Positions 1 through 64,000 of a stretch of 64,000 nucleotides of DNA are shown in pieces. The notes beneath the pieces were generated by a model that was not told the DNA's origin, did not search any database, and worked only from the letters and a program-made list of their open reading frames with translations. The DNA lies in the NCBI GenBank assembly GCA_963753975.1, contig CAVWEH010000002.1, positions 224,001 to 288,000 of the forward strand, given 5' to 3'. Numbering within the stretch: position 1 is the stretch's first letter; every line of letters begins with the position of its first letter. Origin of the DNA: an uncultured delta proteobacterium. GTDB taxonomy: Bacteria > Desulfobacterota > Syntrophia > Syntrophales > Smithellaceae. Both the position numbers and the translations under genes were made by a program.

Positions 1-68
1 AAATTAATTACTTTCATATACCCTTTCGATTTCAAAGGATAACGAGGCTTCAAGGAGGAGAAGAGGAA

Positions 69-219
69 GCATGTTGAAAACTTTTGTTTTGGAAGCTGCT
101 CAAAAAGGCTTAGAGGCAAGGCGCGCGAGAAGCGAGCAGCGGAGCGTACTTTAAGCGTACGTGAGCATGTGAGATTCGAAGCGCAACGCAGAATATGAGC
201 CTGTTTCAGCAGTCTGCTA
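69..219. mobile_element. MITE-like non-autonomous element (~150 bp) with imperfect terminal inverted repeats; abuts the stop codon of the livF-like gene
   Basis: CTGCTCAAAAAGGCT (96-110) matches the reverse complement of AGCCTGTTTCAGCAG (198-212) at 13/15 positions. Inner CGTAC/GTACG palindrome, an extra TIR-like GCATGTTGAAAA at 69-80, no ORF. Confidence 0.55.
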
Positions 220-1017
220 AAGCCAGCGTTTACGACGCCTATACGCCTTCACATCCTTATAGGACTTAGCAATGCCGGAAGCCGACATGCCCAAATAAAA
301 TTCTTTAACATCAGGATTCTTAGCCAGATCGGAAGCGATGCCTTCCATCACTATTTTGCCGTTCTCCATAACGTATCCGTAATGAGCTACTTGCAGGGCC
401 ATATTGGCGTTTTGCTCCACCAGGACTATAGTTGTTCCATGCTCTTCATTGATCATCTTTATTATGCGGAATATCTCCTGAACAACCAGTGGCGCAAGCC
501 CCAATGAAGGCTCGTCCAGCATCAAGAGCTGCGGGTGCGCCATTAAAGCTCGGCCGATTACCAGCATCTGCAACTCACCTCCACTGCAATATCCGGCAAG
601 AGATTTTTTTCTCGGTATTAGTGCGGGAAAATATTTATAGACAAGTTCCAAATCTTCCTTATAAGGCTGGCCTGAGCGCGTGGCAGTGCCGACACGTAAA
701 TTCTCTTCGATGGTCAGATATTTAAAAGGCTGACGCCCCTCTAAGACCTGAATTATACCCTGTCGCGTGATGTATTCGGGCGCCTGATTGTGGATGTTTA
801 TACCGTTGTAGATAATCGACCCATCCGTAACCTTGCCGTTTTCGGGCTTAAGCAAACCCGAGATAGCTTTGAGCGTAGTTGTTTTCCCCGCACCGTTACT
901 GCCCAATAATGAAACGATATGCCCCTTTTCAACAGATAAAGAAACACCTTTTAATACCTGGATAACATCCGAATATACAACGGAAATATTATTTAATTGT
1001 AAAATGATCTCGCCCAT
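217..1017 (-). CDS. livF: HAAT/Liv-family ABC transporter ATP-binding protein (LivF-like)
   Basis: Walker A GSNGAGKT, signature CSGGE, Walker B LLMLDEPSLGLAP, LVEQNA motif. Confidence 0.92.
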   Translation of the reverse strand: MGEIILQLNNISVVYSDVIQVLKGVSLSVEKGHIVSLLGSNGAGKTTTLKAISGLLKPENGKVTDGSIIYNGINIHNQAPEYITRQGIIQVLEGRQPFKYLTIEENLRVGTATRSGQPYKEDLELVYKYFPALIPRKKSLAGYCSGGELQMLVIGRALMAHPQLLMLDEPSLGLAPLVVQEIFRIIKMINEEHGTTIVLVEQNANMALQVAHYGYVMENGKIVMEGIASDLAKNPDVKEFYLGMSASGIAKSYKDVKAYRRRKRWL

Positions 1018-1103
1018 TCAATACCCTAACCCCGCTGCGTGGGATAAGAAAATCTAGGAAATTAATTTCTATAAGAAAATAGCAGATATTAATTTCTGAT
1101 TTT

Positions 1104-2174
1104 CTAATATGAAAAAGGCCACAGCCTAAAGCTGGAACGAAGAATACGCCATAATTCGGCCAGCCCTCGCGGCTCCAGCAATATAAATAAAACAATAGCC
1201 AGTCCAAAAGTAAATTCCCGCAGCGGCGCCATATTCAAACCCAGGCCCGTGACGAAACTGATATTCATCAAAAGCCCGGTGAGAAATCGCAAAAGTTCAT
1301 TGAGCAAAGTAATAAAAGTAGCGCCAAAAATAGCTCCGGGAATATTTCCCAATCCGCCGATTATGACCATGGCGATAAATTCTATGGAAAGCCCCAAATT
1401 AAATGGTTCCGTAGTTATGCTGATCATATAATAAGCCCAAAGCGCTCCGGCAAAACCGGCATAAAAAGAGCTGATCGCAAAAGACAACAATTTATATTTA
1501 AAAATGGGAATACCCATACCTTCTGCCGCACGGTCATTATCGCGAATCGCGATGAAAGCCCGCCCGAATTTAGAGCGCATGATGTTTACAGCAAACCACG
1601 TCATGAGAACTAAGCTCACAAAAATCAAAAAGAAAAATGCTTTATCTCCGGTAATTGACCAATGAATAATTTCCGGCGCGGGCAAGGTAATGCCCATTGT
1701 TCCTTTGGTCAAGCTATCCCAATGAATCAAAACATATTCAATGATAAACTGTCCGGCCAGGGTAGCAATGGTCAAATAAAGCCCCTTTAAACGTCCCGAA
1801 GGAATGCCGAATATCATACCGACAAGAGCAGTGATAATACCTGCCGCCGGTATGGATAAATAAAACCCCCAGCCTAATCTAGTGGCCAAAATAGCTGCGG
1901 CATAAGCTCCCACTCCGAAAAAAGCTCCGTGACCCAAAGATATTTGCCCGGTATAACCGATAAGGATGTTGAGTCCTATAGCCGCGATAGCCGCAATCCC
2001 GATCATATTTAAAATATACAGCATGTAAGTGCTGACAACAAAAGGCGCGACGGCAAAAAATAAAATCAAAAATAATCCCAGGCAAATCCTGCCGAAATAT
2101 GTTTCAAATATTTTTAATTCTTCAGCATAATTTTCACGAAAATTACCGCAAGGATGAAATGAAAAATTCCTCAT
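1104..2174 (-). CDS. livM: Liv-family ABC transporter permease (LivM-like)
   Basis: GYTGQISLGHGAFFGVGAY and GRAFIAIRDND motifs; multiple TM helices. Confidence 0.92.
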   Translation of the reverse strand: MRNFSFHPCGNFRENYAEELKIFETYFGRICLGLFLILFFAVAPFVVSTYMLYILNMIGIAAIAAIGLNILIGYTGQISLGHGAFFGVGAYAAAILATRLGWGFYLSIPAAGIITALVGMIFGIPSGRLKGLYLTIATLAGQFIIEYVLIHWDSLTKGTMGITLPAPEIIHWSITGDKAFFFLIFVSLVLMTWFAVNIMRSKFGRAFIAIRDNDRAAEGMGIPIFKYKLLSFAISSFYAGFAGALWAYYMISITTEPFNLGLSIEFIAMVIIGGLGNIPGAIFGATFITLLNELLRFLTGLLMNISFVTGLGLNMAPLREFTFGLAIVLFILLEPRGLAELWRILRSSFRLWPFSY

Positions 2175-3053
2175 TTATACCCTCTCAATTTCCACCAGAC
2201 CAAACAAGCCATAAGGCTTGACCAGTAGAATAAAAACAAGCACAATGTAAGGCACAACATCAATCAGTGAAGGCGACAGGTAGCCGCCGGTAAATGTTTC
2301 TAAAAGGCCGATTATAATACCGCCAACTATCGCGCCGCCAATGCTGTCGAGCCCGCCTAAAATTACCACGGGAAATACTTTTAAGCCGATTGAGCTCAAA
2401 TCGTGCACATTAACACCGTTGATGATTCCGAGAACTATGCCGCTCATGCTCGCCACGAGCGCGGCGATGGCCCAGGATAGTGCAAAGACCCGCCTCACGT
2501 GAACTCCCAGAGAAAGAGCAGCTTTTTGATTATCGGCTACTGAACGCATATAAATTCCCTGAGCCGATTTTTTGAAAAAAAGCCCGAATAAAACCAGAAA
2601 AACTATGCTGATAATCAGCGTCGCCGTATAAACCGGAGCAATGTATATGCCTCCGAACCTCAGGGCCATCGATTCATTTAAAAATTCGGGATAGGTATGC
2701 AAGTTCCCCCCCCAAACGAGCAGAATAAATCCTTTAAACATCTCCGCCAAACCCACCGTCAGCATAATGACAAAAATCAGTTTTTCTCCGATTAACGGAC
2801 GCAGAAATAATTTCTCGATTATAAAGCCCAGAATAAAGGATCCGACAAGCGTCAAAACAAAAGCAATTAAAACGGGCAATTTAGCCCAGCTAATCAATGC
2901 TAAAAAAAAGAAAGCTCCCAGGGCTAAAAGTTCGCCATGAGCAAAATTCAAAACGCTGGAGGACTTAAAAATCATCACAAAGCCCATCGCCGATATACCA
3001 TAGAGAAGCCCGACGCAAACCCCGTTCACCAGTAATTGCAGAAAAAAATCCAT
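2175..3053 (-). CDS. livH: Liv-family ABC transporter permease (LivH-like)
   Basis: VLNFAHGE, VVILGGLDSIGGA and KPYGLFG motifs. Confidence 0.92.
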   Translation of the reverse strand: MDFFLQLLVNGVCVGLLYGISAMGFVMIFKSSSVLNFAHGELLALGAFFFLALISWAKLPVLIAFVLTLVGSFILGFIIEKLFLRPLIGEKLIFVIMLTVGLAEMFKGFILLVWGGNLHTYPEFLNESMALRFGGIYIAPVYTATLIISIVFLVLFGLFFKKSAQGIYMRSVADNQKAALSLGVHVRRVFALSWAIAALVASMSGIVLGIINGVNVHDLSSIGLKVFPVVILGGLDSIGGAIVGGIIIGLLETFTGGYLSPSLIDVVPYIVLVFILLVKPYGLFGLVEIERV

Positions 3054-3064
3054 GAATAAATTCC

Positions 3065-4993
3065 TCAGCTAACCTTGATAATATTTACTGTTGTTTCAAT
3101 CTCGCCTATCCGCCCGTCACGGTAGCGAATTTTTCCGGTTACTTTAGCTTTTTCTTCATCGCGATACATTGATTCGATGATTTTAATATATAAACCGTAA
3201 ACAAAACGGCGCCGAACCTTGCCGGTACGGGTTAATTCCTCTTCGTCGGCATCCAGAAGTTTATACAGTAAAATAAATTTTTTGACCTTCATTACATCGG
3301 GTAGTTGTTCGTTGACTCGAGCTACTTCTTTAAATATGAGTTCTTCCACCGACGGCTGCTGCGTAAGATCCATATATGTCGTATAAGGAATCATACGGTC
3401 TTCCGCCCAATTGCCGACATTGCCCATATCGATATTGATCATCGCGGTAATGAACGGACGACCTTCTCCGAAAATGACCGCTTCTTTAATGTAGGGGCTG
3501 AACTTTAAGCGGGTTTCGATAAAATCCGGAGAAAAGGCCTCGCCACTTTTATTGCGGATAATATCTTCTTTGCGGCCGATGATCAACAAACGTCCGTCGC
3601 CGTCTATATAACCGGCATCCCCGGTCTTGAGCCAGCCATCGTCATAGGCTGACTGCGTGGCCTGAAAATCATTATAATAACCGGAAAAATTAGCTGCGGA
3701 TCGAACCAATACTTCCTGATCATCGGCAATTTTCACTTCCGTCTGGGGCAATGGCCTGCCCACGGTCTCGATCTTTGCCTCATTATCCGGCTGAATTTGA
3801 AATATGCCCCCCGCTTCCGTTAGTCCATAGCATTGTTTTAGATTCAAACCAATGGCGCGGAAAAACAAAATTACATCGGGGCTGATCGGATGACCGCCGG
3901 TAAAGGCACTGCGAAAACGAGAGCATCCTATCCTGTCCAAAAGCGGACGATAAACGATGATAGACATTAATTTGTACAGAAGATTTAGAGGTAGCGCAAC
4001 TCCAGCTTTTTTTGCCCTCCTTGTAACAACGGCTTTGCCGATCGTCTCTCCCCAGTAAAATAAATTCCTCTTTATCCGGCCAGCATCGGATATTTTTACG
4101 CGGATGAGTGAAGCCATATCTTCCCAAAAATGTGATGCGGTAATCAACATGGAAGGACCGATTTCCCGGAAATCTTCAATTACCGTTTCCGGGGTTTCCG
4201 GAAAATTCATTGTCATTGCACCTAAAAGCGCCACACCCATACCCCACATCTGGTCAACTATCCAGGCCGGCGGCGACATGGATAGCCAGTTTTCTTCGGC
4301 TCCAATTCCTGCCGCTTCTATCCATTGAGAGGCCATTTGCGTAAAATTTCGATGGGAAAGCATGGCTAATTTGGGAATACCTGTAGTGCCCGAAGTTTGA
4401 ATCATGACGGCAATATCGTCAGGCCGGCCTTTTTCTATTTCCTCCTCAACAAAACTAAGCTTTTTCAGATTGAAATTTTCGCCGATTTCTAAAAGCCGGG
4501 CATAACTGATTAACCAAGAATCATTTTCGTGAGACGTCATCCCCGTGGGATCAATATATACGACTTTCTTGATTTGCGGCAGCTTCTCTTTAACTTCCAG
4601 CAGTTTATCTACTTGTTCCTGATCCTGAACTACTATGATTGAGGAATTGACGCGTTTAATAGATGTGCATAATTCTTCGGCGATAGATGATGTGAATAAA
4701 TTCAGTGTGGTTGCGCCCAGAGCATGGGCGGCAATTTCACAAAAAAGCCATTCTGGATGATTTTCGACGTTAAGGCAAACAGTTTCCCCGCGCTGAAGAT
4801 TGAGGACAGCAAATCCGCCGGCCGTTTTTTTCATATAACTACTGTAATCAGACCAATTATATCTTTGCCAAATACCGTAAGCTTTTTCCCGAATAGCAAT
4901 TTTTTTTTCGCCGTATTTGACGGTGTTTTCGGCCAGGATTTGCGGTATCGTTAAATTATACCCATACGATTGTTTTTGTGTCACAATGCCCAA
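3065..4993 (-). CDS. AMP-forming acyl-CoA ligase (long-chain-fatty-acid-CoA-ligase-like), embedded in the ABC operon
   Basis: TSGTTGIPK P-loop, YGLTE, TGDAG, GRKED and ELTRTGKVRR motifs. Confidence 0.88.
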   Translation of the reverse strand: MGIVTQKQSYGYNLTIPQILAENTVKYGEKKIAIREKAYGIWQRYNWSDYSSYMKKTAGGFAVLNLQRGETVCLNVENHPEWLFCEIAAHALGATTLNLFTSSIAEELCTSIKRVNSSIIVVQDQEQVDKLLEVKEKLPQIKKVVYIDPTGMTSHENDSWLISYARLLEIGENFNLKKLSFVEEEIEKGRPDDIAVMIQTSGTTGIPKLAMLSHRNFTQMASQWIEAAGIGAEENWLSMSPPAWIVDQMWGMGVALLGAMTMNFPETPETVIEDFREIGPSMLITASHFWEDMASLIRVKISDAGRIKRNLFYWGETIGKAVVTRRAKKAGVALPLNLLYKLMSIIVYRPLLDRIGCSRFRSAFTGGHPISPDVILFFRAIGLNLKQCYGLTEAGGIFQIQPDNEAKIETVGRPLPQTEVKIADDQEVLVRSAANFSGYYNDFQATQSAYDDGWLKTGDAGYIDGDGRLLIIGRKEDIIRNKSGEAFSPDFIETRLKFSPYIKEAVIFGEGRPFITAMINIDMGNVGNWAEDRMIPYTTYMDLTQQPSVEELIFKEVARVNEQLPDVMKVKKFILLYKLLDADEEELTRTGKVRRRFVYGLYIKIIESMYRDEEKAKVTGKIRYRDGRIGEIETTVNIIKVS

Positions 4994-5017
4994 ATTATCT
5001 ACGCCTTTTTCCTATCT

Positions 5018-5815
5018 TTATAATGTACCGGAATCGCCCAGATATGCCCTGATAACTTCGCGATGACCACTGATTTCGTAAGCCGAGCCCTCCACTATTT
5101 TTTCGCCAAAATTTAGTACCATAATACGCTCAGAAATATTCATGACAATTGACATATCATGCTCCACTAAAATCATTGTCAAACCCCATCTCTGATTTAA
5201 TTCCAAAAGAAAGCGAACCATGTCCTCTTTTTCTTCCAGATTCATTCCGGCGAAAGGTTCATCCAATATAAGAAGCCTGGGCTCCAGGGCGAGCGCCCTT
5301 CCCAACTCAACCCTTTTCATCATCCCGTAAGGCAAAGCACCTACTGTTTTTTTCCGAATTGACTGCATCTCCAGAAAATCAATTATTTCTTCCAATACTT
5401 TCCGGTGGCGAATTTCTTCATTTTTTACTGCTGGAGAAAAAAAACAAGAAGAAATAAAGCCGTAATGGCAGTGAATGTGGCGGGCCAGCGTCATATTAGC
5501 CAGCACCGTCATCCCCGGAAAAAGCTCGATATTCTGAAATGTTCTGCCGATACCCACCCCAACAAGTTCGTGCGTGCGTAAATCGGTAATATCCGTGCCG
5601 TTAAATGTTATTCGGCCTTTTTGGGGGCGGTAAAATCCAGTGATGCAGTTGAGCAGACTGGTTTTACCCGCCCCATTCGGGCCGATGATGGCCATCAACT
5701 CGCCGGTGTGAACGTTGAGATCAACATCTTTTACAGCAGTAACGCCCCCAAAACTAAGATGCAAACTTTTAATTTCCAGCTCAGCTTTTTTATTTTCTTC
5801 TCGCCTGCTCGTCAT
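5018..5815 (-). CDS. livG: Liv-family ABC transporter ATP-binding protein (LivG-like)
   Basis: GPNGAGKT, RTFQN, LPYG, LILDEP, LVEHDM and AYLG motifs. Start uncertain (5815 or 5845). Confidence 0.9.
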   Translation of the reverse strand: MTSRREENKKAELEIKSLHLSFGGVTAVKDVDLNVHTGELMAIIGPNGAGKTSLLNCITGFYRPQKGRITFNGTDITDLRTHELVGVGIGRTFQNIELFPGMTVLANMTLARHIHCHYGFISSCFFSPAVKNEEIRHRKVLEEIIDFLEMQSIRKKTVGALPYGMMKRVELGRALALEPRLLILDEPFAGMNLEEKEDMVRFLLELNQRWGLTMILVEHDMSIVMNISERIMVLNFGEKIVEGSAYEISGHREVIRAYLGDSGTL

Positions 5816-5958
5816 TATCGATGGCCGGCCACGGAAAGCTTTCATTATAATCCTTCAATTACTTCGCAAAAAAATCACCTGCGGCGTTTACCTTGCTTAC
5901 GACAAGGTTTTTCTGCATCCATATTGTTTCTTCACAATTAAAAAATATTTGCGGTTAA

Positions 5959-7164
5959 CTATCTCTTGAGCAATTTAATTTTGTCTTTGCCCGGAACATA
6001 AAAATTAGTCAGCGGTATATATGTTCCATCTTCTTTTACTTGGACCATGCGGGCAGTAAATGACGCCCCATGATCATCTTTAGTGTATGTTATATTGGGA
6101 ACCAAACCACCAAAGTTTTCATTCCTAAATGATTCCATGGCGGCATTGATGGTTTCCGGATTTATTTCCTTGCTCTTTTCATAAGCACGGATAAACGCTC
6201 TTTCCATAATCATTCCGATAACAACTCCCTCCCAATAGGAAGCGTCGAATTTATCCACTGTTTTATAACGCTTCCACAATTCCTTTAAAATTCTAATCCC
6301 TGCGGATTTATCCGTTGGCAGTGCTCCGGGAAATTGAATGACAAGCCTATCTCGAATCAACCCGTTGCCCATTTTAAAGAAATCCGGGTCGGTAGATGTC
6401 CATGTTCCTAAAAACAAAGGGCTGTAATTAATGCGGTCGGCGCTTTTGAAGGCGGTTATTATCGCTGAAGGCAGCATTTGCATAAAGATATATTCCGCGC
6501 CTTTTTTCTGCAGGCGGAGCAGTTCGGTGTTCAAATCAACTGTTTTCGGCGGAAATTCCTCGATGGCAACGATATTAATATTTAATTTAGCAGCGTATTC
6601 TTTGCTGGGCTCGTGAATTGAGCGGCCGTAAGCGTTATTGTAAGTGAGAAGGCCGACTTTAGGAGCATCTTTGCCTTTGTGGATTGCTTTAATATATTCC
6701 AACACCGCTTGACAATCCATTTTATAACTGCCGAAAGGCAGATAAATATAATCTACCGGTTTTTCGAGTATTTCCCAACTGGTGGAATAATTGATTGTCG
6801 GTACTTTGTACTTTTGAATTATCGGTTTTGCCGCTAATCCTTCACCGGCACCCCAGGTAGCGATCATATCTACTTTATCCTGCAAAACGAATTTTTGCAC
6901 AGCTGCCTGAGCTTCCGGCACCTTATAAGCCGTATCCACAGTGATCATTTCTATCTTGTCGCCGAATACTCCTCCCTTGACTTCATTTACATAGCGAAAA
7001 TAATCGCGCTGGCCTTTTTCATGGAACTGGCCCCAGGTCGAAGCAGGCCCCGTTAAGTTGATAGCCGCTCCTACTTTGATCGTTTTGGCTTCAGCACCTA
7101 CAAGAACAGCAAACAAAAAAACAGAAATCGTCAATGTGATTAAAATGCCAATCCTCTTTTTCAT
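5959..7164 (-). CDS. ABC transporter substrate-binding protein (LivJ/LivK-like, Peripla_BP_6 type)
   Basis: Start placed at ATG 7164 (SD GGGAGGGG, signal peptide MKKRIGILITL...AEA). IKVGAAINLTGP and VNEVKGGV motifs. Confidence 0.9.
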   Translation of the reverse strand: MKKRIGILITLTISVFLFAVLVGAEAKTIKVGAAINLTGPASTWGQFHEKGQRDYFRYVNEVKGGVFGDKIEMITVDTAYKVPEAQAAVQKFVLQDKVDMIATWGAGEGLAAKPIIQKYKVPTINYSTSWEILEKPVDYIYLPFGSYKMDCQAVLEYIKAIHKGKDAPKVGLLTYNNAYGRSIHEPSKEYAAKLNINIVAIEEFPPKTVDLNTELLRLQKKGAEYIFMQMLPSAIITAFKSADRINYSPLFLGTWTSTDPDFFKMGNGLIRDRLVIQFPGALPTDKSAGIRILKELWKRYKTVDKFDASYWEGVVIGMIMERAFIRAYEKSKEINPETINAAMESFRNENFGGLVPNITYTKDDHGASFTARMVQVKEDGTYIPLTNFYVPGKDKIKLLKR

Positions 7165-7215
7165 TTTCCCCTCCCTTGAATATTTTAAATATTTATTTTC
7201 CTGAGCTTCAGGGAC

Positions 7216-7254
7216 AAAAAAAAACCGTGGGCCGACGTTTATCTGCCCACGGTT
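7216..7254 (-). terminator. Intrinsic terminator of an attenuator, 52 nt upstream of the substrate-binding gene
   Basis: Perfect 10-bp stem AACCGTGGGC/GCCCACGGTT with a 12-nt loop, ending in a 9-T run on the minus strand. Confidence 0.85.
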
Positions 7255-7274
7255 CATTTTCCTTATATAACCCG

Positions 7275-7367
7275 TCATGATACTGCCAGGCAGACCCTCA
7301 TGTTGGTAAAACTAAAGAAATATATAAAAGCTGCCTTATTAAAACTCGATTTTTCAATCATGCGCAT
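7275..7367 (-). CDS. Phe/Tyr-rich leader peptide MRMIEKSSFNKAAFIYFFSFTNMRVCLAVS (30 aa)
   Basis: Hand translation: AAGGA SD upstream; 5 Phe and 1 Tyr in codons 9-20; the stop lies 20 nt before the terminator and within the antiterminator 5' arm. Confidence 0.7.
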   Translation of the reverse strand: MRMIEKSSFNKAAFIYFFSFTNMRVCLAVS

Positions 7368-7387
7368 TCTTTCCTTTTGTATGGGGC

Positions 7388-7416
7388 ATATAGAGCAAAT
7401 ATCCGGAAAAAGTCAA
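7388..7416 (-). promoter_or_regulatory. Candidate sigma70 promoter for the leader/ABC operon
   Basis: TTGACT-N17-CTATAT. Confidence 0.4.
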
Positions 7417-7580
7417 GAAAAAAGTAAATAATCATTTTCGACGGTCTTTAAAATATTATCGACTCATAATAACCAGCAACGTTATAGTTAATCAAAAACC
7501 CCTGCTATTGATCTCATGTTTTCTTGACCGAACTAATAAGTTTTGATGTTAATATTACAATATCACGTAGTTTAATTATC

Positions 7581-7609
7581 TTGACATATATGTACCATTT
7601 TCATATAGT
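7581..7609 (+). promoter_or_regulatory. Sigma70 promoter of the pilT-like gene
   Basis: TTGACA-N17-TATAGT, ending 9 nt before the ATG. Confidence 0.65.
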
Positions 7610-7618
7610 TAGCTCACT

Positions 7619-8890
7619 ATGAATCAACGGTTCACAGATTTGATCCTTGCCGCCATCAAACAAAGGCTTTCCGACCTCCACATTACGGGAGGGTTTCCCT
7701 TAATTTTCCGCAGAGACGGCGTCATCCATTTCGATAAAAATATCAAATGGTCGCATACGGAAATAGACACCATGGTCAAAGAAATGCTCAGCGACCGGCA
7801 ACTGCAAACGCTCAGAAAAAGATGGTCTGTTGATTTCGCCCTTTCTTTCAACCATGTGCGTGTCAGAATCAATGCTTTTTATACAACCCGTGGGTTGAGT
7901 CTTGCTATACGACTGCTTCCGGAAACGATTCCTGATTTAACTTCGCTCAACCTGCATCCATCGCTTAGCCAGATTGTGGAACTTCAATCCGGCCTTATCC
8001 TGGTTTGCGGAAGTACAGGCTCAGGCAAGTCGACCACCATTGCCGCCATCATCGAGGAAATTAACCGCACCAGGCCTGCGCACATCATAACAATTGAAGA
8101 TCCTATCGAATACAGGTTTAAACCTAAGAAATCTTTCATTGAACAGCGTGAAGTAGGCATTCACGTGCCGTCCTTCGATCAGGGACTTCTTGATGTATTG
8201 AGAGAAAATCCCGACGTTATTTTCGTCGGCGAATTAAGAGAGCCGGATACAATCAGGCTTACCCTCAACGCCGCGGAGTCCGGACACCTTGTCTTCGCTA
8301 CACTTCACGCTACCGACGCTGAAGATGCGGCTTATCGCATCAACAACTGTGTTACCGGTGAAAACCAGGATGTTATCCGCTACCAGTTTGCCTCGACGCT
8401 TTCTTGGCTTGTTGTTCAACAACTGACTTTTCTCAACAAAGTTGGTTTCAGGGTTCCCATGCTTTCCATACTTCGGACAACACCTTCTGTCCAGAGCAGC
8501 GTTCGCGAAAATAAATTGACCCAATTGGAAAATATCATGTCCACGAGCAAAAACGATGGTATGTTTACGATGAAGCTATATGAAAAAGAATTCATCAGTA
8601 ATCGTTCCTCATTTGTCCATCCTTATAAGAGTTTCGGCATGGGGGCGGATTCTTCCAAGGAAAATGATTATGTTTCTTCGCTTATCGACCCCAATGCCGT
8701 TCAGGATGTAATTTATATGTCCTCGGTAGATGACGCCTATAAAGCCGACGGCGCCGCAAAATTGGCCGGTGATGACGATGAGCAACGTTATGTAATCCTG
8801 GAAGACCATGACATGGATCTGAAAGACCTTCTTGCCCAATACGATGAATCGAAAGAAGAAAAGATAGAGAAAAAGCGCCCGAAAAAATAG
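7619..8890 (+). CDS. pilT: PilT/PilU-family type IV pilus retraction ATPase with an acidic C-terminal extension
   Basis: SDLHI, Walker A GSTGSGKST, Asp box TIEDPIE, Walker B DVIFVGELR and His box GHLVFATLH. Confidence 0.85.
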   Translation: MNQRFTDLILAAIKQRLSDLHITGGFPLIFRRDGVIHFDKNIKWSHTEIDTMVKEMLSDRQLQTLRKRWSVDFALSFNHVRVRINAFYTTRGLSLAIRLLPETIPDLTSLNLHPSLSQIVELQSGLILVCGSTGSGKSTTIAAIIEEINRTRPAHIITIEDPIEYRFKPKKSFIEQREVGIHVPSFDQGLLDVLRENPDVIFVGELREPDTIRLTLNAAESGHLVFATLHATDAEDAAYRINNCVTGENQDVIRYQFASTLSWLVVQQLTFLNKVGFRVPMLSILRTTPSVQSSVRENKLTQLENIMSTSKNDGMFTMKLYEKEFISNRSSFVHPYKSFGMGADSSKENDYVSSLIDPNAVQDVIYMSSVDDAYKADGAAKLAGDDDEQRYVILEDHDMDLKDLLAQYDESKEEKIEKKRPKK

Positions 8891-9036
8891 TATAACGCGG
8901 ACGCAACGCACCGGGCGACATCCCCGAAGAACTACCAATTTGTAATAAATTACAAGACCATGCGCACTTATATAAAGCAGCGATATAAGCCCGGTCGGGG
9001 TTTACTGACTTGTTCTACCGGTAGATCATTTCATAG

Positions 9037-9363
9037 TTATTCAATTAACTTGTAATACTCCTTGATTGTACGAATGGAATCCATCGTAGCTTGGAACAAT
9101 ATCCAACTAAGAACAAGGATTACTACAGTAAGTCCGATCTTCCATGCTCGCGTCGTTTGTGGACGCCACCAAATCAGGGGCAACGCCAGAGGCCCCACTG
9201 AACAGACTGCGATGATAATAAATGATTTTCGGAAATACCATGGAATCTTTTCTTCTGGAAGGCGTGGGGGGGTGGAGGCATCCAAAAACTCACCGCAGTG
9301 TTTACACTTTATAGCGTTGTCTTGAATATCTTCAGCACAAAAGGGACATTTTCTCATTATCAT
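9037..9363 (-). CDS. Small zinc-ribbon membrane protein
   Basis: CPFCAEDI...AIKCKHCGEFL ribbon followed by two hydrophobic segments. Confidence 0.75.
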   Translation of the reverse strand: MIMRKCPFCAEDIQDNAIKCKHCGEFLDASTPPRLPEEKIPWYFRKSFIIIAVCSVGPLALPLIWWRPQTTRAWKIGLTVVILVLSWILFQATMDSIRTIKEYYKLIE

Positions 9364-9403
9364 CTCTCTTGGTAGAACAATGTTTATATGTATTTCATAT
9401 CAT

Positions 9404-9543
9404 GGGTATGACCACTGATTTCGCAGTACACTACTCAGTATCATACCCCTGCTTATGCCGGGGTTCCCTGCCGGGTTTTACCTGCGGCATTTCAGTTTCG
9501 CGAACCACAGGTATTTATGAAATCCTCCGCCTATGGCGGGATT
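9404..9543. repeat. Cluster of GC-rich hairpins, possibly a REP-like or IS200/IS605-end remnant
   Basis: GGGTATGA-cc-ACTGA/TCAGT-a-TCATACCC (9404-9448), CCCC..GGGG and TGCCG..CGGCA stems, and ATCC-T-CCGCC-TAT-GGCGGGAT. Confidence 0.35.
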
Positions 9544-9741
9544 AATTCGACTTACAGATTTCAGCGCACTTCGTTTTTGAAATTTGAGTTTCACAAATAA
9601 AAACCGAAGCATCGCAAATTTACGGTATAACACCCCGAAGAAATACTCTAGATTTTAGTACCTAACCATTCTTTTTATAACATTACCAATGAATTTCTGA
9701 ATAAGCGTTAACATATTTTTTTAGTTGAAACATATTCTAAT

Positions 9742-11106
9742 CTATTCCACACCCAATTTTTCCATACGGTAGCGCAGGGAATCAAAGGTAACGTGCAAAA
9801 GTTCCGCAGCTTTTGTTTTTGAGCCTTTAGTTTTTTGCAAAGCTTTTTCGATCATTCTTTTCTCTATTTTTCCCAGTTCCGCGTTTAAGTCTATTCCCAC
9901 GTCTGTAATACCGACATCAAAATTTTGTACGCCGGAGGAGGTATTGGCTGCTAATACTAAATTTTCCGGCAAGATTATATTGGAACTTTCCATGGCTACG
10001 CCGCGTTCGATGATATTTTCCAATTCACGGATATTTCCAGGAAAGGCATAATCCATCAACAACTCCATCGCATATGAAGAGATTGTTCTTATTTCCTTGC
10101 CGAATTCTTTTGCATATTTCTCAATAAAATGCTTTGTCAGAAGAGGTATATCATCTTTTCTCTCTCTCAGCGGCGGCATGTGAATAGGAATAACATTCAA
10201 CCGAAAATAAAGATCCTCCCGAAATTCTCCCTTTTTAACTTTTTCTTCCAGATTTTGATTGGTAGCGGAAATTATCCGCACATCAACTTTGATATCCTCT
10301 GCGCCGCCAATGCGCCGAAAGGTTTTTTCCTGAACTATGCGTAAGAGTTTTACTTGAAGTACAGGAGGTAACTCACCGATTTCATCCAGAAATATTGTAC
10401 CGGCTTTTGTCATTTCGAAAAGTCCCGGCTTATCCGCGTATGCACCAGTAAAGGAGCCCTTCATATACCCGAAAAGCTCGCTTTCCAGTAAATTTTCCGG
10501 TATTCCGCCGCTGTTAATGGCGTTAAAAGGCATTTTAGAACGCGGAGAGTTTTTATGAATTGCGCGCGCAACCAGTTCTTTACCTGTTCCACTTTCTCCC
10601 AAGATCAAAATATTTGCCGGCGTGTCTGCTACTTTTCTGATTGTCGCAAATATTTTCATCATTTCCCGGCTTGTTCCAATCATTCCGCCAAATGTTGTAT
10701 CTTCAGCTTGCTCTTTTTTTACAGCCAGATTTTCGGTCAATAATCCCTTTTTTACCAAAGCGGCGTGCACGATCTTTTTTAGTTCTTCAATACTGCCTCC
10801 TTTTTCCACATAATCATAAGCGCCTTCCTTCATTGCATTTACTGCCGTTTCTCCTGAAGCATAAGCGGTAATAAGTATTACTATTGTTTCCGGTTTTTTA
10901 TCCTTAATGGTTTTAAGAAGCTCAATGCCGTCAATTTTAGGCATTCGCAAATCAGTAATAACCAGATCAAAGTCTTTTTTGTTACAGAGAATGATCGCTT
11001 TGGAGGGGTCTTCGGCGCAGGTTACATTATAGCCTTCTTTCGTTAACATTATTTCCATAAATTCTCTCATGCCTTGATCATCATCAACAACCAAAATTCT
11101 GGCCAT
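9742..11106 (-). CDS. pilR: Sigma54-dependent response regulator (NtrC family, PilR-like)
   Basis: Receiver domain (VVDDD, TDLRMP), GESGTGKE, GSFTGA, DLYFRLNV and a Fis-type HTH ending SLRYRMEKLG. Paired with a PilS-like kinase. Confidence 0.8.
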   Translation of the reverse strand: MARILVVDDDQGMREFMEIMLTKEGYNVTCAEDPSKAIILCNKKDFDLVITDLRMPKIDGIELLKTIKDKKPETIVILITAYASGETAVNAMKEGAYDYVEKGGSIEELKKIVHAALVKKGLLTENLAVKKEQAEDTTFGGMIGTSREMMKIFATIRKVADTPANILILGESGTGKELVARAIHKNSPRSKMPFNAINSGGIPENLLESELFGYMKGSFTGAYADKPGLFEMTKAGTIFLDEIGELPPVLQVKLLRIVQEKTFRRIGGAEDIKVDVRIISATNQNLEEKVKKGEFREDLYFRLNVIPIHMPPLRERKDDIPLLTKHFIEKYAKEFGKEIRTISSYAMELLMDYAFPGNIRELENIIERGVAMESSNIILPENLVLAANTSSGVQNFDVGITDVGIDLNAELGKIEKRMIEKALQKTKGSKTKAAELLHVTFDSLRYRMEKLGVE

Positions 11107-11125
11107 ACCCTCACCTCAGTTTTAC

Positions 11126-12829
11126 CTATGTATTATATAAATTTGTTTGCTGAATATTTTCATCCTTTGCAGGCAGCCAAACCGTGCAACTTGTACCAAT
11201 ATTTATATTGCTCTCTATCTTTATTTTTCCACTGTAACCTTCAACGAGACGGCCGACTATCGTTAAACCTAAACCGGTTCCCTTATCTTTATTGGTAAAG
11301 AAAGGTTCAAATATTTTTCTCAAATTTGCTTGAGCAATGCCGCAACCGGTATCCTTAATTTTAATTTCAGCGTATTCCTTTTTATCGTCTAATTTTACCA
11401 ATGCAGTTTCGGCAGATAAAACGCCTCCTCTTTCCATTGCCTGAACAGCATTAAGAACAAGATTGTGAATAATTTGTCTAATTTGTCCTCTATTGGCAAA
11501 AATAGCTGCATTATCGGAAAATGCTTTCATAATTTTTATTTTACTCGACCATTCACTGGATAATTTCATGTTTTCGAGAACTTCTTCAGCAACCATGTTT
11601 ATGTCAACCAACTCCCTGGGCAAAGGAATGGGGCGCGCCAAGAGAAGAAAGTCCCGCACAAAGCTATCCAGTTGATTTTTGCCACGTAAAATGATCTGCA
11701 TCAGGCGCTTATCTGTTTCTTCTAAGTTCAACCCCTGCTTCAAAAGCTCAATTGAACCGGTTATCGATGCCAGTGGATTTCTCATTTCGTGCGCCAATCC
11801 CGCGGCCATTTCTCCGATTAAAGCCAATCTTTTACTTTTTTCGAGGTCCTCTTCCATCCGCCTAATTTCTGTGATGTCCTGAAAAATCAGGATATTCCCT
11901 ATTTGTTTTTCGTTTTTGTCCTTCAAGGGAGAAATCGAACAGCCCAGATGAATTTTTACCCCCTTTTCTCCCTTGATAATAGCTTCGATTCGGCTTTTGC
12001 TCTGTATATTAGCCTTCTGCGCTGAAAAAAAAGGCATAAATTCCGGGAAAAATTCCTCAATCTGTCTGTTTTCTATGTCCCGCAGGGGAAATCCGGTAAT
12101 CTCTTCGGCAGCTCGATTAAAAGTTTTTATTCGGCCTTGTAAATCTATCGTCATTACACCAGTGTCAACGGACTCAATTATACTGCGAAACAACAAGTCC
12201 AATTGCGCAAAAGCCGATTCTTTTTCTTGCAACAAATATCTTGTTTTCTTTTCTTGTTCGACAACAAAACTGGCTAAAAAGGCTATAATATAGAATGAGA
12301 CAATATGCACCAAAATGCGAATAAGAACATCTCCCGTGCTGACATTGTAATCATGGTCACCAAAGGAAATGGAGGGCATCCATCCGTAAAATTCGAGGTC
12401 TAAGAGCAGTCCATAAAATATGCAGGAGGCTGAGGCGACAATTAAAGCTCCTCTCCGGCCAAGGAAAATTACCGAATATATTATAACCAGCGTGTAAAGA
12501 AGTGAATAATTACTACGGAAGCTACCGGTGAAATAGACAAGGAGGGTAATAAGTACAATGTCTACGGTTAGCTGCAGGTAAATATTGAAGCGCAAATCTT
12601 TATTATATTTCAAGAGCAAGGCGTAAACAATTGAAATTATATAAGTTAAGGCGATAAGTGAATAAAGCAAATAAATGGTATTTGATGAAACCGGGAATCC
12701 CTGCTTCTTTATATCGATATAAACGGCAATTCCCAGAAACAGAGTAAGGATAATAACTCTGTATATGATTAAAAACCTTAACCGCCTTTTATCTTTTTCA
12801 TCTATGGAGACTTCTTTATACATCGCCAT
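11126..12829 (-). CDS. pilS: Membrane sensor histidine kinase with PAS domain (PilS-like)
   Basis: About 6 N-terminal TM helices, PAS, H-box AHEMRNPLAS, and N/G/F boxes (NAVQA, DTGCGI, FEPFFT, GTGLGL). Confidence 0.8.
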   Translation of the reverse strand: MAMYKEVSIDEKDKRRLRFLIIYRVIILTLFLGIAVYIDIKKQGFPVSSNTIYLLYSLIALTYIISIVYALLLKYNKDLRFNIYLQLTVDIVLITLLVYFTGSFRSNYSLLYTLVIIYSVIFLGRRGALIVASASCIFYGLLLDLEFYGWMPSISFGDHDYNVSTGDVLIRILVHIVSFYIIAFLASFVVEQEKKTRYLLQEKESAFAQLDLLFRSIIESVDTGVMTIDLQGRIKTFNRAAEEITGFPLRDIENRQIEEFFPEFMPFFSAQKANIQSKSRIEAIIKGEKGVKIHLGCSISPLKDKNEKQIGNILIFQDITEIRRMEEDLEKSKRLALIGEMAAGLAHEMRNPLASITGSIELLKQGLNLEETDKRLMQIILRGKNQLDSFVRDFLLLARPIPLPRELVDINMVAEEVLENMKLSSEWSSKIKIMKAFSDNAAIFANRGQIRQIIHNLVLNAVQAMERGGVLSAETALVKLDDKKEYAEIKIKDTGCGIAQANLRKIFEPFFTNKDKGTGLGLTIVGRLVEGYSGKIKIESNINIGTSCTVWLPAKDENIQQTNLYNT

Positions 12830-12939
12830 CTTCTCAATTCTTTTTGGGGGCTACAATTTCAAGATCATGCTATAATATTTTAGTAAATTTGGCTAATGAA
12901 TTTGAATTCTTTTTTTAAAAAAAGAGATACTAAAAAAAT

Positions 12940-15420
12940 ATGCGTGGACCGTTAATTTATCCTTTAATCGCTCTAATTGGCGGCATCATCAGCGGTTACT
13001 ATTTGGCCATCCCCGTATATTTGCTGTTCGGGGGAATCATAGTAATACTTATCTCTCTTTTTCTGACCATCATAAAAAAATGGATTACAGCAAGCTTCCT
13101 TTTAATCATCAGTTTTACGTTCCTGCTAGGTTATTTTGATATCCAAAAGCGTTTCTATTTAACTCAATCGAATGAACATATAAGCCGCTATATCGGTGCA
13201 GGCAAATTAGTTCTCGAAGGCGTTGCCGTCGAGAATCCCTTCGTTCGCCCCGACAAAACGGTTTTATTTGTTCGCTGTCAGCGCATTTTCAACGGTAAAT
13301 CGTATATTCCGGTTACAGGCGATATTCGCCTCGTAATTCCGTCTGCTTTGAACTTTCAGTATGGTGACTATATTCGATTTTATAGTATCCTGAAAAAAAT
13401 AGAAAGCTTTCAAAATCCCGGAGGTTTTAATTATGAACGCTATATGAATCTCCATGGTGTTTATGCCACCGGGTTCGTTGCTAATAATTCACAAATTGTA
13501 CTTGTAAGGAAAAATGCCGCCAGCGGCATCAGATTAAAACTGGAAATATTCAGACTTTATTTAAAACGCTTAATTTATCAAAACGCTTCCACTCCACAAA
13601 GAGAAATCATTGAAGCCATGACTATCGGAAATCAAAACGCGATTCCAACTGAAGTACGAGATAATTTTAACAAGACCGGAACGTCTCATATTCTATCTAT
13701 TTCGGGTCTGCACATCGGAATGGTTGCCGCTACTACCTTTTTCATTATTTCGCTGATTTTAAAGAGTTCTGAATATCTGATGCTGAGATTTAATATTATC
13801 AAGTTAGCCTCGGCAGGAGCTTTTTTAATGATTTTAATTTATGCTCTGATCGCGGGAATGAGTGTTACCGTAGTTCGTTCAGCTCTCATGGCGCTTGTCT
13901 TCTTATGCGCATTGTTTCTGGACAAACAAAAAGACATTTTCAACGTCCTTGCACTTACGGCATTAATTATCTTGGTCGTTTCACCTGAGGCTCTCTTCGA
14001 TATTTCATTTCAGCTTTCCTTTATGTCGGTTCTGGCGATCATTTATATTGTTCCACGTTTTAGCAGTTTCTCTTTTTCGTTGTTGGCAGAATTGCCTCTC
14101 TGGCGGCAAAAAATAATACAGCATATATCTTTATCAATTCTTGTATGTATTGCTGCTACACTGGGCACTATTCCTCTGATAGTTTTCTACTTCAACCGCG
14201 TCTCCTCAATAACCATTATTGCCAATCTCATATCTGTACCACTATTGGGAACAATCGCACTGGTATTTTGCATGGCTTTTATTCTTTGCGCGTTTTTTTC
14301 TCCAATTATCGCCGGTTTCTTTATCAAAATAGCTTCCTTCTTTGTTCAAATCTCTGTCGATGTTATCAATTATCTTGCTTCACTATCGTGGTCGGCTTTT
14401 AGTTTTACCAAGCCCAGTATTGCTGAGATTGTTATTTTTTATCTTTTAATTTTTTTCTCATTGCGCTTTATTGATTCACGCAATATCAACGGGATCAGAA
14501 AAAATTTTCCGGATCGTTATCCGCTATTTTTAAAATTTATTTTAATAACTTTAATTGTCTTTTTTCTTGCTGATGTCGTTTATCTATGGAGCAAGGACAA
14601 ATTTTCCAGCGAGTTACGGGTAACAGCAATAGATGTGGGACAAGGTTCTGCAATTCTAGTGCGCTTTCCGGGAGGCAAAAACATGCTGATTGATGGTGGT
14701 GGTTTTCCCGATAGTTCTTTTGATATGGGCAAGCTTGTTATCGCTCCTTTTCTATATCACGAAAGAATCAGCACTATTGACACGGTGGTTCTTACCCATC
14801 CGCATCCCGACCATATCCAGGGCCTTCTCTACATTACTGAAAATTTTAACGTACGGGATGTGTGGAGTACGGGACAGCTATCGGAAGACGAAATTTTTCA
14901 GCAGTGGCAAAAGATAATTGCGCAGAAAAAAATTAAAATGAATTTTCTGTCGGCACAATCACCCACCGCAAAAATAAATGGTGCACAATTGAATGTTTTA
15001 TGGCCTTTGCAGCCTATTTCCGTAAATGCCAGTGATTTATCTGCTAGCGATGTTAATGATGATTCGCTTGTACTAAAAATAAAATATGGGAATGTGAGTT
15101 TTCTCTTCCCTGCCGATATAACCTCCTCCGTGGAAAGTTCCTTAATTAAATCAAAACGCGATTTACATAGCGATGTTTTATTCGTCCCCCATCATGGTTC
15201 CTTCAGTTCCAGCAGCATCGACTTTATTAAAAAAGTATCATGCCGCTATGCCGTAATTAGTGCCGGGAAAGCGAATGTTTTTCATCATCCCCATCAACGC
15301 ACCTTGGATCGATATAAATCTTTTTCGGTTAACCTTCTCCGTACGGATAAAAACGGTGCGATAACACTAACAACCGATGGTACAACTTTGCAGGTTAATA
15401 CTTTTCTAGAAAGCAGATAA
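12940..15420 (+). CDS. comEC: DNA uptake channel ComEC/Rec2
   Basis: NPGGFNY, HILSISGLH and SFQLSF motifs; metallo-beta-lactamase domain (DVGQG, THPHPDH, PHHGS). Confidence 0.95.
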   Translation: MRGPLIYPLIALIGGIISGYYLAIPVYLLFGGIIVILISLFLTIIKKWITASFLLIISFTFLLGYFDIQKRFYLTQSNEHISRYIGAGKLVLEGVAVENPFVRPDKTVLFVRCQRIFNGKSYIPVTGDIRLVIPSALNFQYGDYIRFYSILKKIESFQNPGGFNYERYMNLHGVYATGFVANNSQIVLVRKNAASGIRLKLEIFRLYLKRLIYQNASTPQREIIEAMTIGNQNAIPTEVRDNFNKTGTSHILSISGLHIGMVAATTFFIISLILKSSEYLMLRFNIIKLASAGAFLMILIYALIAGMSVTVVRSALMALVFLCALFLDKQKDIFNVLALTALIILVVSPEALFDISFQLSFMSVLAIIYIVPRFSSFSFSLLAELPLWRQKIIQHISLSILVCIAATLGTIPLIVFYFNRVSSITIIANLISVPLLGTIALVFCMAFILCAFFSPIIAGFFIKIASFFVQISVDVINYLASLSWSAFSFTKPSIAEIVIFYLLIFFSLRFIDSRNINGIRKNFPDRYPLFLKFILITLIVFFLADVVYLWSKDKFSSELRVTAIDVGQGSAILVRFPGGKNMLIDGGGFPDSSFDMGKLVIAPFLYHERISTIDTVVLTHPHPDHIQGLLYITENFNVRDVWSTGQLSEDEIFQQWQKIIAQKKIKMNFLSAQSPTAKINGAQLNVLWPLQPISVNASDLSASDVNDDSLVLKIKYGNVSFLFPADITSSVESSLIKSKRDLHSDVLFVPHHGSFSSSSIDFIKKVSCRYAVISAGKANVFHHPHQRTLDRYKSFSVNLLRTDKNGAITLTTDGTTLQVNTFLESR

Positions 15421-15501
15421 GTACTCGCCTTTAAAACATTTTTTTTCATTGCGAACACGCATACTGTATGCTATGTAATTCCGTTATTCTGGTCATAATT
15501 T

Positions 15502-16767
15502 ATGGAAAAAATTACTGCAATAAAAGGCATTAAAGATATATTGCCGGAACATGCTCCGGCTTGGAATCATATCGAATCAATCGCTCGTCAGGTATTTGGC
15601 TCTTTCGGCTTCCGCGAAATTCGTGTCCCGATTATGGAAAAAACTGAATTATTTAAAAGAAGTATCGGGGAAACAACGGATATCGTCGAAAAAGAAATGT
15701 ACACTTTTCGTGATCGCGATGATGAACTCTTAACATTGCGCCCTGAAGCTACAGCTTCCGTGATCCGCGCCTATATCGAACATAATATGCACTCTTTTGA
15801 CCAGATTACAAAACTCTATACAATGGGGCCAATGTTCCGGCGGGAAAGACCGCAGAAAGGCCGTTTCCGTCAATTTCACCAGATTGACGTTGAGTTATTC
15901 GGCGATGAGAAGCCTCAATCCGACGCGGAAGTTATTTTCATGCTGATGCATTTTCTGCAATCAACGTCTATTGAAGGTTTATCTCTGGAAATTAATTCTC
16001 TGGGCTGTAAGACTTGCCGGCCGGGTTTTTCGCAAGCTATCGTCAATTATTTAAAAGGATCGGAAAAAGCTCTTTGTCCCGATTGTCAAAGACGTATGAA
16101 TACCAATCCTTTGCGGGTATTTGACTGTAAGGTAGAAACCTGTAATTCAGTCATTGCCAATGCCCCTCAGATTCTTGACTATTTGTGCCATGGCTGCAAG
16201 GAACATTTTATTCAGGTAAAATCATATTTGACTGATTTGAATATTGCATTACGGCATTAATCCGAAAATGGTGCGCGGTTTGGATTATTATACCAGAACG
16301 GCTTTTGAAGTTAAATCAGGTTTGCTCGGAGCGCAAAATGCTCTGGCTGGCGGCGGCAGATATGACGGTCTGGTTCAGTTCCTTAGGCGGACCGGAAGTT
16401 GCCGGTATTGGATTTGCTATAGGTGTTGAACGTCTTCTTGTCTGCCTGTCTGATAATAAAAAAAATGTTTTCCAGACCGATTTATTTATTGCCGCCCTCG
16501 GCGAGCGTGCGCAAAAGATGGCCTTTCGGCTGACTTAACGAATTGCGCCGGGCCGGTATTTCCACGGAAATGGATTACAGCGACAAAAGCTTGAAAAGTC
16601 AGATGAAACGCGCCGATAAATTAAATGCTTTTTTCACACTGATTATCGGCGATAAAGAAATTGATGAAAAGTGCGTCGAGTTAAGAAATATGAACACTAA
16701 GAACCAGCAAGTTTTGCCGATGAACAACTTGCCGGAGGCAATAATTAAAATCATTAAGGAAAGGTAA
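15502..16767 (+). CDS. hisS: Histidine--tRNA ligase, split by three +1 frameshifts (~16249, ~16375, ~16536; probable sequencing errors)
   Basis: [37 protein letters not shown] and GFAIGVERL motifs. Removing 3 nt gives about 420 aa. Confidence 0.93.
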
Positions 16768-16773
16768 AATCTT

Positions 16774-18546
16774 TTGGCCAATTTTTTAACTACAGATAAA
16801 AGAACGCATTATTGCGGTGATTTGAACATTTCCCATGCGGCAAAGAAGTAATTTTAATGGGCTGGGCGCATCGCCGGAGGGATCACGGCGGTGTTATTTT
16901 TGTCGATTTGCGTGATCGCGAAGGAATGGTTCAGATCGTTTTCAATCCCGATTCCGGTGAGGCTGTTCATGGAGAAGCGCATAAAATCCGCAATGAATTT
17001 GTCCTGGCGGTAAAAGGAAGTGTACACAAAAGGCCGCAAGGCATGGAAAATCCCGCCCTGAAAACAGGTGAAATCGAAGTCATCGTCTCGGAATTGGAAA
17101 TAATGAATGAATCCAAAACACCGCCATTTTCTTTTGACGAGGAAGATATATCGGAAAACGTACGTCTTAAATACCGCTATCTGGATTTACGCCGTCCGGC
17201 GCTCCAGAAAAATTTGTTTTTGCGCAGCAAGCTGGCCGCCGCTACGCGCAATTACTTCGATAAAAACGGTTTTATCGAAGTGGAAACGCCATTTCTCACA
17301 AAAAGCACTCCGGAAGGCGCTCGCGATTACCTCGTTCCCAGTCGAATCTACAAAGGGATGTTTTATGCCCTGCCGCAATCGCCACAGATTTTTAAGCAAT
17401 TACTGATGGTTTCCGGCTTTGACCGTTATTATCAAATTGTGAAATGTTTCCGTGATGAAGATTTACGCGCCGACCGCCAACCGGAATTCACGCAAATCGA
17501 TGTCGAAATGTCCTTCATCACCGAAGAAGATATTATTAAAATTATGGAAGGATTGATGGCACAAATATTTAAGGTATGTCTGGACCATGAGCTCAAACTC
17601 CCCTTCCCCCGCCTTACCTATCACGACGCCGTCAGCCGCTATGGTAAAGACAACCCAGATACTGCGTTTCGGTATGGAACTGGTGAATATTACGCCGATA
17701 GTAAGTAATTCCGGCTTTAAGCTTTTCCAGGAAGTCGTCGCTGCGGGTGGAATTGTCAAAACGATAAAAGTGGAACAAGCTTCCGCCCTCTCACGCAAAG
17801 ACCTCGACGAGTTGAAGGATTATGTCGCCGTTTACGGCGCTAAGGGGCTCGCATGGGCGAGAATTAACGCTACCGACTGGACTTCCCCCGTTTACAAATT
17901 TTTACGGCCGGAAGAAATCGAGAAAATAAATAAAGCAATGAGCGCAAAAGAAAGTGATATTATTTTTTTTGTTGCCGATGTTCCCCGCGTGGTCAACGAT
18001 TCTCTCGGCAATTTGCGTCTGCACTTAGCGAAGAAGCTGAATTTATTTAAACCGGATGATTTAGCCTTCAGTTGGATTACCGAATTTCCGCTGATGGAAT
18101 ATTCCGATTCCGAAAAACGTTATGTCTCCATGCATCATCCTTTCACATCGCCTGTTCTGGCAGATGTTTCGTTACTGAATTCTCAGCCGGGTAAAGTTCG
18201 CGCCCGCGCTTACGACCTTGTGTTGAATGGTTCGGAAATAGGAGGCGGCAGTATTCGGATCCACAGAAGGGATTTACAGGCTCAAGTGTTCAAAGCTTTA
18301 GGTTTGAGCGATGACGAAGCCCGCGGTAAATTTGGTTTTCTTCTGGATGCTTTGGAATACGGCGCTCCGCCGCACGGAGGAATTGCCTTCGGCCTGGATA
18401 GACTCACTATGATTATGACTCACGCGGAATCAATCCGCGATGTTATTGCTTTTCCGAAGACACAAAAGGCGGCAGATCTCATGTCCGATGCTCCTTCTAA
18501 AGTCAGCATCGAACAACTGATGGAACTTTCCTTAAAAATTGTATAA
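16774..18546 (+). CDS. aspS: Aspartate--tRNA ligase, probably non-discriminating (Asp/Asn); frameshifts at ~16838 and ~17661
   Basis: TTG start then [37 protein letters not shown] and [14 protein letters not shown] motifs. About 590 aa when repaired. Confidence 0.93.
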
Positions 18547-18555
18547 GCTAAACCT

Positions 18556-20463
18556 ATGGAGAAAAAGATGTTGAAATCTAGTAAAGGGAAAAAACCACTT
18601 GATCGTAAACATGGTGAACTTAAGAAATTCGAATTAAAGGAAGTAGATGAGCCTAATTTATATAAAGAAATCTTCCCTTACTCTCAAGTAAGTAGGGTTG
18701 CTTTTGACCACAAAATCTTACCCGTTAGTCAAGCCAGGGAAATATTTATCACGGACACTACTTTTCGCGATGGACAGCAGGCTCGTCCTCCTTATACAGT
18801 AGAACAAATTGTTAATATTTTTCAATTGCTGAGCAAACTGGGCGGGCCCAATGGCGTAATCCGGCAATCAGAATTTTTCCTTTACAGCAAAAAAGATAAG
18901 GAAGCGGTAGAAAAGTGTCAGGCGCTGGGTCTACGTTACCCGGAGATCACCGGTTGGATCAGAGCGGCAAAAGAAGATATATCGTTAGTTAAAAACGCGG
19001 GCATCAAAGAAACAGGATTGCTCACATCAGTTTCCGATTACCACATTTTTCTTAAGCTGAACAAAAAAAGAAGCGAAGCCATGGATAATTATCTGGGTAT
19101 CGTTAAATCCATTTTGGAATTAGGCATCATTCCCCGCTGCCATTTCGAAGACGTTACCCGCGCGGATATTTACGGCTTTTGTGTCCCCTTTGCGCTGGAA
19201 CTAATGAAACTGAGAGAAGAAAGCGGCATCGACATTAAAATCAGGCTCTGCGATACAATGGGCTACGGCATAACATATCCCGGAGCGGCTCTTCCCCGCA
19301 GTGTTGATAAGCTGGTCCGCGCCTTTATCGATGAAGCCGGGGTGCCCGGCCATCTTTTGGAATGGCATGGCCACAATGATTTTCACCGAGCCATGACCAA
19401 TGCCACGACTGCCTGGCTTTATGGCTGCAGCGCGGCCAATTCGACCCTTTTAGGCCTCGGCGAACGTACCGGTAATCCCCCGATTGAAGGTTTGATCATT
19501 GAATATATAGCGCTTAAAGGAAATAACAACGGCATTGATACAACGGTTATCACCGATATCGCCGAATATTTTGAAGCCGAACTGGGGGTGAAGATACCTC
19601 ACAATTATCCTTTTGTCGGTTCGGAGTTTAATGCCACCAGCGCCGGAGTTCATGCCGATGGTCTCATTAAATGCGAAGAGATTTATAACATATTTGATAC
19701 CAATAAAATTTTAAAACGACCAATTACCACAATGATCACCGACAAATCCGGTAACGCCGGTATAGCCTTTTGGATTAATCAACGCTTCAGTCTTGAAGGC
19801 AACAAAACCGTGGATAAAAGGCATCCGGGAGTTTCTAAAATCAATAAGTGGATTACAGAACAATATGATTCCGGCCGGGTTACCACGATTTCTCCCGAAG
19901 AAATGGAAAAAAAGGTGCGCTTGTATTTGCCGGAATATTTTATGTCGGCATTAGAAAAAATTAAATTTATAGCGGAAGAAGCCGCCGTGGCTGCAGTTAG
20001 TAAGATTATTGAACATCCATTAATGAAGAGCATGAATACCGGGAAGCAAGAGCCTCTGATGCAAGAATTCGTTGATGAACATCCGTCTATTCAGTTTGCC
20101 TACATTGTGGATATGAACGGCAGAAAGACTACTAAAAACATTACCAACATTGCCGATCGTGCTAAATATGAAAATTATGGGGTAGGCATCGACCAATCCG
20201 ACCGGGAATGGTTTATAAAACCTCTACAAACGGGCAAAGTTCATGTTACCGATTTCTTCATCTCCAAAATGACCGGTGTTTTATGTTTCACCGTTTCCGC
20301 GCCTATCGTTAATGATAAAGATGAAATGACCGGTATTTTCGGCGTAGATATTCAGTTTGAGGATTGGGTTAAGAGTGCAGAAGATATGGAGGACATGGAC
20401 CACATAGCTTTACGTGCAGAATACGAAGAGGTAAAAAGTAAAGCGAAATACGATAGACACTGA
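18556..20463 (+). CDS. DRE-TIM metallolyase, Re-citrate-synthase-like, with a C-terminal Cache/PDC-like domain
   Basis: DTTFRDGQQ, HGHND and GERTGN motifs. C-terminal DREWF...TVSAPI...GIFGVDI pattern is typical of Cache domains. Confidence 0.75.
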   Translation: MEKKMLKSSKGKKPLDRKHGELKKFELKEVDEPNLYKEIFPYSQVSRVAFDHKILPVSQAREIFITDTTFRDGQQARPPYTVEQIVNIFQLLSKLGGPNGVIRQSEFFLYSKKDKEAVEKCQALGLRYPEITGWIRAAKEDISLVKNAGIKETGLLTSVSDYHIFLKLNKKRSEAMDNYLGIVKSILELGIIPRCHFEDVTRADIYGFCVPFALELMKLREESGIDIKIRLCDTMGYGITYPGAALPRSVDKLVRAFIDEAGVPGHLLEWHGHNDFHRAMTNATTAWLYGCSAANSTLLGLGERTGNPPIEGLIIEYIALKGNNNGIDTTVITDIAEYFEAELGVKIPHNYPFVGSEFNATSAGVHADGLIKCEEIYNIFDTNKILKRPITTMITDKSGNAGIAFWINQRFSLEGNKTVDKRHPGVSKINKWITEQYDSGRVTTISPEEMEKKVRLYLPEYFMSALEKIKFIAEEAAVAAVSKIIEHPLMKSMNTGKQEPLMQEFVDEHPSIQFAYIVDMNGRKTTKNITNIADRAKYENYGVGIDQSDREWFIKPLQTGKVHVTDFFISKMTGVLCFTVSAPIVNDKDEMTGIFGVDIQFEDWVKSAEDMEDMDHIALRAEYEEVKSKAKYDRH

Positions 20464-20470
20464 TGAAACT

Positions 20471-20594
20471 CACATTTACAACTTCTCCGAATTTATGAGG
20501 AGAGTTGCAAAGGTGTAAGTAGAACCGTCCTGCAAGCTACGCTTGCGGGACGGTTCTACTTGCAAATATTACTGCACTACTTTTGTAATATTTG
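20471..20594. repeat. Three tandem hairpins between convergent genes, including a 23-bp stem (20515-20563)
   Basis: GTAAGTAGAACCGTCCTGCAAGC-tac-GCTTGCGGGACGGTTCTACTTGC (21 Watson-Crick and 2 U.G pairs); CAAATATTAC/GTAATATTTG; TCTCC/GGAGA stem. Confidence 0.7.
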
Positions 20595-20598
20595 AGTC

Positions 20599-22566
20599 TC
20601 ACTCGTCGTAAAGTTTCCACTGTTCAAACGGACGATTTTTGTCCCCGGCAGAAAGTGGAACTATTTCTTTGATGAAACGCGATTGCACCAGCATTATATT
20701 CCCTAAAGCGCGGTTATAATCCAAAGCCGGGCAACACAGGTATAACTGATCTTTCGCCCGCGTCAAGGCAACATAAAAAAGTCTTCTTTCTTCTTCTTCG
20801 CCGTTTGGTTCCCTAAGTGCACGCTCTAGAGGAATCATACCGTCGACACACCAAATTAAGAATACATATGACCATTCCAGCCCCTTGGCCTGATGAATTG
20901 TAGTCAATATTACCTTACTTTCTTTCTCTTCTTCCTCGAAAGCTTCCTCCTGAGCCATATTCGTCAGCAGAGCCAATTCATTTAAAAAATCTTCCAATTG
21001 TGAATATTTAGCCGCAAAATTTCCCAATTGCATCAAATCTTCCTCTCGCGACACAGCATCCGAGTAATTTCCCTGCAAATGAAACCGATAACCTCCTCTG
21101 TTTAACAGAACATCAATTATTTTCTGGGGTGTTCGATCGTACGGATGTAACTCTAAAATCGTCTGCATTGTTTTACGGCACCGTTCTATTCCTGCCTTTG
21201 CCGGAACCGGCACAACTTGCATAAATTCATTCGTCAAAAATGCTTCTAGGGCATTATCTTTTTTTGATAAATATTTCCAAATTTTATTAAAAGTTATCTT
21301 TCCTACTTTGGGATACATTGTCAGAGCACGTCTCCAGGCCATTTCATCTAAAGGATTAACTAAAATCCTCATGAATGAAGTCACATCTTTAATATGTGCC
21401 TGTTCAAAAAAACGTATACCGGAACGAATATCGAAAGGAATGTCTCTGCGCACCAATTCCATCTGTAATTCCATGGAATGGTAATGGGCACGGTAAAGGA
21501 CGGCCATTTCGTGTAGGGGCACGCCGCCGCGGTTCAATTCTTCAATTCTCTGTGCTACAAAATCAGCCTGCTTCAAAACATTTTCAGCGTAGACCATGAC
21601 CGGCCGCATGCCGCTTGCGCGCACCGCCCTTAAGACCTTGGGAAATTGTTTCTCATTATTATTGATACTTAAATTCGCCAAATGCAGGATTTCCGGGGTG
21701 CTCCGATAATTGGTTTCCAATTTATAGATTTTACAATCCGGATAGCGCCGCGGAAATTCAATTATATTGCTGAAACTTGCGCCGCGAAAGGAATAAATAC
21801 TTTGTGAATCGTCGCCTACTACCATTAAATTCCGATGCCCGGTGGCCAAAATATCGATGATATCCGCCTGAATGATATTGACATCCTGATACTCATCTAC
21901 CAGAATATACTGGAATCTGCCGGAAATATTTTTTAAGATATCAGAATTCTCCATTAAAAGCCTGCGGCAATTTTGGAGGAGATCATCAAAATCCATTACG
22001 GATAGCTCTTGCTTTTTTTGGATATACAGACATGCTATTTGATTGATTTCATTTGATAAATGGGAAAAAAGCGGAAATCTCAATTCCAGCACGTCCTCGA
22101 GTGAATTTTGGGTGTTAAAGGCCAAACTCAGTATTTCGACAATGACATTGCTTTGAGGAAAGCGGCCGAGCTTCGGGTCAATTTTCAATTCGGAAAGACA
22201 AGTAGCGATCAACTGGCGTGAATCTTCACTATCCAATATGGAAAAATTATTTCGATAGCCGAGGCGGCCAGCGTAACTTCTCAAGAATATATGAGCAATA
22301 TGATGAAAAGTGCCGCCCATTATTTTTCCGGCATATAAGCTAACGAGGCTCTGTACTCGATTTAACATGGAGCGGGCTGCTTTGTTGGTGAATGTGGCGA
22401 GCAGAATATTTTCCGGCGGAATGCCGCTTTCCAAGAGCCGGGCAACGCGGTATGTTAATGTTCTTGTTTTGCCGCTTCCCGCTCCGGCCAAAACAAGAAG
22501 CACTCCGCCTTCTTCCATTACAACGCGATATTGCTCCGGATTGAGTTCTTTTTCATAATCAATCAT
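20599..22566 (-). CDS. UvrD/PcrA-family SF1 DNA helicase
   Basis: AGAGSGKT, VDEYQD, VGDDSQSIY, NYRS, TIHQAKGLEW and EERRLFYVALTRA motifs. Confidence 0.93.
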   Translation of the reverse strand: MIDYEKELNPEQYRVVMEEGGVLLVLAGAGSGKTRTLTYRVARLLESGIPPENILLATFTNKAARSMLNRVQSLVSLYAGKIMGGTFHHIAHIFLRSYAGRLGYRNNFSILDSEDSRQLIATCLSELKIDPKLGRFPQSNVIVEILSLAFNTQNSLEDVLELRFPLFSHLSNEINQIACLYIQKKQELSVMDFDDLLQNCRRLLMENSDILKNISGRFQYILVDEYQDVNIIQADIIDILATGHRNLMVVGDDSQSIYSFRGASFSNIIEFPRRYPDCKIYKLETNYRSTPEILHLANLSINNNEKQFPKVLRAVRASGMRPVMVYAENVLKQADFVAQRIEELNRGGVPLHEMAVLYRAHYHSMELQMELVRRDIPFDIRSGIRFFEQAHIKDVTSFMRILVNPLDEMAWRRALTMYPKVGKITFNKIWKYLSKKDNALEAFLTNEFMQVVPVPAKAGIERCRKTMQTILELHPYDRTPQKIIDVLLNRGGYRFHLQGNYSDAVSREEDLMQLGNFAAKYSQLEDFLNELALLTNMAQEEAFEEEEKESKVILTTIHQAKGLEWSYVFLIWCVDGMIPLERALREPNGEEEERRLFYVALTRAKDQLYLCCPALDYNRALGNIMLVQSRFIKEIVPLSAGDKNRPFEQWKLYDE

Positions 22567-22576
22567 TTAAATTGTA

Positions 22577-23254
22577 TTAACCGGTAACAGCTCTTTTCTT
22601 TATTTCTATATTTTTAGCACATTTTTTAATTTCCGCAACGGTTTCCGGGGCAATTAGCGATGGGACATTTTCCAAGAAACCTTCGCTTTTATAGAAACCA
22701 ATAAGCGGCGCGGTTTTTTGGTTGTATATCTTTATTCTGTCGGCTATTGCTTCGGCTGTCTCGTCTTCTCTCTGGATAACATCATGCCCGCATTTTTTAC
22801 ATTTTCCTCCCGGGGCCGGAGGATTATTTTTAACATTGTAAATTTCCTGACAAGACGAATTTACACATGTTCGTCTGGTAGTGAGCCTCTCTAAAATAAT
22901 ATTTACCGGAACTTCCAAATTGACCACAAAATCCAGTTCTATGCTAAGTTTCGCCAGTATTTTTTTTAATTCCTGCGCTTGCTGTATCGTCCGGGGAAAA
23001 CCGTCCAATATAAACCCATTCCGGCAATCAGGCTCCTGCAAACGCGCTTCCATGATCTCCATTATCAGCAAATCGGGAACAAGATCACCGCTATCCATGT
23101 ATTTTTTTGCTTTTTTCCCTAAATCGGTTCCCCTTTTGACCGCTGAACGTAAAATATCTCCGGTGGATATTTGAATCGAACCGTCGAATTCCGTAAGAAG
23201 TTTTGCGACTGTGCCCTTCCCTGCTCCCGGAGATCCTAATAAAATTATTCTCAT
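22577..23254 (-). CDS. adk: Adenylate kinase with a Zn-binding LID
   Basis: GSPGAGKGT, STGDILR and LDGFPRT motifs; Cys pairs in the LID. Start 23254 or 23266. Confidence 0.95.
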   Translation of the reverse strand: MRIILLGSPGAGKGTVAKLLTEFDGSIQISTGDILRSAVKRGTDLGKKAKKYMDSGDLVPDLLIMEIMEARLQEPDCRNGFILDGFPRTIQQAQELKKILAKLSIELDFVVNLEVPVNIILERLTTRRTCVNSSCQEIYNVKNNPPAPGGKCKKCGHDVIQREDETAEAIADRIKIYNQKTAPLIGFYKSEGFLENVPSLIAPETVAEIKKCAKNIEIKKRAVTG

Positions 23255-23290
23255 GTTTATCTCCAAATTAATTTTTTAAATCATGGATAT

Positions 23291-23390
23291 TAACCCCGAT
23301 TCAAGCTGCGGGGCCTCATACCCCTAGCTTTTACGGGATTGTTCAACTAATCAACTCCGATACGCTTCGCTTTCGGAATTGGAGTTTCAC
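23291..23390. repeat. Degenerate multi-hairpin element upstream of adk
   Basis: CCCCG..CGGGG (23294-23313), CCC..GGG and AACTCCGAT/ATTGGAGTT (23353-23386) stems. Lies downstream of a TTGACC-N17-TATAAG minus-strand promoter candidate (23435-23407). Confidence 0.35.
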
Positions 23391-23454
23391 TAAGAAATGA
23401 TGTGCGCTTATAATGTAAAATATTTTTACGGTCAAGTGAATATAGTTTTTGTAG

Positions 23455-24283
23455 TCAATATTGATCTTTAGTCAATGTTTTAATTTCAAAAATACTCGGC
23501 CAGAATTTCCCGGTAACAAAAATTCTGTCACCGCTTTCATCATAGGCTATTCCATTTAGTACATCTATATTTTCATTCCTGGGAATTAAGGAATACAACA
23601 GGCGTAAATCTACCCATCCTAAAACTTTACCTGTTACCGGCGAAATACGCACAATCAAGTCTTTTTGAAAAATGTTTGCCCAAATTTCTCCTTTAATAAA
23701 TTCCAGCTCATTGAGATTGCCAATTTGTTGTTGTCCTTCGTGAACAATAATTTTTCGGACAACGACAAAAGTCACCGGGTCAATACAGGAAATAACCGCT
23801 GATCCATTGCTCATAAACAGGTATTGGCCGTCTGTTGTTATCCCCCAACCTTCCCCTTCATAGGAAAATGTTCTTATTTTCTTGAATTCTCTCAGATCGT
23901 AAACAAAGCCGGTTTTGTTCTGCCATGTGAGCTGATAAATATTTTTGCCGAGAATAGTTATTCCTTCGCCAAAATATTCAGGCGCCAATTTAATTATCTT
24001 GATAATTTTTCCTGTTTTAAGATCTACCTTTCTTAAAGTTGATTTTCCGTAGAGACCTGTAGATTCATATAAATATCCTTGGTGATAAACAAGGCCCTGT
24101 GTAAATGCATCAGATATCATGCGGAAAAATGTTGATGACTTTTATTGCAGATATGGGGGCTTTTGTTTTCCCTAGAAGAACGTAGGACGGCCATTGCCGA
24201 ACTTTATCGGCGGCCAGGGCGGACCCAAGGCCAAGGAAAAGCACGGGCAGCAATAGAATAATTCGTACTGGATTCATCCGCAT
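23455..24283 (-). CDS. Glutaminyl-peptide cyclotransferase (type I beta-propeller QC), secreted; +1 frameshift at ~24115
   Basis: Signal peptide MRMNPVRIILLL..., then FPHD/AFTQGL, YESTG, FGEG, EGWG, LNELE and VLNGIAY. Confidence 0.88.
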
Positions 24284-25308
24284 CAACCGCCAAAACCGAT
24301 TTGCCGGGCGTATTCAAATTGACTTCCCCAGGGAATATTTCGGTGCGCTTGATCAATACAATCAGCGCCTACTAGCTTAATTGATTCAGCATCGGCCGTA
24401 ACCGGATGATAGGCTCCGATAAAACCTTTATCCTCGGCAATTGTGCGATGATTGCCCGGCAAACAATCGCATTCGGCTACAATATTAAGCAAAGCATTGA
24501 TAATAACAGTTTTATTTTGGATTATTCTCCAGACCGCAGCAGCCGTCTCCACAAGCTTTTCCTGAAATATTTTAATATCGGTTTCCCAAATTATCTGGAG
24601 CGCCGTTTCCGGACACATGGCAATGCACTGCGCGCAGCCGATACACTTAGTCAGATCGTAAGAAGGGTATACATCTCCTTCCATTTTTGCTGCTCCGGTA
24701 GGACAAACTTCCACACATTCGCCGCACTGAACACATTTAGCCTCGATGAGCATTGGTTTCGCGTCGGCATGCATACGTTGCTTTTGTGCTCGCGATGCGA
24801 AACCCATGGAAATATTTTTTATCGCTCCTCCAAATCCGGTTTCCATATGCCCTTTGAAATGGGAGAAAATAATAAAGCCATCCGCTTCCTCAACAATTTT
24901 CCCGACTTGAACTTTCTCAAAATTTTTATAATCTGCCCGTAAATCAATAACACTTTTACCATCAAGGCCATCGCCTATTTTTACGGGGCAACCCAAATAA
25001 TCCTGGCTATAGTTATGCGTTTCCGCGGTTTTTAGTGATTGTTTCCCATCACGTCTTCCGCCGGAGTAAAGAACCGTATTATCAAAAACAAAGGGATTAA
25101 AATTATTTTCCTTCAACCAGCGGACAATTTCTCTGGCGTATAGCGGCGGCAGGAAATTTTTATTGCCGATTTCTCCCCAGTGCAATTTGATCCCGATAGA
25201 ATCATTTTTTTTAAAAGGCACATGAATCCATTGCAGAACGGCATTTAAAGCCGTAAGCCGTGATTCTTCCGTCGATAAACATTTTTCGTATAAGATGGGT
25301 TTATTCAT
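24283..25308 (-). CDS. DUF362-family protein with a 2x[4Fe-4S] ferredoxin insert
   Basis: KLHWGE and HFKGH...GGAIKN motifs; two CxxCxxCxxxCP motifs. Confidence 0.85.
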   Translation of the reverse strand: MNKPILYEKCLSTEESRLTALNAVLQWIHVPFKKNDSIGIKLHWGEIGNKNFLPPLYAREIVRWLKENNFNPFVFDNTVLYSGGRRDGKQSLKTAETHNYSQDYLGCPVKIGDGLDGKSVIDLRADYKNFEKVQVGKIVEEADGFIIFSHFKGHMETGFGGAIKNISMGFASRAQKQRMHADAKPMLIEAKCVQCGECVEVCPTGAAKMEGDVYPSYDLTKCIGCAQCIAMCPETALQIIWETDIKIFQEKLVETAAAVWRIIQNKTVIINALLNIVAECDCLPGNHRTIAEDKGFIGAYHPVTADAESIKLVGADCIDQAHRNIPWGSQFEYARQIGFGG

Positions 25309-25996
25309 GATTCAAACAATGCTTTTTTCGGAAGAGCATCTGCCGAACGCAGATAGACAGGAGTTAATGTTTCGACATTTAGCAAATCTTTCCGGTGAAA
25401 TTTCTTAATACCTAAAATACCAACAGATGAAGCCTGGATATATTTGGGTAGTTTTGAATTAATTACTATTTTTTTATCTTTGCCTATAAGGTCGGCATAG
25501 TTAACGGCCCCATCACCGACCAATATCTACTTTCTTCATCGATATCGGATAATATATTTTCCGGTTGAACTGCCTTTTCCGCACCAATCTGCTTTAAATA
25601 TTCATTTTTATCATAGCGGTAAAAAGCCGCGTAAATCTGCCCCCGTCCGGCATCCATGATGGAACATATTAAATTGGAAGTTTTGCCGGCGTTTAATGCC
25701 AGTGCCGCCAAGGAAGAAATTCCGGCGGCAGGTTTTCCTGTAGCCAACATCAATCCCTTAAGAGTACTGACACCGATACGCAGGCCGGTGAATGAACCGG
25801 GACCCACCGTGCAGGCAAACAAATCAACATCTTTAATTTTAACCGATACTGCCATTAAAGCATGATCAATTTCCGGCAACAATACTTCCGAATGTTTTAA
25901 GCCTGTATCGATGATGTTATCATACAGTATATCGCCATCTCTTAACAAAGCGACGGCGGCAGTTTTAGAAGAAGTATCAAAAGCTAAGGTTAACAT
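25305..25996 (-). CDS. tsaB: tRNA t6A biosynthesis protein TsaB; frameshift at ~25525
   Basis: LAFDTS, GPGSFTGLRIG, DAGRGQIY and C-terminal PVYLR. Confidence 0.9.
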
Positions 25997-25999
25997 TGC

Positions 26000-27097
26000 T
26001 CATTTGAAATATTTCATAATATCGTCAATAAATTTAAGATTCAGCCGTTCAACATCGATTATGACGACAAATATCATTAGCAACATCAAAAACATAAACC
26101 CGATTTGCTGAAAAATACCCTGCCATTTCATACTCACCGGTTTACGCCGGACAAGTTCAATAACATTGAACATTATATGGCCGCCGTCAAGAATAGGGAT
26201 CGGAAAAAGATTAATTATGGCTAAATTTACGGAAAGCAGAGCCATTAAAAAAAGAAAGGGGACAATTCCTTCCTTGGCCACTGCACCGGCTGCTTGAGCA
26301 ATAAATATCGGCCCGCCCAAATTTCTCGGAGAAACTTCGCCCTTAAGCATTTTGATGACGACAATAATCGTCAGTTCACTGAATTGCCAGGTTTTTTTCA
26401 ACGCAATAATTGATGATTCCCCAAGATTTCTTCTTTCTATCACAACATTGTTCGAAGGAGTAATCCCGACAAGATAAGCTGATACCTCTTCCCCAAAAAT
26501 ATTATGTGTTTTTGACAATCTGGGCTTAATAAATGCTTTTTTTGTTTGAGTTCCTCTTTCCACGACAAATTCCAGCGTCTGGCCTTTGCTCTCAGCTATT
26601 ATCGGTTTTATCTCCTCCCAATATGTTATCTTATTTCCACTAATAGAAATGATTCTGTCGCCATTAACCATACCTGCTTCAAAAGCGGCGGATTTTTTTT
26701 GTACTTCGCCTACCACATTGCTTAACGTCGGAACACCATACGTATAGATAAAGGCATAAATCAACACTGCTAATAAAAAATTGAAAAAAGGCCCCGCAAA
26801 GATAATCATTATTCTTTTCCAGATCGGTTTTTTTAAAAACGACAGTCTTTCGTCTTCGGCCGATAATTTTTCGCTTCCATCTTCTCCGAGAAGCTTAACG
26901 TAGCCGCCTAAAGGAATCAGAGAAAGAACATATTCTGTTTTTCCTATTTTTTTCCCGACTATTTTCGGACCGAATCCCAGAGAAAATTTAGCTACACCTA
27001 CACCGGCAAAACGCGCCGCCAGAAAATGGCCAAATTCATGAAAAAAAATCAATACACCCAATAAAATTATAACGGAAACAATGGATATTCCTATCAA
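26000..27097 (-). CDS. rseP: RIP metalloprotease RseP
   Basis: HEFGH, GFGP, PLGGYV, PDZ domain and NLFPIPILDGG. TTG start overlaps the dxr stop. Confidence 0.93.
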   Translation of the reverse strand: MIGISIVSVIILLGVLIFFHEFGHFLAARFAGVGVAKFSLGFGPKIVGKKIGKTEYVLSLIPLGGYVKLLGEDGSEKLSAEDERLSFLKKPIWKRIMIIFAGPFFNFLLAVLIYAFIYTYGVPTLSNVVGEVQKKSAAFEAGMVNGDRIISISGNKITYWEEIKPIIAESKGQTLEFVVERGTQTKKAFIKPRLSKTHNIFGEEVSAYLVGITPSNNVVIERRNLGESSIIALKKTWQFSELTIIVVIKMLKGEVSPRNLGGPIFIAQAAGAVAKEGIVPFLFLMALLSVNLAIINLFPIPILDGGHIMFNVIELVRRKPVSMKWQGIFQQIGFMFLMLLMIFVVIIDVERLNLKFIDDIMKYFK

Positions 27098-28257
27098 GAT
27101 ATCATCCTTTCTATGTTTTTTTTCGCTTGCCTTCTCGCCCACTGATCAGCTTGAAGTATTTCTTCTAAAGAGGGATCAACTGACGAATCATGTATATTAA
27201 GAACTTTTTCAATTATTTCGGATAAATCGGTAAATTTTATTTTTTCGTCTAAATAAGCTTCTACGGCGATTTCATTGGCGGCATTTAAAACAGCCGGAGC
27301 AGTACCTCCACAAATGCCGGCCATGTAGGCCAACCCCAGACACGGAAACTTATTTATATCTGGCTGGGAAAATTCCAAATTTTGAGCTTCCGCAAGATTA
27401 AGAGACGGTAAATCATTGGTTATCCTTTCAGGATAAGTTAAAGCGTAGGTAATAGGTATTCTCATATCGGGAATGCCCATTTGTGCCAAAACAGCGCCGT
27501 CAATGAACTCAACCATGGAATGCACTATGCTCTGCGGATGAATTAGAACATCAATATTGGCGATGTCCATATTAAACAGCCATTTTGCCTCGATTACTTC
27601 CAACCCTTTGTTCATTAAGGAAGCTGAATCGATAGTTATTTTCTTGCCCATTTTCCACCTTGGATGTTGCAACGCCTGACGGGGCTTCACTTCTTTTAAT
27701 TCGTTCTTAGTAAAATTTAAAAAAGGTCCGCCGGAAGCGGTCAAAATTATCCGCCGTATATTTTTGTATTTTTTCCCCTCTAAACACTGAAATATCGCAC
27801 TGTGTTCGCTGTCAACGGGAATTATATTTACACCTTTCTTTTTTGCTTTTTTTGTTACAATATCTCCGGCTATTACCATTGTCTCTTTGTTGGCTAAAGC
27901 TACATCCTTACCCGCTTCAATCGCCGCTAGTGTCGGCATTAAACCGACAGCTCCCGATATACAGGAAATTACGATATTTGCCGAGGGGAAAGAAGCAATT
28001 TCTTTTAAAGCATTTTCACCGTAAAGAATTTTGATCTTGTCCTTAACTCCTAGCGCTGCCTGTAATTTTTGGGCGCTTTCTTTAGTACCTACAGCTACTA
28101 TTTTTGGCCGAAATTTGATTATTTGCTCCCTTAGTAGTGCTATATTTCGACCCGCGGCTAGCGCCACGATTTGAAAACGTTCCGGATTTTTTCTTACAAT
28201 ATCAAGCGCATTACATCCAATCGAACCTGTTGAGCCTAAAATCGCTATTCTCTTCAT
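27094..28257 (-). CDS. dxr: 1-deoxy-D-xylulose-5-phosphate reductoisomerase
   Basis: LGSTGSIG, LANKE, PVDSEH, TASGGPF and NKGLEVIEA motifs. Confidence 0.97.
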   Translation of the reverse strand: MKRIAILGSTGSIGCNALDIVRKNPERFQIVALAAGRNIALLREQIIKFRPKIVAVGTKESAQKLQAALGVKDKIKILYGENALKEIASFPSANIVISCISGAVGLMPTLAAIEAGKDVALANKETMVIAGDIVTKKAKKKGVNIIPVDSEHSAIFQCLEGKKYKNIRRIILTASGGPFLNFTKNELKEVKPRQALQHPRWKMGKKITIDSASLMNKGLEVIEAKWLFNMDIANIDVLIHPQSIVHSMVEFIDGAVLAQMGIPDMRIPITYALTYPERITNDLPSLNLAEAQNLEFSQPDINKFPCLGLAYMAGICGGTAPAVLNAANEIAVEAYLDEKIKFTDLSEIIEKVLNIHDSSVDPSLEEILQADQWARRQAKKNIERMIS

Positions 28258-29054
28258 TAACCAATCACGAATATCCGGTAATAATAAACGAAAGGCACTA
28301 TGAAAATCAGGCAATCCATCCGATCCAAAAGGCCGCCATGCCCGGGTAGAAGCGAACTTGCATCTTTGAGCCCGTAATTTCTCTTAATCGCCGATTCAAA
28401 AAGATCTCCCAACTGCCCGATTATACTTCCCACAAAAGCAAGAATGAAAATATGGATCAGGGATATTTCCGGTAAGCAAAAATAACTGAAAATTAAGCAA
28501 GCTACAACGCTGCCGCAGACAAGACCAATTGTTCCTTCCACTGTTTTACCCGGACTTACTGCGGGAATTAATTTATTTTTACCGAAATATTTTCCAACAT
28601 ACAATGCCACTGTGTCTCCCGCAAAGGCAAGAACTAAAATAAACAAGACCCAAAATACTCCGTTTCCCAGCATTCTCAGCAAAATGAGATGAGACATCAA
28701 AAAAGGTATGTACATAATTCCGAAAATAACTTTTGCCACTGATGAAATATCAATGTTTGATTCTTTAACCTGCCAAAGAAATAGAATAAATACTGATAAA
28801 ACACAAAATGTTATAACGGCAATTAATATTCGGCTATTGTTATATAAAACAGTCGCTGGTATTAAAACGGCAAAAATCAAGCCCTCGATTTTTTCCTTGA
28901 AAAACCCTTCACCAAAAACGATATTATTGTATTCCCAGACGCCGCCGAATATGAATATAGTAATAACGGCAGCCAGTGCCTCCGTAGAGCCGACTAAAAT
29001 AATTACAAGTATTACAGCCGCTAAAATAACACCGGTCAACCATCTTTTTTGCAT
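28257..29054 (-). CDS. cdsA: Phosphatidate cytidylyltransferase
   Basis: SPGKTVEG, GDLFESAIKR and LPGHGGLLDRMD motifs. Confidence 0.95.
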   Translation of the reverse strand: MQKRWLTGVILAAVILVIILVGSTEALAAVITIFIFGGVWEYNNIVFGEGFFKEKIEGLIFAVLIPATVLYNNSRILIAVITFCVLSVFILFLWQVKESNIDISSVAKVIFGIMYIPFLMSHLILLRMLGNGVFWVLFILVLAFAGDTVALYVGKYFGKNKLIPAVSPGKTVEGTIGLVCGSVVACLIFSYFCLPEISLIHIFILAFVGSIIGQLGDLFESAIKRNYGLKDASSLLPGHGGLLDRMDCLIFIVPFVYYYRIFVIG

Positions 29055-29084
29055 ATGTTCCCCGTTTTCAAAATTATTTTATCC

Positions 29085-29810
29085 CTACAATTGCTCCGCT
29101 ATCAGGCCAAAACGTCTTTCCCGTTTTTGATAACTGGCGATTGCTCTGAAAAGATCATCTTTTGTAAAATCAGGCCAAAGAACATTGGTAAAATAAAGTT
29201 CTGTGTAGGCTATTTGCCAGAGTAAAAAATTACTGATACGATATTCACCGCTGGTACGAATCAATAAGTCGGGATCAGGCATCCCGCAAGTATATAAATA
29301 GTGTGCGAACGTTTCCTTATTAATTTCATTTATATCAAGTTTATCTTTTTTGCTATTTTGGATTATTTTTTTTACGGCGTAGATAATTTCATCCTGACCT
29401 CCGTAACTCAACGCCAAATTTAAAATCATCTCATGATTTTTTGCCGTTTGAGCTTTTGCCTGCAGAAGTTTTTTCTTTAATTCCGGCTGTAAACGATTTA
29501 TTTCACCGATTGTCGTAAGCCTTATTCCCTTTTTTTGCAATTCTTTTGTTTCTTTGGTTAAATATTCATCAAGTAAAGACATTAAAGCTTTTACTTCTTC
29601 TTCCGGACGCCCCCAATTTTCTATGGAAAAGGCAAACAGGGTAAGATACTTTATACCGATTTCACGGCAAGCACGTACTGTTGTCCTGACCGCTTGGGCT
29701 CCTTTTTTATGTCCTCTGATTCTGCCGATTGTATGCTGTTTTGCCCAACGCCCGTTTCCATCCATAATTATAGCTATATGCTGGGGCAGATTATTCCAAT
29801 CAATTTTCAT
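29085..29810 (-). CDS. uppS: Undecaprenyl diphosphate synthase
   Basis: IIMDGNGRWA, FSIENW and IRTSGEYRISNFLLWQ motifs. Confidence 0.96.
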   Translation of the reverse strand: MKIDWNNLPQHIAIIMDGNGRWAKQHTIGRIRGHKKGAQAVRTTVRACREIGIKYLTLFAFSIENWGRPEEEVKALMSLLDEYLTKETKELQKKGIRLTTIGEINRLQPELKKKLLQAKAQTAKNHEMILNLALSYGGQDEIIYAVKKIIQNSKKDKLDINEINKETFAHYLYTCGMPDPDLLIRTSGEYRISNFLLWQIAYTELYFTNVLWPDFTKDDLFRAIASYQKRERRFGLIAEQL

Positions 29811-29950
29811 GAATATTCTTCTCCCGGATAATACGCATTTTAACAGACAGATAAGTTCTTTTCAATCGAAGATCTGATTCTCAAAAAGCAGAAATAATTT
29901 TTATTTTTCCTGAATTAAATAAGGATTATGCCGGATACAAAAAACTACAG

Positions 29951-29980
29951 AAAAAAAATGGGGGACTTTAGTCTCCCATT
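29951..29980 (-). terminator. Intrinsic terminator after frr
   Basis: ATGGGAGAC-TAAA-GTCCCCCAT followed by a T run. Confidence 0.7.
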
Positions 29981-30002
29981 TGTTCATTCTATAAAGCAAA
30001 CT

Positions 30003-30560
30003 TTATAATTCCATAATTTCTTTTTCTTTGGACAAGAGTATTTTATCCGTTTTTTCAATATAGCGATCGGTCAATTTCTGAACTTCTTCCTGCGCACCAA
30101 AAAGCTCGTCTTCCGCCATTTTATTATTTTTTTTGAGGTCTTTTAATTCTTCATTGGCATCTCTACGTGCGTTACGTAATTTGATTTTACCTTCTTCGGC
30201 CATTTTTTTTACGACTTTAACCAACTCTTTACGTCTTTCTTCGGTTAATTGAGGAATAGAAATGCGTATTATTTTACCGTCATTGGCCGGCATTAAACCT
30301 AAATCCGATTTTTGAATCGCTTTCTCGATTGATCCTATTATAGATACATCCCAGGGCGCTATGACAATTAAACGGCTTTCCGGCACGGAAAGCGTGGCCA
30401 CCTGAGCAATGGGAGTAGGAACACCGTAATAATCAACTTTAATTCCATCCAAGAGCGAAACGGATGCCCTTCCTGTCCTTACCCTACCGAAGGACTTATC
30501 TAGACTTGTAATAATCTTTTCCATTTCAGCTTTAAGTTTCTGAAAAATATTTTCATTCAT
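30003..30560 (-). CDS. frr: Ribosome recycling factor
   Basis: [19 protein letters not shown] and RNARRDAN motifs. Confidence 0.96.
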
Positions 30561-30561
30561 A

Positions 30562-31290
<729 letters not shown>

Positions 31291-31896
31291 TTATTTTTTA
31301 ATTTCCTCTCCCAGCTGAAATCTCGCAAACCTCCGAATAATAATATTCTCGCCCGTTTTGGCAATCATATTATTAACCAGCGTCTCAACATTAATATCCG
31401 TATTTTTTATAAATTTCTGCTCTGTTAAACACACATCTTCATAAAATTTCTTTAATTTCCCCTCTATTATTTTATCCCATATTTTTTCCGGTTTTTTTTC
31501 CTCGCGTAACTGACTACGGTATATTTCCTTTTCTCTATTTAAAGCCTCCGGCGGAATTTGATCCGGCCGAAGATAAAGAGGATTAGACGCAGCGATATGC
31601 ATAGCAATATCTTTGGCCATTGCCTGAAAATCCGCAGTTTTAGCCACAAAATCTGTTTCGCAATTTATCTCCACCATAACACCGATTCTACCGCCCATAT
31701 GAATATATGAAGCTACAGCACCATCCTTGGCCGTTTTCGAAGATCTTTTTGTTGCCGCCGACAATCCCTTTTTCCTTAAAATATCAATAGCCTTTTCAAA
31801 ATCACCACCTGCTGCCGTTAAGGCCTCTTTGCAATCCATCATGCCGGTGCCTGTTTTTTCTCTCAATTCTTTAACCATTGCTGACGATATTTCCAA
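31291..31896 (-). CDS. tsf: Elongation factor Ts (short ~200-aa form)
   Basis: VKELREKTGTGMMDCKEAL and NCETDFVA motifs; TTG start with GGAGG SD. Confidence 0.96.
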   Translation of the reverse strand: MEISSAMVKELREKTGTGMMDCKEALTAAGGDFEKAIDILRKKGLSAATKRSSKTAKDGAVASYIHMGGRIGVMVEINCETDFVAKTADFQAMAKDIAMHIAASNPLYLRPDQIPPEALNREKEIYRSQLREEKKPEKIWDKIIEGKLKKFYEDVCLTEQKFIKNTDINVETLVNNMIAKTGENIIIRRFARFQLGEEIKK

Positions 31897-31938
31897 TTTC
31901 TTCCCCTCCTTAATATTTTTCAACAAAAACGCGTCTAA

Positions 31939-32766
31939 TTATTTATATGACTTAGAACTATATTCTTCTGTGTCCTCGGTCTTTCCTTCCATTTCTACGC
32001 TTTCCGGAATATCGGATTCCGGTTTTTTCTCTTCGAGGCTAGCTCCCGATTGCTTATTCGATTCGGCCGACAGCTTTTCTTCAAACTGTTTCTTCCCTTC
32101 TAAAACTGCATCGGCAAATTTAGAGGCAAACAGTTTTATCGCCCTGATCGCGTCATCATTTCCCGGAATAACATAATCGATATCATCCGGATCACAATTC
32201 GTATCTACGATCGCCACTATCGGAATTTTTAATTTGTTCGCTTCTTTAACCGTTATGTGTTCGCGATTAGGATCGACAACAAAAACGGCCGCCGGATGCG
32301 ATTTCAGATTTCTAATACCCCCCAGAACATTTTCCAGCTTGTCTTTCTCTTTCTGGAGCATCGTTATTTCCTTCTTCGGAAATGCCTTAATCGAATCATC
32401 GCTAAACATGCCCGTTAAAGTATTAAGACGGTCGATGCTCTTTTTTATCGTAAAGAAATTCGTCAACATGCCCCCTAGCCAGCGCTGATTCACATAAGGC
32501 ATGCCGCAACGCACAGCTTCTTCTTTGATCGCTTCCTGTGATTGCTTTTTAGTACCGACAAAAAGCACTTCTTTGCCCTGACCTACCGTATCAACAATGA
32601 AATTGTAAGCAGTTTGAAACATGCCTACGGTTTGTTGCAGATCAATAATGTAAATATTATTTCTCGCCCCAAAAATATATGGTTTCATTTTGGGATTCCA
32701 CTTGTTCGTTTGATGCCCGAAATGGACACCTGCTTCCAGTAAAAGTTTCATTGAAATTGCAGACAT
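31939..32766 (-). CDS. rpsB: 30S ribosomal protein S2
   Basis: [25 protein letters not shown] and PGNDDA motifs. Confidence 0.98.
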
Positions 32767-32784
32767 AGTTTTCTCCTTATTTTG

Positions 32785-32862
32785 TTTTTTCCTCCACCCT
32801 TTTCAACTTACGCGGTACACTTTTAAAAAGCAACATACCGGCAATCCAAGGATGTGTGAAAT
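32785..32862 (-). ncRNA. rpsB 5' leader (t44 / S2 autoregulatory RNA)
   Basis: Minus strand reads TTCACACATCC...GGGTGGAGG directly upstream of the rpsB SD, with an internal CGGTA..TACCG stem. Confidence 0.65.
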
Positions 32863-32952
32863 TTGGTTCGCGGCAATTAACATAAATAACCTAAATGATC
32901 AAGAGTTAATATATCTTTTAGCCCATAAAATTCTTATCTTTTTTGTCTTTAT

Positions 32953-34152
32953 CTAGGTCGAATACTCGGCGTTTATTTTAACATAGTCATAGGATAGATC
33001 AGAGGTGTAAACACAATATGATTTATCTCCTCCCCCCAACCCGATGCGCACATCGATTCGGTCTTTTTGAAAGATTTCTTTCAATTTATTTAAATTTAAA
33101 TTTGTTGGTGAATCTTGAGAAAATACCAATATACCTCCTATGGACAGGCTTACTCTTTCCTTTTCCAGAGGTATCCCGGACGAGCCCAGGGCAGCTATTA
33201 GCCTCCCCCAATTGGGATCTTCTCCAAAAAAAGACGTTTTGACTAAATTGGAGTTCGCCACGGCATAAGCCGCACGGCGAGCATCCGATCTGGATTTTGC
33301 TCCTTCAACATTTATTGATATAAATTTAGTTGCCCCTTCGCCGTCTTTGACAACTGCCTGGCAAAGTTCCATCAAAACATCGGAAAGCATATCGCGAAAA
33401 CGCTGCAGCCTGGCCTGAGCCCTTTCCAGGGGATTGTTGCCGGCTAAACCGTTAGCCAAAATAATCGCCATATCATTGGTACTCATACAACCGTCAATGC
33501 TAATGGAATTAAACGTGTTATCGATGGCCTGATGAAAAACCGTATTCAAGGCTTTGGAATCGATTAAAGCGTTGGTCATTACATAAGTCAGCAAAGTAGC
33601 CATATTGGGCTCGATCATGCCTGCTCCTTTGGCTATGCCGCAAATGATAATGTCTTTTGCTCCGACAATTCCTTTCCTTATGGCTATTTTCGGATATTTA
33701 TCGGTCGTCATCATCGCTTCTTCCGCGTCTTCAATACCAAACTCGTTCAATCCCTTGACCAGTTTGACCATACCGCCGGTTATCTTTTTAACTGGAAGCC
33801 TTTTCCCGATAATTCCTGTCGAACCCAGCAAGATAAGCTCTTCCTTAATCTGCAATTGACCGGCCAATGCGGCCGACACAGTTAAAGCATCCTTATAACC
33901 TTCTTTACCCGTTGCGGCATTAGCACATCCGCTATTGGTAATTATAGCCTGGGCAGTTCCTTTCTTAACACGCTCGGCGTCAATTAACAGCGGCGCGGCT
34001 CTAAAAGAATTCTTGGTAAATACGGCTGCTACCCTCGCCGGTACGGTTGAATAAATTAAAGCAAGGTCTTTCTGATCCGCATCTTTAATGCCTGCTGAAA
34101 TTCCATTGGCTAAAAAACCGGGAACGCTGACTCTATTTTTGTTTTTTTGCAT
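32953..34152 (-). CDS. argJ: Glutamate N-acetyltransferase/ornithine acetyltransferase ArgJ
   Basis: NSGCANAATG, STGIIG, MTTD, KGAGMIEPNMAT (autocleavage Thr), DGEGATK and DPNWGR motifs. Confidence 0.95.
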   Translation of the reverse strand: MQKNKNRVSVPGFLANGISAGIKDADQKDLALIYSTVPARVAAVFTKNSFRAAPLLIDAERVKKGTAQAIITNSGCANAATGKEGYKDALTVSAALAGQLQIKEELILLGSTGIIGKRLPVKKITGGMVKLVKGLNEFGIEDAEEAMMTTDKYPKIAIRKGIVGAKDIIICGIAKGAGMIEPNMATLLTYVMTNALIDSKALNTVFHQAIDNTFNSISIDGCMSTNDMAIILANGLAGNNPLERAQARLQRFRDMLSDVLMELCQAVVKDGEGATKFISINVEGAKSRSDARRAAYAVANSNLVKTSFFGEDPNWGRLIAALGSSGIPLEKERVSLSIGGILVFSQDSPTNLNLNKLKEIFQKDRIDVRIGLGGGDKSYCVYTSDLSYDYVKINAEYST

Positions 34153-34177
34153 GAAACCTTCTCCTCTATTGAATAAC

Positions 34178-36697
34178 TTAGGCGCCGCAGCATTTTTTAT
34201 ATTTTTTACCGCTTCCACAGGGACAAGGTTCATTCCTCCCCACTTTACCGCTTTCATGTTTAATTGTTTGTGCGGCAGGGATATCTTCTCCGCGGCTTAA
34301 AACGTAATCCTCTTTTTGTTTTCTCCTGATGTTTTCCACTTCATCCTCTCTCTGTATTCGAACCAAACAGAGTTTTTCCAATGTATCCATTTTTATATGG
34401 AAAATCATTTCCATGAACATTTCATAACCTTCGCGTTGATACTCTCTCACGGGATCCTTTTGTCCGTAACCACGCAGGCCAATCCCCTCTCTTAAGTGAT
34501 CCATGGCCAACAAATGTTCTTTCCAGTGGGCATCGATAGCCTGAAGCATGATTACTTTCATCAAGTAATCCATTAATTCCTTGCCGAAATTTTTTTCTTT
34601 TTCGTGTAAGAGATTCAAGACATTTTCAATTATAACTTCCCGGATAGGTTGAGCGGAAACTTTTTGGTCTGAATTAGCCAGATTACGCTTTAAATTGAAT
34701 TGCTTAAATATGGCATCATCAAGTCCTTTAAAATTATGGTCATCGGTATGACCTTTATCATCTATGTATTCGAATAAAAGATCATCAGCGATTTCTTCGA
34801 CCATTTCTTCAATATCAGCCCATAAGTTGTCACCACGTAACACCTTTTTCCTTTGTTCATAGATGACTCTCCTTTGTCTATTCATCACGTCATCATAATC
34901 CAAAAGATGTTTGCGAATATCAAAGTTTTGTCCTTCCACGCGCTTCTGGGCATTTTCAATAGCCCGGGAAATATATTTATGTTCGATCGGTTGATCTTCC
35001 TCGATACCGATCCTGTCCATGATCGATGATATTCTATCGGCTCCGAATATACGCAGTAGGTCATCCTGCAAAGAGAGATAAAAACGGGAAGAACCGTCAT
35101 CGCCCTGACGTCCCGAGCGGCCTCTTAATTGATTGTCAATGCGCCGGCTTTCATGCCGTTCCGTACCTAATATGTGCAGGCCGCCTATTTCGGCAACCTT
35201 TTCGCCTAAACGAATATCCGTTCCGCGGCCGGCCATATTGGTAGAAATGGTAACCATGCCCGGCTGTCCGGCTTGAGCCACTATTTCGGCTTCTTTTTCA
35301 TGATTTTTAGCATTCAAAACATAATGCTTAATACCGGCACGGGTAAGATATTTACTTAACAATTCTGATTTTTCGATGGAAATAGTTCCAATCAGCACCG
35401 GCCTTTTCGCCTTATTCAGAGCCCTGACTTCTTCGATAACAGCCTTAATCTTTTCTTTTTCAGTTTTGTAAATAAGATCATTATTATCTTTACGAATCAT
35501 CGGCATATTGGTCGGCACGACAACAACATCCAAATTATATATTTTCTTAAATTCCGCCGCTTCTGTGTCGGCAGTTCCTGTCATACCGGCCAGTTTTTTG
35601 TACATTCTAAAATAATTTTGAAAGGTTATCGAAGCGAGTGTTTGATTTTCTTTCTCCACTTTTACTTTTTCCTTGGCTTCCAGCGCCTGATGCAAACCAT
35701 CACTGTAACGTCTTCCGGGCATAACTCTTCCGGTGAATTCATCAACAATGATAACTTGCCCATCTTTCACGAGATAATCGACATCCCTCTTGAACAAAGT
35801 ATGGGCGCGCAGAGCTTGATTTACATGATGAACAATTTCAATATTTCGCGGTTCGTAAAGATTTTGCACATTTAAAAATCCCTCGACATGCGCAACTCCT
35901 TCTTCCGTCAGAACAACCGTACGGCTCTTTTCATCGATCGTATAATCTTTATCTTTTTTTAATCGCGGGATTATCTGGTTTATTTTATTGTATTTATCCG
36001 TTGATTCTTCGGATGGCCCGGAAATAATCAAAGGGGTTCTGGCTTCGTCGATGAGAATACTATCCACTTCATCGACTATGGCATAATTAAACTCACGCTG
36101 AACGTAATCCTCAAGGTTAAACTTCATATTATCGCGAAGATAATCGAACCCAAATTCGTTATTAGTGCCGTAGGTGATATCGGCCTGATATTCTTTTCTT
36201 CGTTCATCATCGTCCAGGCCGTGGATGATTACTCCTACACTTAAACCCAGAAAGTGATAAATCGGCCCCATCCATTCCGCATCTCTTTTGGCCAAATAAT
36301 CATTTACGGTAACAACATGGCAGCCTTTCCCTTCCAGCGCATTGAGATACAAAGGCATCGTCGCAGCGAGCGTTTTCCCTTCACCTGTTTTCATTTCCGC
36401 GATTTTTCCTTCATGCAATACAATTCCACCGATTACCTGAACATCAAACGGACGCATCAATAAAGCACGGCGTGACACTTCTCTGGCCACGGCGAATGCT
36501 TCCGTTAGAATATCATCAAGATTTGAACCATTTTTTAACTTTTCTTTGAAATAAGGAGTTTTCGCTTGCAATTCTTCGTCAGCCAAAGACATCATTAACG
36601 GCTCAAAATTATTTACTTCCTCTAACAGCAACGCATACCGCTTCAATTCACGATCATTCTTCGTCCCCACAATTTTTTTCAATATCATTTCGATCAT
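34178..36697 (-). CDS. secA: Preprotein translocase ATPase SecA
   Basis: [37 protein letters not shown] and C-terminal [23 protein letters not shown]. Confidence 0.98.
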
Positions 36698-36716
36698 TGC
36701 TAACCCTAACCTTACT

Positions 36717-36741
36717 AAAAAAAAACCGGTATATTTACCGG
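36717..36741 (-). terminator. Terminator-like hairpin about 20 nt upstream of the secA start
   Basis: CCGGTA-AATA-TACCGG followed by T9. Confidence 0.55.
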
Positions 36742-36878
36742 CTGATTCGAGAAAATTGATTTGTTAATAACAAAATATCAGACCATGAGGCGGAATTTTC
36801 GGCAAAGAAAACGATTATTTTTATTTTGCTCCTTAATTATCGCCATAATATGAAAATCGCATTTTGCACTTCCGCTTT

Positions 36879-37793
36879 TTAGAACTTATTTTTCAAGTAC
36901 CTTTGTGGATTGACAGGGACCCTATTAACAAAAACAGCGTAGTGAAGATGCGAACCTGTACTGCGGCCGGTATCGCCGACATAGCCTATTACGTCTCCTC
37001 TTTTAACTCTTACTCCGTATTTTACGGCTATCTTCGATAAATGGGCATAGGCGGTAACCAAACCGTGGCCATGATCTATTTTTACTAAATTGCCGTCTTG
37101 AGAATGATAAGAAGCATCAATCACCAGCCCGTCCGCTGTGGCCAGCACTTCTTTTCCGTATCTGGTAGCTATATCCAATCCTTTATGAAATTCAACTCCG
37201 GATGAAAAAGGCGATTCTCTTGCACCAAAACCAGAAGTTATCCACCCTCTAACCGGCCAGATAGAAGGTGTAGAAGCAAGAATTGACTTTTGTTCGCGTA
37301 AGAAAGCTAATAACTCGTTGAAACTCTTTTCCCGGTAATTAGCATCTTCATTTAACGAAGAGATGCTTTTGCGCATCCCATAGATCAACTTCTGTTGATC
37401 TTTATCCAATAATTCTTTCAATCTTGTTTCAGTATTAGCTGCTCCGCCAATACCCAATGGCAGTTTTTTATCTCGTCCTGTTTGATGGCTGGCTAATATT
37501 CTAATCTTTGTATCAACTTGTCTGAGTTCCTCCATGCGATCGGAAAAATCATCCACCCGCAGGGCCAAATCTTGAACTTGCTGAGATTGTTCTTTATTTA
37601 GTTCCCTTAACCTGACCAATTCCGCCCTATCCCTTTTTATACTCGCATAATCATACATGAAATAAAGGGATATGAGGATGGCTACGAAAGAAACTACAAA
37701 AAAAATGCTGACTAAAATTCTGGGGAACGATACTTTTCTTACCGCGCTGTTCGTACGCGAAATAACCATTAATGTAAACAAGTTACCCGACAT
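36879..37793 (-). CDS. M23-family peptidoglycan endopeptidase (TM helix, coiled coil, LytM domain)
   Basis: PSIWPVRG, HKGLD, YAHL and GRSTGSHLHY motifs. Start uncertain. Confidence 0.9.
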   Translation of the reverse strand: MSGNLFTLMVISRTNSAVRKVSFPRILVSIFFVVSFVAILISLYFMYDYASIKRDRAELVRLRELNKEQSQQVQDLALRVDDFSDRMEELRQVDTKIRILASHQTGRDKKLPLGIGGAANTETRLKELLDKDQQKLIYGMRKSISSLNEDANYREKSFNELLAFLREQKSILASTPSIWPVRGWITSGFGARESPFSSGVEFHKGLDIATRYGKEVLATADGLVIDASYHSQDGNLVKIDHGHGLVTAYAHLSKIAVKYGVRVKRGDVIGYVGDTGRSTGSHLHYAVFVNRVPVNPQRYLKNKF

Positions 37794-38161
37794 TTTTTCT
37801 TTCAATATAGTCTTGAAGGATCGCCACATCAACATAAGCCTTTTACCTATCATAAAAGAGAGAAAAGTCAAGGATTACTAATTATTAGTCAGTTTTTTAA
37901 TTTATTCGGATTTAGACCACCTGCTGAACGATTTTTTATCAAATTACGGATTTCTTATATTCGTTATCTATACTTATGCCGTTAGTATCTCAGGATGTCA
38001 AGGAAATTTTAGGCACTTTTTTGAAAACATTTTTACGAAAATAGCGAGAAATTATTGATTGTTTAGTGATATTTTTGTAATTACTCAAGTAGCAATCAAA
38101 TATTTCTTATTGAAATTGCACCTTTTTTCCATTAAAAGAATAAAAAAATAAGTTTAACTGT

Positions 38162-38902
38162 TTGGTGAAAACTATAAAATCTTCCAGAATTTATTTATTA
38201 TTGATTGTCCTTTTTGTGATTCTTTCGTTATCGGCTTGTTTATTTCGTCCTTCAGCCTCCAAACTTAATCCTGATGCCTTATTTTCCTCTCTGGAAAACA
38301 AAATTGGTAAATCTTACCAGGTTATTCTAGTAACAACTAGTAAATCATTTTTCTTTTCGGAACAAAAAGTTTACACCATGGAAAAAATTAACAATCAATG
38401 GAAATCGGTTTTCGAGCCTTTTGATGCCGTAATCGGAAAGAATGGTTTTGCCGAGCTCGGAGAAAAAAGAGAAGGGGACGGTAAAACCCCTTCCGGCATC
38501 TATCCTCTTAAAATTACTTTCGGCTACGATGAATCTATAAAAACAAAAATGCCCTATCGTCAGGCCTTAGCTGGGGATTTATGGGTTGATGATGTAAATG
38601 CCGACGATTATAACCGCTGGGTAAAAAAAGAAAAAACGCAAGCTAAGTCCTATGAAAAAATGAAACGTGATGATAATTTCTATAAATATGGTATCGTCAT
38701 CGAATATAACACCAAACCTGTCATCAAAGGATACGGCAGTGCTATCTTCTTCCACGTTTGGGGTGGAGAGAATATAACTACCGAGGGATGTGTGGCTGTT
38801 TCCGAAGAAAGCATTATTAAAATTCTGGAATGGCTTGATCCAAAGGCAGAACCGCTTATTATTATGGGAATCGAAGAGACAACGTGGAGGCTTCCTCAAT
38901 GA
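38162..38902 (+). CDS. YkuD-family L,D-transpeptidase/carboxypeptidase lipoprotein
   Basis: Lipobox LSAC; KREGDGKTPSG; GSAIFFH...TEGCVA catalytic His/Cys. Confidence 0.85.
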   Translation: MVKTIKSSRIYLLLIVLFVILSLSACLFRPSASKLNPDALFSSLENKIGKSYQVILVTTSKSFFFSEQKVYTMEKINNQWKSVFEPFDAVIGKNGFAELGEKREGDGKTPSGIYPLKITFGYDESIKTKMPYRQALAGDLWVDDVNADDYNRWVKKEKTQAKSYEKMKRDDNFYKYGIVIEYNTKPVIKGYGSAIFFHVWGGENITTEGCVAVSEESIIKILEWLDPKAEPLIIMGIEETTWRLPQ

Positions 38903-39666
38903 AAACAAAGTTTGCAATTACCATATTTATCTTTATAGCTTTATCTTTCCCGCAATTCATAGTTAGTTCATATTGCGCAGACAAAATCCCGGAAGGCTTT
39001 GTCGATATAAAAGAAGTGATTCCCGAAATACAGCTCGATATTCGTTATTTCGGCCCGCATAATTTTGTCGGAGAAAGAGTTGACGGCTATCTGGCGCCGA
39101 AATGTATTCTTACCGAAGAAGCCGCCGAAGCGCTCTTAAAAGTTCAAAAAGATTTGGAACCATTTTCACTGACACTGAAAATTTACGATTGTTACCGCCC
39201 ACAACGCGCAGTGGACCATTTCGTGCGCTGGGCCAAAGAGATCGAAAACATCAAAACCAGAAAGGAATTCTATCCGACAGTGGATAAAAGAAATCTTTTC
39301 TCAGATGGCTACATCGATGCTAAATCCGGTCACAGCCGTGGTAGCACCATTGACCTCACTATTGTCCCCTTCCCTGTGCCCAAACAGGAAGTCTATGTGC
39401 CCGGCCAGAAATTACATGAATGCTATTTACCTTTCAACAAGAGGTTCCGTGACAACAGTATCGACATGGGAACCGGCTTCGATTGTTTTAATAACCTGTC
39501 GCATACAGCCAATAAAAACATCGGCTATCAGCAAAAAATTAACCGGCTTCTGCTCAAAACGCTCATGGAAAAACATGGATTTAAAAATTATGATCTGGAG
39601 TGGTGGCACTATACACTGAAAAATGAACCCTATCCGGACACATATTTTGATTTTGCAATTGAGTGA
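38899..39666 (+). CDS. D-Ala-D-Ala dipeptidase (M15D, VanX/DdpX-like) with signal peptide
   Basis: YDCYRP, SGHSRGSTIDLT, DMGTGFD and EWWHY motifs; ATGA overlap with the upstream gene. Confidence 0.9.
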   Translation: MKTKFAITIFIFIALSFPQFIVSSYCADKIPEGFVDIKEVIPEIQLDIRYFGPHNFVGERVDGYLAPKCILTEEAAEALLKVQKDLEPFSLTLKIYDCYRPQRAVDHFVRWAKEIENIKTRKEFYPTVDKRNLFSDGYIDAKSGHSRGSTIDLTIVPFPVPKQEVYVPGQKLHECYLPFNKRFRDNSIDMGTGFDCFNNLSHTANKNIGYQQKINRLLLKTLMEKHGFKNYDLEWWHYTLKNEPYPDTYFDFAIE

Positions 39667-39671
39667 GGAAA

Positions 39672-40904
39672 ATGAATAACAAATATCCTTCATTTTTAAA
39701 GTCTTACGGCTTTTCCATCATCCTGATTATATCCATCGTTATCGGCGCGATTATCGGAATTATTTTCAAAAAAGATGCCGCGATCTTAAAGCCATTCGGT
39801 GATATTTTCTTAAATCTTCTCTTTACGGCCATTATTCCGCTTGTCTTTTTCTCCATATCGTCGGCTGTCGCCGGAATGACCAATATCCGGCGCTTAGGAA
39901 AAATCTTATCCGCGATGATACTTGTGTTCGTAATCACCGGCGTGATTGCTTCAATTGTCATGCTGATCGGAGTTATACTTTACCCTCCGGCAGTCGGTGT
40001 CCATGTTAACTTTGGCAACGGCGTAAATGTCGAACACTTTAAAGCCTCCGATCAAATAGTGAAGGCTTTTACAGTCAGCGATTTTACCGATCTTTTATCC
40101 AAGAAAAATATGCTGGCGCTTATCATCTTTGCCGTTCTCACGGGACTGGCGACTTCAGCATCCGGCGAACGCGGTAAGAATTTCGCCAATTTCCTGACCT
40201 CGGCAAGTCAGGTTATGATGAAACTAATTTTCTTCATCATGTACTATGCACCGATCGGTCTTTGCGCTTACTTCGCCTATCTCGTCGGCGTCTTCGGGCC
40301 GGAACTCCTGGGCTCATACGCCAGAGTTGTGACTTTTATATTACCCGACAGCTATTTTGTACTACTTTATTGCCTTCACTCTTTATGTCTTTGTAGCAGC
40401 CGGAAACGAAGGTCTGCGGCGTTTTTGGCGCAACATCATACCGCCGTCTCTTATTGCTCTGGCCACAGGAAGCTCTATAGCCACAATCCCGCCAATCTGG
40501 AAGCAGCAGACAAAACCGGTGTGCCCCAGGAAATCAGCGAGTTTGTCATTCCCGTCGGCGCGACCATGCATATGGAGGGCTCCTGCCTTGCCGCTGTTGT
40601 GAAGATTGCCTTTCTCTTTGGGATATTTAATATGAGTTTTTCAGGAGTCGAAACTATCGCGACAGCGCTAGGTATAGCACTTCTCGTCGGGGTAGTGGTG
40701 AGCGGCATACCAGGAGGCGGCACAATCGGCGAAATTCTAATAATTTCCGTTTATGGCTTTCCGATGGAATCCTTCCCGCTTATCACTATGATCGGCACGC
40801 TGGTTGACGCTCCGGCAACAATGGTCAACGCCGTCGGCGATAATGTTTCCAGTATCCTGGTGGCGCGAATAATGGGCGGCAAGGATTGGATGAAAGAAGT
40901 TTAA
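39672..40904 (+). CDS. Dicarboxylate/amino acid:cation symporter (DAACS); compensating frameshifts at ~40338 and ~40490
   Basis: PLVFFSI, ATGSSIATIP (alternate frame), PVGATMHMEGS, SGIPGGG and TMVNAVGD motifs. Confidence 0.88.
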   Translation: MNNKYPSFLKSYGFSIILIISIVIGAIIGIIFKKDAAILKPFGDIFLNLLFTAIIPLVFFSISSAVAGMTNIRRLGKILSAMILVFVITGVIASIVMLIGVILYPPAVGVHVNFGNGVNVEHFKASDQIVKAFTVSDFTDLLSKKNMLALIIFAVLTGLATSASGERGKNFANFLTSASQVMMKLIFFIMYYAPIGLCAYFAYLVGVFGPELLGSYARVVTFILPDSYFVLLYCLHSLCLCSSRKRRSAAFLAQHHTAVSYCSGHRKLYSHNPANLEAADKTGVPQEISEFVIPVGATMHMEGSCLAAVVKIAFLFGIFNMSFSGVETIATALGIALLVGVVVSGIPGGGTIGEILIISVYGFPMESFPLITMIGTLVDAPATMVNAVGDNVSSILVARIMGGKDWMKEV

Positions 40905-41047
40905 AATTATCAAATGACAAATTTTTTATGTTTTATGATATATAATTTATCGGGAAAAGCGAAGTTCGTATATTGATTGTTATACTTTTGAAATATTAAT
41001 CGACAGTTTTAGTTCTGAATTCAGCGTAAATATTTTAACAACGAACA

Positions 41048-41653
41048 ATGACTAACAAAATTAAAAAATCAACAAATAAAAAACTAAAAGAACTACATCG
41101 TATAATTGCACCTTGCCTGAAGTGGGAATTTATTACGACGGCAATCCTTATCATCATAGCTTTAGTAACAGTCATAAAAGCATGCCAAACCACAACTTCA
41201 TACAAAGACAGCATTCTTCATGAAATTAATAACGCAAGAAATATACTTGACTACACCATGGCACAAAGACGGCAAAACGTGAGAAATCGCGCAAATTTTT
41301 CTCTTCAACATTATGTTCATGTTTCAGAATCATTTGCCGATAATCTGCCACTAAAAAATAGTATAATTTCTTTGTATGAAGCATTATCAGCCGCCCAAAA
41401 AAGTGCTGAAGAACTAAGGTTATTGTTATTGCAAAGTGACTCAAACCCACAAACTGTACGGAACAGAGAGGATGATATAAAGCGTGCTATAAGTTTCGCC
41501 GACAAAGTTGGTCCAGAACTTGCCAAACATATTAGTGGCTCTTGGAATCTTCCGCCGCAGAATATGTCAAATGAAGACCGCATAAAATATTACGAGACTA
41601 AACTTCTTGTTATTACCTCAGCAGCAACCGATAGCGAAGTAAAATATAAATAA
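41048..41653 (+). CDS. Hypothetical single-TM protein (ORFan-like, AT-rich)
   Basis: 201-aa ORF with one hydrophobic helix; no family recognised. Confidence 0.55.
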   Translation: MTNKIKKSTNKKLKELHRIIAPCLKWEFITTAILIIIALVTVIKACQTTTSYKDSILHEINNARNILDYTMAQRRQNVRNRANFSLQHYVHVSESFADNLPLKNSIISLYEALSAAQKSAEELRLLLLQSDSNPQTVRNREDDIKRAISFADKVGPELAKHISGSWNLPPQNMSNEDRIKYYETKLLVITSAATDSEVKYK

Positions 41654-41793
41654 ACACAAAGGTATTGCCACCGTACGTTGGTAGCCATACTATTGAAAAT
41701 CAACAAGCGCGCTTTAAACTAGTACTATTATCCCTCTTGGATAGCCCCGAAAGCTTCTTGACAAATATTCGGCATTGCCCGTATTTTATGTAC

Positions 41794-42081
41794 ATGAACA
41801 TCTGCCACAAATGCGATAAAGAAATCGCCGAGGATTTTTTTGTCGGCAGGCAAGCACAATGCCCCTCCTGCGGAGCTGATTTGCATTGTTGCCTCAACTG
41901 CTCATTTTACGATGTCGGTTCTTATAATGACTGCTGCGAACCTCAAGCCGAAAGAGTGCTGGACAAAAGCCGCTCCAATTTTTGTGATTTTTTCAGATTC
42001 AAACAAACAGCAAATACTCCCGGCGCGGCTGATTCCGGCGCTAAAGACAAACTGGAAGGGTTATTTAAGAAGAGCTCATAG
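41794..42081 (+). CDS. Small Cys-rich putative metal-binding protein
   Basis: CHKC, CPSC, CLNC and NFCDFF motifs. TTGACA-N18-TATTTT lies just upstream, so the start is probably 41794 (or 41788). Confidence 0.75.
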   Translation: MNICHKCDKEIAEDFFVGRQAQCPSCGADLHCCLNCSFYDVGSYNDCCEPQAERVLDKSRSNFCDFFRFKQTANTPGAADSGAKDKLEGLFKKSS

Positions 42082-42126
42082 CGCGACACAGGATTGACCC
42101 GCAATGAGCGATTTAGACGTCAACAA

Positions 42127-42813
42127 TTATTTGTTATCGAGGTATTGCAGAAACCACGAGGATGCAAGCTTGGCCACAGACTCCAGAGCACCAGGTTCTT
42201 CAAAAAGGTGCGTCGCACCCGGCACAATGACAATTTTCTTTGTCGACTTCATTTTTTCCATTGCCTGTTCATTAAGGGTGATCACCTCGTAGTCGTCACC
42301 ACCCACGATCAGCAAAGTAGGAACATGAATCAGACCAAGAGCTCTTGAGGCCAAATCGGGCCTGCCGCCGCGGGAAACAATCGCCTGAACACTGTCGGTG
42401 TGCGTTGTCGCAGCAATCAGGGCCGCCGCCGCGCCGGTGCTCGCGCCAAAATAGCCGACAGGCATTTTAGCGATTTCTTTCTGTGATTTCAGCCACTCGG
42501 TTGCTCCGGAAAGGCGATCCGCCAGAAGCTCGATATCGAAACGGAGCCGCATATTGTAGTTGTCAATTTTTTCTTCATCAGGGGTCAGCAAATCGAAAAG
42601 CAGTGTTGCCAGACCCTCTCCCTGCAGATGTTTGGCAACAAACCGGTTACGAGAACTCAGCCTGCTGCTGCCGCTGCCGTGTGCGAAAAGAATTATGCTT
42701 TTTGCTTCCGGCGGTATCGCCAGGTCTCCTTCCAGTCTTACCCGCCCAAAGTTTATTTGAACAGATCTTTCCTGTATTTTATTTTGTTTTGGGCTACGCA
42801 AAGGGTTATTCAT
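42127..42813 (-). CDS. Dienelactone-hydrolase-family alpha/beta hydrolase
   Basis: FAHGSGSSR, GASTG nucleophile elbow, VSRGGRPDLA and GATHLFEE motifs. Confidence 0.88.
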   Translation of the reverse strand: MNNPLRSPKQNKIQERSVQINFGRVRLEGDLAIPPEAKSIILFAHGSGSSRLSSRNRFVAKHLQGEGLATLLFDLLTPDEEKIDNYNMRLRFDIELLADRLSGATEWLKSQKEIAKMPVGYFGASTGAAAALIAATTHTDSVQAIVSRGGRPDLASRALGLIHVPTLLIVGGDDYEVITLNEQAMEKMKSTKKIVIVPGATHLFEEPGALESVAKLASSWFLQYLDNK

Positions 42814-43479
42814 TGTATACCTTCCGCGCTTACATTGACTTTGTATGATTTTTTGAGCAGATGTTTTACTTCCTCATCCGAAGTCTGAGAGAAGTCATCG
42901 TACCACATACCTACTGCATTGAACGGCGAAGGGGTAATGCCGCAAATGATCTCATCGACCTTTGCCCGGAATTCATTGCATAGTGTCGGGAGAAGCAGTG
43001 GGAACGGCAATGATAATCTTCTGCGGACCTTGTTTTCTCAGAGCTACTACTGCCGCGCGCATGGTAGCACCCGTCGCCAGACCGTCATCGACAAGTATTA
43101 CAGTGTAATCTTTTAGATCCAGCTGCGGCCGATTGCTCCGGTACGCGCTTTCCCGGCGTTTCAACTCCTGTTCTTCCCTTTGGGCAATCGATTGAATTTC
43201 ATCTCTGGTGATATTGATGCTGCGTAATACGTCTTGATTCAGCACCCGCACGCCGCCCGAAGCAATCGCCCCCATAGCCAGTTCCTCATAGCCGGGCACG
43301 CCCAATTTCCTGACCAGAAAGATATCGAGAGGTAAACCCAACTCCTGCGCTATTTCATGGGCAACAACAACGCCCCCGCGGGGCAACCCGAGAACGATGG
43401 TTTTCGGTTTGCGGGCATATTTTTGTAATTTCTCCGCCAGGTATTTGCCGGCATGAGTTCTGTTCCGGAAACGATTCAT
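42810..43479 (-). CDS. Type I phosphoribosyltransferase-family protein; +1 frameshift at ~42981
   Basis: [20 protein letters not shown], and [17 protein letters not shown] in the second frame. Confidence 0.88.
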
Positions 43480-43508
43480 TATTTATCACCCTACCTTTCC
43501 AATTTCGG

Positions 43509-44021
43509 CTATTTGGAGAGCCTCGCCGGACATGCCTTGATAAACGGGACGAGATCGGCGGGGCTCCTGCTGGAAATGATGTTGCCATCTTTTACGACTT
43601 CCTTGTCGATAAATTCGGCGCCGGCATTGATTATGTCTTCTTTGACCGATTTCCAGCCGGTAATTTTTCTTCCTTTTAAAACGCGTGCGGTAATGAGCAA
43701 CTGCGGGGCATGACAAATGGAAAAGATGGGTTTGCCGCTTTTCACAAACTCTCTCGTAAAGCGCACTGCTTCGTCATGGATTCTCAAGCCGTCGGGCGAA
43801 TAGCCCCCGGGGATCAAGAGAGCGTCAAAATCATCGATCTTCAAACCTTCCACTGCTTTATCGATGACAACCGGCGTATTCTTCTTAATTCCTCTGACAG
43901 TATCTCCGGCTTTTATTCCGACGTGAACGATTTCATGTCCCGCATTCTTAAAAGCTTTTACCGGCTCGCCGTATTCCGAATCCTCGAACATATTGGTTAT
44001 GATGACTGCAATTTTCGCCAT
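43509..44021 (-). CDS. PfpI/DJ-1-family protein (YhbO-like)
   Basis: FEDSE, IPGGYSPD, ICHAPQ (nucleophile Cys) and SSRSPADL motifs. Confidence 0.9.
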   Translation of the reverse strand: MAKIAVIITNMFEDSEYGEPVKAFKNAGHEIVHVGIKAGDTVRGIKKNTPVVIDKAVEGLKIDDFDALLIPGGYSPDGLRIHDEAVRFTREFVKSGKPIFSICHAPQLLITARVLKGRKITGWKSVKEDIINAGAEFIDKEVVKDGNIISSRSPADLVPFIKACPARLSK

Positions 44022-44234
44022 AGTCTGCGCCTCTTCCGATATTAAGATACTTCAAACGTCTGCACGAATTTGTATCACAAATCGACACAGAATTTTTATT
44101 AGGAAAATAATCAACTAATTATAGGAAGGAAACAATAAGAATTAATTGTATGCTAGTTGGTAGTCAAATACTACCAAAGGACTCAAGGCAAGATTGAAGA
44201 AACAAAATGGGCTATAGTTCGTACAATTATGTTT

Positions 44235-45092
44235 TTATACGGCGCAGGGTGAATGGCGGCCGGAAAGTAACTCCATTTTGTATTTGCGTCTGGGCAAGGT
44301 CTTAATATCCAGCCTCTTTTTGATTTCCTTTAGCGGCACAACTTTTATGTTCATGCTGAGCACTTTTTCTAAAAGCTCTCTGAACTGATTTTCAAAGATG
44401 CCCCCTTCTACTTCGGCGTGAACAGGCAGGACATGTGTTCTGCCATCTTTAATCAAATCGGTAATGATTGATACGCCTTTTTGAACGTCAATTTCCTCAA
44501 AGCAAGGCAAGTCAGAAGGTATCTCCAGTATATCGGCTATTTCATGGATGAAGGAAGCTTTAGCCCGCGTACAACTTAGATAATCAAAATTGTATTCTTT
44601 AATTATGGGGAGTACCCGATCATCGATAAGCCAGGAAGGCGCACCGAACGCTGTAGGTTTGTTTCCTGTCAATTTTTCAAAACTGCCAATACCTTTGGCA
44701 AACCACTCCCGAATCCACTTTTCGGCTTTACCGGAAAGTTCATCCTGCCAGCGACGGTGATCCCAGGCATGAAACTGGACTTCGTGGCCGGCAGCAATTA
44801 TATCGCTCACAATTTCCGGAAAGGAAAGCGCGATCATGGGTGCCGATAGTAACGTACCGTATAGAGCTGTTTTCCAGCCGTAAAGAGCAGCCGCATTTGT
44901 CCGCATCATCTTCTTAAAGAAAAGCGGATTCTTGATTAACTGCAGCGCCGCCCGGCCGGAATTATCCGGCCCGACGCTTAAAAAAAATGTTCCTTTTAAT
45001 TGAAATTGTTTTAAGATTTCTAAAAGAGAGGGGACGCCTTTTTTCATGCCCCAATAGGTATCAACATCGATTTTTAATCCGAGCATTGCCAT
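44235..45092 (-). CDS. arnD: ArnD-like polysaccharide deacetylase (undecaprenyl-P-Ara4FN deformylase)
   Basis: LKIDVDT, GPDNSGRA, HAWDHRRWQD and HAEVEG motifs; last gene of the arn operon. Confidence 0.8.
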   Translation of the reverse strand: MAMLGLKIDVDTYWGMKKGVPSLLEILKQFQLKGTFFLSVGPDNSGRAALQLIKNPLFFKKMMRTNAAALYGWKTALYGTLLSAPMIALSFPEIVSDIIAAGHEVQFHAWDHRRWQDELSGKAEKWIREWFAKGIGSFEKLTGNKPTAFGAPSWLIDDRVLPIIKEYNFDYLSCTRAKASFIHEIADILEIPSDLPCFEEIDVQKGVSIITDLIKDGRTHVLPVHAEVEGGIFENQFRELLEKVLSMNIKVVPLKEIKKRLDIKTLPRRKYKMELLSGRHSPCAV

Positions 45093-45093
45093 T

Positions 45094-46132
45094 TTATTTA
45101 ATGTCGGCGTCTTTGTTTTCTTCCAAAAATGAATTGAGGGTTAGACGCAGTGATTCTTCCAAGCCTGTCTTCGGCTCCCAATTCAAAAGTTTTTTCGCCT
45201 TCTCGATGCTGGGTTTGCGCGTATAGATGTCCTGATAGCCTTTGCCGTAATAGGTATCGGCGGAAATATTGATTATTTCGGAATAGATTTTATCATTTTT
45301 ATGATCAGGATGTTGCTGAAAAAGCTTCTTTAATATATTGGCCAATTCTTTGACCGAACATTCGTTCGCCGGATTACCGATATTAATAATCTCGTTTTTA
45401 CAGACGTCATCTTTATTCTCCAGAATTTTCATGAGCGCCGCTATACCGTCGTCAACGTACGTAAAACAGCGCTTCTGTTTTCCGCCATCAACAAGATTAA
45501 TCGGACGTTTCATGAACAACTCCGCGATAAATTGCGTGACGACGCGTGAACTGCCTTCCTTTGCTGCGTAGAGTGAATCAAGCCGAGGACCGATCCAGTT
45601 AAAAGGACGAAACAGTGTAAACTCCAAATGACCTCTTGTTCCATAGCCGTAAATCACGCGATCCAGAAGCTGTTTACAGCAGGAATAAATCCAGCGCTCT
45701 TTATTGATGGGACCTACTATCAGAAAGCTTTCATCTTCTTTGAATTCCGGATCGGTACAGGCGCCGTATACTTCCGAGGTCGAGGGGAAAACAACCCGTT
45801 TATGATATTTGACGCATTTCTTGATAATATCTACATTCATCTCAAAATCAAGATTGTAAACGGCGATGGGATCTTCGACGTAAAGCTTCGGCGTGGCAAT
45901 GGCTACCAGGGGCATCACGACATCACATTTTTTGATTTGCAGTTCAATCCATTCCCGGTTAATGGCAATATCACCTTCCATAAAATTAAAACGTGGATTA
46001 TTCAAGATTCTTACCGAGGCGGTCCGTGCCTAAATCCATGCCGTAAACTATCCAATCTTTTTTTTCGGTGAGAATTTTATTAATCAGATGATGTCCGATA
46101 AATCCATTGACGCCCAGTATCAATATCTTCAT
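45094..46132 (-). CDS. arnA: UDP-glucuronate decarboxylase (stand-alone ArnA C-terminal domain); +1 frameshift at ~46009
   Basis: [16 protein letters not shown] start, then [25 protein letters not shown] and [11 protein letters not shown]. Confidence 0.88.
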
Positions 46133-47049
46133 TTTAGCTTTGTCACCTTCCCTTTTTGGAAATATTCGGAAATTTGTGAACCTCTCCTGCGCTTTCCCTG
46201 AATTTCTATATCCATAAGCCTTATAGCATCTTTACCGGTATACACACGAATCTTTTCTGTCTTGATTTCTACTTCTCCGGGAACTTTGACTATGTTTGAT
46301 TTTACCGGCTCCGCCCACCAGATAATTAATTTCTCGCCATTTTTCAAAAAAGCAAAAGCCCCCGGGTATGGTTCGGTAACGCCGCGAATCAAATTGTAAA
46401 TATCCTGCGCGGATTTATGCCAATCGATGCGGCCATCCTCGGGACGCCTTCCGCCATAATAACTCCCCACAGCTAAATTTTGTTTGCGGCGTGGAATACG
46501 GCCTGTTTTAATCACGGGCAATACCTCATCGAGCAGTAGTTTGGCCGCTGTACAGAGTTTATCATACAGAGTTCTTGCCGTATCTCTAAATTCAATTTCG
46601 ACTTCTTTTTGGCCGACGATATCTCCGGCATCAGGTTTATCAATCATATAATGAAGCGTAACGCCAGTGCGCTTTTCTCCGTTGATCAAAACCCAGTTTA
46701 CCGGACAGCGTCCCCGATAGGCAGGCAGCAGCGAGCCGTGCAAATTAAACGCGCCGAGTTTTGGGATTTCCAGAATCTCGCGGCAGATCATTTTTCGATA
46801 ATAAAAGGAAAATATAATATCGGGCTTGAGCTCGCCGACTTTTTTAATCCATTGCGGTTCATTTACGTCTTCGGCAGTGTACACGGTAACATTCTTCTTT
46901 ACAGCCCAATCTTTAACCGAACCGAACCAGCAATTCTCATCAGGGTCATCTTCATGGCTAAACACGGCGGCAATATCAAAGCTGTGTTGAAAAAGAGCTT
47001 CCAAACCGGCAATGCCCATATTGTGATACGCAAAAACAACCGCTTTCAA
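46129..47049 (-). CDS. UDP-L-Ara4N formyltransferase (stand-alone ArnA N-terminal domain)
   Basis: AVVFAYHNMG, FSFYYR, NLHGSLLPAYRGRCPVNW and GGRRPEDGRIDW motifs. Confidence 0.88.
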   Translation of the reverse strand: MKAVVFAYHNMGIAGLEALFQHSFDIAAVFSHEDDPDENCWFGSVKDWAVKKNVTVYTAEDVNEPQWIKKVGELKPDIIFSFYYRKMICREILEIPKLGAFNLHGSLLPAYRGRCPVNWVLINGEKRTGVTLHYMIDKPDAGDIVGQKEVEIEFRDTARTLYDKLCTAAKLLLDEVLPVIKTGRIPRRKQNLAVGSYYGGRRPEDGRIDWHKSAQDIYNLIRGVTEPYPGAFAFLKNGEKLIIWWAEPVKSNIVKVPGEVEIKTEKIRVYTGKDAIRLMDIEIQGKRRRGSQISEYFQKGKVTKLK

Positions 47050-47050
47050 T

Positions 47051-48001
47051 TTATCGTTTATCCCTTTCTGCGCTGTAAATATTTTCAATCACATATTCCG
47101 GCCGCTTGCGTACCTCTCGGTAAATTCTACCGATGTATTCACCAATAACGCCCAGCGCAAAAAATTGCATGCCGATAAACACAAACAAGACGGCAAATAA
47201 AGTAAATATTCCTTCCGCCGCCCAGCGCGCGCCGTAAACCAATCGCGCTATGATCAGGAAAATACCGAAAAAAATTCCCAGCAGTGACATCAATATACCG
47301 CCATACATAATGAGCTTTATCGGTAAATTGGAAAAAGCCGCCACCAGATCAAATTGCAGATTAATCAATTTTCTTAAAGGGTAATTTGATTTTCCGCCAA
47401 ATCGTTCATCATGAGTCACTTCTATTTCCGTTACGCGTTTGGAGAAAACAGTCGCCAACGCCGGAATGAATGTGGAGTGCTCGTGGCACTCAATCATCCT
47501 TTCGACCACACTGCGCCTGTAAGCCCGCAGCATGCATCCCCAATCCCGGAGACTCACGCCTGTAATCTTTCGCGCCACCATGTTAATAATTTTTGAAGGA
47601 AAAATTCGCCAGAAGGAATCTTTGCGTCCCCTTCTGATCGTGCCGACAACATCGTAATTGCCTTCTTCCATCACTTTCACTAAATTGGGTATTTCTTCAG
47701 GAGGATTTTGCAAATCCGCATCCATGGTAATGATGATTTCGGCCTTAGATACGGAAAAGCCCGCTAAGATGGCCGCATGCTGGCCGTAATTTCGCGTCAA
47801 TTCCACTATCTTCACTGATGGTTTTTGTGCCAATTCTTTGAGAATTTCCAGGGAATTATCTGTGCTTCCGTCATCAATAAATATTATTTCGTAACTTTTT
47901 TCCAAACTCTGCATTACCGATGTAAGCCTCTGCATTAAAGTCGGGAGGTTTTCTTTTTCGTTGTAAACGGGAATAACGACTGCTATTTCAGTATTAGTCA
48001 T
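47051..48001 (-). CDS. arnC: Undecaprenyl-phosphate Ara4FN transferase (GT2)
   Basis: VIPVYNE, DDGSTD, RNYGQHAAI, DADLQNPP and two C-terminal TM helices. Confidence 0.88.
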   Translation of the reverse strand: MTNTEIAVVIPVYNEKENLPTLMQRLTSVMQSLEKSYEIIFIDDGSTDNSLEILKELAQKPSVKIVELTRNYGQHAAILAGFSVSKAEIIITMDADLQNPPEEIPNLVKVMEEGNYDVVGTIRRGRKDSFWRIFPSKIINMVARKITGVSLRDWGCMLRAYRRSVVERMIECHEHSTFIPALATVFSKRVTEIEVTHDERFGGKSNYPLRKLINLQFDLVAAFSNLPIKLIMYGGILMSLLGIFFGIFLIIARLVYGARWAAEGIFTLFAVLFVFIGMQFFALGVIGEYIGRIYREVRKRPEYVIENIYSAERDKR

Positions 48002-49146
48002 TATTTACTATCTCCTTTATCGCTTGGCAAACATATTGAACATCTTCTGGCCTGCATATCCGGAAATAAAGGCAAGGATATAATCTTATCTGCCGCTCTT
48101 TCCGTTTCCGGAAGCATGCCGATACTTGCCGCATATCTTTCCTTTACATAGCTTAAAGTATGAGCCGGAGGAAAATGCAGCCCATAGCCGATATTATATT
48201 CGGACAGTCTGTTCATGAACTCATCCCGGCTTAAGGCCAAAATCTTGATTACAAAAAGATGCCAGGCATGGGTGTGTTCATATGGGGGAGATTGCGGCAA
48301 ATCTACGCCGTTTACGCCCTTTAATCCCTCTAGATAAAGTTGCGCTAATTTAGAACGTTTTGTATTCAATTCTTGCCGGCGCTCGAACTGCGCCAAACCT
48401 AAAGCCGCAAGCATATCCGGCATATTATATTTGTAGCCAGGCTCCGTTATATCATAGGACGGATTGCCTCCCTTTCCATATCTCTTCCAGGCATCGCGTT
48501 CGATGCCGTGAAATCTCAGCAGCCTCAGTTTTTTTTCCAAAGCGGTATCGTTCAGAGTTATCATCCCTCCTTCACCGGTGGTAATGTTTTTTATCGGGTG
48601 AAAAGAAAAAATGGCGGCATGACCGAAACCACCGACATGAACTCCTTTAAAGTATGTGCCGACCGCATGAGCCGCGTCTTCTATCACTACCAGATTATAC
48701 TTTCGAGCGAGCTGATTAATTTTCTCCATATCGGCCGGCGCTCCGGCGAAATGAACAGGAATAATTGCTTTCGTCTTCGGTGTGATTTTTTCTTCTATCA
48801 AATCAGCATTGATATTGAGCGTACCATAATCGATATCGACAAATACTGGTGTCGCTTTGCGCAGGGCTATCATATTTATCGTAGAGGCGAACGTCATTGA
48901 TGGCGTGATTATTTCATCACCGGCACCGATATTCAGCGCTGATAGAACCAAATGCATGCCGGCGGTCGCCGAGTTTAACGCTATCGCCCGTTTAGCGCCG
49001 GTAAGCTTGCAGAAGCCGGCTTCAAATTCCTGGCATTTAGCTCCGGTCGTAATCCAGCCGGATTTCAGGCAGGATACAACATTATTAATTTCGGCATTGC
49101 CAATTGAAGGCCGGCTAAACGGCAAGAAATCTTTTCTGATCTTCAT
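47994..49146 (-). CDS. arnB: UDP-4-amino-4-deoxy-L-arabinose aminotransferase; +1 frameshift at ~48051 near the C-terminus
   Basis: FLPFSRP, SGWITTG, EDAAHAVG and SFHPIKNITTGEGG (PLP Lys). Repaired end reads PEDVQYVCQAIKEIVNND*. Confidence 0.9.
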
Positions 49147-49169
49147 TTACAGCCCTTTGCAAACTCCCG

Positions 49170-50835
49170 CTATTTTATGTGCAGAAGGTAAAAAGCACCA
49201 TTATCCCAGAGGATATCAACCTTCGGCATTTTTTCCTTAATTTCTTCTACCTTCTTTTTATGCTGGGTAATACAATAAACATCTTTTCTTTGTGCGCACA
49301 ATCGAAAAAACTCATTTCTGGATAAAAAATAACGCTCTTTCTCCGCTCGCGAAAGCTTGGTTATTCCTTCCGCTAGCTCGCCAAAGTCTTCCACTATCGG
49401 TGTTCTGATTTTATTATAAAAGTCAATACCGTAAAAATTTTCGCGATATTGATACAAATCATAACCCGCCGGCACGAATTTGATGATAGCTTCCTTGGCA
49501 ACACGGGCACTGCGATAAGGCGCTAAGAAAATCATTTACCGGTAAAAGAACGCCGGCTAGAAATACGGCACACAGCAAGTAAATAGTTAAAAACCAGCCA
49601 CGTCTCATTTTTCTGGCAATCAGGTCCGGCAGAAAAATCATCAAAAAAGCTGTGAGCATTGGCAATATAATATATAACCACCAGTTGCCCGAAGTCATGA
49701 TGACCAGTCCTTTTTCCGGATCGGAGTACTTATTCAATAGCGGCGGCAGAAAAAGAGCAATAATTATTATCAGAGACTGAAATATAACGGCAATCCGGTA
49801 GAATACTTTCTTGCCGCCGCTCGCTTCCGGTAGATCCTGTTCGTAATTACGAAAAACACTGCCCGAAAAAAGAGCAAGCGGTAAAAATACGGGGGCAATA
49901 TATGTGATAAGTTTGGAAGAAGAAAATGTATAAAACAAAAAAATAAATAAAATCCAAACTGCTAATAATTTATTTTCTTCTTTGCTGAACAGCCACTCCT
50001 TAATTGATTTCCCCCTCCAGGCATTGATCAGATAAACCGACCACGGAATAGTTCCGGCGATAATGATCGGCAAAAAATAATAAAAAGGCTCGGTCTTACC
50101 GTGCATCTTCGTAGTAAAACGTAGGAAGTGTTCACGCACAAAAAAGAACCAGAGAAAATCGGAGTTTTCTTTTTGCGCCAAAATCAGCCAGGGACAGACG
50201 ACAATCAGAAATATCAATATTCCAATTGGCGAAAATAGCTGCCAGATTTGACGCTAGCGGCCAGCCCAGATCAGCCATAAAACCAAAATAGCAAAAGGAA
50301 ATACAACACCGACGAGACCCTTCGTTAAAAAAGCAAGGGCGCAGAAAAAATAAAATAAGTAACAGAGATATTTTCTCTTTTCTTCGGTTAAAGACAAATA
50401 ACCCAGCCAAATGGAAAGACACAGAAAAAAAGTCAGCGGCATATCCAGTATGTTGATCCGGCCTAAGGCAAAGGGAAACGCGGATATAGATAAAATTGCC
50501 GCGGCATAGAGCCCTGTCTTTTCATCCCGGAAATGTTTCCCGATAAAATAAGCGAGCAATATGCAACCCCACGCGCAAAGAGCAGCAAACAGTCTTGCGG
50601 AAAAATCGTTTTCACCGAATACTTTAAAAGACATTGCTGTTGCCCAGTAAACCAACGGCGGCTTTTCCAGGTAAGGAACATGCTTAATCTGCGGTGTAAT
50701 ATAATTGCCGGATTGATTCATGGCGCTGGGAATCAAACTATAGCGGGCTTCATCCGGTTCCATCTGCGGCATGATACCGAGCAAAGCTATATAAAGGATT
50801 AAGGGTATTAAAAACAGGACATATCTTTTTTGCAT
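49170..50835 (-). CDS. arnT: ArnT-family L-Ara4N transferase, interrupted by an in-frame TAG (50254-50256) and a frameshift at ~49525
   Basis: PDEARY, YLEKPPLVYW, LAFLTKG, EHFLRF and SSKLITYI motifs. Confidence 0.8.
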
Positions 50836-50854
50836 GGAGACACTCGACGCCTTT

Positions 50855-51469
50855 TTACTTCTGAATTAATTCGATTTTCTTCCGATCAAAAAAATATTTT
50901 ACGACCATTGTAGATAATATGCCGATACCGGCACCGGCAATTACATCGCTCAAATAGTGTGACGTTAGTATTATTCGTGTCATTCCTATGGATATGGCTA
51001 TAATAAAGGCCGCAATGCCTGCGCGGGGAAATAATATACTGACTGCGAAAGCCAAAGAAAAAGCCGTGACCGCATGACCGGACGGTAAAGAAGTTAATTC
51101 ATAACCCACACCGAAAAAATTAAAACCATAATGACCTTCTTCTAACATATTTGGTCTATATCTGCCGACAAGCCACTTAATGAGTGTACTAATCAGCCCT
51201 GATGCCGATATCGCTAGAAAAAGAAAAAAAATCCTCATTGACCACAGTTTATTTTTAGCCAGAAACCAGAAATATATAAATGCCGGTACCAGTATTAGAT
51301 AATACCATCTCGATTCACCCAGGATAGTGACAATTTCAGCAATATCGACTATTGACCTATTTAAACCCTGGCAGTATATCACCAGCGGAATATCCCAGTA
51401 AAAATAGGAAACGGCAATCAGCACCAAACAAACAAAAAAGAAAATAACGGCGATCCATTTTTTAATCAA
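50855..51469 (-). CDS. PAP2-family membrane phosphatase (lipid A or undecaprenyl-PP phosphatase-like)
   Basis: KWLVGRYRP, PSGH and TRIILTSHYLSDV catalytic motifs. Confidence 0.88.
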   Translation of the reverse strand: MIKKWIAVIFFFVCLVLIAVSYFYWDIPLVIYCQGLNRSIVDIAEIVTILGESRWYYLILVPAFIYFWFLAKNKLWSMRIFFLFLAISASGLISTLIKWLVGRYRPNMLEEGHYGFNFFGVGYELTSLPSGHAVTAFSLAFAVSILFPRAGIAAFIIAISIGMTRIILTSHYLSDVIAGAGIGILSTMVVKYFFDRKKIELIQK

Positions 51470-53084
51470 GGCTTAGCCCCCCATAATTGTAGCACCATAC
51501 AAATTCCACCGTATCCACCTTTGCCTTGCGCAGGATTATATCAGTTTTGCCAGCTACTTCTACACGTTCGCAACGAGCATACTTTTCAATATTTAAATTA
51601 TTAAAATAAGTGTTGAGAAAAAGAAGATCGTAACCGATAGGCGTTTTCTTTTGCCAGATATCAAATTGATCCTGGCGATTATCAATAACGAATACTTCAT
51701 CCTTGTAGGGCAAACTGTAATATATCGTCCTGCTGCCCATCGTCCAATTACTAACGGCAATGGCTTTTTTCGCGGTTGTTTTATCGTCCTTTAATATCGT
51801 ATCCGCTTGTCTTATAATTTGCGGAAATCCATAAATATCACGGAAGGGAGATTTATAATCGGGAAAAGTAAAAAATTTTCCGGTAAGTTCTGCATATACA
51901 AGCAAGGTCAAAACGAGGCTTAATCCAATGGAAAAATTAAGAAAGTATTTTTTCGATTTTTCTTTAGATATAAATAAAAGATAGACGCCGACAAGAATGA
52001 ACAGCACATATAAAATGTACCAAAGGGACATCTCCCGTTTTATCGGTGACATAAACAAAGGATAGGCGCCACCAGATATAAGCAACACATAAGACAACAC
52101 ATTTAAAATGCAAAAAAAGTATATCTCCCATTTTTTCGGAGGTGTAAATAAATAATATATCCCGACAGGTATGAAGAGTAAATAAAACACAGCCGGCCAA
52201 TGGGGAAGTGTTCTTTCAAAAAATGACGTGAGCAGAAAGAAAAGCAGAATCGTGCCGCCGAATAAAACTGCCAGACGCAGATAATCGTCGCGTGTATGCC
52301 GCACCTGGAAAAAACCATAAAAGGCAATTATAAATAAGAAAGGGTTATACGCGCCGAATTGTGCAGCCAATGATTCGAAAAAATTAGAAATACTACTGGA
52401 CAGAGAACCAAACACATGAGAGCCCTGATAGCGAAAACTGATAAAATCATGCGTGATATTCCAGTAAATAACGGGTGTGATGAGAATCAAGGCTATAAAA
52501 GCAGCTAAAAACATATAGGGGGAAAAGATTATATCGTATCTTTTTTTTACTGCAAAAAAAATTATTAGCGGCGGTACAAGCAAAATTGAAGTGTACTTCG
52601 TCAGTCCCATTAACCCCAAGAGAATACCCAGCAAAATAAAATCCAGCGGTTTTTTTTCACGGACAATTTTCTCAGCAATAAAAATTAGCGGAAAAATAAA
52701 GAGCAGAAGGAGAGAATCCGGTAACAGCATCAGACCCAATACATTGAACATAAAAGAACAATTCAATGCCAGAACCGCCAATAATGACACTGGCGTTGAT
52801 TTAGTCATTCGGAGAACAAAAATATACGCGCAATAGGAAGTAATGGCAAAAATCAAAATAGCCGGCAGACGCGCTAAAAATTCATTTGTGCCCAGAAGAT
52901 AAAAAAACGGGGCATGCACCCAGCCGACAAGCGGCGGATGATCGACATAGCTCAAGTCAAGATATTTAGCGTATAAAACATAGTGAGCTTCATCAACTCC
53001 CAGTCCGAAAAAAGGTGACACTGCAAGACGAATCAGAGTGAAAAAGCCGATCAGCAGGAATATTTTTTTATTTTCTTTTGGCAT
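51462..53084 (-). CDS. Second ArnT/PMT-like (GT39/GT83) membrane glycosyltransferase
   Basis: DEAHY, YVDHPPLVGW and LTKYT motifs; more than 12 TM helices. Confidence 0.82.
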   Translation of the reverse strand: MPKENKKIFLLIGFFTLIRLAVSPFFGLGVDEAHYVLYAKYLDLSYVDHPPLVGWVHAPFFYLLGTNEFLARLPAILIFAITSYCAYIFVLRMTKSTPVSLLAVLALNCSFMFNVLGLMLLPDSLLLLFIFPLIFIAEKIVREKKPLDFILLGILLGLMGLTKYTSILLVPPLIIFFAVKKRYDIIFSPYMFLAAFIALILITPVIYWNITHDFISFRYQGSHVFGSLSSSISNFFESLAAQFGAYNPFLFIIAFYGFFQVRHTRDDYLRLAVLFGGTILLFFLLTSFFERTLPHWPAVFYLLFIPVGIYYLFTPPKKWEIYFFCILNVLSYVLLISGGAYPLFMSPIKREMSLWYILYVLFILVGVYLLFISKEKSKKYFLNFSIGLSLVLTLLVYAELTGKFFTFPDYKSPFRDIYGFPQIIRQADTILKDDKTTAKKAIAVSNWTMGSRTIYYSLPYKDEVFVIDNRQDQFDIWQKKTPIGYDLLFLNTYFNNLNIEKYARCERVEVAGKTDIILRKAKVDTVEFVWCYNYGGLSLD

Positions 53085-54300
53085 TAATCTTCTCTAAAGC
53101 AGATTTAATCTCCGCAAATACTCTTTCGGGTTTAATGACCTGGAGGCAGACATTATCCATACAAGCGGTCTTGCGATGATTCGCTGCGCTCACGCACGGC
53201 GAACAAGCGAGGCCCGCGTAAATTGGCGTTGTCCTCCCCAATGATCCGTAAAGGGCTGGCGTCTCCGGACCAAAAATGACAAATGTAGGCATGTTCGTTA
53301 CCGCAGCAAAATGCGGTGGGCCGGAATCGTTGGTCACCATGAATTCGGATACACTGTAGAGCGGTGGAAGCTGGTCCAGCGTCACTCGACCTGCAAAATT
53401 TATACACCTTTCTGCCTGCACTTCATTTCTGAGGCGCTCGGCTTCTTCCCTTTCCTGCTGATCGCCCGTAATTAAAACTATTGCCCGAGAGCAATTCTCC
53501 AAAATCATTTTAATTAATTGTGCGTAGTATGCCTGCGGCCAACGCCGCTGGATAAGAAGTTCGCTGGCGTTGGGATTAATCAAAATGATTTTGTGCTTTT
53601 CCGGATTGAATTGGCCGAAAGAACTGCGAATAATATCTATAATTGGCTTCTTCGCCGAAGGTGAAAATTTAAGTTTGGTCAAAACAATTTCATCGTCGGT
53701 AACCAGCGTTTTCGAGTAGGGAACTTCCCTTTCAGGAGCAAGAAGAGCATTGATCATAGCAATAAAATTCTTGGCAATATGAATATGAGGATTGTATGCT
53801 ACCTTATGCGACAAAAAGTCGCCGCGATAAAGCCCTTCATTAAAATATGCGTGAAAACCGACTTTATTGGGCGCGCCGCTGAATCCCGTAAGCAGGGCCG
53901 TGAAGCGAGAAAAAAGCTCCAGATCGATTACGGCATCAATTTTTTTCTGACGAGTCCAGAAAAAGAATTTCAGCGTATCAAACGCAAAAGACAGTAAATT
54001 TCCTTCACGAAACGAATAAATATTTTCCTCGGCAACTGTTTTCAGTAAATCCAGACTGGGCTTATTTTTTTTAAAAATGGCGAAATAGATATTAGCGCCG
54101 GTTTTTTTTTGCAGCTTTCTCATCGCGGGATCGACTAAAATGGCGCTGCCCATTTCCGATAATTCGATAAAAAGTACGTTGAGTAAAGGTTTCCTTTCGC
54201 GCCTGCCCAACAATTCAACAGCTTTCTGATATAATGTTCCCAAAAAGCAAAGAGGAACGCCAACGTAATAATCAATCCGGCGCATGTTATCAACTTTCAT
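53068..54300 (-). CDS. GT9-family (ADP-heptose:LPS heptosyltransferase-like) glycosyltransferase
   Basis: LSEMGSAIL, INPNAS...RRWP, TNDSGPPHFAA, IFGPE and CSPC motifs. Start placed at MKVDNMRRID. Confidence 0.85.
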   Translation of the reverse strand: MKVDNMRRIDYYVGVPLCFLGTLYQKAVELLGRRERKPLLNVLFIELSEMGSAILVDPAMRKLQKKTGANIYFAIFKKNKPSLDLLKTVAEENIYSFREGNLLSFAFDTLKFFFWTRQKKIDAVIDLELFSRFTALLTGFSGAPNKVGFHAYFNEGLYRGDFLSHKVAYNPHIHIAKNFIAMINALLAPEREVPYSKTLVTDDEIVLTKLKFSPSAKKPIIDIIRSSFGQFNPEKHKIILINPNASELLIQRRWPQAYYAQLIKMILENCSRAIVLITGDQQEREEAERLRNEVQAERCINFAGRVTLDQLPPLYSVSEFMVTNDSGPPHFAAVTNMPTFVIFGPETPALYGSLGRTTPIYAGLACSPCVSAANHRKTACMDNVCLQVIKPERVFAEIKSALEKINAKRK

Positions 54301-54514
54301 GGGCAAGCAACTCTTATCCTTTCTAGAATCGGCATTGTGCTGAAATTCGAGGGGAATATAGGCAAAATAGCGACGGCTGTCAATAAAACATTGCAACAAT
54401 ACCGGTTTTTACATAATTTTTAAGAAAGTATTAAGACGTTTTACTTGGCCACCATGTTTTGCTTGAGAAAATTAGCCAATACATGTTAATTTAAAAAAAT
54501 AGTGGTTCAAATAC

Positions 54515-55672
54515 ATGCGTAAAATTATTGACAGATATATATTTAAAGAAATAGCCATACCTTTTATCATTATCTTATTTGTCTTGACCTTCGTCCTGCT
54601 CATGGGGAAAATCCTGCAAATAATGGACTTAATGGTCAATAAGGGTATTAGCGTATTTTCCATCGCCGAGCTCATTATCTTTCTTTTACCTTCGTTCATG
54701 TTGTTCACCATACCCATCGCGCTTTTGATTGCTATACTCATCGCCATGGGGCGATTATCCGCCGATAACGAAATAACGGCAATTAGAGCTTCAGGCGTCA
54801 GTTTATTGCAAATTTATTACCCTGTGGCAATTGCTTCTTTGGCTACATTTATTTTCACCATATTTATAAGCAATTTTCTTGTGCCGTATAGCAATTTTGC
54901 CACTAAACGTTTGCTTTTCGAAATTGCTTCCCAAAACGCGAGCATCGGCATAAAAGAAAAAGTCTTCAATGCTGATTTTAAAGGTCTTTTGCTTTATGCG
55001 GATAAAATTCCTCTTGATGGCAAATACATGGAAGGAGTCATTGTTTCCGATAGCCGTATTATCGGCGAACAAAACACAATTTTTGCTAAAAAAGCTTTTC
55101 TTATATCCGATCCGGATTTGATGATAGTAAAATTAAGACTGGAAAACGGTTCCGTTCACACAGTGAGTTCAGATTTAAAAAATTATCGCAGGATCGATTT
55201 TCAAAGTTACGATATCAATCTTAATTTATCAACTGCCATTGCCAGCATGCGTGAAGATTCAAAATCAAGTACGGAAATGACGATGGGCGAACTGCTGGAA
55301 AAGATGAAAAAACCGGGTCTTGATCAAGCTTCCATCCGCGAGTTGGCTATTGAAGTGCACAAAAAATTTTCTATTCCTCTTTCTTGTATTTTCTTCGGTC
55401 TTCTGGCTTTGCCACTGGGCATAAGAAGTCATCGAGCTGTAAAATCACGCGGCTTTGCCGTTGGCCTTATAGTTGTTTCTTTATATTACCTGTTGCGCAT
55501 CGGCGGCGAAGCTCTTGTAGAAACCGGCCGTCTTTCTACAGTAATCGGCGTCTGGACGCCAAATTTAACTTTTGCCTCGCTGGGTGTTTATCTTTTTTAT
55601 ACGGCTTATAAAGAGATATCGCTCTCGCATATGATAAAAATTTTTCTTTGGCGCAAAACTCTAAATAATTAA
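54515..55672 (+). CDS. lptF: LPS export permease LptF
   Basis: IIDRYIFKE and GRLSADNEITAIRASGVS motifs; 3+3 TM topology. Confidence 0.9.
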   Translation: MRKIIDRYIFKEIAIPFIIILFVLTFVLLMGKILQIMDLMVNKGISVFSIAELIIFLLPSFMLFTIPIALLIAILIAMGRLSADNEITAIRASGVSLLQIYYPVAIASLATFIFTIFISNFLVPYSNFATKRLLFEIASQNASIGIKEKVFNADFKGLLLYADKIPLDGKYMEGVIVSDSRIIGEQNTIFAKKAFLISDPDLMIVKLRLENGSVHTVSSDLKNYRRIDFQSYDINLNLSTAIASMREDSKSSTEMTMGELLEKMKKPGLDQASIRELAIEVHKKFSIPLSCIFFGLLALPLGIRSHRAVKSRGFAVGLIVVSLYYLLRIGGEALVETGRLSTVIGVWTPNLTFASLGVYLFYTAYKEISLSHMIKIFLWRKTLNN

Positions 55673-55682
55673 GGATTATAGA

Positions 55683-56762
55683 TTGAAGATAATTGACAGA
55701 TATATTATCAGGGAATTCATTAAATTATTCGCGATTATTTGTATCACTTTTATTGCCCTTTATTTGATTGTCGACTTTTTTGATAAAATACGAATGTTTC
55801 TCAGCAATAATGCGTCGATTGCGCAAATGGCATCATATTTTTTATACTCCATTCCAATGATTATTTCTCTTGTTTTACCTTCCGCCGTTCTTTTAGCAAC
55901 GCTGATGACGTACGGCTCATTTTCCAAACATAATGAAATAACAGCGATGAAAGCGAACGGAATTAGCCTTTATAGAATTTCCCTTCCCGCCCTCATTTTC
56001 GCGGCCGTATTAGCTGTTTTTCTATTCTATTTCAGCGAGCTGATAACGCCGGCATCGATACAAAAAACTGAAAATATCATAAAAATTGAAGTTCAAAAAC
56101 AGCGGGCACAGGGTTTCTTTAAGCAAAATGAGATTTGGTACCGTTCGGGAAATGCGATTTATAATTTCAAAATGTTTGATGTTGACAATGACACTTTACG
56201 CGGCGTAACTATTAATTATTTAAATCCCGATTTTACTTTAAATATGCGTATAGATGCCCAAAGCGCTGAATGGAAAGATAACCATTGGGTTTTTTATGAC
56301 CTACTTATCACTACTTTTGACAAAAATAATATTCCCGTCTTAGAGCGATCAGAAGAGAAAATTATAAATATCCCTGAAAAACCTAACGATTTTAAAATAA
56401 TACAAAAAGACGCGGAAAAGATGGGCTATTTCGAACTGAGAAAATATGTCCAGAAAATACAAGCCGAAGGATATGACGTCACCAGATATCTGGTAGATTT
56501 ACAGGGAAAAATTGCTTTTCCTCTCGTAACGATAATACTTGTTTTTATTGGTGTCTTTTTTTCTCTACGCTCGGAAAGAAGCGGTGGTGTAATGCAAAGC
56601 GTGGGAATTGGTATTTTTATTGGATTTTCCTATTGGATAGTCTATGCGTTTAGTATGTCTTTGGGGCGCTCCGGAACACTATCTCCCTTTATAGCCGCCT
56701 GGTTGGCCAATATACTTTTCATTTCGGCCGCTTTAGTATTATTTCATAAAGCACGTACTTAG
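55683..56762 (+). CDS. lptG: LPS export permease LptG
   Basis: IIDRYIIRE, HNEITAMKANGISL and AAWLAN motifs; tandem with lptF. Confidence 0.9.
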   Translation: MKIIDRYIIREFIKLFAIICITFIALYLIVDFFDKIRMFLSNNASIAQMASYFLYSIPMIISLVLPSAVLLATLMTYGSFSKHNEITAMKANGISLYRISLPALIFAAVLAVFLFYFSELITPASIQKTENIIKIEVQKQRAQGFFKQNEIWYRSGNAIYNFKMFDVDNDTLRGVTINYLNPDFTLNMRIDAQSAEWKDNHWVFYDLLITTFDKNNIPVLERSEEKIINIPEKPNDFKIIQKDAEKMGYFELRKYVQKIQAEGYDVTRYLVDLQGKIAFPLVTIILVFIGVFFSLRSERSGGVMQSVGIGIFIGFSYWIVYAFSMSLGRSGTLSPFIAAWLANILFISAALVLFHKART

Positions 56763-56821
56763 TACTACCCCTAAAATAGTATTCGGGAGATTGACGATCT
56801 GGATTCTTAAGAACCCGTAAA

Positions 56822-58246
56822 CTAATATCTATAGTATTCCGGTTTAAATGGACCTTCAACCGATAGGCCTAGATAATCTGCCTGTTTTCGCGTTAGTTTG
56901 GTCACGCGCGCACCCAATCTACCTAAATGCACCCGGGCGACTTCTTCATCCAATATCTTCGGTAAAGTGAAAACGCCGATTTTATGTTTCTTTGTGGCCA
57001 GTTCTATTTGCGCCAGGCATTGATTGGTAAAGCTGTTACTCATGACAAAGCTCGGATGACCGGTCGCACATCCCAGATTAACCAATCTGCCTTCCGCTAA
57101 TACTATTATGGAACGTCCCGATTTAAGTTTCCACTTATCCACCTGCGGTTTAATATTCTCTTTTTTACAGAATTTGCTTGTCTCTAAATATTGCATGCCG
57201 ATTTCACTGTCAAAATGGCCGATATTGCAGACGATAGCTTCATCTTTCATCATTTCCATGTGTTTACCGGTAATGACGTCGCAACAGCCGGTGGCAGTCA
57301 CAAAAATATCGCCGCTGGCCGCCACTTCTTCCAATGTCCGGATTTCATATCCTTCCATCGCCGCTTGCAGCGCGCAAATCGGATCGATTTCCGTAATAAT
57401 TACTCGTGCTCCAAAACCTCTCATGGATTGGGCGCATCCTTTCCCGACATCTCCATATCCGCAAACAACAACGACTTTGCCGGCAATCATTACATCAGTC
57501 GCTCTTTTAATACCGTCGGCAAGCGATTCGCGGCATCCGTAAAGATTATCGAATTTTGATTTTGTGACCGAGTCATTAACGTTTATTGCCGGAAACAATA
57601 GTTCCCCCGCCGCTTGCATTTGATAAAGACGATGCACTCCTGTCGTTGTTTCTTCGGAAACGCCACGAATATTCGCGGCCGCTCTTTGCCATCTCTGCGG
57701 ATCACATTTTGCCGATTTCTCCAATCGGGAAATAATTATTTTAAATTCTTTATTCTCAATCTTCTTTTTTAGTAGTTGCGGGGTTCTTTCGATCCTGACC
57801 CCCTCGTGAATAAATAACGTTGCATCACCGCCGTCGTCAACGATTAAATCGGGACCGGAACCATCCGGCCACGTTAGAGCCTGTTCGGTACACCACCAAT
57901 ATTCCTCCAGAGATTCGCCTTTCCAGGCAAAAATCGCTGCAGAACCGGCTTTGGCTATTGCTGCAGCGGCATGATCCTGGGTCGAAAAAATATTACAGGA
58001 GGCCCAGCGAAGATCTGCGCCTAATTCTTTTAGTGTCTCAATGAGCATAGCAGTTTGGATAGTCATATGCAGAGAGCCCATTATTTTCAATCCATGAAGA
58101 GGCTTCTTGCGGCCGTATTTTTCGCGTATAGCCATCAGGCCGGGCATTTCATTTTCCGCCAATTGCATTTCTTTCCGGCCAAACGACGCCAGGGAAATAT
58201 CGGCAATTTTGTATTTTAGAGCCCTATCAACTTCCAGAAACACCAT
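56822..58246 (-). CDS. ahcY: Adenosylhomocysteinase
   Basis: [34 protein letters not shown] and GYGDVGKG motifs. Confidence 0.97.
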
Positions 58247-58291
58247 CTTTCCTCCACTCTTTTTTTCTTACGGTTACTTTTCGTAGGTTGA

Positions 58292-59473
58292 CTATTTTTT
58301 TAGCGTCTTTTTCAGGGCTTCTATTTTATCCGTTTTTTCCCACAAATAATTCGCGTCCAAGAACAAAGTCCTGGGGATTTTTTTATATATGTCGCCTTTC
58401 AGCAGATCAAACTTTTCAATCATTCCTTTCGGCGTTAAATCAAATACCTGATTGACAACTCCCGCGATCTTTTCATCCGGCATAATTCCCGTCCCAAAAG
58501 TATTTACATATATTGAGATAGGCTGTGCTATTCCTATCGCATAAGCAAGTTGCACGGAACATTTCTTCGCCAGCCCTGCGCCGACAATGTTTTTCGCGAC
58601 ATATCTTGCACCGAAGGCTGCCGAGCAATCTACTTTTTCCGGCGTTTTATTAACAATGGAACCGCCGCCTAACTGAGCACCCGGGTAACCTCCATAAAGC
58701 TGCACGACTAATTTGCGTCCGGTAACACCGGAATCCGCTGCCGAACAGGAGTTGATAGCATTCCACTCACCGGTCGGATTAAAGATAAATTTTGTTCTAT
58801 CATTTATCCAGTCGCCTAAACAATCAAAGGCAATCTGACGGGCCTGTTCTTCAACTGACGAGCGAAATTTGTCCGGCACCTGGCGATAATCTATGGCGTT
58901 GGACATAAGTACGGTGGTCACTCTTTGGGGACGCCAATCGGCGCTATAGTCGACCGTAACCTGCCCCTTTCCATCCGGAGCAAAAATAGGATTGCCGCAA
59001 TTTTCAAAAGCACGCATCATCTTATTGACCAGGACGTACGTCAGAGGCAACAATTCTGGAGTTTCGTCACAGGCAAAACCGTAAATAATGCCTTGATCCC
59101 CTGCTCCGATTTCCTTGTGTTTTCCTAAATCCGCTCTTGTCCCGATATTGATGTCGGGCGATTGCGGAATGATCGCGTTTAGTATACCCATCGAACTGCC
59201 GTTAAGACCCAAATCGGAATCGCGATAACCGATGCCCAGAACTGTTTGGCGTACCGTTTTTTCAATATCAATGTAAACTCGAGTGGAAACTTCACCTCCA
59301 ACAACACAAAGGCCTTTCCCTAAAAATACTTCCAGACCACAGTGCGGCATGCAGTTTATGTCCATGCCTATTCTATTCTCTTCATTTAATATCGAGGCGA
59401 TAATGTTTGCAGCGATGGAATCAGATACTATATCCGGATGACCTATTTTTACACTTTCCGATGTAATTTGCAT
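58292..59473 (-). CDS. metK: S-adenosylmethionine synthetase (divergent)
   Basis: TSESV..GHPD, QSPDI, GAGDQG, PDGK, TGRK and KVD motifs; AAGGAG SD before ATG 59473; adjacent to ahcY. Confidence 0.88.
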   Translation of the reverse strand: MQITSESVKIGHPDIVSDSIAANIIASILNEENRIGMDINCMPHCGLEVFLGKGLCVVGGEVSTRVYIDIEKTVRQTVLGIGYRDSDLGLNGSSMGILNAIIPQSPDINIGTRADLGKHKEIGAGDQGIIYGFACDETPELLPLTYVLVNKMMRAFENCGNPIFAPDGKGQVTVDYSADWRPQRVTTVLMSNAIDYRQVPDKFRSSVEEQARQIAFDCLGDWINDRTKFIFNPTGEWNAINSCSAADSGVTGRKLVVQLYGGYPGAQLGGGSIVNKTPEKVDCSAAFGARYVAKNIVGAGLAKKCSVQLAYAIGIAQPISIYVNTFGTGIMPDEKIAGVVNQVFDLTPKGMIEKFDLLKGDIYKKIPRTLFLDANYLWEKTDKIEALKKTLKK

Positions 59474-59687
59474 GCCTAAAATCTCCTTGTATATATGTTT
59501 TTTCGCCAGCGCCAAAATACGATGGAAGCAATTAACACATATATGTATTTTAGTTAAATGATTTTTTCAATTTATAATAGATTTTATATTAAGAGCGTAA
59601 TCTGTCGAAAAAGATAAGAAATAGTACCGCGGTAATCGATTAATATTCTTAATGATTAGCTTAATCTTCAATAATCGATTATTAAAT

Positions 59688-60044
59688 TTAACTGACTTTT
59701 TTTATTTTATTTTTATCGTCAACCAGAACACATTTAGGGTGCCATTTTGTTGCGTCTTTATCATCAACCGTAACATAAGTGGCAATAATAATTAAATCTC
59801 CTTTAGATACCTTGCGCGCAGCGGCGCCATTGAGACAAATTGTCCCGGAGTTCCGCTTTGCTTTTATGGTATACGTGGAAAACCTTTCCCCGTTGGAAAT
59901 ATTGTATATGGCCACTTTTTCATAAGGTACAATCTCGGCTTCTTGCATAAGTGTTTCATCAACGGAAATGCTGCCTTCATAGTGTAAGTCGGCATTCGTT
60001 ACTGTAGCGCGATGTATTTTCGATTTTAACATAAATCTTTGCAT
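59688..60044 (-). CDS. panD: Aspartate 1-decarboxylase
   Basis: KSKIHRATVT, YEGS (Gly-Ser cleavage site) and LNGAAAR motifs. Confidence 0.97.
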   Translation of the reverse strand: MQRFMLKSKIHRATVTNADLHYEGSISVDETLMQEAEIVPYEKVAIYNISNGERFSTYTIKAKRNSGTICLNGAAARKVSKGDLIIIATYVTVDDKDATKWHPKCVLVDDKNKIKKVS

Positions 60045-60062
60045 ATAATATCACTCCTAAGG

Positions 60063-60929
60063 CTATGAATTATATAACTTCTCACCAAAAACGTGATTAT
60101 CGATCAGTCTCGTTGTCCCCACTTTTACAGCCAACGCTATAACCGCGTCGCCTGTAATTACATCAATATCGGTAAGCGTTTTCGTATCGCATATTTTTAT
60201 ATAATCGATATCGGTATAGGGAGCGTTGGTAATTAATTTTTTCGCCTGATTTATTACAACGGAAGCACTTCTTTCTCCGCCTGCATAAAGCTTTTGCGCT
60301 AATTTAAGAGAAGCAACCAGCTTTAAAGCCGAAGGCTTCTCGCTTTCTTTCAAATAAACATTGCGGGAACTCATGGCTAGCCCATTGGTCTCGCGCACAG
60401 TAGGCAATCCGACTATTTGCAGATCAAGGTTTAGATCAGCAACCATCTGTTTTATAGCGATAAATTGCTGAAAATCTTTTCTCCCGAAAACGGAGATATG
60501 TGGCTTGACAATATTAAAGAGTTTGGCGCATACGGTTGTTACGCCACGAAAATGGCCGGAACGCGATAACCCGCATAAATTTTTGGTCACTTTTTCCACA
60601 TTCACATAGGTTTGATAATTTTCCGGGTACATTTCTTTATCTGTTGGATAAAAAATCACATCAACACTGACACTTTCCGCCATCATTAGATCGTGATCAA
60701 AATCACGCGGATATTTAGATAAATCTTCTTTCGGTCCAAATTGCGTGGGATTGACATAGATACTTACGATTGAATAATCGGCCATTTTTTTTGCTTCTCT
60801 CATAAGATTAAGATGCCCTTCATGGAAATAGCCCATAGTTGGAACAAATGCTAATCGTTTCCCTTTAAGCCTTAGCGCTTCCGAGTAACATTGCATCTCA
60901 TTTATTGAATTGATAATTTTTGCTGTCAT
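60063..60929 (-). CDS. panC: Pantoate--beta-alanine ligase
   Basis: VPTMGYFHEGH, NPTQF, FGRKDFQQ, GLAMSSRN and RLIDN motifs. Confidence 0.97.
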   Translation of the reverse strand: MTAKIINSINEMQCYSEALRLKGKRLAFVPTMGYFHEGHLNLMREAKKMADYSIVSIYVNPTQFGPKEDLSKYPRDFDHDLMMAESVSVDVIFYPTDKEMYPENYQTYVNVEKVTKNLCGLSRSGHFRGVTTVCAKLFNIVKPHISVFGRKDFQQFIAIKQMVADLNLDLQIVGLPTVRETNGLAMSSRNVYLKESEKPSALKLVASLKLAQKLYAGGERSASVVINQAKKLITNAPYTDIDYIKICDTKTLTDIDVITGDAVIALAVKVGTTRLIDNHVFGEKLYNS

Positions 60930-60938
60930 TTTAAAATT

Positions 60939-60971
60939 AAAAAAGCCCCACGTCGCAAGACGAGAGGCTTT
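60939..60971 (-). terminator. Leader terminator upstream of panC
   Basis: AAAGCCTC-T-CGTC-TTGC-GACG-T-GGGGCTTTTTT, ending about 10 nt before the ATG. Confidence 0.75.
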
Positions 60972-60999
60972 ATAATAGTCTTTTTGATTCTCTTTTTCC

Positions 61000-61033
61000 T
61001 TCCGTCCCGGTCCTTACGGATCCAAGCGTGGAT
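61000..61033 (-). ncRNA. pan RNA motif (cis-regulatory leader of pantothenate genes)
   Basis: CGCTTGGATCC-GTAA-GGACCGGGACG hairpin with bulged As and a GNRA loop, between a promoter and a terminator upstream of panC. Confidence 0.7.
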
Positions 61034-61035
61034 CA

Positions 61036-61065
61036 ATATTAACAGTATTTAATAATTTTTGTCAA
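61036..61065 (-). promoter_or_regulatory. Sigma70 promoter of panCD
   Basis: TTGACA-N18-TAATAT with an extended TG. Confidence 0.5.
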
Positions 61066-61136
61066 GAAAATAAATTTGGGGTCAAACGATCATCAAAGCT
61101 GCCGTATTTTTCCCCTGAATGTCCTTTTTGATTTAT

Positions 61137-63062
61137 CTATTTAACAACTAAAATCTGCCCTGGAGTTATTGTTTCATTTCTAGCCAGATTATTTAATTCC
61201 ATCAGCTTGGTAACATTGATGTTGTTTTTTCTGGCAATACTGTAGAGATTATCTCCTCTAATTACTATGTATTTGTTCGTTCCTAATCTATCTACATCCT
61301 CCGCCGACAATATTTTATTTTTGATTTTTGATTTTTGCGTTGTCACTGCTATATTTTCGTTTTTATCGTTTTTTGCTGCTGAAGTTCTGGCTTTTTCATT
61401 CAGAGACACTTTTAGCACTTGACCTACACGTATTGTATCCGATTTCAGGTTGTTTAGTTCTTTAATTTGCGCCTCCGTCGTACCCGAACGCCGGGCAATC
61501 ATCTGCAGTGTGTCACCCCTTTTAACTTTGTATTGCCCTGAAGATATTTGTATTTTATAGTTTTTTTGTCTTGATTTACCTTTTGCGTAACGCTTTTCTT
61601 TAATTATAGGAATCGTCAAACGCTTTCCGACAACCAATGCTTTTTGAGAATTTAGTCTGTTATAAGATATTATTCTGGATACGGGAACGTCATATTTACT
61701 GGCAATAGAATTAAGCGATTCGCCACTTCTTACCCGGTGCCTGATAAAAAATGTTTTAGATAAAAGAAACTTCGGTTTTTCGCATTCGGGAATATCACCT
61801 ACCATTGCATTGAACTTGGCTAGAGATTCTTTGGGGATCTTTAAGTTATATTCTCTATCCGGTGTTATTTTATATCTCAAATCCGAATTAATTAAGTGCA
61901 ATTTTTCATCGGACATTTCGATCCTTGACGCAATATCCTCCAGCTTCATTATCTTATTGACTTTGACTGTTTCCACGGCGATCGGTTTTTCGGCATCACC
62001 TAAATCAAATCCATACTTCTGTGGATTTTTGATTATATATAACGTTGCTAAAAATCGCGGAACATAGCGAGCAGTTTCTCGCGGCAATAGATTGTATAAA
62101 TCCCAAAAACGATCAAAATAATTAATGTGTTGCAGCGATATGACTCTAAGCACTTTTCCCTCTCCGCAATTATATGCGGCCAACGCGGTAAGCCAATCCC
62201 CAAACATGTCGTGTAATTCTTTTAAATAAGCAATTGCCGCTTGAGTTGATTTTTCGACATCCATGCGCTCATCTATCCATTCGTCACGGCTCAATCCGTA
62301 CTTATAACCAGTTGATGGAATGAATTGCCACAAACCAAGTGCGCGGGCGCGGGATAAAGCTTTAATCTTGAAACCGCTTTCCACAAAGGGGAGCCAGGAA
62401 AGCTCTTCGGGAATCCTCGCCTTTTTTAATTCCGTAATTATCGCAGGACGGTACATCCCGGAGCGCTGATAGGCGGCAATAAAAAAATTGCGTTCCACAG
62501 TTTGAAAACAATGAATTTCTCTCTCTACTGCCTCATTCATTGTTAACGGTATTTCACTGGCTTTGCCGTGCGTAGCAGTTTGCTTGGAGGAGTATACAGA
62601 CAGCAGGCGCTTAGATATTAATAATCGCAAATCATCTTTTTGCCGCGCTATAGCGACATCTCCGTCAGCATCGAGAATTAATGCGTAAGCTTTATCCAAT
62701 GTATTTATTGTATTTTCTACATCGCCCTTTTCCCAATAATTATCGGCGACTTCCAGTAAATCCAGTGCTTTTTCCATACTATCTTGTTCATCTTCCGCAG
62801 TCGGCCTGTTTTTTCGCGTTTGCTCAGCATCAGAAGATATATTATATGATAATTTCGCATCCGGTTTTTCTTTTTGTTCCTGATCATGAGTGTCTATATT
62901 GGAGTGCTCACTTGATTCATTTGATGCTTGACTTAAATTTGGTGAAATTGTTTTCGAGGAGGTGTTTTTATCAACTGCAATTTGCGACATGCACGCAGAA
63001 AAGATTAAAATTAAGCAGCAGGAAAAAGCACTAACGACTAAACGGCTTATAATTTTTACCAT
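61137..63062 (-). CDS. mltD: MltD-like lytic transglycosylase lipoprotein with three LysM domains
   Basis: Lipobox FSAC; SLT motifs VESG, GLWQF, AAYNCG and ETARYV; 3 LysM repeats. Confidence 0.88.
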   Translation of the reverse strand: MVKIISRLVVSAFSCCLILIFSACMSQIAVDKNTSSKTISPNLSQASNESSEHSNIDTHDQEQKEKPDAKLSYNISSDAEQTRKNRPTAEDEQDSMEKALDLLEVADNYWEKGDVENTINTLDKAYALILDADGDVAIARQKDDLRLLISKRLLSVYSSKQTATHGKASEIPLTMNEAVEREIHCFQTVERNFFIAAYQRSGMYRPAIITELKKARIPEELSWLPFVESGFKIKALSRARALGLWQFIPSTGYKYGLSRDEWIDERMDVEKSTQAAIAYLKELHDMFGDWLTALAAYNCGEGKVLRVISLQHINYFDRFWDLYNLLPRETARYVPRFLATLYIIKNPQKYGFDLGDAEKPIAVETVKVNKIMKLEDIASRIEMSDEKLHLINSDLRYKITPDREYNLKIPKESLAKFNAMVGDIPECEKPKFLLSKTFFIRHRVRSGESLNSIASKYDVPVSRIISYNRLNSQKALVVGKRLTIPIIKEKRYAKGKSRQKNYKIQISSGQYKVKRGDTLQMIARRSGTTEAQIKELNNLKSDTIRVGQVLKVSLNEKARTSAAKNDKNENIAVTTQKSKIKNKILSAEDVDRLGTNKYIVIRGDNLYSIARKNNINVTKLMELNNLARNETITPGQILVVK

Positions 63063-63215
63063 GAACAAAAACTCCTTACTAGCTTTTCATAAATCTAGCG
63101 GAATACTTCGGCTCGCATACATACGACCACAGTTATTTTATTCTTTTTATAGCATATTTTTGCTTTTTTCCCTAAAACTAATTGTATTTTACACAAATTT
63201 TCTTATTTCGTCATT

Positions 63216-64000
63216 TTACGTTACGATACGATTTAATGGGTTCCCTGTCGTCGCCAGGAGATAAGATTTTATAAATTCATCTATATCTCCATCGAGAACC
63301 CTATGGGCATCGCCAATTTCTAAATTCGTCCGGTGATCTTTTACCATTTTATACGGATGCAGAATGTAAGACCGGATTTGGCTGCCCCAGGCAATATCCT
63401 TCTTCAATTTATTTTCCTCGTTGATTTTTTCATTTTTTAATTGCAGTTCTCTCTCATAGAGTCTTGATTTCAGATACTTCATGGCCATCGCTTTATTTTT
63501 GTGCTGAGATCGTTCATTCTGACATTGCACAACTATATTCGTCGGTAAATGGGTGATTCTTACGGCAGAATCCGTTTTATTCACGTGCTGGCCGCCTTTC
63601 CCCCCGGACCTAAAGGTGTCGATACGTAAATCATCTTCATCGATTTCAATCTTAATATCATCGTCAACTTCCGGATAAACAAAAACGGAAGCAAACGAAG
63701 TATGGCGCCGGGCGCCTGAGTCAAAAGGTGAAATTCTAACTAGGCGATGAATGCCGCTTTCCGCTTTCGCATAACCATAAGCGTACTTACCCTCCAACGT
63801 GAAAGACACGCTTTTAATACCGGCCTCGTCTCCAGGCTGGCTATCGATTATTTTGGTGGCGAATCCATTCTTTTCGGCCCAGCGCAAATACATACGCAAT
63901 AACATTTCCGTCCAATCCTGAGCTTCCGTTCCCCCCGCTCCGGCATGAATAGAGACAATTGCGTCCATAGGATCTTGTTCACCGGCCAACATCATTCTTA
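63216..64000 (-). CDS. prfB: Peptide chain release factor 2 (5' part outside the window)
   Basis: [13 protein letters not shown] tripeptide, GGQ and WGSQIRSY motifs; frame open to the window edge. Confidence 0.96.

Follow-up and report, generated by a model that had tools for sequence, protein, structure and literature searches.

A predicted phenylalanine leader-peptide attenuator conserved in front of a Liv-type importer and acyl-CoA ligase operon in Syntrophales

The window analysed here, a stretch of 64,000 nucleotides from a Smithellaceae genome (G000), carries on its minus strand a short Phe-rich leader ORF and an intrinsic terminator in front of an operon for a Liv-type ABC importer and a FadD-like acyl-CoA ligase. 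Sequence comparison and folding models indicate, with a probability of about 0.9, that this element is a real and conserved phenylalanine attenuator of the classical ribosome-dependent type, which would read the supply of charged tRNA-Phe. Phe attenuation is supported because the Phe codons are conserved at the codon level, the leader stop has a fixed position, the three alternative helices are conserved and mutually exclusive, the modelled switch window falls on the Phe codons, and sister leaders carry codons that match their biosynthetic operons. When phenylalanine is plentiful, the ribosome would reach the leader stop and cover region 2, so that the 3:4 terminator would form and transcription would end near 7216. 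When it is short, the ribosome would stall at codons 14-20, regions 2 and 3 would pair ahead of the synthesis of region 4, and transcription would continue into the operon. The mechanism is classical, and its target, an importer and CoA-ligase operon, is unusual.

Leader and switch in the window

The features of the leader and the operon are collected in Table 1. The initial annotation described a Shine-Dalgarno site followed by a 30-codon ORF with five Phe and one Tyr, and both are present on the minus strand (AAGGA at 7376-7372; ORF at 7367-7275). The residues are F9, F14, Y16, F17, F18, and F20, with the five Phe inside codons 9-20, and close orthologues align to an in-frame second start, the ATG at 7361. 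None of 2000 dinucleotide-shuffled versions of the leader has five Phe in 12 codons. Genome-wide, the same Phe count occurs at three of 146 sites with a short ORF plus hairpin, the window leader having the strongest hairpin of the three, in a scan that is not exhaustive, as it missed the trpE leader. Transcription may start near 7380. The motif TTGAC(A/T) lies 33-73 nt ahead of the leader ORF start at 48 of 48 leader loci, and a consensus promoter scan makes no call at 7416-7387. The ORF track was also said to run the binding-protein gene across the terminator, and it does: the 439-aa ORF from 7278 is an artefact, and the true gene start is at 7164, behind GGAGGGG.

Table 1. Features of the leader, the switch, and the operon behind it (window positions unless a contig is named)
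Feature	Position	Strand	Basis or remark
Candidate sigma-70-like promoter	7416-7387	minus	-35 TTGACT 7416-7411, 18-nt spacer, non-canonical -10 TATATG 7392-7387; inferred
Shine-Dalgarno-like site AAGGA	7376-7372	minus	sequence; purine-rich site before start in orthologues too
Leader ORF, 30 codons (28 from ATG at 7361)	7367-7275	minus	ORF reading and orthologue comparison
Region 1 (AGGCAG), just before Phe cluster, partner of region 2	7336-7331	minus	78.5% of cells paired
Control codons F14, Y16, F17, F18, F20	7328-7308	minus	in-frame TTY:TTR and modelled stalls
Region 2, antiterminator 5' strand	7295-7288	minus	pairs with region 3 in 92.5% of cells
Conserved inner antiterminator helix UCAU:AUGA, overlaps stop codon	7280-7277 : 7257-7254	minus	72-93% paired per pair (4 pairs)
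Region 3, common to antiterminator and terminator	7254-7241	minus	folds and alignment
Region 4 and terminator U-tract	7232-7216	minus	94.5% paired, 4 pairs changed on both sides
Liv/HAAT-family substrate-binding protein, 401 aa	5959..7164	minus	weak LivK-type match; closest structures 3lkb, 4n03
LivG-like ATPase	5018..5845	minus	below equivalog cut-off
FadD-like acyl-CoA ligase, 642 aa	3065..4993	minus	best match FadD11, below cut-off
LivH-like permease	2175..3053	minus	profile match below curated cut-off
LivM-like permease	1104..2174	minus	profile match below curated cut-off
LivF-like ATPase	217..1017	minus	profile match below curated cut-off
PaaK-like ligase, outside window	G000:C2:221994-220741		after 2.2-kb insert beyond livF

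The intrinsic terminator hairpin spans 7254-7223 (-20.6 kcal/mol) and is followed by a U-run down to 7216. Its earlier description as a 10-bp stem with U9 counts two U residues twice, and it stands either as 8 bp with U9 (7224-7216) or as 10 bp with U7. A generic terminator scan overlooked the hairpin because the loop limit of the scan is 8 nt. The antiterminator 2:3 and the terminator 3:4 are mutually exclusive, as both use region 3. In the alternative fold (-15.5 kcal/mol), GUCUGCCU at 7295-7288 pairs with GGGCAGAU at 7248-7241. This is the pairing first proposed, and it recurs as 92.5% paired between regions 2 and 3 over the 46-row alignment. Region 2, and with it the antiterminator 5' strand, lies downstream of the Phe codons as the initial annotation had it, in a modelled geometry like that of classical attenuators. 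The second helix put forward, ACGGGUU:AACCGU, folds in the window genome as part of the alternative fold but is not a conserved element (59.8% of cells paired, with 207 of 500 shuffles as high); as a conserved inner helix it is rejected as genome-specific, and the conserved one is UCAU:AUGA at the stop codon.

In the 46-row alignment the terminator is 94.5% paired, and the terminator and the 1:2 helix together show 31 two-sided changes vs 10.8 in shuffles. Covariation in the 2:3 helix is weak and no higher than in shuffles: its variation is mostly one-sided, with one pair changed on both sides and a covariation score matched by 82 of 500 shuffles. In Trp sister leaders, two-sided changes in the antiterminator were noted by eye. 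The 1:2 helix is the earliest hairpin to form in the nascent RNA of the window leader, being the MFE structure of the RNA ending at 7286 (-16.5 kcal/mol), and may act as a pause or as an anti-antiterminator.

Conservation of the leader

An orthologous binding protein (at least 67% identity) is found in 48 of 61 genomes searched, window genome included, and an intact Phe-rich leader accompanies it in 45 of the 47 other genomes. The lack of a conserved Phe-rich ORF in orthologues, named at the outset as an outcome that would speak against attenuation, is therefore not what is seen. Counted by locus, an intact Phe-rich ORF of 21-35 codons is present at 46 of 49 orthologous loci, the window one included; the 49 loci represent 48 genomes, one of them twice, and all counts on 46 omit L043, L048, and L049. 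L043 (genome G050) is the one orthologous operon without a leader, and the PaaK-like gene is absent there too (L043/L070). L048 and L049 have the switch and a frameshifted ORF, the binding-protein gene is broken as well, and these frameshifts are probably assembly errors. The closest named relatives are Smithellaceae and other Syntrophales. Among named Smithellaceae and Syntrophales loci, 71 of 77 match a strict pattern of the switch plus an ORF with at least four Phe, in a set that overlaps the genome set and excludes three of 80 loci for too little upstream DNA. At one locus (L012), the terminator and the binding-protein start codon are separated by an extra ~180 bp, which leaves the leader undisturbed.

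Over the 46 leaders, the 45 nt before region 2 contain, in the leader frame, TTT or TTC 243 times vs TTA or TTG six times. No stops occur in that frame, a count that is circular for the 46 open frames because each ORF was chosen as the most Phe-rich open frame, and the related genomes are not independent. In the other two frames the same 45 nt give TTY:TTR ratios of 108:108 and 120:33, with 10 and 85 stops. Thus the Phe codons are no by-product of U-rich DNA. Each leader has 3-7 Phe in the last 12 codons ahead of region 2.

In 42 of 46 leaders, 21 nt separate the leader stop from region 2, and 44 of the 46 have region 2 in the leader frame. The two frame-shifted leaders (L044 and L047) still stop on region 2 despite their other frame, which argues that position counts and peptide sequence does not. 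TnaC-type arrest-peptide leaders have a conserved C-terminal peptide at the stall site. Such an arrest peptide was considered for the present leader and rejected, as the V-C-L end falls in a different frame in L044 and L047, and the RNA strand that this end encodes accounts for it.

Ribosome position and folding

The stalled ribosome was modelled by blocking the 5' part of the RNA, with an assumed footprint of 10, 13, or 16 nt and equilibrium folding of the rest. For the window leader, the probability of 2:3 pairing is at least 0.9 for A-sites at codons 14-20, 0.03 without a ribosome, and 0 from codon 24 on, and the switch window of the model coincides with the Phe codons. Across all 46 leaders, this probability exceeds 0.8 in 216 of 237 Phe stalls and is below 0.05 in 46 of 46 ribosomes at the stop. 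Without a ribosome, 2:3 outcompetes 1:2 at equilibrium in 33 of the 46 leaders, which departs from the full classical picture, and super-attenuation is thus unsupported by the model. The full-length RNA of the window leader goes to the terminator fold in every case modelled. Since the terminator wins at equilibrium, the switch would have to be kinetic, that is, co-transcriptional.

Sister leaders and a second terminator

The scaffold of the Phe switch is used with other codons in the same genome. A Tyr-rich leader with the same switch precedes genes for a binding protein, livH, livM, livG, livF, and paaK (G000:C4:179682-173049, minus strand). A Trp leader with four Trp precedes trpE (G000:C5:77137-76950, minus), a mixed Tyr/Trp/Phe leader precedes the aroF-pheA operon (G000:C5:181654-181870, plus), and a Val/Ile/Leu leader precedes ilvB (G000:C5:612295-612080, minus). 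In addition, a Leu-rich leader stands before leuA (G000:C4:123331, plus) and an Ile-rich one before a cimA-like gene (G000:C5:409103, minus). These gene names were read from translations, with profile matches for pheA, paaK, and trpE. The biosynthetic sisters serve as internal controls because their leader codons match the pathway.

A covariance model of the Phe switch core has 262 matches in the 61 genomes, of which 21 were picked by hand with a preference for those beside iorA or binding-protein genes. Among these 21, five are Trp leaders, four before a second iorAB and one before a TRAP carrier. Seven are Tyr leaders before a second importer, with paaK present in five and contig ends reached in the other two; six leaders stand before ilvB and one before aroF. 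The remaining two are a Val-rich leader, described below, and in genome G058 a Phe leader (L170:6056-2380, minus) with an SSS symporter and an acyl-CoA ligase behind it. The orthologous binding protein was not found in that genome, which is 89% complete, and the symporter and ligase are possibly a non-orthologous replacement.

Several details of these loci are recorded here. The second iorAB class behind the Trp leaders of L157, L158, L159, and L160 shares 36-38% identity with the G000 proteins. In L157, a separate Trp leader belongs to each of the iorAB and TRAP operons, which face each other, and in L159 the TRAP genes follow iorAB. A Val-rich leader at L176 (G060:C1:830811, minus) precedes a 1172-aa protein that resembles, by eye, a 2-oxoacid:ferredoxin oxidoreductase, possibly for the salvage of branched-chain acids.

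A second hairpin with a U-tract, which uses its 5' strand to pair with strand 4, is present in 12 of 15 order-level leaders (-10.8 to -17.0 kcal/mol) and in 0 of 31 family-level leaders, the window included. The aro, ilv, and trp leaders of G000 likewise have two tandem terminators of different sequence, with strand 4 complementary to the 5' strand of the second hairpin. The two would form a relay: antitermination would release strand 4, which would then disarm the second terminator. At equilibrium, the strand 4:5 pairing wins in some of the two-terminator leaders only.

Relation to known leaders

The candidate attenuator has the features of classical leader-peptide systems in its sequence and in the model: a leader ORF, a codon cluster, a terminator, an exclusive antiterminator, and the stall and stop geometry. 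The enterobacterial pheL-pheA leader, as the cited passages describe it, is a short ORF with an internal Phe run whose translation controls transcription attenuation (PMC3082878). It shares with the present leader the Phe-rich ORF (Rfam RF01859, Phe_leader); its target is biosynthetic, whereas the Syntrophales target is an importer with CoA ligases. The window leader scores 16.8 bits against RF01859 (E 3.1; gathering score 55) and is not of the same RNA family by score. Amino-acid-rich leader ORFs with a terminator are also described, in the passages cited, for Corynebacterium ilvB-II, which has an antiterminator as well (PMC11109978), and for Acholeplasma aroF (uORFC-13-1; PMC8632094). As presented there, both differ from the window leader in belonging to other phyla and in having biosynthetic targets.

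The trpB motif (RF04312), given for Firmicutes and Fusobacteria in the portion cited (PMC11109978), and the so-called ABC-leaders are terminator-bearing and stand before ABC transporters, like the window leader (PMC11109978, PMC2965389). Unlike it, the ABC-leaders as shown in those passages are no leader-peptide systems. RF04312 scores 20 bits on the window leader vs a gathering score of 59, on the terminator only, and 0 of 5 genomes exceed its cut-off. The weak Phe_leader and trpB matches are driven by the terminator and were rejected as family membership. Moreover, the 64-kb window has no Rfam match at the gathering score, and no match to the curated aptamer models of a T-box or metabolite riboswitch was obtained.

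A survey of attenuators across bacteria by Lopatovskaya et al. in 2010 reportedly covers delta-proteobacteria. Targeted searches found no literature on the leader; that survey, the leader tables of PMC4833913, or the supplement of PMC11109978 could already list it. In the passages of PMC2965389, PMC4833913, PMC8632094, and PMC13685792 returned by term searches, the leader is unmentioned. The leader family could be added to Rfam as it stands, and it corrects where the binding-protein gene begins.

Function of the operon and alternative readings

The six-gene order of the operon is identical in 20 of 20 loci fetched, with the FadD-like ligase inside it in all 20. A PaaK-like gene follows in 15 of the 20, and of the five loci without it, four carry the leader. 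The downstream gene scores 192 bits against PaaK (TIGR02155), whose curated cut-off is 646, and is called PaaK-like only. The structure model of the binding protein (pLDDT 96) matches best to 3lkb (26% identity, valine bound), then to a fatty-acid binder, and the Rhodopseudomonas aryl-acid binders rank lower. The gene iorA is present in 56 of 61 genomes and pheA in 58. The distance of iorA from the operon is 10-60 kb, and this proximity is not counted as evidence because housekeeping genes intervene and general synteny explains it. No leader was seen before either iorA of the window genome.

The surroundings of the operon show further features. The insert between livF and the PaaK-like gene has a GC content of 37% vs 43%, and its ORFs are unmatched in the 20 relative loci. 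A ~31-bp inverted repeat, seen by eye at window ~18-48 and G000:C2 ~222110-222140, brackets three ORFs in this insert. On the other side of the leader, a divergent gene at 7619-8890 (plus strand) encodes a PilT/PilU-family ATPase with an acidic C-terminal extension and has its own sigma-70-like site at 7581-7609.

Importers of the Liv type that have CoA ligases embedded in their operons generally carry the label 'branched-chain amino acid' or 'long-chain fatty acid', with no evidence behind it. The Phe-sensing leader would link the present importer to the supply of phenylalanine, and leads to a short list of candidate ligands. In Methanococcus maripaludis and in rumen anaerobes, aromatic amino acids are made from aryl acids by a CoA ligase, indolepyruvate:ferredoxin oxidoreductase (Ior), and a transaminase. 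The same gene set is predicted in Syntrophales, where the genes for uptake and activation appear to be under cognate leader-peptide control. The importer would take up an aryl carboxylic acid, for example phenylacetate, which the ligase would activate to the CoA ester. Ior would then carboxylate the ester to phenylpyruvate, and transamination would give phenylalanine, sparing de novo synthesis.

That the operon serves aryl-acid salvage for phenylalanine synthesis is a separate and weaker conclusion than the attenuator, held at slightly better than even odds. It is suggested because the PaaK-like ligase is present in 15 of 20 loci, because Tyr, Trp, and Phe sister leaders stand at importers or iorAB, and because iorA is so widespread. 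As pheA is kept in nearly all genomes, the route would be a salvage pathway in prototrophs. Against it count the valine in 3lkb, the fatty acid in the next structure, the scores of both ligases far below their cut-offs, the five loci without a PaaK-like gene, the 10-60 kb between iorA and the operon, the absence of a leader at iorA of G000, and the choice of the 21 sister leaders by hand from 262. As an apparent energy-saving route, the operon would allow a specific cross-feeding link in methanogenic communities to be tested. No usable literature was found on the aryl-acid salvage route or on an operon of such a type.

A wider reading, a Syntrophales regulon for aromatic-acid salvage, is tentative and falls somewhat short of even odds. 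Phe, Tyr, and Trp leaders would then be built on one reusable scaffold, each with its own importer and CoA ligase or Ior, and with the relay in many relatives. If this is true, the amino acids are rebuilt from phenylacetate, hydroxyphenylacetate, and indoleacetate released by fermenting neighbours, and leader codons would name the substrates of orphan Liv/ligase operons.

The chief alternative keeps the same attenuator and lets the importer carry phenylalanine or phenylpyruvate, the ligases serving another acid or being passengers. It draws on the Liv/HAAT family of the importer, on the valine in the closest structure, and on the loci that lack the PaaK-like gene. On the other hand, the FadD-like ligase never leaves the operon in the 20 loci, and each of three unrelated carrier types (ABC, SSS, and TRAP) found behind aromatic leaders is accompanied by a CoA ligase or by Ior. 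This alternative is unlikely, while deserving more weight than those that follow.

The initial annotation had the operon induced by limitation of Phe (or Tyr). The Phe part is supported by the conserved codons and the model. The Tyr part does not hold, given that only 28 of 46 control segments contain a Tyr and that there is a separate Tyr leader. A switch that senses both amino acids about equally is improbable. One Tyr lies within the switch window here, and Tyr recurs in 26 of 31 family-level leaders; set against this, there is one Tyr vs about six Phe per leader, any Tyr is found in seven of 15 order-level leaders, and the dedicated Tyr leader governs another operon. In the control segments, Phe makes up 35% of codons vs 4.6% genome-wide, and Tyr 5.5% vs 3.3%. 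Tyr sensing would thus be minor at best.

UTP-sensing attenuation is known from pyrBI, and a U-rich tract could act in this way through RNA polymerase, or through an RNA-binding protein, with the Phe coding incidental. The codon usage of the 46 leaders bears on both sides of this reading, as 200 of the 243 Phe codons are TTT, but where the U-runs are interrupted in frame, the interruption is a C at the third position (43 TTC) and hardly ever an A or a G. Moreover, sister leaders with Trp, Tyr, Leu, Ile, or Val codons keep the scaffold without a U-run, and the downstream genes are not pyrimidine genes, which together make the reading very improbable. A constitutive leaky terminator beside a chance short ORF would agree with the dominance of the terminator in the full-length equilibrium fold, but is hardly credible when the ORF, its frame, the stop position, and the antiterminator are conserved across the order.
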